Notes under the pieces: generated by a model | Told to the model about the DNA's origin: nothing | The model's input: only the letters and a program-made list of their open reading frames with translations | Database searches by the model: none | DNA from: Gekko japonicus | Lineage: Eukaryota | Assembly (NCBI RefSeq): GCF_001447785.1 | Contig: NW_015166441.1 | Location: 569,007 to 633,006 of the forward strand | Length of the DNA: 64,000 nucleotides | Reading direction: 5' to 3' | Shown: positions 1 to 64,000 of the stretch, one piece after another | Position numbering within the stretch: the stretch's first letter is position 1 | Layout of the letters: each line of letters begins with the position of its first letter | Position numbers and translations under genes: made by a program

Positions 1-650
1 CTGATGTTTGAAGGTCTCCCTGAGCCACCCCTTCAGGCCATGGATATCGCTTCCTGATTGGCCCGAGGCCCCATCATCTCCTGAGTTTTGGGTGAGGTGG
101 TGGCCCCATGTCCACTACCTTCGCAAAGGCAGTTATATGCTCACTCCACCGAATCTTCTCCACCCATGGGCTGCCGGACACGATAGTCTCTGACAACAGG
201 ACTGCCTTCACGTCAGTGGAGTTCCAGAACTTCCTCCAGAGGAACCTGATCCGGCATGGAAGATCGGCACCTTTACACCCCGTGACCAATGGACAAGTGG
301 AGAGGATGGCTCACACAGCAAAGGAAACCCTCAGCCAGATCACGGAGAGAGACTGGGAGTTCCGGCTCACCCACTTCCTACTGACACAGCGGACAACACC
401 CAACCCTGTCACCAGGGTTGGGTGTTGTCCGCTCTATGCACCGCAGGCCATTGCTCGGCCCAAACTCCCACACACAGGTGAGCCCCCGGCCACACTGCCA
501 GAACCCGAAGAGCCGCTGCTGCCCTCACCACAACCAGAAAAGTCAGCCAGCCAGAGGCAGCCGTAAGCAACCCCGTACCAGCACCCCGGCATTCCCTCCG
601 AGAGCGTGGACCCGCCCACACACCTATCTGCAGGACTATGTAACATAGGT
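1..650 (+). mobile_element. Gypsy/Ty3 LTR retrotransposon, degenerate integrase 3' region
   Basis: ORF 108-566 contains IFSTHGLPDTIVSDN...F...HPVTNGQVER (rve integrase core); similar to the integrase at 53290-53754; frameshifted. Confidence 0.85.
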
Positions 651-675
651 TGAATCGAAACTAAGGGGGGAGGGG

Positions 676-952
676 TGTTTTGTACGTGGACCACCACCAG
701 GGATCCGCGGATAAGCAGGAGCTTGGTCCCCAAACACAAAGGGGACCTTGGATCCTAGTCCACCTAGAGTCCACCAATAGCACCCTTGGCGGGAAATTCA
801 AACCCTCCAATAGGGACAGAGGTGTGCCAGGCGGAGTGTATATAGTTGGCCTTGCAGGGCCCTTTTTCCTTGTCTTGTTGTGAAATACAGTAAACGCGTC
901 TGAACGCATGTCGTAGTCCGAGTTCTCTATGCGTCGAACCCAGTACTTTTCA
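676..952 (+). mobile_element. 3' LTR of the Gypsy element, preceded by a polypurine tract
   Basis: PPT aaggggggagggg at 663-675 directly followed by TG; TATA-like gtatatag ~837; ends ...gtacttttCA. Confidence 0.65.
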
Positions 953-1603
953 GTTTGAGTCGGGTTTTTTACTCTCCAACAACAACAACAAATGTAGAAG
1001 TCAGTGATTTTTAGAAGGGACATGTGATTGCTGCCGCAGATGAATAGGCATATGTGGCTTACATAGTCTGAGATGCTGCAGTTCAGCTCCTGGAAAGTTC
1101 AAGGGACAATGGGAACAGTTCACAGAGATTTTAAATACACATAAGAGTAAGAGGGCCTTAACAAAACTATGCAAATACTGCCCATTACTATAGATAGCTG
1201 CTGGATTTAGAAGTGGATTAAGAAACCTTAGGATAGAAATTAGCACTCAGCAGACTAAACACAGCCTGAAACTTGTTGATGGGGCCACATGTGACTGGCA
1301 GACAGAAATTGGCCTTGGTCTCAACTGTGTAGCTTTGTCTAATATTCCTTCTCCATTCAGTTATTTGGTTTCTGTTGGCTTTTCTGCACACTTGACTTAC
1401 TCTTGATTTTCTTGGCAGTTTATCCACAAGCATTGGAATTGGTTTGGGCACAGTTCTTCTGCACATCTGTCCTCCCTCGCATTTTTATAGTTGCAGAGTC
1501 AGTTTATTTTCTTCTGCACATGCCTTCAATAATGAGGATTTTCAAGGGAGGGTGCTATCTTTATCGGTGGCATCACAGCATCCCCCTTTTTTTAAAAGGC
1601 ACT

Positions 1604-1784
1604 AAAATATTGATATATTGCTAGAGCATTGTAACAATAGGCTTAGCATATTCTCTGAATTCCCAGCTTTCATTTTTTTTAAAGTAAGTCTCTATCTTCT
1701 TACTTTTTAAAAAATGAAAGCTTGGGACTTCAGAGAATATGCTAAGCCTATTGTTACAATGCTCTAGTCATATATCAATATTTT
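1604..1784. repeat. Palindromic MITE-like inverted repeat (~85-bp arms)
   Basis: aaaatattgatatattgctagagcattgtaacaataggcttagcatattctctgaa... is mirrored by ...ttcagagaatatgctaagcctattgttacaatgctctagtcatatatcaatatttt. Confidence 0.8.
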
Positions 1785-3305
1785 CATGCCTTAATCAAAA
1801 AACGACACATTTTCAGGGTGAGGGGGAGAAGAGGGAGTATTTTGACCATAATGGTCCATTCATCAAAAAGTGGGCTAGAAGTGGGGTGGGACTAGGTGGG
1901 ACAAAGAAACATGCACAAGAAAAAAGATGACTCAAAATGATTCTTTTAATGGATTTAATCTACAGTTAGGATTAGAGAAACAGGGAGCTTTCTGCAAGCA
2001 AGAAAATATAATTCTATTTATTAAAGCCCCCAAAATCCTTATGCAGTTTTAGTAATTTGTTACAGATCCAAAGCATTTTGAAATAGAAAGCTTCCAGCTT
2101 TGTTAGAATTACCAGACAAACTTGATTACAAAATTGGATTACCTGCCATTTACGGTAATCTAATTTAAATCTATATTATAAATTACTCTAGTCTAACAGC
2201 TTCTTGAAAGCAGGAGATTGTACCAAGGTCAGTGTGAGCAAAAATGCTTTCCCTTGCAGAATAAATACATTCTATCTTGGCCATGAGTATGTCCAAGCCC
2301 TTGCAGATTTTTTTCTGAACCCAAATTCTGATCATATAATTTACCTGATCATACACAGCAGGAGTCTACAGTTTTTCATGCTCATCATACATACCAGGCT
2401 TTGCACAAACAGCAAATAGCATGTCTGCAGTTCAGGAATTGCATATTTGATTTTCTCCAAAGTAAATAACTCCTTAACTACAAAAACACTAGCACTGTTA
2501 AGAAGGCTTTAATATGCTAGCATTCTGCGAACAGAAAGCTGTTTCTCCCCCCAAAACATGGTAGAACGCTCCAACATGTGAACCTCACCACATTCTGCAG
2601 TGGTACAATCCAGGAGGAAGCGCTGTATCTTATGCTGTTTCTGCACATTTGAATCAACCCTTCGTTGCTCATAAAAGGCATGATGGAAACTGTTGCGCAG
2701 CAAACTGCTTTGGTGGAAGGTCACTGCTGTCAGCCCTGTCAGCCTACCAAATACGTATTTCTTACGTTTTGCAACTAACTCAATTAAATTAAAATTCAAA
2801 GATGTGTTGTCAAGTAATGACAAAGGATACCAACATTGCCAAAGCCTATGGGAAGGATCTTAAGTGTACCTGACAAAACATCATCTGACCCAGGGATCCA
2901 GAGGATGTGGTCTGGATGCCTTGCTTCTGTTGTTCAGTCTTGATTCACTGTCAGAGCAGCCAATTCAGCCATACCTCTCAGCCATTTAATACATCTCCTA
3001 AATGCTCTTTGTAGAATAATGTATGGTAGGCAACAAGAAGCCCAGTCAGACCCAGAGCCTTCCTATTCATCCCATAGCATAGCTTCTATCTAGCTGCTTC
3101 CTTTTATACAAGCTGAGATACTGGAAAAAGAGTTCTTACAGAATTTCTCCACCCGTACTGCCTGCAAAGCAACACAGGCTCTGTTCAGGTTCTCCCCCAA
3201 TGCACATCCTTGGGCTCCTCCCTCTCAAACGGCATCTACCACCAGCCATTACAGTGTATACACAGGGAGAAGATGCCCACACTATGGGCCTGGATGAAAC
3301 CAACT

Positions 3306-3932
3306 TGTTATGTATTTGCTTATTGTATTGCCTAAAGCAGTGGTGGCAAACCTATGGCACGGGTGTCAGAGGTGGCACTCAGAGCCCTCTCTGTGGGCAC
3401 GCGTGCCATCGCCCCAGCCAGGCCCAGGCCATCATTAAAGTGTCGAGTTCTCTGCCAAATAATTTTAAGTAAATGAAAGCATTTGGGATTGCTTTCCTTA
3501 CTTTGTTTGTTTTTTCTAAAGTAAAACCTCAATATTCAGGTTAAATTTGCCGTGTTGGTACTTTGCGATAAATACGTGGGTTTTGGGTCGCAGTTTGGGC
3601 ACTTGGTCTCTAAAAGCTTCGCCATCACTGGCCTAAAGTAAACAAGCTGGAGCTTCAGACACAAGCTCCATAGACTCTTAGGATTCTAAAGTCTGCAGTC
3701 GGATTGGTTGCTGTAGCATGACAGACCAATCCGGAAAGACCCTGACCTTGGCAGGAACAAATCCCATTGGTCCTAAGCTCTCTATCATGATTGGACATTA
3801 CTGTAATAGGGGGTGTGGCCTCGCTAGTTCAAAGTGTATAAAGTTGGATCGTTCTATGGGTGTTGTTGTTGTGTTCTGAGCTAATAAAGAAATCACTTGT
3901 TTGAAACGCTGCCTCGATCTCAGTACATAATA
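3306..3932 (+). mobile_element. Gypsy-type solo LTR, interrupted by a hAT MITE
   Basis: Starts tgttatgta and ends tacataata (inverted termini); 5-bp TSD caact at 3301-3305 and 3933-3937; internal TATA and AATAAA; same start as the LTR at 54416. Confidence 0.75.
3338..3630 (+). mobile_element. Non-autonomous hAT DNA transposon (CAGTGATGGCGAA-type TIR)
   Basis: TIRs cagtggtggcaaa / ttcgccatcactg; perfect 8-bp TSD gcctaaag at 3330-3337 and 3631-3638. Confidence 0.9.
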
Positions 3933-4004
3933 CAACTGTACTGCCAGTTGCCTCCACACCTCCCCAAACTGTGTACTGCCGCAACCATCCAATTTAGTTA
4001 TCAA

Positions 4005-4880
4005 TTATAACTGCCTCACCAATCTTTTGAAGTTCTTTGAGAAACTGAACAAGCATATAGAAAATAGCGATCTGGTAGATACTATATACCTGGACTTTCA
4101 AAAGGCTTTTAATTTGTTCATAAATTATCTCGAATTAAGGGTGAATAGTGTAGTAGCCAAGTTTGCAGATGAGACCAAATTATTCAGGATGGTGAAAACC
4201 AAGGCTGACTGTGAAGAGCTTCAAGACGATCTCCACAAACTGGGTGAGTGGGCGACGACAATGTGGCAGATTAAGTTCAGTGTTGGTAAATGTAAGTGCA
4301 CACTGGAACAAAAAAATCCCAACTTCAAGTATAGACTAATGGGGTCTGAACTTGCTGTGATTGAGGGGGGAAAAGAACTTGGGGTCATAGTAGATAGCTC
4401 AATGAAATTGTCGACCCAGTGTGCTGCCGTGGTGAAAAAGGCAAACCCTATGTTGGGAATTATCAGGAAAGGGAATGAAAATAAGATGGCTGATATTATA
4501 ATGCCCCCATATAGATCTATGGTAAAGCCTGAGTTGGAATACTGTGTGCAGTTCTGATCACTGTTTCTCAAAAGGGACACTGCAGAGCTGGAAAAGGTAC
4601 AGAACAGGGCAACCAAGGTCATTAGGAGGCTGGTGCACCTTCTCTATAAGGAAACGCTGAAGAGTCTGGAACTTTTCAGTTTAGAAAAGAAACGATTAAG
4701 GAGGGGCACGATACAGGATTATACAACTGTACACAGGATAGAGAGAGAGGACCAAGAGAACTATTCCTCTCCCTCCTAAAATACTTGAACTTGAAGGCAT
4801 CCAGTTAAGCTGATGGGCATTAGGTTCAGGACAGACAAAAAGAAACACTTCTTGACACAGTGAGTGATTAAAATGTGAAA
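4005..4880 (+). mobile_element. CR1 LINE ORF2 (RT) fragment
   Basis: ORF 4027-4557: DTIYLDFQKAF, KFADETKL, LGVIVDSSMK, LEYCVQF, all typical of CR1 RT; internal deletion and stops. Confidence 0.9.
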
Positions 4881-4884
4881 CTGG

Positions 4885-6050
4885 GTCAGCTGGGCTGGGA
4901 GAAGGAGCATAGGAGAAAGCTGCTGGGAAGGTGCATTAATGGCTAGGGTGCAGTAACTGAGGTTGCTTTGTGAGAGGACAGTGTTTGAGGGTGAGTGGGT
5001 GCTTGTAGCCTGCTGGAGAGTGGTGTTTTGTTTGTCTGGTTTGTTGCTAATTGAGAAAGGTCTGTTTGCCTGGGGCTGATTGCTGGCTCCACCCTCTGCT
5101 GTTGCTGCTGAGAGGTGTTGACAGTGGCCTCTGAACTCTAAGGCTCTTGGTCAGAGGTGTGAGCCTTTGGCACAAGCTGAAGGGCAGAGCCAAAGGGCTC
5201 TTGGCCTGTGGCTATTACCCTGGGCATCAGGCCTGAGAGCCCTGCGAGAAACTAAGAAGTTTTAAATTCTTTAGTACATGGTTCTGCTGGGGGTGGCTTC
5301 TTCTTGCATGAGGCGAGTTAACTGCCTGCTACTGTCTGACTCCTGAGGATGGAGCCACAGCTCTCAGCTGTAAGGCATAGCTCATGAGTCAAGCCTGTAA
5401 AAGGCACAGAATACTCCTCTGGGGCTTGGTCCCAGGACTTGCTCATAGTGCTTCAAACAGGGGAGTTGAGCTTGGGATGTTGAGGGGGAGCCGACAAGAA
5501 CCCCTCTAGTCCAAGTCTCCTGAGAACCGACATACGAGCTCCACATCAGCAAGGTGGGTGGTGTGCTGCTATATGCTTCCTACTACATGTCAGCTAAGCA
5601 CCCTATGTCACTCTAAGATTCTTTACTCAACTAACCAGTTATGGAGGTAGAAATCCAGCAGGGGAGTGGGGGCTAGCCTTTTCGTCGTTGTTGTTGTTGT
5701 TGTTGTGGAGAGTGCCACATGTATGATTATCTACCCATTGCGTGGAAACCATGGGTGTGTGCTTGCTGCATGGAGCCCTTGGGTCTCAAGAAGCAGGTTC
5801 TTTCCCTTTCGGATTGCCGCCCTGGAGAAGCTGAGGCAAAAATAGAGGCTTGGGGAAGAGACACTCACGGACTTACCAGAACAGTCCCACTCCTGTGTGT
5901 GCTGACAGCTCTTCTGCGTTTGTGGAGAGTGAGAGTCTCAAGGTCAGAGGGCATCAGTCTGAGGAGGGATGTGATCCCTTAGAAGGAACCCCTTCCTTGG
6001 ACCCATTTCCTCTTGTACTGAGGATACCCTTCTGGGGTTGGTGGGAGGTG
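4885..6050 (+). mobile_element. Probable CR1 5' UTR and ORF1 start
   Basis: ECHMYDYLP...WVCACC zinc-finger-like N-terminus at ~5710-5800, preceded by a GC/GT-rich leader. Confidence 0.55.
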
Positions 6051-6054
6051 GGCT

Positions 6055-6230
6055 TGCTTTGCCAGCGGAGGACTCCATAAGGATACAGAAAACTGCTGGG
6101 GGGGGGAGGATGGCACAAGGCTTGCCACTGTTCCTGGCAGCAGCGGCGGCAGCAGTGAGGACTCCATAAAGGGACAGAGAACTGCAGGGGGGAAGGGTGG
6201 CGGGAGGCTTGCCACTGCCCCTGATGGCAG
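6055..6230. repeat. Short tandem repeat, ~90-bp unit
   Basis: gaggactccataa...aactgc.ggggg...ggcttgccactg occurs about twice. Confidence 0.6.
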
Positions 6231-6354
6231 AGAGCGCAAGAAATGTTGAGGGGCTGGGCCAGGGTGGTAAGTTGGGGGGCCCTGGCAGAAAGTCAGGGGG
6301 ATGGGCCCCAGAATGCCCCACTGTAGCTACAGGCCTGAGTCTGCCCCAATGAAT

Positions 6355-7300
6355 TGAACAGAAGGGATGACAGGTTTGGCAAAGGAAATGTAAGTCCATA
6401 ATTAGGCATGCAAAGAGAGATTTTGAGGAGCGGGTTGGTGAAAACATCAAGATGAACAATAAGTATTTCTCTAAATATATCTGGAGCAGGAAACCAGCCA
6501 GAGAAGCAGTTGGGCCTCTGGATGACAAAGGCATAAAGAAGAACAAGTTTGAGTCCAGGGGCACCTTTAAGACCAACAAAGTGTCAACCCAGTGTGCTCC
6601 AGCAGTGAAAAAGGCAAACTCTTATGTCAGGTATTCTTAGGAAAGGGACTGAACATAAAACAGGCGATATTATAATGTCACTGTATAGCTCTATGCTGTG
6701 GCATCATTTAGAATTATGTGTACAGTTCTGGTCACTGTATTTCAAAAAGGACATTGCAGAGCTGGATAAAGTACAGAAGAGGCTGAAGACTCTGGGACTT
6801 CTCAGTTTAGAAAAGAGACAACTAAGGGGAGGCATGATAGAGGTTTATAAAATTATTCATGGGGTGGAGACAGTTGACAAAGAGACATTTTTCTTCCTCT
6901 CCCAAAATACTAAAACTTGAGAGTATCCAATGAAGCTGATGGGCTGTAGATTCAGGAAGGACAAAAGGAAATACTTCTTTACACACAGAGTAATTAAAAT
7001 GTAGAATTCACTGCCAGAGGATTTAGTGATGGCCACAGGAATAAACATCTTTAAGAGGAGATCAGATAGACCTATCCTCTGTGAATCTATCGGTGGCTAC
7101 TAGCCATGGTGACTGGGAGTAACTTCCATATTCAGAGGCACTAAACTTCAGAATCCCAAAGCCAGGAGGCAACATCAGGGGGAGGTCTGGTCTTGGCCTC
7201 TATGCCTTGTTGTTGGATCTCCAGAAGAGCTGGTTGGGCACTGCATGAGACAGGACGCTGGACTAGATGGACTTTTGGTCTGATCTAGCAGGGCTGGTTT
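6355..7300 (+). mobile_element. CR1 LINE fragments including the 3' end
   Basis: KYFSKYIWSRK, HLELCVQFWS, LEKRQLRGGMIEVYKI; CR1 3' UTR gactagatggac...tggtctgatc; short PLE fragment embedded at ~6540-6581. Confidence 0.85.
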
Positions 7301-7572
7301 TTTCACAAACTTGCTATTTTCTTCTTCCTTTTCTATTTCTTTTTCCTTTTGTGTAATGGATATTATATTGTAGGCATTATTTTGAATTGAAAGTCACCTC
7401 CAATGCAATGGCAGAAAAGTGATATATGCATTACCAAATACATTTTTAAACAGTACCTTGCAAGACCCATGTGCAAGCCAAGATACAGGCCAATAAAAAT
7501 GAGCAGAACATAAGGGCAGATCTCAGAGTGCTTTTGGAGGAAGGGGATAAAGAGACCTGTTAAAAATTAAAC

Positions 7573-7652
7573 AGGCATCCAGTAAACACTTTAGTGACTA
7601 ACATATATTCCAGATAAATTTTCATGAGCCAGAGCTCTTCCTCAGATACATG
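7573..7652 (-). mobile_element. Penelope-like element fragment with degenerate hammerhead motif
   Basis: Minus strand TGTATCTGAGGA-AGAGCTCTGGCTCAT-GAAA, then ...ttagtcactaaagtgtttactggatgcc, resembling the other PLE pseudo-LTR ends. Confidence 0.55.
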
Positions 7653-8205
7653 CACATCTAGAAGGGTGATTAATGTATATTGAAAATTAAGATTAAAAAT
7701 AAGTCACCAAACAGGAATATGTAGTAATAATACTCTTTTTGAGAAATCAAGAACCCGCAAATATCTGTACTATTAGCAGAGCAAACGTTCTGCTTTACAT
7801 ATTAATAGAATACCTTATAAATAAAAGCACAGCACCATACTCTAAATTAAAAATAAAACATAATTAACTATGTTTAACCATTTGTTATAAAATTGTTACA
7901 CTTTCCCAGTGAGACAGATGATTAATGTAAGATATTGGAGATGGCAACTTGCTGTAACGTTACATCATGAAAACAGGAAAGCTTGTTTTGATGTCTTTTA
8001 AAACGTTTAACCCATTTTATTCAAAACATCAATTTAGAACAAGGCAAAAGGTAGTGGAAAGAAACTAAAACCTGTCCCATTCTGTACTGGCATTTCAGTT
8101 TCTTAATGAAATTCACAGGGACCCTTACATTTCTGGTCCTAGGCAGGAGAAAAAGCAGAGAAACTTCTCCAAGTCCCTCCTCTCCTATACTTCAGAGGCA
8201 CAAAT

Positions 8206-8400
8206 GTGTGTGTGTATAAAGTGCCATTGAGTCTTAGCTGGATCCCAAGAAGGGGCTTTCAAGGCAAGTGAGAAGCAGAGGTAGTTTGCCATGGTCTTCC
8301 TCTGCAGAGCCTTCCTTGGTGGTCTCCTTTCCAAGTACTGGCCCTGCTTAGCAACCCAGATCTGACCAGCTCGGGCTACAGCACGCCACCTTCCCTCCAT
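8206..8400 (-). mobile_element. 5S rRNA-derived SINE with RTE-like tail
   Basis: Minus strand gcccgagctggtcagatctgggttgctaagcaggg...agtacttggaaaggagacc matches the 5S internal promoter region; (CA)n tail; 8-bp TSD gcacaaat at 8198-8205 and 8401-8408. Confidence 0.7.
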
Positions 8401-8499
8401 GCACAAATTACCAATTTCAAAAATGACAGGTACCAGGGAAATAAAACTTTTTAACTAGAAAGACCTAGGGAAGGGGCTGGTCAAAATTGGTCAGCGGCA

Positions 8500-9070
8500 A
8501 GGCAAATACACTCTGCCTATTACTCAGAGGCGCTCTTATTTACGTACAGGTTCCGGGACTGCACTAGAAAGAGCGTTCCGAGCTAAATCATGGGTGAAGT
8601 GTGGCTCCGAGAAACCCCTCTTTGTTTCCCAACCCCCATTTTTCCCCCCCCCCCCCCCCCCCCTCAGTTGCGCTGGGCGATGTGCTTGGGTCTTCACCTC
8701 TTCTTTCCTTAGCAGTAACGGCACAGGATTCATTGGCTTGCCAGGATGCGACCACGATCGAGAAGGGGAGATCGAGAGACGGGAGGCACGCCCTCGACCA
8801 CCTGCTGGCTGGGGAAAGTTGGGTGAAACCCGCCTGACCATTTCTGCTCTTACCTGAAGCGCAGGTGATGGAGCCGATCGCGATGCAGGGAGAGGGACAG
8901 CGAGACGACGAGCGAAGGGAGGCTGCGGCTGCCTAGCTGGAGACTCTCAAGCGGGGCTGCCGGCTGCACAGACCTGGGCGGAGGAGAGTGTCTGTCCAGT
9001 TGCAGCAGACCCTCCCCGTCTGGCACAGAGGACAGCCCCCGAGGCGGAACTCAGGAAAACAGGGGAAAGA
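8500..9070 (-). promoter_or_regulatory. CpG-rich promoter and probable non-coding first exon of a minus-strand gene (RAB3B by synteny)
   Basis: Local CpG enrichment; strong minus-strand donor CTTCAG|GTAAGAG with exon ending at 8854; RAB3B lies downstream of TXNDC12 in other amniotes; no coding exon in the window. Confidence 0.55.
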
Positions 9071-11200
9071 GCCCCCCCCTTTTCTTACAGGTTGAGATCA
9101 GGATTCAGGAACAATCATTGCAGAGGGGGCTGGCAAGAGCATCAGTCTGAGCCCAGCCCACACTGCTGAGGTCCTTCCTCTCTCCTGTGAAGTTCTGCTT
9201 GTTCTCACATCCTACTCTTCCTTCCCCATCAACAGATACACCCCATGGAATTCTCCTTGCAGTTTTGTTTCCCCTTCTCTTGTAGCTCCAACAAAAGAAT
9301 GCAATGCCTTCGTGCATGTGCAGAGTGTCCTCTGCTGACTACTAAATTGCAGCTACCCTTTCTTTAAAAAGGTAAGACTTTCAGGACCTTCACAAAAACT
9401 AATTAGAAATAGGGAAGTATAGGGCAGCCTGCCCTTCTGAAAGAATACATAAGCAGTAACATGTTGAAAATCCACAAACAGAATTATACATTCCCTTGTG
9501 TATATCCCACCATGATCTCCCAGGCACACATATACAGGCATGTAGCATAAGAGCTATAAGCTCAGTGACACCAGCATTATGACAACCCATAAATACTCAG
9601 TGCATATGCAGTAACATATCCTACACTACATGCTGAGCTTCATATAGCCACATAGCAACAGGGGTGTACACATTCCCCCTCCCAAGAATGCTATTAAGAG
9701 AGCTATAAGAAGATTTTAGTATATAAATTCACCCAGTCTTTCACCCAGCTGCAGGTATGTATGAGATTGCCGTTTCCCTGCAGTCAAATAAGATCTACAT
9801 CACAAGCTACAAACTTACCTCCACACACATTTGTTTGTCACACCCACCCACTTGCAAGACCCTGAACCCCACAAGCCACTGCTGCACAAAAACAGGTTGC
9901 CCTTTGAATACAAATATAAGCTATTGATGGAGAAATTATGATTCTGTTGGATTCAGTCGGAGGGGTCCAAAGAAGCAAAACTATATGCAGTAGAAGCAAA
10001 GCCTTTATTCATTGATACAAAACCACTGTGGCTGTAACTTGTGGCAATGGAGGGTTATAGGTATGAGGTATTCCATTTGTAAATAGCTGTTCCTTACTTA
10101 CAGGAAAATATAGTTGGTAAATTTTGACGACTTTCTAGAAAACAAAAATACAACATTTAGGTATTACAGATGGTCCCATAGACTGAATTTGTATTTCTGT
10201 CATTTTGAAAAATTCAGCCTTTCCAAATTCTTGATCATACACTGTGATTTTGAAAAGTTCACTGCATATATATTTGTAACTTTGTGAATATGTATTAAAG
10301 AGGTAATTATATTTTCTAAACATTGGACAGTTTCCTTCAGCTACAAAGGAAAGCAATGGATTTTAACCAAATCCTACAAGGGGGATTAATACTAAACATA
10401 TATAAAGCCCAATTTTTTCTCAGAAATAGAGATATTCCCTCCTCCAGTCCCACATCTTTTAAAGAGACCGGACAATAAGAAAAAATGTTAAAAATGCCTT
10501 TTTTGGCATCCTGTCTCCCATGTACAGGCTCATAATTTGAGGAAATCACAGACATAGGACATAAAGTAGATTTGCTGGTTTATTAAATTACATATTGTAG
10601 CTACAATGAACAGACAAGCTACTCCACCTGGTGGTTAATTGAATAGTATACACTTTTTAAAAAAGTTATTTTAAACAACTTCCCAAGCTTATATACATTT
10701 ATGCACTTCTGCAGTGTATTTTTTCTAAAGAAGCATTTTTTTACCATGCAAATATACTAAATGGATTTTTTTCTTTTGTCCCAAGCAGAATGTAAACGAA
10801 AAGAGGTATTAACAGGAAGAATGAGTTGAAATACACTGCAGCAAATGCAAAAGTTGACATTAGTATGTTACTCATACTGAAAACAGTAACAACCACAGAC
10901 TATGGGCCTGTTCCCTTAGCCCCGAAAGAACTGTACTGGGCCAAGCTCATATGGAGGTATGTTTGTGGGTACCAGCACCTCTAGAGAGTGAATCTACAGG
11001 CAACCATTCCAGTGGAGGTTGCAACACTTGCAATTCATGGCCTGTGTGCGCATGCATATATGTTATCTCACTTATATGTGACTACTAGTTTACATAAACA
11101 GTGCCTCCAAATAAACTCAACAGGCAGGCCCACCCTGTTATAACAAAATTGCAAAGGGTGATAGTACTCATATGTAAACAAAACCTAACAGACAACAGCG

Positions 11201-13085
11201 TGTCAGGAGCTTGTTAGCCAGCAAGGAGCTTTCTGCTCTCTATGGACTATGAACTGTGTCTAATGTGTGCCAAGGGACTATGATGCCAGGTGACCAGAGT
11301 GAGAGGCCAGCACACACACATCAGATAGTGTGCCCATGGCTTCCAAGAGGTTGCCCTGTTCCAGAGATGTTCCTACCTACACACACACAGCACCATGTTA
11401 GCAGCCATTTGCTGGATGTTCAAACTACAAGGACTGATTCCTCCATTATGTTTTAAGAAGCTGGCACATCTTCCCCTACCACACTCTTGTTGCTGAGGAG
11501 CACTCATAAAAGGATTTACCTTCTGCTTTTCCTTAACAAAGGAACTAGCTCAGCTACCCACCTGGAGAACCGGTCTTGCAGCCTCAAGACAAAAGGGGAC
11601 AATCAACGCTAGCTGCTGACTCAATCATCATGCTAATCAGGTGTCTTTGGGCTACCAGCTTAATTGCATCAATCATTGTCCGAGCTAAGCCCCTCACTCC
11701 CACTGCATAAACTAATCAGAGAGAGGGGTTGTGTCAAGGAAGGAGTCCAGCAAGCCCTCCCCATGTGACACCCCAGAGGAGGTGGGCCAAGTCATGTGAC
11801 TAGGACATGTGACCACCTCAAACCACCGCCAAGTCATGTGACTAGGATATGTGACCACCTCAAACCACCCCCAAGAGACATGTGACTAGGACATGTGGCC
11901 AGCCTGGCCCAGCCTCCCAAGCCCCCCTCATAAAAGGGGACAGCCGGCCATGTGGTTCCTCTCTCTCTCTACACCCCCTCAACGACCACTATACTCTCTG
12001 ACTCTCATCCTTGTAGCTATCTGCTACCCATCCTACCCCAGGCTTTTAGTCTGCAGCTAAGGCCTACCTTGTGCTTTCTGCTGGTCAGTCTGCACACTCC
12101 ATTTTCCTAGTATAATCCCCATTTTTCTAGTATTCCCTTATTTTTCCATTTGGCAAGCTTCATCTCTTCGGACCAGGTAATGTATTTCCCAACCAACGAA
12201 TCTCCTGCTAATGCAAACGTGTAAAAATCTCTTTATTTCCTAGAATCTGAATATTTGTGTGTGTGATTGTGTATTGTTTGTGTCTGAAGATTTACAGTAA
12301 AAGACATTATTCTAACTAAAACTCAGTCTCCTTGTCTGTTACTGGTATTTCTGGAAGAGTGGCACCCTCTGTATATACAGGTGAAAGGTCCCTTAGCTGA
12401 TTGCTTATTAATAATAATTCACAATTCCCCAATATTGATAATTAATCCAGAGCAATCAGGCTAACAAGCTCACCCGGCCAACCCACCGGGAGATGGCAAG
12501 GACAATGGTTGGGCCACAAACACCAGGGACCAACGCCCACCACAAGTTGAGGCACCCAAGGGACGAGCCAGGGACTGGGTGTGCCTCCTGGCAATGCAGG
12601 GAGACGGGGAGGATCCAACGGAACCAGCAGCCCACCAACCTGCGGCTCCCTGGCAACTCAAGGGGGAAGAACCAACAGGCTCAGCCCCAGGCCACGACGC
12701 CGAAGTACGTGTGAAGAAGAAGGCTGGTTGCCCGTTGGCAAATACCAGCGGCCGGTCAGCCCTTTAACTAATTTATTCTGAAGTGAAGCAGGTGTTAGAG
12801 GGGAATTAAGAGGACGGTGGTCTGCATACTCGGGGAGGATAAGAGTCAAGGTCGGGGTTGTAAGCAGGAGACAAGCTGCGAAAGGGTTGCTCCTAAAGGG
12901 ATGCTGAGAGAGAGGGAGTCGACCAAACATTTGACCTGGGAACCCGACCTCGACAGGGCCTACTGTGTGAAGTAACACATGTGGAGCCCAGGAGTCTGAG
13001 GGATTGCACCGCTAAGCCTTCGTTTTCCCGTTGGACCCTCACCCCACTAACTCTGAACCCCCGAAGGTGACCCTGACTCGTGACA
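11201..13085 (+). mobile_element. Long (~1.9 kb) solo LTR
   Basis: Inverted termini tgtcaggag / ctcgtgaca; 5-bp TSD cagcg / cagca (CpG decay); TATA-like cataaaaggg ~11929; agtaaa polyA-like signal ~12296; internal ~41-bp tandem repeats. Confidence 0.75.
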
Positions 13086-13397
13086 CAGCAGAACATATTA
13101 ATGCAGCACTCTGAGTGAATCTAATCGTTCAGAGTTTTTGTGCGCCTTCTTGGGAAGGTCACTGCACATTTGATTCAATATCAGTTGATCTTCAAATAAA
13201 GAGAAACAAGTTCAGGAACAACCTTAAAAACCAGTGATGGACGGAGAAGCTGCTTTTTAAAATAATAAATTTTACAAAAATGGAGTATTTTTACCCAAAA
13301 GGATTTTAAGCCATAAAGATTTTAATCCATATTAGATATTAAGATGGATATTGAACAGAAAAAAGTTACTATGGAACAGACATTTTACCATCTAGCC

Positions 13398-13828
13398 CAA
13401 GGGTGTCAAACTTATTTGTTATGAGGGCCGAATCTGACATAAATGAGACCTTGTTGGGCTGGGCCATGTGTGTCATAAAATGTAATGCCAGGTAGCAGAG
13501 ATATAAACTTTATAAAGGACACAAACACAAAGGGTTTTTTTTAACTTTAAATAAAAACATGCTTAAAACATTAGCACTCCTGCAATACTTTGTTTATTTA
13601 ACAGTGTCTGATAACTGACACCTCTTGCTCTGAATTATTGCATCAAAATGTCTGTGCTGTTGCAATCTTGAGTATGCTGTTCAGGTGTGTATCTGTAAAC
13701 TGCAAACCTACTATGACGTAGCAGCAGCAGAACTGGAAGAAGCAAAAGATAGCCAGTTCCACTGTGGGCCTGATAGAAGCCCTCTGGGGGCCTGATCCAG
13801 CCCCCAGGGTGCATGTTTGACACCCCTG
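13398..13828 (+). mobile_element. Non-autonomous hAT (Charlie-like) transposon
   Basis: TIRs caagggtgtcaaac / gtttgacacccctg; 8-bp TSD atctagcc; same family as 27167-27556. Confidence 0.9.
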
Positions 13829-14388
13829 ATCTAGCCTTTGAAAAAGGATAGTATGTTCATAAGTGATTGTCACATTACTTCATTTGGCTAGTATACAGTA
13901 TAGCTTGTTTTTGTGTACAGTAAACATATTAAGTTTCAATGTACAATAGTTATTTAGTTTAAGAGGTGAAAGTTTGTTAAGAACCATTAATTCTTTTGTT
14001 TACAATGAGAATGAGTAAATGTTTAGACAAGGGCCTTTCCATTAAGTTTGCTGAAGTAGAGCTTCAGAATAGCTGAAGAGCCATAAAATGCTAAGAACAT
14101 GTATTAGTGACATGAGAAGCAATTCTAAACCAGTTTACTCAGAATTAAGTTCCATTTTAGTCAATAGACCAGGAATGTGTTCTTAGAGATGCAACTATGA
14201 TCACTTAATACATGATATCGGACATTAAGACTACAGATATCCCATGTATAAATTGTGTAAGGGAGAGGAAAAAAGACATTTAATAGGAAATCCACAATTT
14301 CAACACCAAACCCATGATTCCTAAAAAGAGGAGACAGAAGTTATTTGAGAAAAAACTGAAAAATAAGGGAAAAAAATCAAAAATCAAT

Positions 14389-14394
14389 TTTATT
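14389..14394 (-). terminator. Candidate polyadenylation signal of TXNDC12
   Basis: AATAAA on the minus strand ~850 nt past the stop, followed by U-rich sequence; other candidates at ~15019 and ~15082. Confidence 0.45.
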
Positions 14395-15245
14395 GTATAT
14401 TTTACCAATACAAAAATACAGAACAATGTGATGAGACAAGATATCCACTCAGAAGATTCAGCAAATAAAAGTGTATTAATGCACAAAGTACTTGAATATG
14501 TTATCTCTCTTCTGCTTACAAAACACCTGAAAGATGAATGTACAATGTAAGAGTTATGTTTCTGGCCAAACACAAGCAAGAGGACATATAGTTCTATTAA
14601 AAGAGAGATACATTTATACATCCAATATTCATCATGCTTTTTCTTGAACTGGCCAGAAAACTACTTGATGAACTGTCCACAGCAGAATCATCAATGAATT
14701 TGGCTTTGTACAAAGGCTCACATATGTGGTTATAATTCAGAGGGGAGGAATTAAAACCCAAGAGTGGAATCCTAAACATTCTTACCTGGAAGTTCTTACT
14801 GAAGTAAGGACTTCATAGGAAGCATGTTTAGAGGAACAGTCAAAGGGATTATTCTGTAAAACTAGTGTCCTCAATACAAATCATGCACCAGACATATCCT
14901 AATATTTTAAAAATGCAATTTAAAAAGGAGAGTTACCCCTTAAACACCAGTGAAGCTCTTTTTTTTAACTTTGTCAGGATCAAGGCATTGTTTCATTAAA
15001 TAATACAAGTAATTTAGCTTTATTTCTCCTATAAATAGGCATCTCAGTGTAAACAAGAGAGAAAATAATGCTATACTTCATTTTATTTTATGAAAAAAAA
15101 TTAGAGAGTATTTGATCTAAGAAGTTACCAATAGGAAAAGGTCTTCCCAGTACAGCTACAATTCCTTATCTGGTAAGTAATTAGGAAGGATAAACAGTCA
15201 TATTATCTTGGATTTAAAATTTATATAAAACACATCGCTGCTGGA

Positions 15246-15325
15246 TTATAATTCATCTCCAAGATGTTTTTTCTTGAAAGCATCACCTGTCAGCTTTGCT
15301 TCAGCCTCCTTCATTCCTTGTATAA
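15246..15325 (-). CDS. TXNDC12: TXNDC12 (ERp18) last coding exon 7
   Basis: (V)[25 protein letters not shown]; AG acceptor; KDEL-like ER-retention end. Confidence 0.95.
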
Positions 15326-16574
15326 CTGTATTATTAAGAATAAAAGATGTGTCATACCTGGTTCATTTCATATAACAGATTAATATTAATAACACTAAGT
15401 ACTAAGGAAAGCTTATAAAGTGAATACACACATGAAAAGTAAACAGTCGTTTATGTGCCAATACAATCCTTTCAATTTTCCCCTTTCCTTATTCATATTC
15501 AACCATTGTCTGTCCTCTTCTACCCAACAATAGATAAAAGAATAGGATTGGAAAATTTGCTATCTACTGTCAACCCTTTAATGAAAGACTCCCCAAATTC
15601 TCATTGTGGTCCCCCCCCCCCGAAAACCTAGTAACAGACACAACCTTTTAAGTGCGATAACATTATAGTCCTAATAGTTCAAAGTGAGATGGTACACAAA
15701 ATTAATTCCAAATTCTTCTGCTTTCATGCAGGTTGTTCAATCTATTAATTCAAAACCACCTCCATAAAAACAAGTAACATGACATGAATACAATCTTATA
15801 TATTTGAACACATAAATATAGTCTTATATATTTGAACGCGATTAAGCAAATATTGACATGGCTGTACCAGGACATAACTTCTATCAATTCATCACTAACA
15901 GTCTCAATGATATCTTCATAAGAGCTGACTGTAAATAACTCACATGAGATCGATCTATACTTTTTATATCTAGCTGAGCAGGTGAGATCAAAAGCCCGGG
16001 TAACTAATCATCCCACAACTCAAGAGGACTAGCTCAACTGCATTTACAGTGGACCAGCTCCAGAGCTTATTGATGGTACAGATTTGCTAAGACAGTATAG
16101 TGGTATGTCAGATTTCCTTTTCTTAGCATCTTTAAAGAGTAGGTTCATGTATGTGGCCAGCTGGGATCTAAAGAGCCCCATTCATTTCTCCACAGGCAAG
16201 GAGGCTTTAATGATGTTTAATTCTGACTCCAATTACTCATTGCTGAACTGGAAACCTCTTACACGATTCCCCTAGCCTCCAGAAGTGGTTATTCTGGATA
16301 CTGAAACTCCTGTGGTGAGACCTTGAAGACCTGCCATATGCCTGAATGCTCACATGCAGCCCATTAGATTCAAGTTATTATACTGCACAAGCCAAAGGCA
16401 ACATCATTATATGGCCAATTTCCCCCCCATAGCCATCTCTTATTATCCTTAGAAGGTATAATTTTTATCTCCGTCTTCCTTGTTAAAAAGGAAATCTGGC
16501 AAAATTCATCCGAAAGCTCCCCATGGTTGTAGTCAACTGAGCTGGAGTGCAATTTGGACCCAATCCACTCATAC

Positions 16575-16658
16575 CTTGTTCAGCATTGGTATAGAAATAC
16601 TTATAACTTGGGTTTCCTCTCTCATTTATGATTTCTGGATGGATATTTCCACTGGGAT
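16575..16658 (-). CDS. TXNDC12: TXNDC12 exon 6
   Basis: (D)[27 protein letters not shown]; AG/GT boundaries; 84 bp. Confidence 0.95.
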
Positions 16659-16750
16659 CTGTGAAATGGAGAGAACAATTAAATATCCCTGCATTGGTAA
16701 CAGTGGAAACCCAAGAGCAAAAAGCAATGATTCTGATATGCCACCCTTAC

Positions 16751-16820
16751 CCATGAAAAGGATTCTGGGAATGTAGCCACCATCAGGACTAAAAGCTTCA
16801 TCCTTTGGTTCTTCTTCATC
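16751..16820 (-). CDS. TXNDC12: TXNDC12 exon 5
   Basis: [23 protein letters not shown]; AG/GT boundaries; 70 bp. Confidence 0.95.
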
Positions 16821-17056
16821 CTGCAAATAAATGGTGACAATAAAGGAATACTGCCACTGCTTACATATCCCTCTTAAAAGTTTACTTCAATCAAACCATC
16901 TGTCTTTTTTCAAAAAGTTGCTTAGTTTTAGGAAGCATAAATGCCTTGAAAAGAAAACAAATTACTCCAATTGGTTATACTTGTCCACAGCGTTCTTTAG
17001 CAAAAACAGCAAGACACAGCTCCAACAACAGTTCAAAAATAATATACAAAATCAAT

Positions 17057-17330
17057 GAAGAAGAGAAGAAGAGATTGGATTTATACCCGCCCTTCACTCA
17101 GAGTCTCAGAGTGGCTTACAAACTCCTTTCCTTTCCCTTCCCCACAACAGACACCCTGTGAGGTAGGTGAGGCTGAGACAGCTCTGACAGAAACTGCTGT
17201 TTTTCGAGAACAGCTGTGACAGAACTATGGCTTGCCCAAGGTAATCCAGCAGCTGCAAGTGGAGGAGTGGGGAATCAAACCCGGTTCTCCCAGATTACAG
17301 TCTGCACACTTAACCACACCAAACTGACTC
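17057..17330 (-). mobile_element. Squam3-like tRNA-derived SINE
   Basis: ggatttatacccgccc...ccacaacagacaccctgtgaggtagg...ggggaatcaaacccggttctccc; same family as 33237-33470 and 62334-62620. Confidence 0.75.
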
Positions 17331-17479
17331 GCAGGAGCTCTTTCTTTAGAAATATGAACAGTATCTTTTATTAACATTCTGCATCTATGTGAATGTCAGA
17401 AACTATATTCAAAGGAAAAAACATGGAAAACCATTCCATTCTAGTGTTATAAAAAAGACATAACTTAAATTGACTTTAC

Positions 17480-17553
17480 CTCAAGGTTGACCATCACAAA
17501 GTTATGGGCAAGCTCTGATATTTCCTTAGATTCAGCAAACTTTGGTTTTAAAG
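17480..17553 (-). CDS. TXNDC12: TXNDC12 exon 4
   Basis: (A)[24 protein letters not shown]; AG/GT boundaries; 74 bp. Confidence 0.95.
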
Positions 17554-18185
17554 CTAAGAAAATTAGAGAAAGGAAATTAAATTAAGCAAAAGTGAAAACA
17601 ATGACCAATAAATTACACAATTTCTAAACACTTCATCTTTAACACAACTGCTCTGATCTGTGTTCCAGTCCTATTGAAATCAACTGAGCATAAATTATTC
17701 ATGACTGACTTGTCTCATTGTTACCATAGGACATAAGCATGTCTAACTGTCACTAATTTTTGAACAAAATTCAATTATTGATTAGTCACCTCTAACTGAA
17801 TTGATCTGTGTGCCAGTTCTACTCGGAAGATCAGTTCTCACTCAATGTTCCTTCTTCACAGTCAGTGAACATTTCAGCTGCCTTTAGCATGGCATTGTTT
17901 CTTTGTAACGGGTTGAAAGAATCTGAATCTGTGACAAGATCACTTTTCTGGAAGGCCAAGGCTGATTAATTTCAGAGGGCATCCCGGTAAACTAAGCGGC
18001 AAGCTTAGATTTTGGATATAAATCTGAGATCTGACTTTTGTGTTAGTTGGTGTTGAACTGTTGTTGTTTAACTGTGAGCTGCTTTGAGCTTTTAGGAAAA
18101 GCAGTTTTCTAAATAATTATTTCAAAAGTAATATAAGCATAGCCCTGTTATACTTCAGGATGTGTGTGTATATATATCTATATAG

Positions 18186-19048
18186 CAGGGGTGGCCAAAC
18201 TGCGGGACAGGAGCCACATGCAGCTCTTTCACACATATTGTGTGGCTCCTGGGAGGGCAGCTGGGGAAGTGATGGGGAGGCATGCCTCCACGATCCCCTT
18301 CCCCGGCCAGTGTTCCCATCCCTGGGTTGGCTTGAGGTGGTAGTAGGGAGCAGAGAAAGAAAGCAACTTTAACTTCAAATATGTTTTCAAAGCCCCCCCC
18401 CCCCACCAGATTGAAGGCATTTGTCTCTTTAAATCTTAAGCTGGCACGGAGGGGGGCTTGGAGGACACACTTAAAGTTGCTTTCCTTCCACCTCTCTCAT
18501 CCTCTCTCCCTCCCCATCTATTTGCTTTTCCTTCTTTCTTTCCTTTTTCCCTTCCTTCCTCCCACTCCCATCTATTTGCTTCTTTGTTTCTGTTTCTCTC
18601 TTCCCTCTCTTTCTACCTCTTTCATTCTTTCCACTTTTCTCTCTCTTCCTTCCTCCCCTCCCTCCCCATCTATTTGCTTTCTCTCTTCCCTCTTCCTTCC
18701 TCTCCTCCCTCCTCATCTATTTGCTTTCTTTCCACACTTCTCTCTCTCTCTTTGCCCCTTTCTTTTTTCCTTTCTCTCCCTTTCTTTCCACCTCTTTCAT
18801 TTTCTTTCCACCTCTCTCTCTCTCTTAGACAAATAAATATTATTAGTAAAAAATTAAATATCATGGGGCAAATAAATATCATTATCTGTTTTTACCCCTT
18901 TTGCTTTTATTTTGGCAGTCTCATGTAATGTTAATAAAAAGCAAATTTGCATATTTTTTCAATAAAAATGTGTAATATTTGTTCATGTCTTGTGGCTCTC
19001 AAACATCTGACATTTATTTCTTAGGTTAAACGAGTTTGGCCACCCATG
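18186..19048 (+). mobile_element. Non-autonomous hAT transposon with an internal CT-rich low-complexity tract
   Basis: TIRs caggggtggccaaac / gtttggccacccatg; TSD ctatatag / atatatag; CT-rich repeats with unit catctatttgct at 18480-18830. Confidence 0.8.
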
Positions 19049-19523
19049 ATATATAGCCACAGTGTTCATACATTAGAAAAGGCAGCTATTTCAGCCTTTT
19101 CAGCACACACTGAAAGAAGCACAACTCCAAAACTGTTTAACAAAGTGTAACTTGAACATAATAGGACAATGCTCTCTGCAACATGCCTTCAAACGTCCAG
19201 GGGGATAAGTGCTGACCAATGTTTCTAGTGAAAAATGTCTATGTTGAATGAAAAAAAAAACTTACATTTGAATCCAGTACATAGAATTAAGAGACAGTTC
19301 TCAGTTTCACCACCATATTGGGATGAGGAGAGACTTTACCAAGTTAAACTACCTAGTTACACACCAAATGTTAACACTATAAAAAGAGCATACCCTGAAC
19401 CTTTTTTAAAAAAAAGACAATATTAACTAAAATTCCTGTTAAGACTTTTCCACTTAGGATAATAGCCTATGAATTCAAAGCATAAAAAGGTCATGGCTGT
19501 CATAGAAAGTTAGTCTACCCTAC

Positions 19524-19576
19524 CTTTACAAGCACCACACCAAGACTTATGAATGATTATCATTATAGGCAGTCCA
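19524..19576 (-). CDS. TXNDC12: TXNDC12 exon 3 (active site)
   Basis: (S)[17 protein letters not shown] with the CGAC thioredoxin motif; 53 bp; AG/GT boundaries. Confidence 0.97.
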
Positions 19577-19999
19577 CTGAAAGAGACCAAGAAAACACAC
19601 ACACAGTTAATGTATTTCAGTTTCCTTGATATGCAATTTCTAAATATGGTTTCTATAAGGAAAATCTTGTTGACACTTTATTTCAAGATCAAGACATCTT
19701 GACCTAGTAACAGACTTGCATTGTACTATGCATGTTTACTGGGAATTATGTCTTACAGATGGCAATAGGATTTTTTCCAGCCTAATTTATTTGCTTTAGG
19801 CCACCAGTAAGTACCCAGTTAAACTGAAATGTTATCCCTTATCAACAGCCTACTTGCCACAATGGGAACTGTGCAGTAGGAGCCCTGTCTATGTCTCCCT
19901 CCATGGACAAAAGTATCTCATTTACTAGCAGCTATACAATGAAATGTATCTTCCTACATCAGTCCAGCTCATAATTACTTTGCCTTACTGTGTTGAAGA

Positions 20000-20208
20000 T
20001 AGATTCCGTGGGTGGGTGGGTGGTGTTGGCGTCAGTCTGAAGCAGCAGAACGTTTGAGTCCAGTGGCACCTTTAAGACCATCAAAGTTTTATTCTGGGTA
20101 TAAGCTTTCGTGTGCATGCACATTTCTTCAGATGTGCATGCACACGAAAGCTTATACCCTGAATAAAACTTTATTGGTCTTAAAGGTGCCACTGGACTCA
20201 AACTTTGT
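20000..20208. mobile_element. Short Penelope-like insertion with two inverted pseudo-LTR ends
   Basis: Near-perfect ~155-bp palindrome 20052-20203; TSD tgtgttgaaga at 19989-19999 and 20209-20219; minus strand CTGAAGA-AATGTGCATGCACAC-GAAAGCTTA hammerhead core. Confidence 0.85.
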
Positions 20209-20344
20209 TGTGTTGAAGACCGTTCTACATGCTGGAATAAGCGGATGTCAACTGATTTCACTAGTACCTAGTTCACATGCAGCCATTTTCTATTAATTCT
20301 CCAGAACACGTCATTCTCTGCCATCCATAAATCATATGTTTTGA

Positions 20345-20572
20345 GCCAGGGTGGTGTAGTGCTCCGAGTGTCATCCTAGGATATGGGAGACCCACATATG
20401 AATCCCTACTCTGTCATGGAAGCTTGCTGGGGGACCTCGGGCCAGTCATACACTCTCGATCTAACCTACCTCACAGGGTTGTTGTGAGGATAAAATGGAG
20501 AATGATATAGGATAGCTGACTTGGGTCCCCAATGGGGAAAAGGGTGGGGTATAAATGAAGTAAAATAAATAA
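20345..20572 (+). mobile_element. tRNA-derived SINE (Squam3/MIR-like)
   Basis: ggtggtgtagtg A-box head, ctaacctacctcacagggttgttgtgagga core, ggggtataaatgaagtaaaataaat tail; relatives at 25530-25810, 35875-36100 and 59030-59470. Confidence 0.65.
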
Positions 20573-22209
20573 CACTGCTTTTCTTTTTCTATCTAGTATG
20601 AAGATGGGAAAGCTAATTAGATTCTAAAGTATGAAACTGCATGGCTGTTTTTGTTGAACATATAGCCATACTAAATACAAGCTATTTCCAACTCTTTACT
20701 TTCTGCCACTGGTAAAAAAAACCCACATTCCAATGCAAGTTCTCAGAAAATTACAAAACTTTTGGAGCATCATAAGGTGCTCTGCAGCACAATCCCACAT
20801 AGTTATTCCAGTTTAAACCTAAAGAAATATATGAGCTTAAAAAGGGGTAACTCTGTAAAGAATATGTATTGTTATTAAACAATCCCAGAGGAAACCATAC
20901 ATACAACTTTCCATACAACTTTCCCTTTCCATGAGGTACGAGGAACAAGTATCGAGGTAACCAGTAGTTGTTAAGAAGGAATCTTTCAATAAGTACTCCA
21001 AAAATAATCAGGTTTAATGAGCAAGAGCTACCATGGATATTAGACCTGTGTCAGTAGCACCTAGGTCCCAAATACCTAAAAACAGTTTTCTATGAATCAA
21101 CCTATAAATGTGCAAGTAACTAGTAAGGTCATGCCTATGATTTACAAGTATAATGCAAGAGCCATCCTTAGTCACAAAGTTTGGCAGATGTGGGCAGACA
21201 AAAATCTAGGTGGTTCTAAGGGGCTAGTCAAAAATGTTAAGACTAAGATAAGCATTCCAAACTTTATGATCAAACACGCTATTTACTAGAAAGGAAAATG
21301 AGTTTTTCTCTATATGTGCCTTCAAGAAAATGAGGAATTCATCTTAAATATGCATTAAAGTTAAAATTATAAACCTTTTGCATATAATTTTAAGGGGGAT
21401 TGACATATTCAGGGTTGTCGTCCTCTTGAGTAAGTGCATAAAGAAAGCCATACCCTTCATTCTTCCCATCTCTTATTCCCCCCATGTTCCTTGTTTACAG
21501 ACTATTCCATTTTATCATATCGTTAAGCCTTACCTACAACTGAGAGATGCTCTTACTGCATGTAATTGTTTTGCCTTTTACTGCACTGAAGTGGGAATGG
21601 ATTGCATCCTATGTTTTCCCATAAAAGCTCACAGAACATAATAAAAAAATGATTATAAGAAAAACCATAACTAGCATAGGAATTATAATAGCTACATACA
21701 ACTCAGCTTCTATGTCTGAGGCTGCTCACTGATAATATTAGTGCCCAAGAAGTGTACCTTAGAAACAAAAACAGAAGACTGAAAACAGTTTTATTCAATG
21801 AGCCAAAGCCACAATAATGAATAAAGGAAAAATGTAAACTTCATATAGAATGCAAATATCTATTTACATTTTGGGATCCATTTTTTGTGGGGGGAAACAA
21901 ATTCAGTACCATGTGATTCCATTCTAAATTTCCTTGCTCTAACTTATGTGGCCATTAGAAAAGGTATTTTAAATGTTCAGGAATATGTTAACAGCTGTGC
22001 TCTGGGCGCTCAACAGCATGTTGACGTAGTTGCTTCCTAAAGCAATACTACTCCATAGTTTGCTCTCTGCTTAATACCTTGTCTCAGTGAAGAAGGTGGG
22101 CTATAAATAAAGTAAACAAAATAAAATACAGAGAAGTATGCTTCTTTCTAGTATATATTTCAAACTACTGAGCTCAGAACAGTGATTTACCAGACTCTAT
22201 TAATAGGTC

Positions 22210-22639
22210 TGTCATGACCTCCAGGGGGTCACCACCTTCAGCTGCCACCACTCTGGACTTCAGGTTCCTTGAGAAGGCCCAGTGTACCCTCCCAAGCCCA
22301 TCCAAAATGCCCCCTTTTAAGCCGAGAACTATAGGCGTGATGACCAGGCAGAGAGCATTAAACAAATGGTTTATTAACACAGTAATGGGGCACTGAAAAC
22401 AAGACAAGGTGCTTAAATATATACAACAGTGTTTAAAGGCAAAAATAACCAAATCTAACACAACTACCTAGTTCACTTAACTGGTTACTACTTCAAGGCC
22501 CACAGCCCTCTTATACCAGCCTGTGCCTGTACTTACTCTGTCCCAAGTGAGGGATCTTTCTCCTCAGACCAGACTATTCCCCTCAGTTTAACTCTGTGAG
22601 AGGGAAGACCGCAGAAGAGCAAAAGAACACAGTTTCACA
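22210..22639 (-). mobile_element. Possible solo LTR
   Basis: Begins tgtcatg and may end tttcaca; minus-strand AATAAA ~22370 and TATA-like ~22511; TSD imperfect (ggtc/gttc). Confidence 0.35.
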
Positions 22640-22719
22640 GTTCAGAAAGCTTAAGTTCCATTCCCTCATACACTCTCTGTACACTGATTGGCTAACCATT
22701 GTGGTGGTCTGAACGAAGC

Positions 22720-22912
22720 AGAAGGGATCGTGCTCCATCTGCCTTCCATCTGCCTTTATATATGAACTATCTACAATTTCAGTGTATCTGAGTAAGTGTG
22801 TATGCACATGAAAGCTCATACCACAAATAAACCTTTGTTGGTCTTAAAGATACCACTGGACTCCAAATCTGTTCTTCTGCTTCAGACCAACATGGTTTCC
22901 CGCCTGGATCTA
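22720..22912 (+). mobile_element. Penelope-like pseudo-LTR with mutated hammerhead motif
   Basis: gtatctgagtaagtgtgtatgcacatgaaagctcatacc...ttggtcttaaagataccactggactc...cagaccaacatgg; same family as 20000 and 39040. Confidence 0.75.
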
Positions 22913-23282
22913 CTTTCTCCTACATTACACTTGTCATCGAATCCCATTGATATGTGCTAAAAGCACAGTTTTAATTGTGTGTTACCAATACTGAAGTGCA
23001 TTCAACTCAGTGACACACACAAATATTATAACTGACATTACAACAGCAGCATGTCCCTCATACAAATGAAGTTCAGCTCCAAGTACAAAATAACTACATA
23101 CTTCTCAGTTTACCAGACCAAAATCTCATACATCTGAAGATCAGCAGGCCAGATCCAGCCAGAATAGATGCCAAACTAAAAACTGAAACTACCAAATACT
23201 CTAATCAAAAACTGAAAGGCAGTATGTGGGTGTAACTCAATCATGTGCATAGGACTGGAGCCCCCTTAATTTTAGTAGCAGA

Positions 23283-23930
23283 CAAAATAGGGATCCCTAG
23301 CGTGTAATGGTAGAAAACAGCAGAAAAACACCAAGGGAAGACCATCAAAGATTATATATACTTGAAATGTCTGAGTATGATATATTGAATAAGTATTTAA
23401 ATTACAAATAAATGCCTATAATGAGTGGTCCACCACCCAAAACAAATACAGTGTTCCCAATTATAATCATGTGTGCTCATGGCATATCATACATCAACAC
23501 TGAGATACAAATAAACAAATTTGTGTGTTGACAGCACATATACTAAAATTGGAATGATACAGAGAAGATTAGCATGGCCCCTGAGCAGGAATNNNNNNNN
23601 NNCAGGAATGACATGCAAATTCTTGAAGCATTCCATATTTTTTATTGCATTTAAGCAAGGAGAATCGACCAGTTGGATTTATGTGCATACCTTGTTATCA
23701 GCACCTGTGAGCGCAATTACTGTTATGTTTTTTTGTATCTCAGTGTTGATGTATGATATGCCATGAGCACATATGATTATATTTGGGAACATTGTATTTG
23801 TTTTGGGTCGTGGGCCACCAACTCATTCTAGGTGTTTATTTGTAATTTAAATACTTATTCCATATATCATATGCTCAGAAATTTCAAGTGTATTTGATGG
23901 TCTTCCCTTGGTGTTTTTCTGTTTTCTACT
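23283..23930 (+). mobile_element. Inverted-repeat retroinsertion with Penelope-like architecture carrying U6
   Basis: Arms 23310-23517 and 23726-23929 are reverse complements; extra 27-nt tail on the left; TSD cttaattttagtagcaga (23265-23282) / cttaattttagtcgctga (23931-23948). Confidence 0.8.
23528..23643 (+). pseudogene. RNU6: U6 snRNA retropseudogene
   Basis: cagcacatatactaaaattggaatgatacagagaagattagcatggcccctg...atgacatgcaaattcttgaagcattccatattttt matches U6 including the ACAGAGA box; CpG-type substitutions, diverged 5' end, no upstream PSE/TATA seen; 10-N gap inside. Confidence 0.92.
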
Positions 23931-24495
23931 CTTAATTTTAGTCGCTGATTATTTTTAAGTTATACAGAATGATTCAGGTATATTAATTACAGCAGTTATG
24001 TATCTAAACAGAACTATCCTTTTAAAAGCAAGGCACTCATGCACAAAATTATAATGCTATACATTAACTGCAAAAGCAAAATAAAAGTTCAGTCTTCTTG
24101 TACGATTTCAGTACAAGCTTTTTACACACGCAATTTCATAAATGTTGTAAATATAAAAACTACTTGTGCAAATCCTTTTAAAAGCAAGGCACCCATGCAC
24201 AAAAGTATAAAGCAAAATTACAATATTTTTAAAGACTCCTTTAGGTCTTTAGATTGCTTAGAATTGCAGCGATATTCTTGTGAAAAGTATGTAGCCTGAT
24301 TCTGTGCAGAGTAAAGTCCAATGATTTTAAAGGATTTATGGCTTCAAATGCCTTTGAATTTACTAAGACTAACTCCAGAGTAAAAAAAATATATTTAGGA
24401 CTGGATTTTATCTCTCATAACTGCCCTCACAGATGTTGAATGGAAGGGGGAAGGAGGACTCACAACTAGAAATACTCTGGTATGCCAAAGTCTAT

Positions 24496-25022
24496 CAAAT
24501 AACAAAACAATGCAGCACACAATACAAAATGGCAAGTAACAGCAAAACAACTGTGTGCTGAAATACCCGCAAGAGTAAATATACAAAAAGAGACTTCAGC
24601 AAAGTGAAACACATATGTAATCAGCAATAAATGTGTACATAAAATCCATTATAGGAAATATAGAAGTCTACAGAATGCATCAAGTCCAAAGTAGATATCC
24701 AACACTTTTCCTAGGTAGTATACAGTGTTTCAGACTTCTGGTCCGTCCTCAGGAACAAAGAGCCACCATAGAAAGTCTCATTCCAATTTCTTTACAAGAC
24801 AATATTGTTCAGTTTCTTTATGGGCCAGGTCTCCTAAGCTTGAAAGTGCACCTCTCAAGGTTGCTACTATGTAGAACAGGACCAAAAATGGAGGCGTCTA
24901 TATTTCCTATGATGGATTTTATGTACAGATTTATTGCTGATTACATATGTGTTCCACTTTGCTGAAGTCTCTTTTTGTTTATTTACTCTTGCGGGTATTT
25001 CAGCACACAGTTGTTACTTGCC
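24496..25022. mobile_element. Penelope-like insertion (distinct family) with inverted arms
   Basis: Arms ~24529-24669 and ~24892-25024; perfect 14-bp TSD atgccaaagtctat at 24482-24495 and 25023-25036; left tail; hammerhead motif inside. Confidence 0.75.
24696..24757 (-). ncRNA. Type I hammerhead ribozyme motif, slightly decayed
   Basis: Minus strand TGTTC-CTGAGGA-C-GGAC cagaa GTCT-GAAACACT-loop-AGTGTT-GGATA; stems I, II and III all pair. Confidence 0.65.
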
Positions 25023-25222
25023 ATGCCAAAGTCTATGACATACTTAATTAAACCACCAGTTTGACTGAATATCAGCGCAGGAGGTTGGTTAGCAGTAAGG
25101 CCAGCCTTCTGAGTTTTATCCTGCATTAATGCTATTAATGCAAAAACAGTCTCACCACAAAAAAATGGAATTTTCTTAAGAGCAAGCCTACTTACAGTTG
25201 CAACCATTATTGTAAAACATAC

Positions 25223-25283
25223 CTGGCTGCTGCCTCCTTTTTCCCATCTTCTAATGTCCGCCAGTTAATGTGATCACCAAAAC
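25223..25283 (-). CDS. TXNDC12: TXNDC12 exon 2
   Basis: (G)FGDHINWRTLEDGKKEAAA(S); AG/GT boundaries; 61 bp. Confidence 0.95.
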
Positions 25284-26497
25284 CTTGGAAGAAAATATGT
25301 GGTACATAATTTACCATACATTATTCACAGGAAATACTAATAATTACTCATATTAAGGCACACCAGCTATAATGGAATAAATTATTTAAAAGAGTAATCA
25401 TCTGAATTAGCATGATATAACACTTAGGCTGGCATTCTCAGGTTCTATTCCAACACTCTAAGGAGAGTTATGTCCTTCTAAGCCCATTGACTTTAGTGGA
25501 CTTGGAGGAATATAACTCAAAGCAGCACTGTGGGAGACCTAGGTTCAGATTCCCACTCTTGTCATGAAACTCACTAAGAGAGCAATGCTATGCCAGTCTG
25601 CTCAGTAGTATGCTCCATTTTATTCAGTAAAGCTTACTCATAAGAAAGCATCCTTAGGATTGCAGCCTAAGTTACTTTGGGCCAGTCACTCTCTCTCAGC
25701 CTAATTCACCAAATAGGATTGTTGTGAGAGTAAAAGAGAGAAGAGGGGGAGTCTGATACATGCTGCCCTGAGTTCCTTGGAAGAAGGGTGGGATAAAAAC
25801 ATACTAAATAAAACATTTTGTTTTGCAAATGCTTTTAATGTTTATTTCTTGCTCAAAAGTTTGTTGTTGTTATTAACTTAGTACTACTGCATTTTAAAGT
25901 GTTAGCAGTTTTATTATATATCATCTTATACCCACATGTACAAGAGAACACTAACTACAGTCAAGTTAACATTTTGTAACCAAACAATATCGATCAAATG
26001 ATAAAATCCTGTTACAAAGCATGTAAAAGAAATAGAAATAACTTCATACCCATGTATCAATATTTATTTCTCACTTCCACTTTTCAGGTCGCTGTTGAAT
26101 AATTGCAGGTTGAGAAACAGAACAGCATTTCTCTAATAAACATAATCCTGGCTATTTACTTGAGCTTAGACATTACTTGAGAACTTGAGTACAGTGGCTA
26201 TATAAACATTTCATAAATAAGGAAAACTGTGGCACACTGATCTCCATTATAAGGAGTTAACCTGTTCTGAAATAAGGAACACCTTCAAGGAATAAAAATC
26301 CTGTCTTTCAGGAGCCTGTGACAGTCAGAATAACATATGCAACCAAACCCTATGCATGTTTATGTACTGGGGTGCAGCAGTGTGTAACAAAAAATATGTG
26401 AGAACAAAATACCAAAGCTGAAACAACTGAAAACGTGCCACCGTCAGGTCAAGCTAAGATTTAATAAGGAAATCAGGAGATTTTGAAACTATTTTAT

Positions 26498-26817
26498 CAG
26501 GAGTCTCCAATATGGTAACTGTGGGTGCCACAGTGCCCACCAACACCTTTCCTGGCACCCGCCAAATGCTTTCAGAAAGCAAGCAAGGATAGATAGGGCT
26601 TTTCCCCAGCAGCACTTCTGCAGATTAAAAAGTACCCTGTTAAATAGAGCTCCTGCCTGAAACTTTGGAAAGGTAACTATTAGAGTTATATATAATATCA
26701 CCCCTGGCATTTGGTGGTTGGCTCCACCTCCTATGGCAGCCATTTTGTGATTGTGCCCACTGTCCTTTGTTAGAAGTCCAGAAGTGCCCACAAGGTCAAA
26801 AAGGTTGAGGACCCGTG
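26498..26817 (+). mobile_element. hAT-like MITE
   Basis: Degenerate TIRs caggagtctccaa / ttgaggacccgtg; TSD not convincing. Confidence 0.5.
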
Positions 26818-26879
26818 GTTTATATGTTAATCTTTAGCTAGACAAGCTGTTTACAGTTGTGTTCGTCAAAAGTAAAAGC

Positions 26880-26985
26880 CAAAAAGCCAAGAACACAATC
26901 CGTGTAACTCCTTTTATTAGGACCAACCCAATGACACATAGCGGCATGCAAGTTTTTAAGTTGACTAGAACTCTTCATCAGGCCA
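26880..26985 (-). mobile_element. Penelope-like fragment with degenerate hammerhead motif
   Basis: Minus strand GCCTGATGA-AGAGTTCTAGTCAACTT-AAAAACTTGCA...ttggtcctaataaaagg. Confidence 0.5.
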
Positions 26986-27166
26986 AATATAAACAAACTA
27001 AAACAAAATAAGGGGGGATTTTTTTTTCAGGTCCTGATTTTGAGACCTTGTTATGCCAGTATATGGTGGATCATATAGTTAGACATAGTGGTACTAAATC
27101 TTATTCTAAAATATAAAATATTTCATTTCAGTTCCAAGAGATCAGTTACAAAATTAATAAACAGAT

Positions 27167-27556
27167 GAGAGGTGTCAAACTCATTTGTTATGAGGGCAGG
27201 ATCTTACATAAATGTCACTTTGTCAGGCCAGGCCATGTGCGCCAAAAAATGTAATGCCAGGTACCGGACAAATAAACTTTATAAAGGACACAGGCAAACC
27301 CAACTAACAACATTATTTTAAACTTACAATACAAACAAAAGCAATTAATTCCTAGTAGTGAAAGCAATTGATTTACTGGGGAACCCACAAAACCCCCAAT
27401 AAATGTATTTAATCACATGCAAGGTTAGGTTTTCCCCCAAAGGATACTATAAAAGGGGGAGTACCTTATATTTCCATACATACCAGTTGCTTGTGGGCCG
27501 GGTAAGAGCCCTGGAGGGCCTGTTCTGGCCCCTGGGCCTTAACTTTGACATCCCTG
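27167..27556 (+). mobile_element. Non-autonomous hAT transposon, same family as 13398
   Basis: gagaggtgtcaaac / tttgacatccctg; TSD aaacagat / aaatagat; shared internal sequence. Confidence 0.85.
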
Positions 27557-27923
27557 AAATAGATAACAGGTTCCCCCCCTAAACCTTTTTTGGGTTTACT
27601 TGTAAATGTTAACAATTTAATTTACACTCCACTTTAAAGCCCCTCTCCCCCTTTTATTTCTACGAAGTGAATGCATTTCCTTTGTTGCTCAGCATTAGTT
27701 AACGGCCTGTGGAAGGTATTATTTTGAAACAGATTGCCTCTCGGATAGCTAATTTAAGTAACAAGATTATATACTTGCAAAGGCATAGAAGGTTCTTTTA
27801 AAAAATACAAGTGATGGATGCCCGAATGTTCAACAAGGAAACCGTTGCCACTAATTGTTTGTTTTTAAAAAGTAATTCAAAACACAAGTAAAAATAGAAA
27901 AGGAAAGAAAATTGATGGCTAAC

Positions 27924-28017
27924 CCTTTCCAAGCCCTTCTCCAGCCGAAATTGTAACAAACAACTGACAGAAAAAGCAAAGAAAAAAAGTAGAGACCGCA
28001 GGTAAGTGAACCTTCAT
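27924..28017 (-). CDS. TXNDC12: TXNDC12 exon 1 (signal peptide)
   Basis: MKVHLPAVSTFFLCFFCQLFVTISAGEGLGK(G): hydrophobic signal peptide; phase-1 GT donor matches exon 2; alternative in-frame ATG at 28038. Confidence 0.88.
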
Positions 28018-28526
28018 AATGCCAACCAGGACCTTCATAACCTTAGCTACTCCGATCAGCACAGCAGACCTCTGAGCAATATCCGATTGATTTAAACCCG
28101 CTTTCTACTTCAAAGGAAATGATGTTTTCGGGAGGATGCGAGGAGTGCGCCGGTGATTTGGGTCCGGGGTGAATTATGCGATACTACTCGCACAGTCTGG
28201 GTAGGAGTTCATACAGAGAATGTTCTGTTTATTTTAACTTCCCCGGAGTTTTAAAAATCTCAAACTATTAAAACAAGGAGCAAAAACTGCGTTTTCGAAG
28301 AAGAACCATGTAAGCTCTTTGACGATGGTTCATAAGATCAATCATAATTCCGCCAATCATTACATGGCGATATCAACACTAAAGAAAATAATTAAACATA
28401 TCTTTTCAGTTTGATTCTCACAAATTAATGTGCCGAACGTCAGCTGGGGAAAATACAGCACGAAAGCACAGGGGGCAGAACAAAATCCTTATATTTTCTT
28501 GCGCTAACAGATGAACAGTTTGCAAA

Positions 28527-28696
28527 CAGGGTTGTCAACAGGCCTGGAGAAAAAAAATATCCTGTCCCTTTAAGAGAGTCTTAATGCATGGAAATGGGAC
28601 AGCAAAAGCTGTTCATGCCAGGAAAATAAATAACATCACCTGGTAAATAAAGGTCGTTGAGTCTCTATGAAAGGGACAGGATATTTTCTCCAGGCT
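28527..28696. mobile_element. Palindromic MITE upstream of the TXNDC12 start codon
   Basis: gcctggagaaaaaaaatatcctgtccctttaagaga mirrored by tctctatgaaagggacaggatattttctccaggc. Confidence 0.7.
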
Positions 28697-28699
28697 TTC

Positions 28700-29140
28700 G
28701 AGCACTACCGCCCGTTTCCAGCCTCCAAAAGACTACAATTCCCGGTATGCTTTATTTCATAGGCATGCTGAGCAGCCTGTAGTTGTATTGTCTGAGACAG
28801 GGAAACCGGAAGAAAGAGCGATCGAAGCAGGTGACCCTGGTGTTTTGCGAAGACAGCCTATTCTCTTCCAATCGGGTGTGAGGGGGCGGGGCAATAATCC
28901 CGTCCCGTGGTCCGAGGACTCCTTTCTCTGGGTGCCTCTCTTTCCATACCTGGACGCCATCTTGTTCTTGCCGCGTGTTGCCTTTGGAGGGTTCGTCAGA
29001 CTTAGGTGAAAACTTCTTGCTTGACCCTTCTTGCCTTTGTGGGCTTCGTGACCCCCCCACAGGTCAACTCTGCAGTTTCCTCTTTCGCGCGGAGAGCTGT
29101 GTATGGTGGGCGGGAGGGGCTGCGGCCTGCGGGTGGACCG
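28700..29140. promoter_or_regulatory. Bidirectional CpG promoter for TXNDC12 and BTF3L4, probably including BTF3L4 non-coding exon 1
   Basis: ZNF143/SBS motif ACTACAATTCCCGGTATGC 28732-28750 and an inverted variant 28762-28783; ETS CCGGAAG 28806; CCAAT 28868; GC box 28883; YY1 CGCCATCTT 28955; candidate donor ttag|gtgaaa at 29005. Confidence 0.8.
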
Positions 29141-29200
29141 NNNNNNNNNNNNNNNNNNNNNNNNNNNNNNNNNNNNNNNNNNNNNNNNNNNNNNNNNNNN
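29141..29200. other. Assembly gap (60 N) in the GC-rich start of BTF3L4 intron 1
   Basis: Run of N. Confidence 1.
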
Positions 29201-30104
29201 CTGATATTAATGTGGCAGTTAAAACTGTGCGGCCCCAGCTGTGTCCAGAGTCTTACACCTAAGACTCCCTTCCTAGCAAGGGGTCCTGTGTCTCTGTACC
29301 AGTTCCAGCCCTTTCTGAAAACAGCAATCGAAGAGGGTCTTCCTCTTACGGGAGATTTGCGATTGTTGACCTCGTTTTTTCAGAATATTTTTTTTAGGTT
29401 CTTCCTAATCCTTCACTTGAGGTGATTGATTTCTCTGTGTGGGTGAGCAGTTCTTTCAGTGTTAGATACTGAAGTTCCCGTAAGGTACGTGGGGTGCCCC
29501 ACATGTCATGCTGAGCATTAATTAACACGCTGCCTTTCCTCCAGAAATCTCTGCCTGACATATATGGTTTCCCTGTTTAATCCTCACAACAGCAGTGTGT
29601 GGTACGTTAAACAGTTTGTGACTGACAATTTACACCTGGTCTCAAGTCAGCACTCCAGTCTGCATGACAGTACCTATTTCCCCTTAGTATTGTGGAGTTT
29701 CTTATCATCTTCACCTCGCTGTAACCAGTTCTGCCCACTTAAGTTTTTCCACAGATAATGATCAGTTTATAGACATCTAAAACTAAGTTATTCATAAAAT
29801 TAATAGCTGAGAGGGACACATTAACAAAGCAGTAATGCCAGAACAACTGAACAATACTTATATGAACCTTGACAAGATATTAATTTTCAGTTTGCAGTAA
29901 AATTATTGTTACCCTACAGACATGCTTTGGGAGTGTCCTGTGTGACTGTTTTTAGTGTAGAGACCATTCTTTAATTTTGGTTGCTCCCTTGTTTTTAGGA
30001 CATGGCTTCTTTTATAATATGGTCTGTGGCTAGTTCATATACTCAGCTTGAATTTGTGTTAGTGTTTTTCTCTTAAGGTCTTGGGAACACCACTTTATAA
30101 TAGA

Positions 30105-31781
30105 CTAGGAAAAAGGCCCGTTGTGGAAATAAATACAACGGCCTCTAGAAAGAGGCTCTGGGTGTTTGCCCCGGCCTTGGACACTCAGTGTCAATTTGCT
30201 GTGGCAACTTCAGCAGGGTATAATGACACTGAGTCCACCATTTTCTCCAGAGGAACTGATCTCTGCTACCTAAAGAACAGTTCTAATTTTGAGTGATCTC
30301 CAGCCCTCACCTGGAGATTGGCAATGATGGTTCCACAGAAGGGAATAGTTGGTTTGGAGGGTGGAGTCTATGGCTTTGTACCTGTCCGAGGTCCCACGCC
30401 TCCTGAAACCTCACCCTCTCCAGGCTCCATCCCTCACATCTCCAGGAATTTCCCACCTGGAGTTGGCAACCCTATCTCCTTCCCAGCCAACCATCAACCT
30501 ACCTTTATTTCCCCCTCACTCTTCAGCTTTCCACCCCCCACACACCTGCAGCCTCTCTCTGAAGCCCTGACTGCTGCGTCACATTGGCTGTCATATGGGG
30601 GCCACCTCAGCAGCATATAAGGATACAGAGCCCACCATTTTCTCCAGGGGAACTGATCTCTGCCATCTGAAAAGCAGTTGTAATTCTGAGTGATCTCCAG
30701 CCCTCACCTGGAGATTGGACACATTTTACCTCAGAACAGCAAAACTGTTTAGAATGTTAGAGGCAAAAGCCAATCAAGTCACATATGCAAACAACCTCTG
30801 TGTTCCGAGGCACAATGAGGCTGCATATGCAAATAATCTCTGTGTTCTGACTGGCTATGGGGGGGAGTTGTTGTTGTTGTTCAGTTGCACAGTCGAGTCC
30901 GACTCTTCGCGACCCCATGGACCAGCTCCCGCCAGACCCTCCTGTCTTCCGCTGTCCTCTGAAGTTGGCTCAATTTCATGTTCGTTGCGTCGATGACACT
31001 GTTCAACCATCTCATCCTTTGCCGAATTCTGGGCCTTCCTTATGGTCCAGCTTTCGCAGCCATACATTACTACTGGGAATAACATCGCTTTGATCATGCG
31101 GACTTTTGTTGGCAGGGTGATGTCTCTGCTTTTTATCATGCTGTTTAGGTTCGCCATCGCTTTCCTCCCAAGGAGCAGGCGTCTTTTAATTTCATGGCTT
31201 CTGTCACAGTCTGCGGTGTTCTGGGATCCCAGGAACGTGAAGTCTGTCACCACTTCCTCGACTTCCCCTTCTATTTGCCAAGGAGTGATGGGGCCGAATG
31301 CCATGATCTTAGTTTTTTTGATGTTGAGCTTCAAGCCCACTTTTGCGCTCTCCTCTTTTACCCTGAGCAAGAGGCTCTTAAGGTCCTCTTCACTTTCTGC
31401 CATCAGAGTGGTATCGTCTGCATATCTGAGGTTGTTGATCTTTTCCCCAGAAAACTTAATTCTGGCTTGTGATTCATCCAGGCCAGCATTTCGCATGATG
31501 TACTCTGCATATATATTAAATAAGCAAGGTGACAATATACATCCTTGTCGTACTCCTTTTCCTATGCTAAACCAATCAGTTGTTCCATATCCGGTTCTAA
31601 CTGTCGCTTCTTGGCCCGAGGATTAGCAAAATGTTTAGAATGTTGGAGGCAGGACTCAGGCAAAGCAGCCAGTGGATAGGGAGACCCTCTGAATGACAGA
31701 TCAGAGAGCGAACTGATTTTGGAGTGTGTGGAATGTTCTAGAGAAGTGCCACTACCATTCGGCTTTCATTTATAAGGGAGA
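30105..31781 (-). mobile_element. Non-autonomous Helitron
   Basis: Minus strand starts A|TCTCCCTTATAAATGAAAG and ends with hairpin GCCGTTGT...ACAACGGGC then CTAG|T; inserted between A and T with no TSD; internal direct repeats. Confidence 0.7.
30867..31616 (-). mobile_element. RTE-BovB LINE 3' fragment inside the Helitron
   Basis: ORF 30855-31535: SPCLFNIYAE, NNLRYADDTTLMAESEE, YGCESWT; (CAA)n tail; internal deletion. Confidence 0.92.
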
Positions 31782-32584
31782 TAAGGCTTAGGGAAGGTGT
31801 AGTATTTTGAAACAAGGAATGTCTTTATTACGTAGGAAAACTGTTGCTTTTTGTTTTTCCCCATATTTCAGTAAGGTATGGCTTCCTATCCCTGAATACT
31901 AGATGAATGTATCTCACAGTTGGGTTTCTGTTATCAAGTGGAGTGGGAGCTCATCCTCCTGGATGTTTTCATTCTGTAGAAGTGCATTCCTATTTACCCA
32001 TTCTAGGAAACAATTCTCTCTAGAAGTATTTCTGTTTCCCATTTTTATCAATGCTCCTTATGTAAATACACTGTCTTTCAAGGCTGAAAGAAAGGCAGTT
32101 CCTATTGTGTCTTTCTTTCATAATCTGAACTTCTTTGTAGTCTTAGGAGTAGGTGATTGGAACACATTATGTGTAGGGTTCCCTCTGTCAAGTCATTAAT
32201 GCAGGGATTGCAGTTGCCAGTTTTGGAAAACCTCTTTCTTCTTTTTCATCCCATCAAAGGGTTGAGCCCTTTTCTTCCTATCAAAACTATTCAGCTGGGT
32301 GCCTCCATTCGTATGTCAGAAGGAATTAGAGCTAGTTTCAAACCAGGAGTCTATTTATACTCTGTGTGCTAAGGAAGAACCAAACTGAACATGCAGCATA
32401 TGAGAAATAAGTTGTGTTAGGCCTGTTGCAGAAAACTGTGGCTTGCTATGATATCTGAATGCTTTGCTTACGTGTTTATATAGAGAATGTAATATAGGAA
32501 AGGTTATATGCATGTTTGCATCTGAATATATGCATTATAAAAACTTGATTAGCTTCCAAATATGTGTCAAATGCAATACAAAAA

Positions 32585-32880
32585 TATTTTATTTTATTTA
32601 TTGGGATTTTTACCCCGCCCTCCCCGTGAAACGGGCTCAGGGCAGCTTACAAGGGGCAAAGCTCATATAAAACAGGATAAAAGCAATAAAAACATTAATA
32701 ACAATCACAAACAACAATGATACTCAATTGAAAGCTGGATGGTCCCCGAATATATGCAATGATGGTAAACAGACAGTTCTCTGGGGATGATGATGTCCTA
32801 TAGCTGATCCCAAGCAAGTAAGTCCGGTGATATCAGTCGCACGAAATTGTGGCAGATCTTCCCGGGCCATCCTTAACCCC
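32585..32880 (-). mobile_element. L2-type LINE 3' end
   Basis: ttttattttatttattgggatttttaccccgccctcccc...gggctcagggcagcttacaa. Confidence 0.55.
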
Positions 32881-33236
32881 GAAATATGTTTCAGTTTGAC
32901 TGTTATGATAATATATACATTTCTTTATACATGAGCATGAACCTCTGCCCAAAGCATACAGTATTTATTGGTCTTTGCTTGCATGCAAATGTATTTTAGA
33001 TTGTTATTTTTTATGTTTAAGTAGGTTTGCACATCACAGAAGTGTTGTGAGGCCAAGTTGCTCCTGTTAATTGCTTAGAAGGTGGTCAGGTGCGATCAAC
33101 CTTAAGTATAATATAATCTCCAAAATTCTCTTTGTTTTTGTCATACATATTCCCAGCATTCTGACACACTAGCTTGACTAAAATGGTACATAAGGCAGAG
33201 CTGTGCAGATGACGGTGTAGAGTTATATGCAAATGG

Positions 33237-33470
33237 AGGTGGCTAAGCTCCCCCACTCCTCCACTTGCAGCGGCTGGATGACCTTGGGCAAGCCATAGTT
33301 CTGTAAGAGCTGTTCTTGAAAGAGCACTTTCTGTCAGACCTCTCTCAGCCCCATCTACCTCACAGGGTGTCCATTGTGGGGAGGGGACGGGAGGGGAAGG
33401 GAAAGGAGGTTGTAACCCGTTCTGAGATTCCAAGTGAAGGGTGGGATATAAATCTAATCTTCTCCTCCTC
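33237..33470 (+). mobile_element. Squam3-like SINE, 5' truncated
   Basis: ccccactcctccacttgcag...ctcacagggtgt...gggatataaatct and (CTC)n tail. Confidence 0.7.
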
Positions 33471-33691
33471 TCACTGATTCCCATTGAATTCTGTGATACA
33501 AAGTAAATGGATTTCAATGTAGATGTAGGACATGATCAAAGGGGAGGAAAGCTTCCTGATTTTAGACACTCAGATCATTAAACAGATTTATTCCACACTC
33601 CATTCCCTTTGTGCATAGTTTTATTTCTCTCTGTTTTATCAATGGCTGCTACTTTTTCCTATGGAGAAAAGTGAGTACTGAAGTTACAGAT

Positions 33692-34150
33692 TAGGGATGG
33701 GCATGGACCAGAAAAATTGAGGTCCATATAGGTTCACGGTTTGTGGGTTTCACAAACTACGAATTTTCATGACCCGTATGCTAGAGATGCCAAACTCACA
33801 ATGATTCTCCAGCTGACTCTCCTCTACCTGCCCTCCCAAGTTTGGTGAAAGTTGGATGTGGGGGGCCGAGTTACAGCCATCCAAAGCAGGTGCCCCCAGG
33901 AAAGTGCTCTTTGGGGAAATCACAGCTGCAGGTTCAGGAGTGTGTAGAATAGACCCCTTGCAAGCTAGGGGCATCAAGCTTGCAGAGGACCTCCCTGGGG
34001 TGCCCCTCTACCTGCCCTCCAAGTTGTGTGCAGATTGGTTTTGGATTACAGCTCATTTCCAGATGCAGTCTGCTCCCATAGAGCAGAATGTGAGCTCTCT
34101 TATTGGCAGCCAGAGCTGGGTTCAGGAACAGGAAGAGATGCTATTATTTT
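33692..34150 (+). mobile_element. hAT-Ac-like element, partial
   Basis: Starts tagggatgggcatggacc, similar to the element at 41197; internal repeat cctctacctgccctcc(c)aagtt. Confidence 0.45.
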
Positions 34151-34335
34151 TACTTGATTGCTTGAGTTCCAGCATTTAGAACATTGTTGCGGTCTGACTT
34201 GGTCAGGAGAATAACAGGGATAAGAATTAGAATGTGTATACTTGATATTTTGACAACATCGACAAATAATGATTTTTTCAAAATTTGAATGTTTTAATCC
34301 TACCTGGTTTATGTACTCTTTCAGGATAAAGCAAG

Positions 34336-34389
34336 ATGAATCAAGAAAAGCTGGCTAAACTTCAGGCTCAGGTCCGAATAGGTGGAAAG
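34336..34389 (+). CDS. BTF3L4: BTF3L4 first coding exon
   Basis: MNQEKLAKLQAQVRIGGK; acceptor ttcag ending at 34324; donor gtatga. Confidence 0.96.
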
Positions 34390-35312
34390 GTATGAATAGA
34401 GGGATATATTATTTTGCATTTACAAAGAGGCATTATCTTCCATACTTGCAGGTTTTGATGAACAATACTGTTTTCAACAGGCCTACTGTCCATTCTGATG
34501 CAGACATGCCTTATAACATGCCTGTACCCAGCATAGTCACAATAAATGTCCCATCAATTGAGATCTTCGTCTGAGAGCCTTCTCCAGGAAGGGGGGGTGC
34601 TTTTGGAGGTTAAAGAAGTGGCTGTCAGAGCAGACATTTCCTGTGGTGGTGCTCTGGTTGATAATTCCCTGCCGAGGAAGATGTGCCTGGAACCATCTTC
34701 ATTATCTTTTAAGTTAAAGGCATTTTGTTTTCCCTAGTCTTTAATGGTAAGTGATGTTCATCTGGGTGATTTCCCCCCCCCCCTTGGTAATCTTATAATA
34801 ATATGATGATATTGTCTTTAATCATGTGACTTTGTAAGCTATGAAGGCTGTTTTAGAGGAAAGGTGAGATGCAATTTTTAAAAATAAATACGACACATTA
34901 TAATAGTTTTAGGCAACCTTTCAGTCTTACCTTTTCATGTTCTGCTTAAAAAGTAGATGGCAAAAATGGAATTGGTAGTGTAGCTGTCCTAACAGCTGTA
35001 GATACATTGAGACATGTGATCATTCATCTTCACTTGGCCTCCATTCTCTCACATGGAACGTTTGGTGCAATGAAGCCATCCTGTCAGTTATTGAACATGA
35101 TAGGCAGCACTGGTGACCTGCAGTTCCCTTTTCCTTCATGTAAATTGGATGCAGTTAGAAAATCTGTTGCTATATAGTCTTACTAAATCCCATACCACAA
35201 TAAATATGTTTATCTTTAAGATGCCACAGGATTGTTATACTATTTGATAAGCAGATGGGACAGACTTACTCATTTAAAGTGATGCTAATTTTTCTCATGT
35301 TGTTTGTTTCAG

Positions 35313-35426
35313 GGTACAGCTCGTAGAAAGAAGAAGGTAGTTCATAGAACAGCAACAGCTGACGACAAAAAGCTTCAAAGTTCCCTCAAAAAGTTGGCAG
35401 TAAACAATATCGCTGGCATTGAAGAG
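35313..35426 (+). CDS. BTF3L4: BTF3L4 coding exon 2
   Basis: [38 protein letters not shown]; 114 bp. Confidence 0.96.
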
Positions 35427-38154
35427 GTACATCAATGTAAACCATTTCCCAAAAGCTTTGTTCTTTGATTTATGTAGCAATCAAATTCAGTGCTTCATTT
35501 TATTTTAAATACAGAATAGGGTTATCCAAATGGTCTCCTGTTAGTCCCTCCCCCCAGCTGTTTTATCTGGCCCGCTCTTAGCAATTCTAGTGATATTTAA
35601 TCAAAGTGCGGTACAAACTTTGCTGATAGATACACTTATAATTAAAAATGTTTTTAAGTATTGTAGGGTTGGTCCAAGGTGTTACCAAGTCATGAACCAC
35701 TTTGAAAGGTTGAGCTGGACAAGATTCAGGGGATGCATTGTTGGCAGAGAAAAAAAAGTTTGCTAATATTGTTACCACCTCATAGGCCTGAAAATGCTAT
35801 GTCTGTTTCATCCTGAGCCTTCCACTAATGTTGCTCTAGTCATCTTCCAGTCTGCTTCATGCCACCGTGGTGGAGAGACCCAGTGGGATGTACTGGTTAG
35901 AGTGTGTAAGATCTGGGAGGCCCAGGTTTGATCCCTCACTGTGCCATGGAGACTTTCTGGGTGACTTTGGGCCAGTCACAAACTCTCAAACTAACCTACT
36001 TGACAAGGTTGTTGTTAGGATAAAATGGAGGAGAGGATCGTGATGTAAGCTGCTTTGGATCCCCACTGGGGAGAAAGGTGGTGTATAAATGAAGTAAGCA
36101 AATTTTATTTACTGTGTTATTTATTCCGTGGTTTACCAGGGAGTTTGAGGGCATATGAGAATGTGGGAAAGGCTGTCAAGGAGCAATCCTGTTTATGGTC
36201 TCAATCAGCCCATAATTGCATGCAGCTACGGGGCCTCCACAGTGAGCAGAGGGCTCTCAAAATCCCCCAGATCCTCTTGGAAACTGACAGGATCAATTAA
36301 TTTGTGAGGATGGACCATTCAGCTCATTCACAACTCCTGTGGAGAGGAGGCAGCAAGTTCAGCTGTGCCTTCAACAAGGGTAGAACCTGCAGTCCCTCTA
36401 ATGACATCACTAGCAAGCTGCCTAGTACAGAAAAGAAGTTCTGGCATATGTCCTTTTTATGTTTGGGGCCCCATACAGCCTGAGGCAGCTCCATGGTAGG
36501 TGAAGGATGCCAGTTGTGCCAAGCTGATGACATCAAATTCAGCCACCCAGATTAGTCAAGCAACCCAGCTCCACCTGTTCCTCATACCACTGTTAAAGGT
36601 ATCTTATTTTTCATGGACCTGGTATTGCACAACATCAGGGTCAAAGGACTTGCATATGGAACTCTAAAAATCCAATGGCCATTAAATACTAACATTTTTA
36701 TGTCAGATTGTGTAAGATTCAGATAGGGAGTTTGAATATTTTATGTCAGTAAGGTTTATACAGCTGCAAAAAAATCACTTGTCGCACAGAAGACAGTAAG
36801 AAACTCATGTAGGAACATGATTTTGAGAGACAGACAATAATTTAGATACAGACCAATGTTGGGGATGCTCAGCATAATTACTTGGGAGCAAGTTACTTTG
36901 TAACAACTGTACACTTCCTTCCTAAGAGTAATTGTTATACATTAAAATAACTGAATATCTGCATGAAGCTCTGAATGTAGGAATGGAGAGTAATCATCCA
37001 CTCTGCTTGGTAATTTACAGTGCCATCCTAAGCAGGCTTACTTAGAATTCTATCAAAGTCTATTTAAACAGGGCTTACTACAAGGGAAGTGTTCTCAACA
37101 TTGCACTTTTACTGAGCAGCTCCAAGCAAAATTACACTGAGCCTACTGACTTCAATGTACTTAGAAGGATGTTATGTCTGTTTAAGATTAAACTTTCAAG
37201 CAGTTGCTTATATCAGCTGTTGGAAAAAACTGAAAAGCTGCTTACCCTGCTGGATCATGTCTGTTGCTGAACTAAAATTTGGCTCACACCAGAGGAGTAT
37301 GTGATACTAGTGCCCTCTATTAAGATCAGGGTGTGCCAGAGTAGTAGTACAGGTCGCTTTGACATTGTGGTGCTTTGTGTTCAGGCAGTGCAGTAAAGAG
37401 ACATTCTACCAGATTTGATTGCAACCTAAAATAATAGCCAAATTACACAACTTAAACCAACCTGCTTTGGTGGGGAGGGCAAGGTATAAATCAAATAAAT
37501 AAATTCGAAATTAGTTCAAAACTTGGATGTGTTCCCTCCCACTGAATTCTAATTTTGCAAATGGTGAAAATTCTTTGTTAAATCTGTTTTTTTCACAGAG
37601 TGGGGAGGTGAGAAAGGTCCACTTTGTGTTTGCAAGACTTTGCTATAAAGCATGGAGGTTTTTCTGACATTTTCCAAAATAGGTAGTATTCATTAAAAAT
37701 TATAGGGATCAAGATTTTGTGTTGTGTGCTATGCATTGTTCAACTAATGCAAGGAGTACTTCCTTTGGCATGAGATTTCTACCTACTCCCCCTTCACCAA
37801 CCCCCCAGGTGAAGGATTTTAGTGAGCACAGCAGGCTGCAGCAGGAAGGGGGACATAGGGAAGTTTAATTACATGAGGGCTGGGATTAAGAGACAGTCCT
37901 TTGCTTAAATTTTTAACTGTGATAAAATCATCTGCAGCTTCGATTATGTGTTAAACTGGATACTGATTGCATTGAAAAATCTTATATTCATAGTTTATCT
38001 GTATATTTTGTGCATTTAACAATAATATATATAAATTCCATTTATTTTGATTTTATATGAATGCTCACTGTTCCAAAATTAATCTTTGATAGTACTTTTG
38101 GTTATGCTAATTCATTTGGGAGTTATGAGTACTAATAGATCTATGTTTAAACAG

Positions 38155-38356
38155 GTGAATATGATAAAAGATGATGGAACAGTTATTCATTTCAACAACC
38201 CTAAGGTCCAAGCTTCACTCTCTGCAAACACATTTGCAATTACTGGTCATGCTGAAGCCAAACCGATCACAGAAATGCTACCTGGCATCTTAAGCCAGCT
38301 GGGTGCAGACAGCTTAACAAGTCTCAGAAAGTTAGCTGAACAGTTCCCAAGGCAAG
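38155..38356 (+). CDS. BTF3L4: BTF3L4 coding exon 3 (NAC domain)
   Basis: [67 protein letters not shown]; 202 bp. Confidence 0.97.
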
Positions 38357-39035
38357 GTAGGTACCTTTGTTTGAGAACACGGACCACTGCAGATCTTGAA
38401 ACACATAATTTCTGTTGTTTATTTAATAAATTCATTTCTTGGTTTAATAGACACATTTGGCTTTGTAAATTTACTTCTGTCACATACCTAGAGTTTCAAA
38501 TAATATAGAGCAGCTAAAACTAAAGTCAAGACTTATGTCAATATTACCCTAACTTGGCAAGAACTCTCTGGGTGCCTTGTTTTGTGTTTTCATTTGTTAT
38601 GTCATTGATGTAAGCACCATCATCCTAATCCAAATTCACAACCACAGCCTTATTTGTTAAATGTTTATTTCATATGGTCCTCTTGCTGTTTCCCCACTTA
38701 AAGTAGCCCAGGTGGCATCAAACAGAGTCCCTGACTCCTCCGTTCTAGTGGAATAGTCTGCTTGAGGAGATGTGTGGTTGCTGTCTTTAGGACTTTTCAG
38801 AGATGCTGTGAAGTTACTTTATTTGCCAAGGCTTTTATAATTGTACAGACTTTGGTGACTTGCCAAAGCCTGCTCAGCAAACTGGACTTATTTATTGATT
38901 ATTTTATTATTCCGACTTTAAACTTAAGTCCTCTGTATCTGTTTTACATTAGGGATTTGCATTTGGAAATAAAACAAAATCCAGTCTGAAATTCCTCAAT
39001 TATTTAAGATAACTAAAATGCCTTGATTATTTAAT

Positions 39036-39985
39036 TCCAGGTGGTCAGCTGTGTTGGTCTGAAGCAGTAGTGCAAAATTAGACTCCAGTGGCACCTTTAA
39101 GACCAACAAAGGTTTATTCAAGGTATGAGCTTTTGTGTGCAGGGCACACTTTTTCAAATACATTGGAATGGTGTGTAAGGTTCACACTTATAGACAGGGA
39201 AATTAAAATGTCCAAATAGCAGATAAATGTCCAAAGGTGTCTTTTCTAATCGTGGGAAGCAAACCAAGAATATCCATTCTGTCCTCCCAGGTGTGAAGAT
39301 GACTTAACAGCACTTTTTGAGGTGGATGCAGGGTCTTTTCTGAAAAAGAAAAACACTAAATAAATCAGTAGCTGTTTTATTACAAAGGAACTTTTAAGAA
39401 CAGAACGGAAAGGGAAATTGCTGAATTATAAGTTATTACAACAATTGGAACAAAAACCTCCCCAGGACTCAACAGGGATATTGGTTTCTTATCTCATTAC
39501 ACATACCAACTCATTCAGTCCTCATATATGTATTCTCAACAAGGACTATAAATCCTCTGTATTTTAGTGTTTTTCCTTTTTTGAATAGTATATTAGAATA
39601 CCGAATGTAATGACAGGAATATTGGGATGTTTTGCTGACATGACCCTGCATCCACCTCAAAAAGTACTAATGTCATCTTCATGCCTGGGAGGACAGAATG
39701 GAGATTCTCGGTTTGCTTCCTACAATTAGAAGAGACACCTTTGGACATTTATCTGCTAGTTGGACATATTTATTGCTTTATAGCTGTTGACCTTATAACT
39801 TTAGATTGTTATTTTGGACTTTGCATATTTTAAACATCATCATGTTACATGTTAATTTCCCTGTCTATAAGTTTGAACCTTACACACCATTCCACTGTAT
39901 TTGAAAAAGCGTGCCTTGAACATGAAAGCTCATACCTTGAATAATCCTTTGTTGGTCTTAAAGGTGCCACTGGACTCTAATTTTG
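39036..39985 (+). mobile_element. Truncated Penelope-like element with inverted pseudo-LTR and endonuclease C-terminal remnant
   Basis: Arms ~39073-39335 and ~39642-39985; middle translates VAVLLQRNFKNRTEREIAEL*VITTIGTKTSPGLNRDIGFLSHYT (PLE GIY-YIG C-terminus); TSD ttgattatttaat; left tail; decayed hammerhead motifs. Confidence 0.85.
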
Positions 39986-40475
39986 ATTATTTAATGTAAC
40001 TTAACTGGTCACTAAAACTAATGACATTTGTTAACCTCCCTGAATTTTTGACACCTCACTGTCTACTTTTCAGTTTCACAAGCCAAGTATAGGAAGCAGG
40101 AGAAGCAACAAGGGGAGAAGGTGACTCTATATAATCTAGATGACACAGTTACCTTCCAACCAGAACAGTTAGCAGATGTTCCCACCATTCGTACTGGTTT
40201 GGGGGATGTGGGCTTTCTTGATTCTGTATAAGCTGTGGACTAGTTGCTTGCTCCATTGTAGTACAGTGCTGCCTACTCAGAGGCAAGTGTTTTGCTTGTA
40301 CTCTTTGAAGGCCTTCCTCCTGTATGTTAGCGATCAGCAAGGATCAGATTTGAGATCACTATTTCAGCTTTGTAGTTTCCTAATACAAATCTCACCACAC
40401 CCATCCCCTGCTGCTGTTAACCCAATAAGGTAAAAAGGCTGCAACCACAAATAATAGAAGTGAGATGGGGAGCTG

Positions 40476-40685
40476 TCTTTTTAAAACAAAAGGAGAGCGC
40501 ATGAAAAAGAAAATATCTCATTATTGCTCTCTCCCATGCCTTATTCCAGTGTTTGAAACATTTTTCTCTCGATCCTGCTCACTTCCAGGATTGGAGAAAA
40601 ATGTTTCAAACACCAGTAATGTTTGAGATGGAGTGGGGTTTAACTCCCCTTTATCCTCATGTTCTGATTTTGTTTAAAAACAGAC
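40476..40685. repeat. Palindromic MITE-like element
   Basis: Core tgtttgaaacatttttctctcgatcctg / caggattggagaaaaatgtttcaaaca; outer gtctttttaaaacaaaa / ttttgtttaaaaacagac. Confidence 0.65.
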
Positions 40686-41196
40686 ATTCATACTTACATC
40701 AAGGATCTTGGAGAAGGAGGGTAAAACTTGCACAACAATTCCGGCATAATTTGTAAGATAAAAGGAAACTTGCTGTTTGAATGAACTAGGGAAATTATTT
40801 TTTGTACTTAAAATATTTATCTGTAGATAGATATGGAAGGCCTGGGGGTGAGGAAAGCAGAATTTCTTTGGGGGGGGCATATTTCTGAGGAGGGCCTTTT
40901 CTGATAATGAAGTTTTGGGGAGCGCTGGGGAAAATGCCTGCTTTTTTGTTGCTGCTGCTTTGGAATGAATGGGATGAAAGACAAGCTTTTACTCAAAATA
41001 TATATTATGGATTTTCTTACATAAGACAGTCTACAACATTATTCCTGTATATTCATGTACAACATTTTCAAGAATATTTTTGTTTAAATACTTTTGGCAA
41101 CCATTAATATGCTATAATGTGTTTAATGATAATACATTATTCAGTGTTGTCATTGTTATACCATCCAATTATATTGGTACTCCTACGTATTGAGAC

Positions 41197-41614
41197 TAGG
41201 GGGTGGTCATGGACTGAAAAAATGGAAGTCCATGGAGGTTCGTTGTTTGTGAGGTTTATGAACCATGAACATGGACTTTCCTGTTTAACTGATCATGTAA
41301 TGGTTCATTAGGTTCATGAATGGAAGGCATTCAAAATGCCCTCCATTTGCTGAGTTGTGTGCACGCTGCTGTTGCGGCACACCTCAGGGAGTGAAGGGAA
41401 GATAATCCCCCCCTCCCCCGTTGCCTTGGGAATCCTCAGCACCAGCGTGTCTGGCCACCACCCCTATAGGGGGTGGTGGTCTGGCTCAGGGACCGCTCCC
41501 ATGGACTGCACAAACCCATGGAAAACATGGCAGTCTGTGAGAGATGTGATTGCATGGACCGAGTCCTGGTCCATGACAAAATTTGGTCCGTGAGCCAGTC
41601 CATGCCCATTCCTA
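41197..41614 (+). mobile_element. Non-autonomous hAT (Ac-like, TAGG termini)
   Basis: tagggggtggtcatggactg / cagtccatgcccattccta; 8-bp TSD attgagac. Confidence 0.8.
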
Positions 41615-42455
41615 ATTGAGACTATATTAAAGTGCTTTTGTCCACATAATACACTTTCTCTTGTTTACTGTAGAATTTATTTTGTACCTTCAACTCCCCC
41701 CCCCCCACCTCTCAGATAACAAAAACTAAACGCCTTGTCTTATAGTAGTGTAGGGTGCATCAGTTTGCAACTCTTTCTCAAGTATTTTCTTATAAAAAAA
41801 CAAAGACATTTATACTTTAAAATTCATAAATGTGCCAAATAGTACAATTTTCTCTGCTAACTAAGATTTAAATGTTGCATTTTAGGTATATCACTGAAAG
41901 AAGCTTAAGTTTAGAAGCAGTGTCATTTCAGTTTTCCAAAGATTTCTTCATTTTTTTCTGGAAAGCCATTATTTATTTTTTAAAAACATTTCTCTGCTAC
42001 CTTTTCACTCAAATAGGGACTGCAAGGCTGCGAGCATTAAAAGGTGAAGACATTAACACAGCATTTAAAATATGTGTATATAAAATATTTTAAAAATTCA
42101 GTAAATCATAGAAACACACAAAACAACTTTCACCATGGAGGAGGGCCAATAACAGTTAGTGTGGGAAATGACAAGCAAAACAAAAAGCCTTCATCCACTG
42201 GCAGAAGACAATGATAGAATTTTTTTCTTATGTCTTCAAAATTTCTGGGAATTTTACATCTCTACTTTTAGTGTGTTTAAAGTACCACATAGATAATTAA
42301 ATCCTGGGCTGTTTTGTATTTGCGTTGGAATGGAACTATTTAATTGGGCAGCACAGCAAGAGCTGCAATATTTTTATATTGTCATTTTATTCTTTTGGAA
42401 CATATAGTAGAATTACAGGTTGTAAACTTCATAATGGTCCCTGCAGAAATAGGTG

Positions 42456-42565
42456 TTAGTCTGGTACAATTTTGGTCTCAGATTATCCCACAAATAGAGC
42501 TTCCTTGTTTAAATATGGAGACTCTATTTATGGGATAATCTGAGGCCAAAATGGTACCAAACTAA
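42456..42565. repeat. ~110-bp hairpin palindrome
   Basis: ttagtctggtacaattttggtctcagattatcccacaaatagag / ctctatttatgggataatctgaggccaaaatggtaccaaactaa. Confidence 0.8.
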
Positions 42566-43121
42566 TATTCTCCCCTTTTGACATTCTGATGGGCTAATGC
42601 CAAGCATGAATATCATATCCAGTTAGACCAAATTATGCACTTCTATTTACCAGCCAGGCATCACCCAAAGATCAGTGGGAACCTTAGCCCGTTCCCAGTG
42701 CTGATCAACAAGGATTGTTTAGGCTATCCATGCCGGTGTGAGATGGAAGCTGTAACTGCTGCTAAACAGATCGAAGTGCCTGGGAATGGGGCACTATGTT
42801 GACCACTTAGTGGTTATAGCTGCTACCTTATGCCTGTGCAGGTTTAGACTACCCATCAGAGTGATAAAAACCTGCAGGAAGAAATGCCTCCTGTGTAAGG
42901 GGACTGAATTAACATTAGGTGCCTTTGTATGAGCGGAAGTAGGGAAGTTGGTGGTTTTCCCATGCAAGTTGCATCTTCTGATACTACATCTACAGTGTCC
43001 TTGAGTAGCAGCTTTCCAGAAGACTGTAGAAGACAGGAAAAGTCTGTTCATGAGTGAAGCTCTGCTTACATCCAACCCAGTGCTTCCTAGTGCTTTGCCA
43101 CTTTTGTGTAACAATCTGCCT

Positions 43122-43687
43122 CTTTGAGTCCAGGGGCACGCTTAAGACGAACAAAGTTTTATTCTGGGTATAATCTTTTATGTGCATGTATACTTCTTCA
43201 GATACATTGAAGCATGTGTGCACATGAAAGCTTAAAGGTAAAGGTTCCCTTGCTCGAAAGCCAGTCGAATCCGACTCTAGGGTTGCGGTGCTCATCTCTG
43301 TTTCAAAGCCGAAGAGCCAGCGCTGTCCGAAGACGTTTCCGTGGTCATGTGGCCGGCATGACTAAACACCAAGGCGCACGGAACGCTGTTACCTTCCCAC
43401 TGAAGTGGTACCTATTTATCTACTTGCAATTTCTTGCTTTCGAACTGCTAGGTTGGCAGGAGCTAGAACTAGAGATGGGAGCTCACTCCATCATGCGGAA
43501 CCCGGGTCTCGAACTGCTGAACTACTGACCTTCCACAGCCTGCAGTTCAGCGTCTTAACCACTTGAGCCACCGCAGCTCCAACATGAAAGCTTACACCCA
43601 GAATTAAACTTTGTTGGTCTTAAAGGTGCCCCTGGACTCTAACTTTGGTCTGCTGCTTCAAACCAACATGGCTGACCACCCAAATCT
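43122..43687. mobile_element. Penelope-like inverted pair interrupted by a Sauria SINE
   Basis: gagtccaggggcacgcttaagac...cttcttcagataca and gaaagctta...ttggtcttaaaggtgcccctggactc...accaacatggctgacc. Confidence 0.75.
43235..43581 (-). mobile_element. Sauria SINE, full length
   Basis: (ACCTTT)n tail, tRNA-like head ggagctgcggtggctcaagtggttaag; 13-bp TSD acatgaaagctta; near-identical to 56962-57311. Confidence 0.9.
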
Positions 43688-43820
43688 ATCTGCTTTTTTG
43701 CAAGTTTGCCCTTATGTGTTGTACTATAAACCATAATCTTTTCTTCTGGGTGGTCTCTTCTTTTGTAATGAAATAATTCTGTTAATTCCACATATCGATT
43801 AAAATAATTTTATTTTACAG

Positions 43821-43880
43821 TGTTGGATAGTAAAGTACCAAAATCAGAAGATATTGATGAAGAAGACGATGACGTTCCGG
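43821..43880 (+). CDS. BTF3L4: BTF3L4 coding exon 4
   Basis: (V)LDSKVPKSEDIDEEDDDVP; 60 bp; AG/GT boundaries. Confidence 0.96.
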
Positions 43881-44958
43881 GTAGGATTCTTTCACTTAAC
43901 CTAGATAGCATGGAAGCTGCTTGAAATTGCATTCATATGGCACCTTATGTTGAGCTGTTCATATCCAGAAGCATACCATGCAGATTAGCCCCTACTATAG
44001 TGTGCCTGTGCAAAACATTGATGTTGCTGGTTTGAAGTATTGTGGGGGAAATTATCTGCAGGAAATAACTGACAATTTTTGTCAATCACTTTAGTCAAGA
44101 ATTTGTACTCTAGTCCTCATAAATTGATGTTTAATGTAAACCATTGATTCCCTGTCAGAATTATCCTTTAAGAACAAGGAAAGTCTGGGAGCAATGGTAT
44201 TGAAGTAATCATTAGAACTGGCTGCTAATGATTGTATTTGTTAGAAAATCTTTAATTATTCAGAGATGTTGGATTTTGTTGGATGTAGAAGTAAGTGGTT
44301 GGTTCACTGTTGAGCCATTGAGCCCATTCACACAAACACACTGTAGCTGGAATGTTTTTCAGATAACGTCCCAAATTGCCATGTATTTTGTACATTGTTG
44401 GTGAACAAGTAGTGGATTTTGGAAACATGGGATCCTATCAGAAGGATCAACACTTGCGAGAGGACGGGCAATTCCCCAGTCCTGCAGCAATTTGCCAACT
44501 CCTCCTTCATGTTGCTCCTGGGAGTCCCCTGCCCCTCTGGACTACTATTTTAGGTCGTGGGGAAGTCATGTTCCATTCTCAGAAATTAGATGGATCCAAG
44601 CCACATAGTATTTGCTAATCGCTGTGGAGAAATGTGTGGTTGCTAAATTGAAGTGGTTAGGTCAGTTTTGTGGAATAGCTGAACATAGTCTGCCTAATAA
44701 ATGTCCCATTGTCAGATGCCAATAATTGAGAGGCTATGACTGTGTTCCAGTGCTGCCATGGTATAACTGCTGGTTATAAAGCCATCAATTAATGTTAGGC
44801 ACTAATAAACAAAATGATTTTTTAATAATTATACTTTTGAATAAAAATAATCATGCAGGGATTATATTCATGATATTATAGGCTTCAAAGAGAAATATTA
44901 TTAAATATGTTGATTTGGCTGGTGAATGCTAACTGTATTAAATATTTCTGTCTTTCAG

Positions 44959-45005
44959 ATCTTGTAGAAAACTTTGATGAAGCATCAAAAAATGAAGCTA
45001 ATTAA
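44959..45005 (+). CDS. BTF3L4: BTF3L4 last coding exon
   Basis: (D)LVENFDEASKNEAN*; total CDS 477 nt = 158 aa. Confidence 0.96.
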
Positions 45006-45348
45006 TTCAGTAATAGTTCTGGAAGTTGACATGGACTAGATTTAAGAAATCAGCTGTGTGGTTCCAAAGTTTTACAGAAACAGCGAACATTACCCGTTTA
45101 ATAGTACAATAATATAAAATACTTTGTATTTTAATTATGCTGTTTGTTCAGCATTTCCTGTCAGTTGATTTTTGCATTTTGCACTTACACCCAGGATCAA
45201 CCTTTTTGGTAAAAAAGAAAAAAAAGATTTTCAGTACAGATTAAAGGAGATATGCATGTGTGTGGATGTATGTATGTGGCTTTACGTGCAGTGAAAGGGA
45301 AATTGGAGAACAGTTCTATTTGACTTTCCCCTCTCCCTCTAAAGCTGA

Positions 45349-45354
45349 AATAAA
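45349..45354 (+). terminator. Candidate BTF3L4 polyadenylation signal
   Basis: AATAAA ~345 nt after the stop, with U-rich sequence downstream. Confidence 0.45.
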
Positions 45355-48300
45355 AGAAGTCTTTAACTTGGTTAAAGTAATTTTTCTTATTCCAATCAGA
45401 CAGTTCACATAAGTAGTGAAAAGTGAGTCTTTCTTGTCCACATTTCATGAACTCCAGATATTGCTTATTAATTGAGTTTAATTTCCTGTGTTAACAATTG
45501 TATTTGCAAATGTTTTTCTGTTCCATATTGACAGTGTATACATAAGGCTTCCCTTCGGCCTCCTTTTGATTTTAAATTGTACCAAAGACAGGATATTAAC
45601 AAGCCTGTTTGTTGCAACATTTAAATATATATATATATACTTAAATTCTTTTTTTTTCCTTTTTAAAGTGTTGCTGTTATTTACCCTTAATACTGAACTT
45701 AAATTGCATTCATATATTAGGGAAAACCCACTTTCTCTTAGATAAAGCACCACCATGAAATCCTGCCTCTTTGACCTGAGTGAGTGCCACCCCTGCACCT
45801 GTGTCGTGACTTCTCTTAATCTCTGTAAGAGATCATTGTCATGCTTGTACAGTGTTGCTAGGAAAAGGCCGCAATACCAGTAACTGATTAAAAAATTGCA
45901 GTCAGCTTCTACTCGCTGAAAATCGTGTGCATGTTAAAGCATAGTGCTGGATCCTACTACCTTGTGGATTGGATCCTGCAATCTGTCAGCAGAATCTGCT
46001 GAGACTGTGGATTTTCCCAGCATTCTTCCTGCCTCCCTGACCTTGGGAAATTTTTCCTAGGGTCATGGGATCCACATGGACAAGCACATGGGTGGGGAGG
46101 GGGCCTGCAGTGTGAAAGAGGAGGGGGTGAAATGCTTTCTGCCTCTTCGGTTAGGTGAGAGGGCACCTTCACCCCCTTTCCCCTCCCCATTGTATCCTCC
46201 CAGGCTGAATGGCTTTTATAAATTTTCATAGCATCAGACAGGACTGCTTGGGGGCAGGGAACACAGGAAAGATCCATGATCCCTGTTTGATGCTTGATAT
46301 AATTAGCCATATTTCAAGTTGAGCACTCTTCAGAGTGCTGAATACTGGTTGATTCGTTTTATCTCAGCTCAGCAAACAGCTTGTTTTCCTTTTGACCTGT
46401 GGATACATTTTCCAGCAGTATTTCACTTTTGAGAGTAGTACACTGTCAAGTGTGCTCAGATGTTCACTATGAAATAGTGCATCATTCTGCACAGTTGGAT
46501 CAGTTTGCTAAAAGACGTAACAAATCTAATATGTTAATGAATCTCCTGAGAGCTTGTGAACTGCCGTCTTATTCCAGGATGCCAGTATCTAGTAGAGTAA
46601 TCTGGGAAATAAAATGAACAAGGAAAAGGCAGTTGGTTGTTGCTTCCACTGCCTTAAGAGGCTTACAGTGCAGCCCTATGCACAGTTACTCCTGTCTGAA
46701 CTTTCAGTCAAAGACTTCAGTGGGTTTTGACTAGAGCAAATATGCATAGGATTGCATTGTTAGGACATAAATTGTGAGGATTATATTTTATTTTACTTGC
46801 AACTGCTCCAAGTTGGATATAATGGTTACAGTCACACTTAAATATAGAAGCTGTGCTCTCCTATACAGAGGATACTGATAGTGTCACAGGGTCCGCTGCA
46901 GTATTTTCAGAACCTTCCTTCAAAATGCTCAATGTGATGCTCTTCTCAGAGGTTCTTCAAAGGTGCTTGATGTAATTTTTGTAATTGAGCGTCATTGCTA
47001 ACTTTGTCATGGGCAATTATGGCTTGGGAAAGTCATCCTCATTTGGCTTCCTTCTGAAACATATCCGCTTTCTCTGTAGATATGTACACCCATTGACTAA
47101 ATGTGAGGCTATCAATATGTCAGCATTCTAGTGACATCAATCTGAACCACGAAAGCAGAGCTTGTAGTGGTTTGTCATCTGGACTGCTCACTTGATTTTA
47201 TAGACTTGTTCAGTTTTCTTGTTCTATTTTATATAATACATGGATCTTAATAAAATAATGGAAAAGAGGCAATGCTCCCTCTTGTGTGTCGTTTCCTTCT
47301 CCCCAAAATACTGAGAGAGAACAAAATGTGAATACAGGTGATGCTTTAACCAGCAATACACTTGTAATGCTACTTTTTTGACAGAAGTAGGGAGCAGGGT
47401 AAATGTTCTACCAAATCAAAACCTAGAATTTCTGTAATCCCACATTGTTCTATTAATCCCAGTTTTCTTTTAGATTTCAGGGCAAGCATTTGGGAATGTT
47501 TTTCTTTTCCATACTGCTAAAACTACTCAAATGTCAGCTTGTTTAATGAGGGTTTATTCCTTTTCTGTTCATCCATTCAAATGCTAGACACACTGCTTCA
47601 GCATGAGACATCAAACTAACATTTACTAATACTTTTGCCGAGAGCTTGCATTGATTAATAAAATTAGCAGACATGAATTAGGTTTGAAAACCATTCTCTA
47701 AAAGATGGGGAAGGCAGTTTTTACTGGTAGCCCCCTTCACCTCCATGCTGTTCCTGGTAGTCCACAGATAGGGGGCATAGAAGACTGCAGCAGGAAGGGA
47801 CAGGCACAAAAGTTACCATTTCGGTAGCATAGCTTTGCTTACAATGCTTAAAATTCAGGTTGTACCTAAAAAAACACAAAAACCTTCATTTCCTGTCTAA
47901 TAAGTCTAAAATTAGTTACTTCAAGATACCGAAGGATAGGAATCTGAATCAATACAATTGTTTACAAAACACTTCCCAAAATTCCAGATATGAATTTTTC
48001 ATTTGTCAATTCATTTGTAACTTTACACTTGGAAATTAACAAGCTAACTTGCATCGTCGTGTGTATTTTCCTGTATGCAAAGAACTGGTGACCACTTTTG
48101 ATTCCAGTATGATAGCTTACAGAAATCCATTCAACTGTTGGTAACTGAATGTATTTAAATCATTTTTAGCCCATGCCTAAAAAAGATACAAGGTGGGTTA
48201 CAATTACTTTTAAAATACACCAGAAGAAAACAATAGAGACCTATATAGAGCAGAGATTTAAACAACTTCAGATAATCGAAAAACCTTTTATCTGCTGGAA

Positions 48301-48819
48301 TGTTGTACTGCTGTCAAACTGCTAATAATCTGTAGGTCTTCCTCACCTGCAGAAGAAGGCCCTTTCATCACTCAGGAACCACTGTTGAGAAAGCCCTGGA
48401 GTGGGCAGATGCTGCCTGGATGTTGGTGCACATCCTTAGTCTGAGTTAAATTGCTGCCGAGAAGTACAGTGGGAGAGACACTCCTGAAGATATGTGGGTT
48501 CTAAGCCATGAAGGGCTTTATAGGCCATAACCAGTACCTTGAGTTGTCCCTAAATGGTGTAACCAACAGTTTCCTGGGACATACCATCAAAACAATTCCT
48601 CCAATAGTCCTACATTTCATCTGTACAAGATAGTAAATTAAAAGTTCAGTGTGTGGTGGTGATAGTATTTCTTGATTTGTTCATGTCAAATATTTGAGTA
48701 AACAATTTGTAAACCACATCTAATTATTAAATAGCAATGTACTGGCTCTGATAACTGTAGCATCTCTAGAGGTTAAATATTAAAGTGATTCATTAAAACA
48801 TAAATTATGTAGCACTGAC

Positions 48820-49900
48820 AGCTTTTATTTATTTTAAAAATTATCCTGCCTAAACTCTTTAGACCCAAGGTGGCTAACAATGCAACAAGCTGCAAGGTCC
48901 CAAAAGCAACACAACAGTCCATTAACAAGATAAAAACAATTCAAAGATAAAAAAAATTCAGCCCAATTTGCCAGATGTTTACCCACCAAATGCCCTCTGA
49001 ACTAAGATTGCCTTCTTAAATGTGAGTGAGCACCTTTCACACTCATTTAGGTGAGCCATAGCAGAGGACTGGACAAGTAACAAAACTCCCCTCACATAAC
49101 TCATCAAAGGACCATCCTGAGTCACACTAGTAAGAGTATCTGAAGGATTTAGCTGGCACATTGTTCAAAAAGTATAAGGGCCTAGGCCTTGAAGGGTTCT
49201 GAAGGCAATAACTAAGATCCTGAATTGTGACCAGAGCAAGTATGTGCAATTGACATGACAATGGAGTTGCATGTTCTGAGTGGCTGACCCCAGAAAGGAG
49301 TTTCTGCGGCATTTCATATCAGTTGAAGGTTTGGGGAGTTCCTTCAAAGGCAGACCCAAAAGATGGTGTTACAGTAGTCCAATATAGAGGTTACAGTATA
49401 TATAAAGGAATAGTCTGAGCAAGATGTAAGTGAACGAAGGTGTTGCTAACAACACTGCCAACCTGTTCATCCATTGACAAGAACTCTTAATGTAATTACT
49501 AAAGAGAACTTAACCTCAACTGTGTCTGGTAGATCAACATAAGCCAAACATTCTGTCTTCCCATCAAAATCTTGTCCAACTTGTCTGTAGAAAATGTGTG
49601 TGCACATGAAAGCTCATACCTTAACTAAAACTTTGTTGGTCTTAAAGGTGCCACTGGACTCTAAATTTGTTCTGCTGCTTCAGACCAACATGGCTGACCA
49701 CCTGGATCCATCTTGTCTGTATTCAGCCTAAACTTTGTTTACCCTCAGTGACTTGATCACAGCCTCAGGACACAGAGGTTTAGATAATGAGATGTAGTGC
49801 TGGATGTTATTTGTATACTGATAACAACCTGCTCCGGATGATCTTTGCTAAAGGTTTAAAATACATGTTACAGCATTAGACTTAAAATTAACCCTTGGGG
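48820..49900 (-). mobile_element. Old L2 LINE fragment(s)
   Basis: Minus-strand peptide ...WSQFRILVIAFRTLQGLGP resembles the L2 ORF2 C-terminus; L2-like tail at ~48825. Confidence 0.55.
49590..49711 (+). mobile_element. Penelope-like pseudo-LTR end inserted in L2
   Basis: gcacatgaaagctcatacc...ggtcttaaaggtgccactggactc...cagaccaacatggctgacc; TSD cttgtctgta. Confidence 0.8.
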
Positions 49901-50002
49901 CATCTGGCATATCAGATCTTACCTAGCTGATACTGTTATGGAAAATAATTGTTTCCTGCCAACAAGAAAAAATGCTAGGTTACTGACTGGAACATCATGG
50001 TC

Positions 50003-51233
50003 ATAAGAACATGAGAGGAGCCATGTTGGATCAGGTCAATGGCCCAATTAGTCCAACATTCTGTCACACAGTGGCCAAAACTCAGGTGCCATCAGCAGGT
50101 CCATCAGCAGGGCCAGAACTCCAGAAGCCCTCCCACTGTTGCCCCCCAAGCCCAAGAATACAGAGCATCACTGCCCCAGATATAGTGTTCCATCTATAGC
50201 TTGTGGCTACTACCTACTGATGGACCTCTGTTCCATATATTTATCCAGTACCCTCTTGAAGTTGTCTATGCTTGTAGACACCACCATTTCCTGTGGCAGT
50301 GAATTCCACAGGTTAATTACTGAGTGAAGAAGTGCTTCCTTTTATCTGTTCTAAACCTACTGCTCATCAATTTCATTGAGTGCCCATGAGTTCGTGTATC
50401 GTGAGAAAGGGAGAAAAGTACCTCTTTCTCTACCTGCTCTTTCCCATGCATAATCTTATACACCTCTGTCATGTCACCCCTCAATTGTCATTTCTCCAGG
50501 TTAAAAAGCCCTGACCTCTTTAACCTTTCTTCTTAGGGAAGGTGTTCCATCCCCTTAATCTTTCTAGTTGCCCTTTTCGGCATTTTTTCCAATGCTATAA
50601 TATATTTTTTGAGGTGCGGTGACCAGAACTGTATACAATATTCAAAATGAGGTTGCACCATAGATTTATAAAGGGGCATTTTGATCCTGGCTGATTTGTT
50701 TTCAGTCCCCTTCCTAATAATTCCCAGCACAGCATTTGCCTTTTTTATTGGAGTCACACATTGAGTTGACATTTTCAGGGAGTCATCTACCAAGATCTCT
50801 TTCCTGGTCAGTTACCACCAGCTCAGACCTCATCGAGGTATATTTATAGTAAGGATTTTTGCCTCCAGTGTGCATTACTTTGCCCATGCCCACATTGGAC
50901 CTCATTTGCCACAATGACACCGATTCACCCAGCCTCAACAGATCTCTCTGGAGCGCCTCATAGTCTTCCCTGGTTCTCACCACCCTAAACAGCTAGTCAC
51001 TTCATTGCTTACTCCCAACTTGAAATAATGAACATTAAAAAGCACTAGACCTAGAACCAAGCCCTGCAGTACGTCACAGCTTACCACCTTCCACTGCGAA
51101 AACTGCCCATTTATACTCACTTTTTGTTTCTTGTTAATTAACCAGTTTTTAATCCACAAAAGCACTTGTCCTCTTAGCCCATGACTTCTGAGTTTACTTG
51201 GGAGCCTTTTATGAGGAACTTTGTCAAAAGCTC
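50003..51233 (-). mobile_element. CR1 LINE 3' fragment
   Basis: AFDKVPHKRL...WIKNWL, FEYCIQFWSPHLKK; CR1 terminal cataagaac repeat. Confidence 0.9.
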
Positions 51234-51235
51234 TT

Positions 51236-51583
51236 ATTATTCCAATTATGCAGCAGCTGCACTGGTTACCAATTAGTCTCTGGATCCAATTCAAGGTGTT
51301 AGTGTTGATCTTCAAAGCCCTCAAGAGTCTGGGACCCTCATTTTTATGGGACCGCCTCTCCGGTAACAACCTTCCATGGTCCCTTCAATCATCGTTTAGG
51401 GGCCTCTTGCAGGCGCCTGGCCACAGGATGGCTTGGTTAGCTGTCACCAGGAAAAGGGCTTTCTCAGTTGTGGCCCCTACTCTGTGGAATGCCCTCTCTG
51501 ATGACACCCGTGCCCTGCTGGACTTGTTTAGTTTCTGCAGGGCATGCAAAACTGAATTCTTTAGGCTGGCCTTTGGAGGGTAA
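51236..51583 (+). mobile_element. L2 LINE ORF2 C-terminal fragment
   Basis: PIMQQLHWLPISLWIQFKVLVLIFKAL...RAFSVVAPTLWNAL...CKTEFFRLAF. Confidence 0.85.
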
Positions 51584-51584
51584 C

Positions 51585-54580
51585 CACATGCAGCCCTCAG
51601 ACTTCAGTAATGTGTGTGACAAGTTCCCTGCCATCTTCGATGGGACACTCAGCCGGTACACAGGTCCCTCGGTGCGGCCTGTCCGCCTCAAGGCCCAGAG
51701 AGTTCCGTTTGTGCTCAAGCCCAAAATTGAGGCGTAACTGGACCGTTGGGTGGTGCAAGAAGTTTTAGAGCCGGTTCCCCATGCCACCTGGGAGACCCCC
51801 ATCGTAACCTCAATTAAGCCAAACAGGGATGTCGCATCTGCGCGGACTACAAATGTACAATCAACAAGGCTCTGAGTGACCATGAATACCCAGTGCCTGT
51901 GGTCAGCCATGTCCTAGCGACATTGGCAGGGGCCAAGGTCTTTGGTAAATTGGACTTGGCCCAAGCATACCAACAGCTCCTGGTGGACGAGCCAACTGCT
52001 GAGGCACAGACCATTGTCACGCACCAGGGTGTTTTCAGAGTCAAGCGGCTGCAGTTTGGGGTAAGCGTGGCCCTGGGAATCTTCCAGAACTTAATGGACT
52101 CTCGCTTGAAAGGCATCCCTGGGGTCCAACCCTTCTTCGATGATGTATTAATCGCCGCCCCCATGGAAGAGGACTTCACCACCCGCCTACACACCATGCT
52201 GTAGTGATCTGACTCTGCCGGGCTAAAAGTGAAGTGGGAGAAATGCCTCCTGGGAGTCACCCGTGTAGAGTTCCTGGGGTTCTCCGTGGATGCAGATGGC
52301 ATCCACCCGGCCCCCGACAAGGTTCACGCCATCACGAATGCACCCACTCCCACGTCCAAGGCCGAGTTGCAGGCTTTCTTGGGGCCTCTGAACTTTTACC
52401 ACTCCTTCCTGTGCCATAAAGCTGCACTCATGGAGCCCCTCCTCTGCCTGCTCAACAAGAAGGCCCTGTGGGTGTGGGGCTGGCGGCAGGCCGCCGCTTT
52501 CCAGGTCATGAAGGAGCTACTCGTGTCGAACGATATCCTTGCCCATTTCGACAAAGCTGCCGGTTGTCTTGGCATGCAATGCTTTTCTTTATGGCATCAG
52601 TGCTGTCCTGGGCCATTGGTTGCTGGACAGGAGGGAGGTGCCGGTGGCCTACAACTCCCAGACCCTGTTGTCAGCCGAATGGAACTACTCCGAGATTGAC
52701 AAAGAGGCCCTTGCAATCATGGCGGGAGTAAAAAAGTTCCACAATTACCTGTATGGCCGCCCCTTCACCATCGCGACCGATCACAAGCCCCTGCTCAGTC
52801 TCCTCACACCGACCACCAAATGCCACAGATGCTGTCACCCAGGGTCTTGTGCTGGTCCATTTTTCTGGGGGGTTACCAATATGCCCTGTAATACCGGCCA
52901 GGGAAGTCCATGGGACACGCAGACGCTCTTAGCCGCCTCCCACTCAGCTCTGTCGACCCAAATCTGGCCTCTGCACACCAAATCCTGATGATGGAGAACC
53001 TGCCAGACTGCCCTCTGCACGCTGTGGACATTTCCCGCCACACCACCAGGGATCGTGTCCTCTCCTACGTTTTGGACTGGGTGGTGAGGTGATGGCCCAC
53101 GGATCGGGTGGGCCCAGAACTCACAGCATTTGCATCCCACTGAGACGAGCTCTCAGCGCACAAGGGGTGCCTCCTATGGCATAGCCGGGTAGTGATTCCC
53201 CCACCACTACGTAAATGGGTTTTGGAAGTCCTGCATGAGACCCACCCAGGAATCATGAAGATGAAAACGCTGGCCAGGAGCTACGTGCGGTGGCCAGGAA
53301 TGGACAGCGAGATCGAGGCCTGGGTACAGCATTGCCAGGCCTGCCAAGAGACACGGCCCGAACCTCCGAGGGCTCCCATTCACCAATGAGAGTCTACACA
53401 CCGTGGGCATGGGTGCATTTGGACTATGCCGGCCCATTCCAGGGGCAGTTGTTCTTCCTCCTGGTGGACTACTACACCAAGTGGCTGGAAGTCGTACCAG
53501 TCACCTCTACCTCCTCCCGTGCAGCCATCCAGACCCTGAGACAGATTTTTAGTACACATGGTCTACCAGACGCGGTCATGACCAATAACGGCGCCACCTT
53601 CACCTCAGCAGAGTTCAAGGACTTCTTAGACCAGAACCTCATCAGGGCCATGCGGTCTGCTCCATTCTACCCGGCTACCAACAGACAAGGCAAGCGAATG
53701 GTGCAGATGACCAAGGAGGCGCTAAAGCAGCTCACCCATGGGGACTGGAACTGATGGCTGTCTGTCTTTTTGTTTGGTCATCAAGTGACTCTGAGTGCAT
53801 CTACCAGCCGCAGCCCCACAGAACTCTTAATAGGCCACCACCTCATGACACGGCTGGACCGCCTGCACTCAGACTGAGCCCCAGAGTTGCGCCACACTCC
53901 GTTGAGCCTGGAGGCCCCCAGAGGGTTCTTTCCGGGGGACCCTGTCTTTGCGCAGAACTATTCCAGCGGCCCTGCATGGATTCCAGCATGGGTTACCCAA
54001 GTCACCGGACCCCTATTGTACGAGGTATCAACGGATGGGGGCCAGCTACTATGCAGACATATCGACCAGCTCCGCTGCCACCTACTGCCCATGGAGCTGG
54101 ACCTTTTCTTCTGCCAAGCAGGAGGATGATGGCCTGGAACCACCACTGCTGTTGCCGCAGACAGAGAACGGCCCCCCAGACAACAGCATGCAGCCAGATG
54201 GCCGGGAAGAGGAAGATACTGCACCAGCTGCTCTGGACCTCCCAGACTCTGTTCCCAACTCGCAGGACTCCAGTGCGGGTCCTGCTTCACCAAGCATGGC
54301 TCCGGAGTTGGTTCAACAACTGCAGGAGCCCTGGTATTCGCAGAGGGAACGTCGCAAGCTAGCGTACCTTGAATACTATGTCTGTTAGGGTGCTTTGGAA
54401 CTTAGGGGGGAGGGGTGTTATGTATTGGGATTGAATCATTCCTGATTGAATCACCCCAGAGACTGGCTGATCTTGGAGCATAAGAACAATAGCCTGCCAG
54501 GATTCTGAAAGTAACCAATCTAGTAGTAATGTTATGTAAATAGCCTATCACTGGGAGTGGGGTGTGTTTGTTGGGAGACT
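51585..54580 (+). mobile_element. Degenerate Gypsy pol (RT-RNase H-integrase) with PPT and partial 3' LTR
   Basis: KLDLAQAYQQL, FFDDVLI, DKEALAI...TDHKPL, ADALSR, HETHPG...CQAC, HGLPD; PPT 54403-54415; LTR starts tgttatgtatt at 54416; many stops and frameshifts. Confidence 0.92.
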
Positions 54581-54589
54581 ATATCATTG

Positions 54590-54737
54590 GTTTTAAATTG
54601 TATTATATAGTTATTATATGTTTATTATTCTTATTGCTTGTAATATTGTCTATTGAATTGTATTTTACTTTGTTGTAAGGTACCCTGAGCCTTATTGGTT
54701 GAGGGTGTGGTGGGGTATAAATTTTATAAATAAATAA
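54590..54737 (+). mobile_element. L2-type 3' tail
   Basis: T-rich tract, then ttgtaaggtaccctgagcc...ggggtataaattttataaataaataa. Confidence 0.5.
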
Positions 54738-56961
54738 GAGCAGAAATCTATCAAATAAATACAGTGAAATCTGGCCCAAATGCTGGCATACTGATAAAGC
54801 TGATGCTGGTTGGCACAGCAGGTCTCTATCTAGACTAAGTTATCTGAAACATTCAGAAATTAATATGATACTTGGAAGGGTGTTGCGCATACATGTATGG
54901 GTGCAAATTAGTGCTTCTGGAGGAGGGAAGGCTTTCAACCTCTCTGCTAGGATTGTCTTAAATTCTGGTCTTTTATGCAGTGAACTGCAACCTCACAGGA
55001 CTCTTTAACTACAAGCAAATATCACAATGAAGATTCAACGGTACTTCGCTTAAACTTCAGACCAAAATTCTTCACTTTCTCTGCCTACAATGGGTGTGCA
55101 TTATATCAACTACAAAACACAATGTATCCTCTTCTTTAATCTTATTATAACTAGTGCAAAATGAAAAAAATAGTATGTCTCTAATAGTTTAATATTGCTG
55201 GCTCATTTACTTGGGTGAGGGATCTGATTTGATTCAATAAAAACAGCACTGGTTCCAGTTTGCTTGCTGTTCTGTTGTCTCTGGGGTTGTGCCTTCTCAG
55301 CACAGGACAAAGATTTTGCTTGCATATGATGGCATACAGGGAGGCAGTGTTGCGGGGGGGGGGGACTTAGCAAATCTGCAATAAGTACACTTTACTATCT
55401 GTTCATGCATTGCACAGTCCAAGCCATTACCTCTCTTTGCTGGATGCCAGGCAGTGTCTATCAGGCCATCTTCATGGGCATGCAACATAATCAGTAACAA
55501 AAGAGATGGACAGATTAGAGCCAAACCTGATAAATCACAAAGTTTCTCCTTTGTGCCCTCCTTCCTTCTTGAGCTAGAAAATGTATTATCTCTGCCCACG
55601 CTGCAAACAAGAATGTTAATTGTCTATAAAATCAAGATTTTATGCCCAGAATTTGGCAGTGAGGATCCTTTGGCTGAGGGCTATAACAATTGAAGTTTTC
55701 ATCCTAATTCAGTGGGAATGGTTGCAGCCAGAAATGTGTTTTCCACTGAAATTAATATCCAGTATAATAAATAAACCAAACATATGCAATAACAAAAATA
55801 TAGAGAAAGAAGGTAAGTATGGCGGGGATGGTAGGTAGTAAGGATTCATATTTGGCTGTAAGAAGATAGCAGACACAGGTGCTGAATTTCTGTTGTTGCC
55901 ATTGTTTACCTGACAATTTTTCAGGCACCTATTGAGAAATATATATATATATATGTATATAGCAATTTTATCTGTTCAAGACTTCGTAATCTTTTTTAAA
56001 AGCACCCATATAAGAAAGGCAGTATTATTAATGTAAAATTATAGACAGGGATATGTGTTGAGGGAACAGTGATATATATAAGGCCACTTAGCAAGTTCAA
56101 GGATTTGAACCAGACACTTCCTGGCTCCTAGCTCACACTCATAGTTATTACATCTGCCCAGTTTGAAACATGTCAGGAGCCATTTACCTGTTCAAACAAC
56201 AAAATACTACATTTGAAATAACAATTGGACATGTAAATAAGTCTCTTTAGGATTATTAAAGGAGCGGTGCAAAACTGTTACAGGGTCTATCTATATGCAC
56301 AGCTGGCTTGCCAAACTGATGTTATTAAGTGTTGTTATTAAGTCTCATTCTGTGGTGATGTTTTGAAGCCAGGTTATGGAACAGACTGTGATACTTGTGC
56401 AAATGCAATTAGCGAGCAGACCATGCTCCAGTCATGTTACAATATTGTGCAACATATGGACAAAAACTCTATCTCAGAAAGGCTAAGGATCAGTCACTAA
56501 AAGAATGATTCTATTGGTTTTAATCTAATCATTTCCCCTTAGCTATCATTCAAAATAATTCTTAGACAAATGTAGAGAAAGGACAATAGCATGGCTTAAC
56601 TAAAGTAATAACACAATGATTTAATCAAGGTTAGATAGCGACCAAATAAGTGTTCCAAACCACATTTACCTTAAAGTAAGATTCAGATTTGACTGGCTTT
56701 TGAGCAAGGGAAACCTTTACCTTTTTTAAAGATTAAGATTTAAGCAGATGTACACCTTGAATAAATACCAGTACATGTGAACATATCAACAGGAAGATGG
56801 GTATACTTCTTGAGTAAGAAAACATGTGGCTTCTCCCTCCCCTCTTGTTTCTTATAAATAACTCATTGAAGCTCTTTACCAAGTGTATAATTTTTATGGC
56901 TGTCTATGGCTTTGCTTTCCTTATACTTGCATTTGATCAAATGCATTTGATCAAGATCAAA

Positions 56962-57311
56962 GGAGCTGCGGTGGCTCAAGTGGTTAAGACGCTGAACTGC
57001 AGGCTATGGAAGGTCGGTAGTTCAGCAGTTCGAGACCCGGGTTGCCGCATGACGGAGTGAGCTCCCGTCTCTAGTTCCAGCTCCTGCCAACCTAGCAGTT
57101 CGAAAGCAAGAAATTGCAAGTAGATAAATAGGGACCACTTCAGTGGGAAGGTAACAGCGTTCCGTCCACCTTGGTGTTTAGTCATGCCGGCCACATGACC
57201 ACGGAAACGTCTTCGGACAGCGCTGGCTCTTCGGCTTTGAAACAGAGATGAGCACCGCAACCCTAGAGTCGGACTCGACTGGCTTTCGAGCAAGGGAACC
57301 TTTACCTTTAC
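56962..57311 (+). mobile_element. Sauria SINE, full length
   Basis: tRNA-like head, (ACCTTT)n tail, ~41-bp TSD; short 3' fragment of the same family at ~56690-56725. Confidence 0.9.
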
Positions 57312-59065
57312 CTATGGCTTTGCTTTCCTCATACTTGCATTTGATCAAGATCCCTAAGGGTACCTGGGACAAAGGTGACATGCCCCAGCAGATAATAGCT
57401 CTTTTCAACACCAATCTTGCTGTGTGTGCATGTGTGTGTATGTGTATGTGTGTGTGTGGCCTAACTAAACATATCGCAACCATGTGCAGTGAAGAGTTAC
57501 TGACATGTAACAGAAGTTATTTCAGAATGATGTCTACATAGTCACATACCCAGCTAACTCTTCCATTACATTTATTCTTCACTGTTATGTCCCCATCCTC
57601 TCATAGCCATAAGACTGTCACATCATTTCTTCCCTTTAAGCATCTCTGGCTGCAATCCTAAACTCAGTTACTAGGTAATAAGTCTTGTTAAGTATAGTGG
57701 GATTGTCATAAACAATGCATAGAAATACATTGCACATTCTGACTCTGCTAGACTTACCAATAATCAAGTAAACACTCATTCACATATGCAACCTTGCTAG
57801 ATCCTTCTTACCTCTTCAGTAAGGTATTTGAGAACAATTTATTTGAGAATAAGTCATATTTATTTTGGTGGAACTTCTAAGTAAACATGAAGTCTGTCTG
57901 AAGACCAGACAGAGCCCTTGGTATCCTTTAGCTACCTTTCAGTCCAGTGATAGGAAAATATGCCCGGGATTTTATAGTGCTGGCAAACACTGACATAGTC
58001 CCATTGGACATGGAGGGCTGGATTGCTTGAGGGATCCCTCATCAGGGTTGACTTGCATATTTGACTGGGTTATCTCAAATCTAACACCCCAGATAAAGCT
58101 GTCATCCTACCATACAAAATCTCAAATGGAGTCATTTCATCCTTAAGCATATTTGCATGGTGACCCGAAATAAGTTTGCTCAGAAATGTTCCATTGACCA
58201 CAACGAGACTTACTCCCTAATAGGTTCTCCTAGGATTTCAGCCTTAGGCTGCAGCTTTAATAATAATGTATGTAACCATGACCCTTAAGTTCCAGTGATG
58301 TGTAAGAGCAAACCTAAATATGCAGTTCTAAACAAACAGAGTTGGAAATGACACAATTGGACTTCCTTCTGAGTAAACAATGTTGGGCTGTTACTAGGAC
58401 ATAATTCCTGCTCAACTCACTGGGACTAACTTCTGTATAAAATGCTTTTTCACATCTGGAAAACCTAGGCATAATTTCCACATAATTGTATCCCCGGCAA
58501 ATCAGACTAATTAAGGTTGCGGTCCTAGGCACACTGACCTGGGAATAAGCACTCTCAAGTTAACAAACTGAGCATAGAATTGGGTTGCAATCCTATACAC
58601 ATCTACTGGGGAGTAACCACCACTGAATAAAATGGACAACCTTGTTCACACCTATGGAAGACAATGGGAGTTATTTGTGCATAAACATCCATAAGATCAG
58701 GCTGAAAAGAGTGAGACAGGATGAAACAGAGATGATCCCAATCCTCATGTCTGTGGATATGAAATCATTATGGTAGTTACTACTGTGTATAGTTTGTTGC
58801 AAGTTAGAACCTACTATGTAATTTTGCATAATTTAATGAGTCATGTTAACACTTATACTTGGCTTCAATGTTGTTTTTTAGATTTCTGGTTGGTTCTGCA
58901 ACCTAAATCCTGTTTCATTGTTTACTGAATGTCTCATCCCATTGATTGTATTTACTCACTCTGTGCTATGAGTCGCAGTGAGAAAGGCGGACTATAAATA
59001 ACATAAATATAATTAAACAAATAAAATAGTTAGCCAGACTGATATAGTGTCAGTGTAGTCTCTGA

Positions 59066-59268
59066 ACAAAGTTTGAGTGCAGCGACACCTTTACGACCAA
59101 CAACGTTTTATTCAAGGTATAAACTTCTGTGTGCAAGCACTGTATCTGAAGAAGTGTGCTCGCACACGAAAGCTTATACCTCAAATAAAACTTTGTTGAT
59201 CTTAAAGGTGCCCCTGGCCTGGACTCAAACTTTGTTCTGCTGCTTCAGACCAACATGGCTGCCCACCT
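59066..59268. mobile_element. Penelope-like inverted pair inserted in a SINE
   Basis: aacaaagtttgagtgcagcgacacctttacgaccaacaac / tttgttgatcttaaaggtgcccctggcctggactcaaactttgtt plus tail. Confidence 0.8.
59142..59179 (+). ncRNA. Minimal PLE-type hammerhead ribozyme motif with intact core
   Basis: GTAT-CTGAAGA-A-GTGTG ctcg CACAC-GAAA-GCTTA-TAC; palindromic AAGCTT in place of stem III. Confidence 0.7.
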
Positions 59269-59659
59269 GAGTGTAGGATCTGAGAGATTCATGGTCAGAT
59301 GATCCACCTTCTGTCATGGAAGCTTGCTGGGTGACCTTGAGTCAGTCACACACTTTCAGCCTAACCTACCTCAAAGGGTTGTCAGGATAAAATGCAGGAG
59401 AGGAGAATGATGTAAGCTACTTTGCGTTTCCATTGGGGAGAAAGGCAGAGTGTAAATGAACTAAGCAAATAGGAATTAATTCTGGAGGAGTGCGAGGTGT
59501 AATAATTTAATTGCCACTGGAGTTCTGTTTTGGTTTCCAGCAGCATCCTTGCTTCCTGGAAGCTTGGTAGCTCTTCCCAAACAGCTGAGCTAGCGTTGTT
59601 TGAGTCCACCCTTATATGGAAAGCGTACTTGTTTATACCCCTGTATTTATAATTCTGGC

Positions 59660-59726
59660 GTGATGAGGTCCATGGGGTCGCGAAGAGTCGAACTCTCGAC
59701 TATGCGACTGAACAACAACAACAACA
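59660..59726 (+). mobile_element. BovB 3' terminal fragment
   Basis: gtccatggggtcgcgaagagtcg...cgactgaacaacaacaacaac. Confidence 0.75.
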
Positions 59727-59744
59727 TTCATATTTCCATTTCCC

Positions 59745-60560
59745 CACCGTAGTCAAGTCCCCAGACGCATCTCTGGTTCGCGGACGCTTGCGTCCTGCCA
59801 GCCCAATATTCCTCGCCAAGCAGTCAGCCCACCTCGGCAGCGGAAAGGGACAGTAAGAGGGGAGCTTGGCTACCGGCCTCGCGGCGGCCTAAGAAGACTG
59901 GACAAGATTTTCACTTGTGCCGCAGTGCTGTGCGCTGCCGGTAGGGCCGGCTAGGGGGCGCTGGTTGTCGAGACCGAAGGCGGCCCTCTGAGTAAGTAAG
60001 TAAGCGAGCGAGCCAAGCAGCAACCCTGGGAACCGAGAGAGGCTGGGCGGGCGTCGTGCTGGACCTTCCTGCGCTCGCTGCGTGTGAGGCCCGCCCGACT
60101 AGTGGCGCGTTCGGCACTCAGGGGGCCCTTCAGCAATGCAGGCCCGGTGGCGCTTGCTGTTGCTGCCTTTGGAGGTGAGTGTGTGCCGGCCTCGCTCCCA
60201 GCCCCCCCCCTCCCCCGGGCTGCAAAGGCCGGGCCGGGGGCATCCCTCTCTCCAGGCCCCTGTAGGCAGGCGGTGTGAGGGGCCGCTGGTTGCCTCTGTT
60301 TGGGAAGGGGTGGGGGACCCGGTTAAGGGACAACAGGGCTGTTGCCTTTTGGAGAGCCGCGCTGGGAAAGCTGAATCAATGTCCCTCTTTTTAGCGAGGA
60401 CACTCGGAAAGGGGAGAGGGACCACAGGCAGGGGCGGGAAAAGCGACTTATTTGCTTCCGAGGGAAAAGAGACCTCGGCGCTTATCCCTCAGAGGGGGAA
60501 GCCGTGTCCGTGGGTCTGTGCGCCTCGATTCCTTGTTCTTATTGGAGCGACGCTGAAGGA
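59745..60560 (+). promoter_or_regulatory. CpG island and probable non-coding first exon of the next gene (ZFYVE9 by synteny)
   Basis: High CpG density; donor-like sites ga|gtaagt ~59991 and gag|gtgagt at 60174/60175; ZFYVE9 follows BTF3L4 in other amniotes; no coding exon visible. Confidence 0.55.
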
Positions 60561-61991
60561 AAAAAGGTAGGCTGCTTTATGGCTCTGCTTGTTTTGTTTG
60601 CTTTCTCTAGGGCTGCTGGCTCTGATGGAGCTCACTATAGGAGCTCCCCCCCCCCTCGGCTGCCATCTCATAATTTATGGCTCCTCGCCCTGTTCTTTGC
60701 CTCTGATCGTTGGAGCCGTAGAGAAGACGTGGCAAAAGCCCAACTTGAACCCCCCCCCCCCCGCGCCCGTAACAAGGCCCCATGGAGAGTTTATGCTACT
60801 TCTTCGGTATTTCTTGTGTATTTGTCGTTATATTTTCGCATCCATGCATCTCTTTCTTCCTTACTAGTTTATAAGGCAGACCACATTTGTTTACAACTCA
60901 GGGTTCTAGTTATGGTCTGACCGAATTCCTGTTGGCTGCTAAGATGTCTTATCGGTGCCTCTACAGTACTTTGTGTTGATTTGTCTTCTTTTGTGCTAGT
61001 AGTCTGTTGTATAGTAAAATAACCTGAAGGTAACAGTTGCTATGAGGTAAGGTTCCAGTTAATAATATGTGTGGTCATGCTTATTTAGACAATGTGCAAC
61101 TTGGTGATGAGTAACTCTTCAGGTTTTCCAGAGGTCTTTTATTCACATAAATGTGGGTAAGTAGGTCCAGATGATGGATTGCAGTGGAGCAACTTAAAAA
61201 ACAACACCTTAATAATATGAATTCCAGATGGAAATTAGTTTGATAGGTTAGGAGATCTAGATATTTAGTATCTATGTAAACACATTGTATGTACTGAACT
61301 GGAGGATCACATGTTGTTTAGCTGAAGAATACTTAATTAAATATTTAAATGATGTTACAAATTTGCATTCTTGAATGTACTCTTGAATGTTTTGGCAGTC
61401 ATAGTATAGATTTCCACATCTGAACCTGCTCCTATGAATTTGTGTGGGACAGATGTAAAATATCCCACAGCCTAGTAGAGTGAGGAGAACATGGAGGTTA
61501 TAGCAGAGGTTATGACAGCAGTTTGCTCACTCATATAATACAGTTAGATAGAATGATAGCTTCTTGATAACTTAAAATAACTAAGCCTGTATGGAACTGA
61601 TTTATTTGGAAATTGACAGTTTACTGAGATTTAACATTGCATAGGATAGCTTGAAAGAAAACAGCTTTGCTGATTAGGAGCACTAAATTGCCCAGATACA
61701 CTAATAAAACAATATTTATTCTCTGAAGTAGATTTAATATCTCAAATCTTTTAAATATAGTGGTAATGACTGGAAATTAATAGTGCAATTTTATGTAGGG
61801 TTACTCTAGTCTGGAGTATTATTGCATGGAATGGCACTGGAAATCTGGCGGAATGATTTCAAATGCCATCTGGTAAATGCTACCACAGTTAAGGGGGATC
61901 TGCAATGTCATAGGGTCTTCTTAAAAGTTATACATGCTGTGTTAGTAATGAACTGTATGGGATCCAAATTGGAATGGTTCCCATGTGACTT

Positions 61992-62333
61992 TGTTGTTGT
62001 TGTTCAGTCACACAGTCCAGTCCGACTCTTTGCAACCCCATGGACCACATCACGCCAAGCCCTCCTGTCTTCCGTCGTGCTCCGGAGTTTGCTTAATTTC
62101 ATGTTCGTTGCCTCGATAACACTGTCTAACCATCTCATCCTTTGCCGTCCCCTTCTTCTTTGACCTTCAGTCTTTACCAGCATCAGGGTCTTCTCCAGTG
62201 AGTGCTCCCTTCTCATTTGGTGGCCAAAGTATTTGAGCTTCAGCTTCAGTATCTGGCCTTCCAGGGAACAGTCAGGGTTGATTTCTTTTAGGATTGACTG
62301 ATTTGATCTCCTTGCAGTCCAGGGTACTCTCAA
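61992..62333 (-). mobile_element. RTE-BovB 3' end
   Basis: RVPWTARRSNQSILKEINP...LKYFGH...RGRQRMRWLD; (CAA)n tail. Confidence 0.92.
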
Positions 62334-62620
62334 GAGGAGGAGAGGAGATTGGATTTATACCCCACCCTTCACTACCCAAAGGTGTCTCAGAGCGGCTTAC
62401 AAACTCCTTTCCCTTCCCCTCCCCTCCCCACAACAGACACCCTGTGAGGTAGGTGGGGCTGAGAGCTCTGACAGAAACTGCTCTTTTTTTCAAGAACAGC
62501 TCTTATCAGAACTACGGCTTGCCCAAGGTCATCCAGCCAGGTGCAAGTGGAGGAGTGGGGAATCAAACCCGGTTCTCCCAGATTAGAGTCTGCGCACTTA
62601 ACCACTACACCAAACTGGCT
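62334..62620 (-). mobile_element. Squam3-like SINE
   Basis: Minus strand head agccagtttggtgtagtggttaag, B-box ggtttgattccc, (CTC)n tail. Confidence 0.8.
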
Positions 62621-63156
62621 CAACCCTTAACTATGGCCATATACTAACTCTGGAGAACTAACTCTGAATTATTTTCAATTCTCAGTCAAGACTTCTCAAT
62701 ACAAGACTTACATGAATAAATGAATTGGAAGCAGGAGACCTTGGATAAATAGATGCCTCTATAATGATCACAGCCACTTATTTATTTTGACCTGAGCTAT
62801 TTTGGGGCTTAGAACAAGGAATGGTCACGGTAGAACTGCATAGTTCAAACAAGGCAGATTCCTGTTTCAGGAGCTCACAGTTTAAGGCTGCTCCACATGT
62901 TTCTGTTCTATTTTATCTGGCTAGTTGTGTGAAGAAGTTCTTCTGTAACAGTGGAGGTTAAGAAGTAGTTGAGAATAGCAGGTAGCTAGCAACCAGAAGT
63001 ACACACACAAAAAACAGAAACTTCAGTACCTAGGACAGCTCTGGTTTTGAACAGAAGTTGAGCTCTTAAAGCCTGGTAACAAACAATGCAATCCCAGGAA
63101 CGCTTTCCTGGAAGTAAGCCCCATTGAATAGACCTGAGCAGGATTGCTCCCTAAGG

Positions 63157-63950
63157 ACTCTTGCTTTCTCCATAATCCAGCGAATGTTGGCAATGTGATC
63201 TCTAGTCCCTCTACCTCTTCGAAACCCAGCTTGCACTTCTGGCAGTTCTCTATCCACGTACTGCTGAAGCCTAGCTTGTAGGATCTTTAGCATGACCTTG
63301 CTAGCGTGTGAAATGAGTGCAATTGTGCAATAGCTTGAACATTCCTTGTCACTGCCCTTCTTTGGGATTGGAATGTATACTGACCTTTTCCAATCCTGTG
63401 GCCACTGTAACAGCTTCATCTTTTAAGACTTTGAATAGCTCAGCTGGTATACCATCACCTCCACTAGCTTTGTTTGTTAGTAATGCTTTCTAAGGCCCAT
63501 TTGACTTCGCATTCCAGGATGTCTGGCTCGAGGTCAGTGATTACACTGTCGTGGTTGTCAGGGACATTGAGGTCCTTCTTGTATAGTTCTTCTGTGTATT
63601 CTTGCCATCTTTTCCTAATCTCCTCTGCTTCTGTTAGGTCCCTACCATTTTTGTCCTTTATCATAGCCAGCTTTGCATGGAACGGTCCCTTGATTACTCC
63701 AATTTTCTTGAATAGATCTCTAGTCCTTCCCATTCTATTGTTTTCCTCTATTACTTTGCATTGTTCTTTCAGGAAAGCCTCATCTCTCCTTGCTGTTCTC
63801 TGGAAATCTGCATTCAGTTGGGTAAATCTTTCCTTTTCACCTTTCCCTTTTGCTTTCCTTCTTCTGCTATTTGTAAAGCCTCATCAGACGGCCACTTTGC
63901 TTTCTTGCATTTCTTTTTCTTTGGGATGGTGGTGATTGCTGCCTCCTGTA
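63157..63950 (-). mobile_element. RTE-BovB ORF fragment
   Basis: WPQDWKRSVYIPIPKKG...TIALISHASKVMLKILQ...QAGFRRGRGTRD; KRWQEYTEELY...EPDILECEVKWAL. Confidence 0.92.
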
Positions 63951-64000
63951 CAGTTACACTGCCATCCTAAACTGAGTTGCACACTTCTAAACCTGATGGG

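Follow-up and report, generated by a model that had tools for sequence, protein, structure and literature searches.

How did a copy of U6 snRNA come to lie between two head-to-head copies of one and the same sequence, within a single target-site duplication, in the genome of Gekko japonicus? The window, by which we mean the whole 64-kb stretch of DNA analysed (41.8% G+C, CpG ratio 0.28), contains the structure at 23265-23948, in the neighbourhood of a recognizable gene. Exons of TXNDC12 are found on the minus strand near 25284, 19542, 17548, 16784 and 16608 (16486-25320), so that the insertion is intronic and its U6 is antisense to the gene. The exon peptides are nearest to the TXNDC12 of lizards, Podarcis included, and agree with it at as many as 108 of 112 residues. 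The TXNDC12 active site, WCGAC, is at about 19542, and at two residues (HINW, GLPIM) the protein encoded here is unlike every squamate TXNDC12 protein compared.

The first-pass annotation had divided the insertion into a duplication, a tail, an inverted arm, a U6 copy, a unique stretch and a direct arm. When 23100-24100 was read again every part was found at the position first given to it. The parts, from left to right, are these:

23265-23282: left copy of the target-site duplication, 18 nt, 72% A+T, identical to 23931-23948 at 16 of 18 positions
23283-23309, minus strand: tail, 27 nt past the element's 3' end, present on the inverted (left) copy only, as defined by alignment of the two copies
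23310-23517, minus strand: inverted arm, 208 nt, a 5'-truncated copy of the element's 3' region
23518-23522: filler AATTT, 5 nt between the inverted copy and the 5' end of U6
23523-23643, plus strand: U6 snRNA retrocopy (Rfam RF00026, 65.4 bits against a gathering score of 44, model positions 1-105)
23644-23725, plus strand: unique stretch, 82 nt, in the direct copy only, which extends further 5' than the inverted copy
23726-23929, plus strand: direct arm, the element's 3' region, stopping 27 nt before the end of the inverted copy
23931-23948: right copy of the target-site duplication, pairing with 23265-23282

The two arms are outward-pointing copies of one RNA 3' end, and one of them runs 27 nt further 3' than the other. 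By blastn they are 87% identical, with gaps, and in a MAFFT alignment there are 16 substitutions in 198 aligned bases (8%) together with 13 gap columns. A single AT-rich duplication of 18 nt encloses the entire U6-containing structure, and a match of 16/18 was reached in none of 2000 shuffles of the 91-nt flanks. ATT or TTA stands at both edges of the target, where the exact nick sites cannot be fixed; if the true duplication were only its 12 perfect bases, the tail would grow to as much as 33 nt. There are two perfect palindromes, one of 12 nt (TAGGGATCCCTA) inside the 27-nt tail, and one of 10 nt (ACAAATTTGT, 23515-23524) that spans the joint of the inverted arm, the filler and the first bases of U6. 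Base pairing between the tail and the stretch upstream of the shorter end exceeds that obtained with shuffled tails (p=0.008). In the direct arm, an ATG at 23896 opens a frame that stays open past the shorter end and across the tail, for about 11 and about 20 codons respectively, and a 20-codon open frame is not significant by itself. That the structure is without poly(A), as had been claimed, is borne out: there is no A-run anywhere in it, neither at 23929/23930 nor after U6. A sensitive blastn search found no other copy of the arms in the 64-kb window, and a 28-mer common to both arms had no match in a metagenome scan.

What sort of retroelement leaves such a structure behind? The published descriptions of Penelope-like elements (PLEs) come to mind. 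PLE insertions are 5'-truncated, often with an adjoining inverted copy that is itself 5'-truncated, and with a tail of 30-40 bp at one end (Craig et al., PMC8557442). For a rotifer PLE the tail is 31 bp, the pLTR takes in 12 codons from the start of the ORF (22 when the tail is counted), and palindromes are found at the inverted junction (Arkhipova et al., PMC3846280). [quoted passage not shown] In the U6 insertion we find one duplication (18 nt, 16/18) around the whole unit, an inverted 5'-truncated copy adjoining a direct copy, and a one-sided tail which at 27 nt (up to 33) is slightly below the published 30-40 and compares with 35-36 nt in other insertions of the window. A PLE-type insertion would also be expected to cut its AT-rich target at ATT.

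This layout in fact recurs in the window, in at least two other insertions (39024-39995 and 24482-25037) and, more loosely, in a third (43118-43685). Along with two simpler PLE copies, these are:

20000-20230: tight inverted PLE pair
22786-22930: solo PLE 3' end with tail
24482-25037: PLE-type insertion with a 14-nt duplication (ATGCCAAAGTCTAT), a 35-nt left tail and 127-nt arms at 94% identity
39024-39995: PLE-type insertion with a 13-nt duplication, a 36-nt left tail, inverted arms and a longer direct copy
43118-43685: PLE-type insertion with the tail on the right copy and a duplication, judged by eye, of about 14 loosely matching nt

Four regions, 20000-20230, 22786-22930, 39024-39998 and 43100-43700, align together as one family with at least four copies in the window. 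The family carries a hammerhead core, CTGAAGA...GAAA, with an ATG in stem II; the core begins about 80-85 nt before the shorter 3' end, and the 3' ends fall about 70-75 or about 105-112 nt past the stem-II ATG, the longer of them in an AC-rich stretch. Because these values match the PAc figures within about 10 nt, the family is taken to be PAc/Poseidon-like. Its two alternative 3' ends, about 35 nt apart, are natural examples of the reverse transcription start sites seen in vitro. The 24482-25037 insertion, only 550 bp from the U6 insertion, has a hammerhead-like core on the minus strand near 24700-24750 that Rfam does not detect, and an 11-bp stem that links its tail to the stretch before the shorter end (shuffle test p=0.006). 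The shuffle test was not significant for two of the four comparators, the 39-kb and 43-kb copies, the former having a 9-bp tail stem in its MFE fold all the same. Nested in the 43118-43685 copy, and splitting its hammerhead region, is a tRNA-derived SINE on the minus strand (43237-43578), which we take to be of the lizard type.

The 39-kb copy had been put forward in the first-pass annotation (at 39036-39985) as a clear Penelope copy, and it does have the same layout as the U6 insertion. Pfam returned no GIY-YIG match for its supposed remnant of 62 aa, however, nor did Rfam report a hammerhead in it. What marks it as a putative PLE is a decayed hammerhead core, along with homology to the better-preserved copies. 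Rfam searches of the four PLE regions, at E values up to 10, found no hammerhead even where a core is plain by eye. The inverted PLE pair at 20053-20202 gives strong sub-threshold Rfam matches to many unrelated miRNA precursor families (best E=7e-13), and where PLEs abound in a genome, tight inverted pairs of this sort probably give rise to false miRNA calls. Elsewhere in the window another inverted match pair, of 69 nt and 87% identity, is found at 59656-59724 and 61991-62057, its members 2.3 kb apart.

Is the arm of the U6 insertion itself recognizable as PLE sequence? It had been described as having neither an ORF nor a hammerhead, and we found neither: there is no usable or testable ORF in the arm, and in the arm and the 286 nt of direct copy there is no Rfam hammerhead match up to E=10 and no core by eye. 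Since Rfam misses the hammerheads of true PLE copies in this window, its silence on the arm means little. A strict scan for hammerhead cores was also empty and deserves little weight, for it missed the real cores of the window's PLE family as well, its stem rule rejecting even cores that read CTGANGA...GAAA by eye. Local alignment of the arm with the four PLE copies in the window revealed no similarity in the sense orientation. One antisense match, at about 55% identity (z=4.7 against simple shuffles), was taken as chance. Canonical PLEs have a hammerhead in the pLTR. Some PLE clades are without canonical hammerheads (PMC8557442). With no matches, no hammerhead and no usable ORF in the arm, what is supported is a PLE-type mode of insertion only, and not PLE sequence identity; the PLE origin that we attribute to the arm is a putative one that rests on layout. 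The original proposal, a U6-PLE chimera inserted by PLE machinery, is partly supported: it holds as regards the layout and its recurrence in the window, and has to be read more cautiously as regards the putative PLE origin of the arm.

Might the partner of U6, then, be something other than a PLE? The insertion could be a U6 chimera with a LINE (L1, L2, RTE or CR1) or with its SINE, the inverted copy having arisen through twin priming or a later rearrangement, or it could be a MITE that was hit by a U6 retrocopy. The arm, as just described, is without proven PLE homology, and the U6 chimeras documented in a lizard are exclusively with L1, L2, RTE and AnolisSINE2 (Doucet 2015, PMC4476161). Nevertheless we find these possibilities unlikely. 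What twin priming inverts is another part of the RNA, further upstream; it does not duplicate the same 3' end of 200 nt, but here the inverted and direct parts are the same 200 nt. The L1 3' end with poly(A) that is expected of a U6/L1 chimera is absent, as is a simple-repeat end. The L2-type chimeras have simple-repeat ends and duplications of 1-9 bp (PMC4476161), as against 18 here. A MITE or other DNA transposon would need symmetrical ends abutting a short duplication, whereas in this insertion 27 extra nt are found at one end only, next to a duplication of 18 nt. The twin-primed L1 and the MITE had both been named at the outset as the competitors to be checked, and neither is compatible with the layout.

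The MITE alternative also calls for U6 to have arrived separately, which brings us to the U6 copy itself. It is the sole Rfam match in the 64 kb. It is nearly complete, with 4 nt deleted from the 5' stem and all of its CpG sites changed, and it ends in T6 (23638-23643). The claim that U6 is located at the 5' end of the direct copy can be made more precise: it lies exactly at the 5' end of this longer copy, whose orientation it shares, and it was found to have neither a duplication nor an A-tail nor a promoter of its own. A search for a separate target-site duplication around U6, which the first-pass annotation had suggested, gave no sign of U6 having landed in a pre-existing element. A later U6 insertion was rejected on the same evidence, and it would moreover have required an exact landing at the inner end of the inverted arm. 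What is found instead is the arrangement of the known U6 chimeras, in which the 3' U-tract of a full-length U6 leads into a retroelement that is 5'-truncated and runs in the same direction, all within one duplication. The joint at 23643/23644 comes directly after six T, as in the U6/LINE chimeras.

One would of course like to know that the U6 copy is a real continuous sequence, as a 10-N assembly gap (23593-23602) lies within it. Could two loci have been joined at a U6 pseudogene, or could a fold-back read have produced the inverted arms? Assemblers are known to have trouble with the inverted structures of PLEs (PMC8557442), and the same 7 nt, CAGGAAT, are present on each side of the N run. 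The sequences on either side of the gap, on the other hand, both belong to U6, share one orientation and follow on from each other in register. The letters add up to 70 + 41 - 7 = 104 nt, and vertebrate U6 has 107 nt; 104 nt is what a 107-nt U6 amounts to with a 4-nt deletion and one extra T, so that U6 is exactly accounted for and none of its sequence is missing. The N gap looks like the place where two contig ends overlap by 7 nt. The copies of the duplication match each other from one side of the gap to the other, as do the arms, and this speaks for a single locus. Arms that are only 87% identical are not a fold-back copy, since a fold-back read artefact would give identical arms. From the matching flanks and arms, and from the U6 register, we infer that the sequence is continuous across the gap, and an assembly artefact strikes us as very improbable indeed. 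A second assembly gap in the window, of 60 N, is at 29141-29200.

Do the parts of the insertion appear to be of the same age? The 8% divergence of the arms corresponds to about 4% per copy, and the copies of the duplication differ at 2 of 18 positions. In its 3' 88 nt the U6 copy has seven differences from vertebrate U6, of which five are at CpG sites (three of these being transitions) and two are not. To judge from these sequence comparisons, the ages of arms, duplication and U6 are compatible with a single event, without proving one.

We lean, with a confidence only a little above even, toward one old PLE-type retro-insertion in a TXNDC12 intron, in which the longer of two cDNAs ran through 286 nt of element RNA into a full U6. 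Such an insertion would begin with nicking of both target strands, 18 bp apart. Reverse transcription would then be primed by each 3'-OH, at one or the other of two closely spaced positions on the RNA, as happens with PAc in vitro. One cDNA would end after 208+27 nt, while the other would copy 286 nt of the element and then the whole of U6, to its first base. The cDNA ends might finally be joined over the short AT palindrome. The U6 insertion probably arose just once, as a side product of reverse transcription such as is known for LINEs.

At what stage, in the PLE-type retro-insertion that we favor, would U6 have been joined to the element? The precise copying of U6 from 5' to 3', together with the truncation of its partner, points to a joint made at the RNA level. 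U6 may have been joined to a 5'-truncated element RNA through a template switch by the reverse transcriptase, or through prior ligation of the RNAs, and the sequence fits both. Template switching is how the U6 joints are explained by Doucet (PMC4476161), who found such chimeras to be common in a lizard genome; prior ligation by RtcB has been proposed elsewhere (PMC6789731).

A special case of our favored explanation, and the mechanism preferred in the first-pass annotation, is that RtcB ligated the 2',3'-cyclic phosphate of U6 to the 5'-OH of a hammerhead-cleaved PLE or retrozyme RNA, which was then inserted by the PLE enzyme. This is chemically sound, in that RtcB joins U6 with its cyclic phosphate to RNAs with a 5'-OH (PMC6789731) and, in vitro, efficiently ligates hammerhead-cleaved animal retrozyme RNAs (PMC7229834). 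There is also no shortage of hammerhead-bearing PLEs in the window. One would then expect a hammerhead, or a recognizable part of one, beside the joint, but none is seen there or within the 286 nt. In the window family the core lies about 80-85 nt before the shorter end, and the joint in the U6 insertion is 286 nt upstream, so that the positions do not match, unless the family of the U6 insertion is different. For PAc, hammerhead cleavage is dispensable for insertion in vitro and no RNA-seq reads begin at the cut (PMC11167929), from which it appears that a cleaved RNA is not the usual template. Hence the ribozyme route seems to us quite improbable, though if it were true the U6 insertion would be the first natural record of a ribozyme-processed retroelement feeding the capture of a host RNA.

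Two further scenarios would place the joining of U6 and its partner ahead of the insertion. One is that the insertion belongs to a non-autonomous family headed by U6, SINE-like, and having a 3' end recognized by the PLE machinery. The U6 promoter lies upstream of the gene and hence outside the RNA, so that a retrocopy would not carry it along, which speaks against a U6-headed family. So does the failure to find a second copy in the 64 kb, where the hammerhead-bearing PLE family has at least four. Non-autonomous derivatives of PLEs do exist (PMC8557442; bioRxiv 10.64898/2026.07.22.740005), and the arm, having no coding sequence and no hammerhead, would suit one. Yet all the U6 chimeras so far described are single events (PMC4476161). 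We consider a family improbable; the U6 insertion is most likely a single event.

The other scenario, which we rate as equally doubtful, is a read-through or otherwise longer transcript, running from a U6 gene or pseudogene into a nearby PLE 3' fragment, in which case the 82 nt would be wholly or partly flanking sequence of the source, brought along by 5' transduction. The RNA would have its 5' end at U6 position 1, as seen, and PLEs can mobilize foreign sequence upstream of the terminal repeat (PMC3846280). The 82-nt unique stretch at 23644-23725 matches nothing else in the 64-kb window. Against such a transcript stands the T6 run at the end of U6, which should terminate Pol III.

What would a U6 chimera in a PLE-type insertion mean? 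Chimeras of snRNAs have been used as footprints of how the LINE reverse transcriptases handle their templates, and they have been taken as a general property of the non-LTR elements. If the reading that we favor is true, snRNA chimeras would extend to a third, telomerase-related class of retroelements. The integration cycle of the PLE class is still poorly understood, and a chimera would provide a natural marker of template use by PLEs. By surveying the U6 pseudogenes of genomes rich in PLEs, one could learn how many such events there are and where their joints fall. The first-pass annotation knew of no description of U6-PLE chimeras, and a search of one literature library by title and abstract likewise found no paper on one. 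The U6 insertion is a single decayed locus, with a partner sequence of putative PLE origin, and as such it is a lead and not a result.

How does the insertion compare with the systems it resembles? With the U6/LINE chimeras, that is, U6/L1 in mammals and those of Anolis (PMC4476161, PMC6789731), it shares a promoterless full-length U6, a joint at the U-tract and one duplication. It differs from them in that the partner has no poly(A) or simple repeat, and has an inverted second copy and a one-sided tail of 27 nt, features that mark PLE rather than LINE integration. With the PLE insertions (PMC8557442, PMC3846280, PMC11167929) it has in common a duplication, variable in length, of an AT-rich target, head-to-head inverted copies, a one-sided tail and a short palindrome at the inverted junction, and its possible ORF start, about 11 or about 20 codons from the two ends, is near the 12 and 22 codons of the rotifer PLE (PMC3846280). 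It is unlike them in that it has neither a hammerhead nor any remnant of RT or GIY-YIG, in that it is not similar to the PLEs of the window, and in that a host snRNA lies at the inner end of the direct copy. A further parallel is found in Adineta vaga, where unrelated sequences have been captured between PLE terminal repeats within one duplication (PMC3846280). In both cases unrelated host sequence is held in a PLE-type frame of repeats, inside one duplication; in Adineta vaga, however, the captured sequences are genes with introns between two direct pLTRs, whereas here the partner of the truncated copy is a small Pol III RNA.
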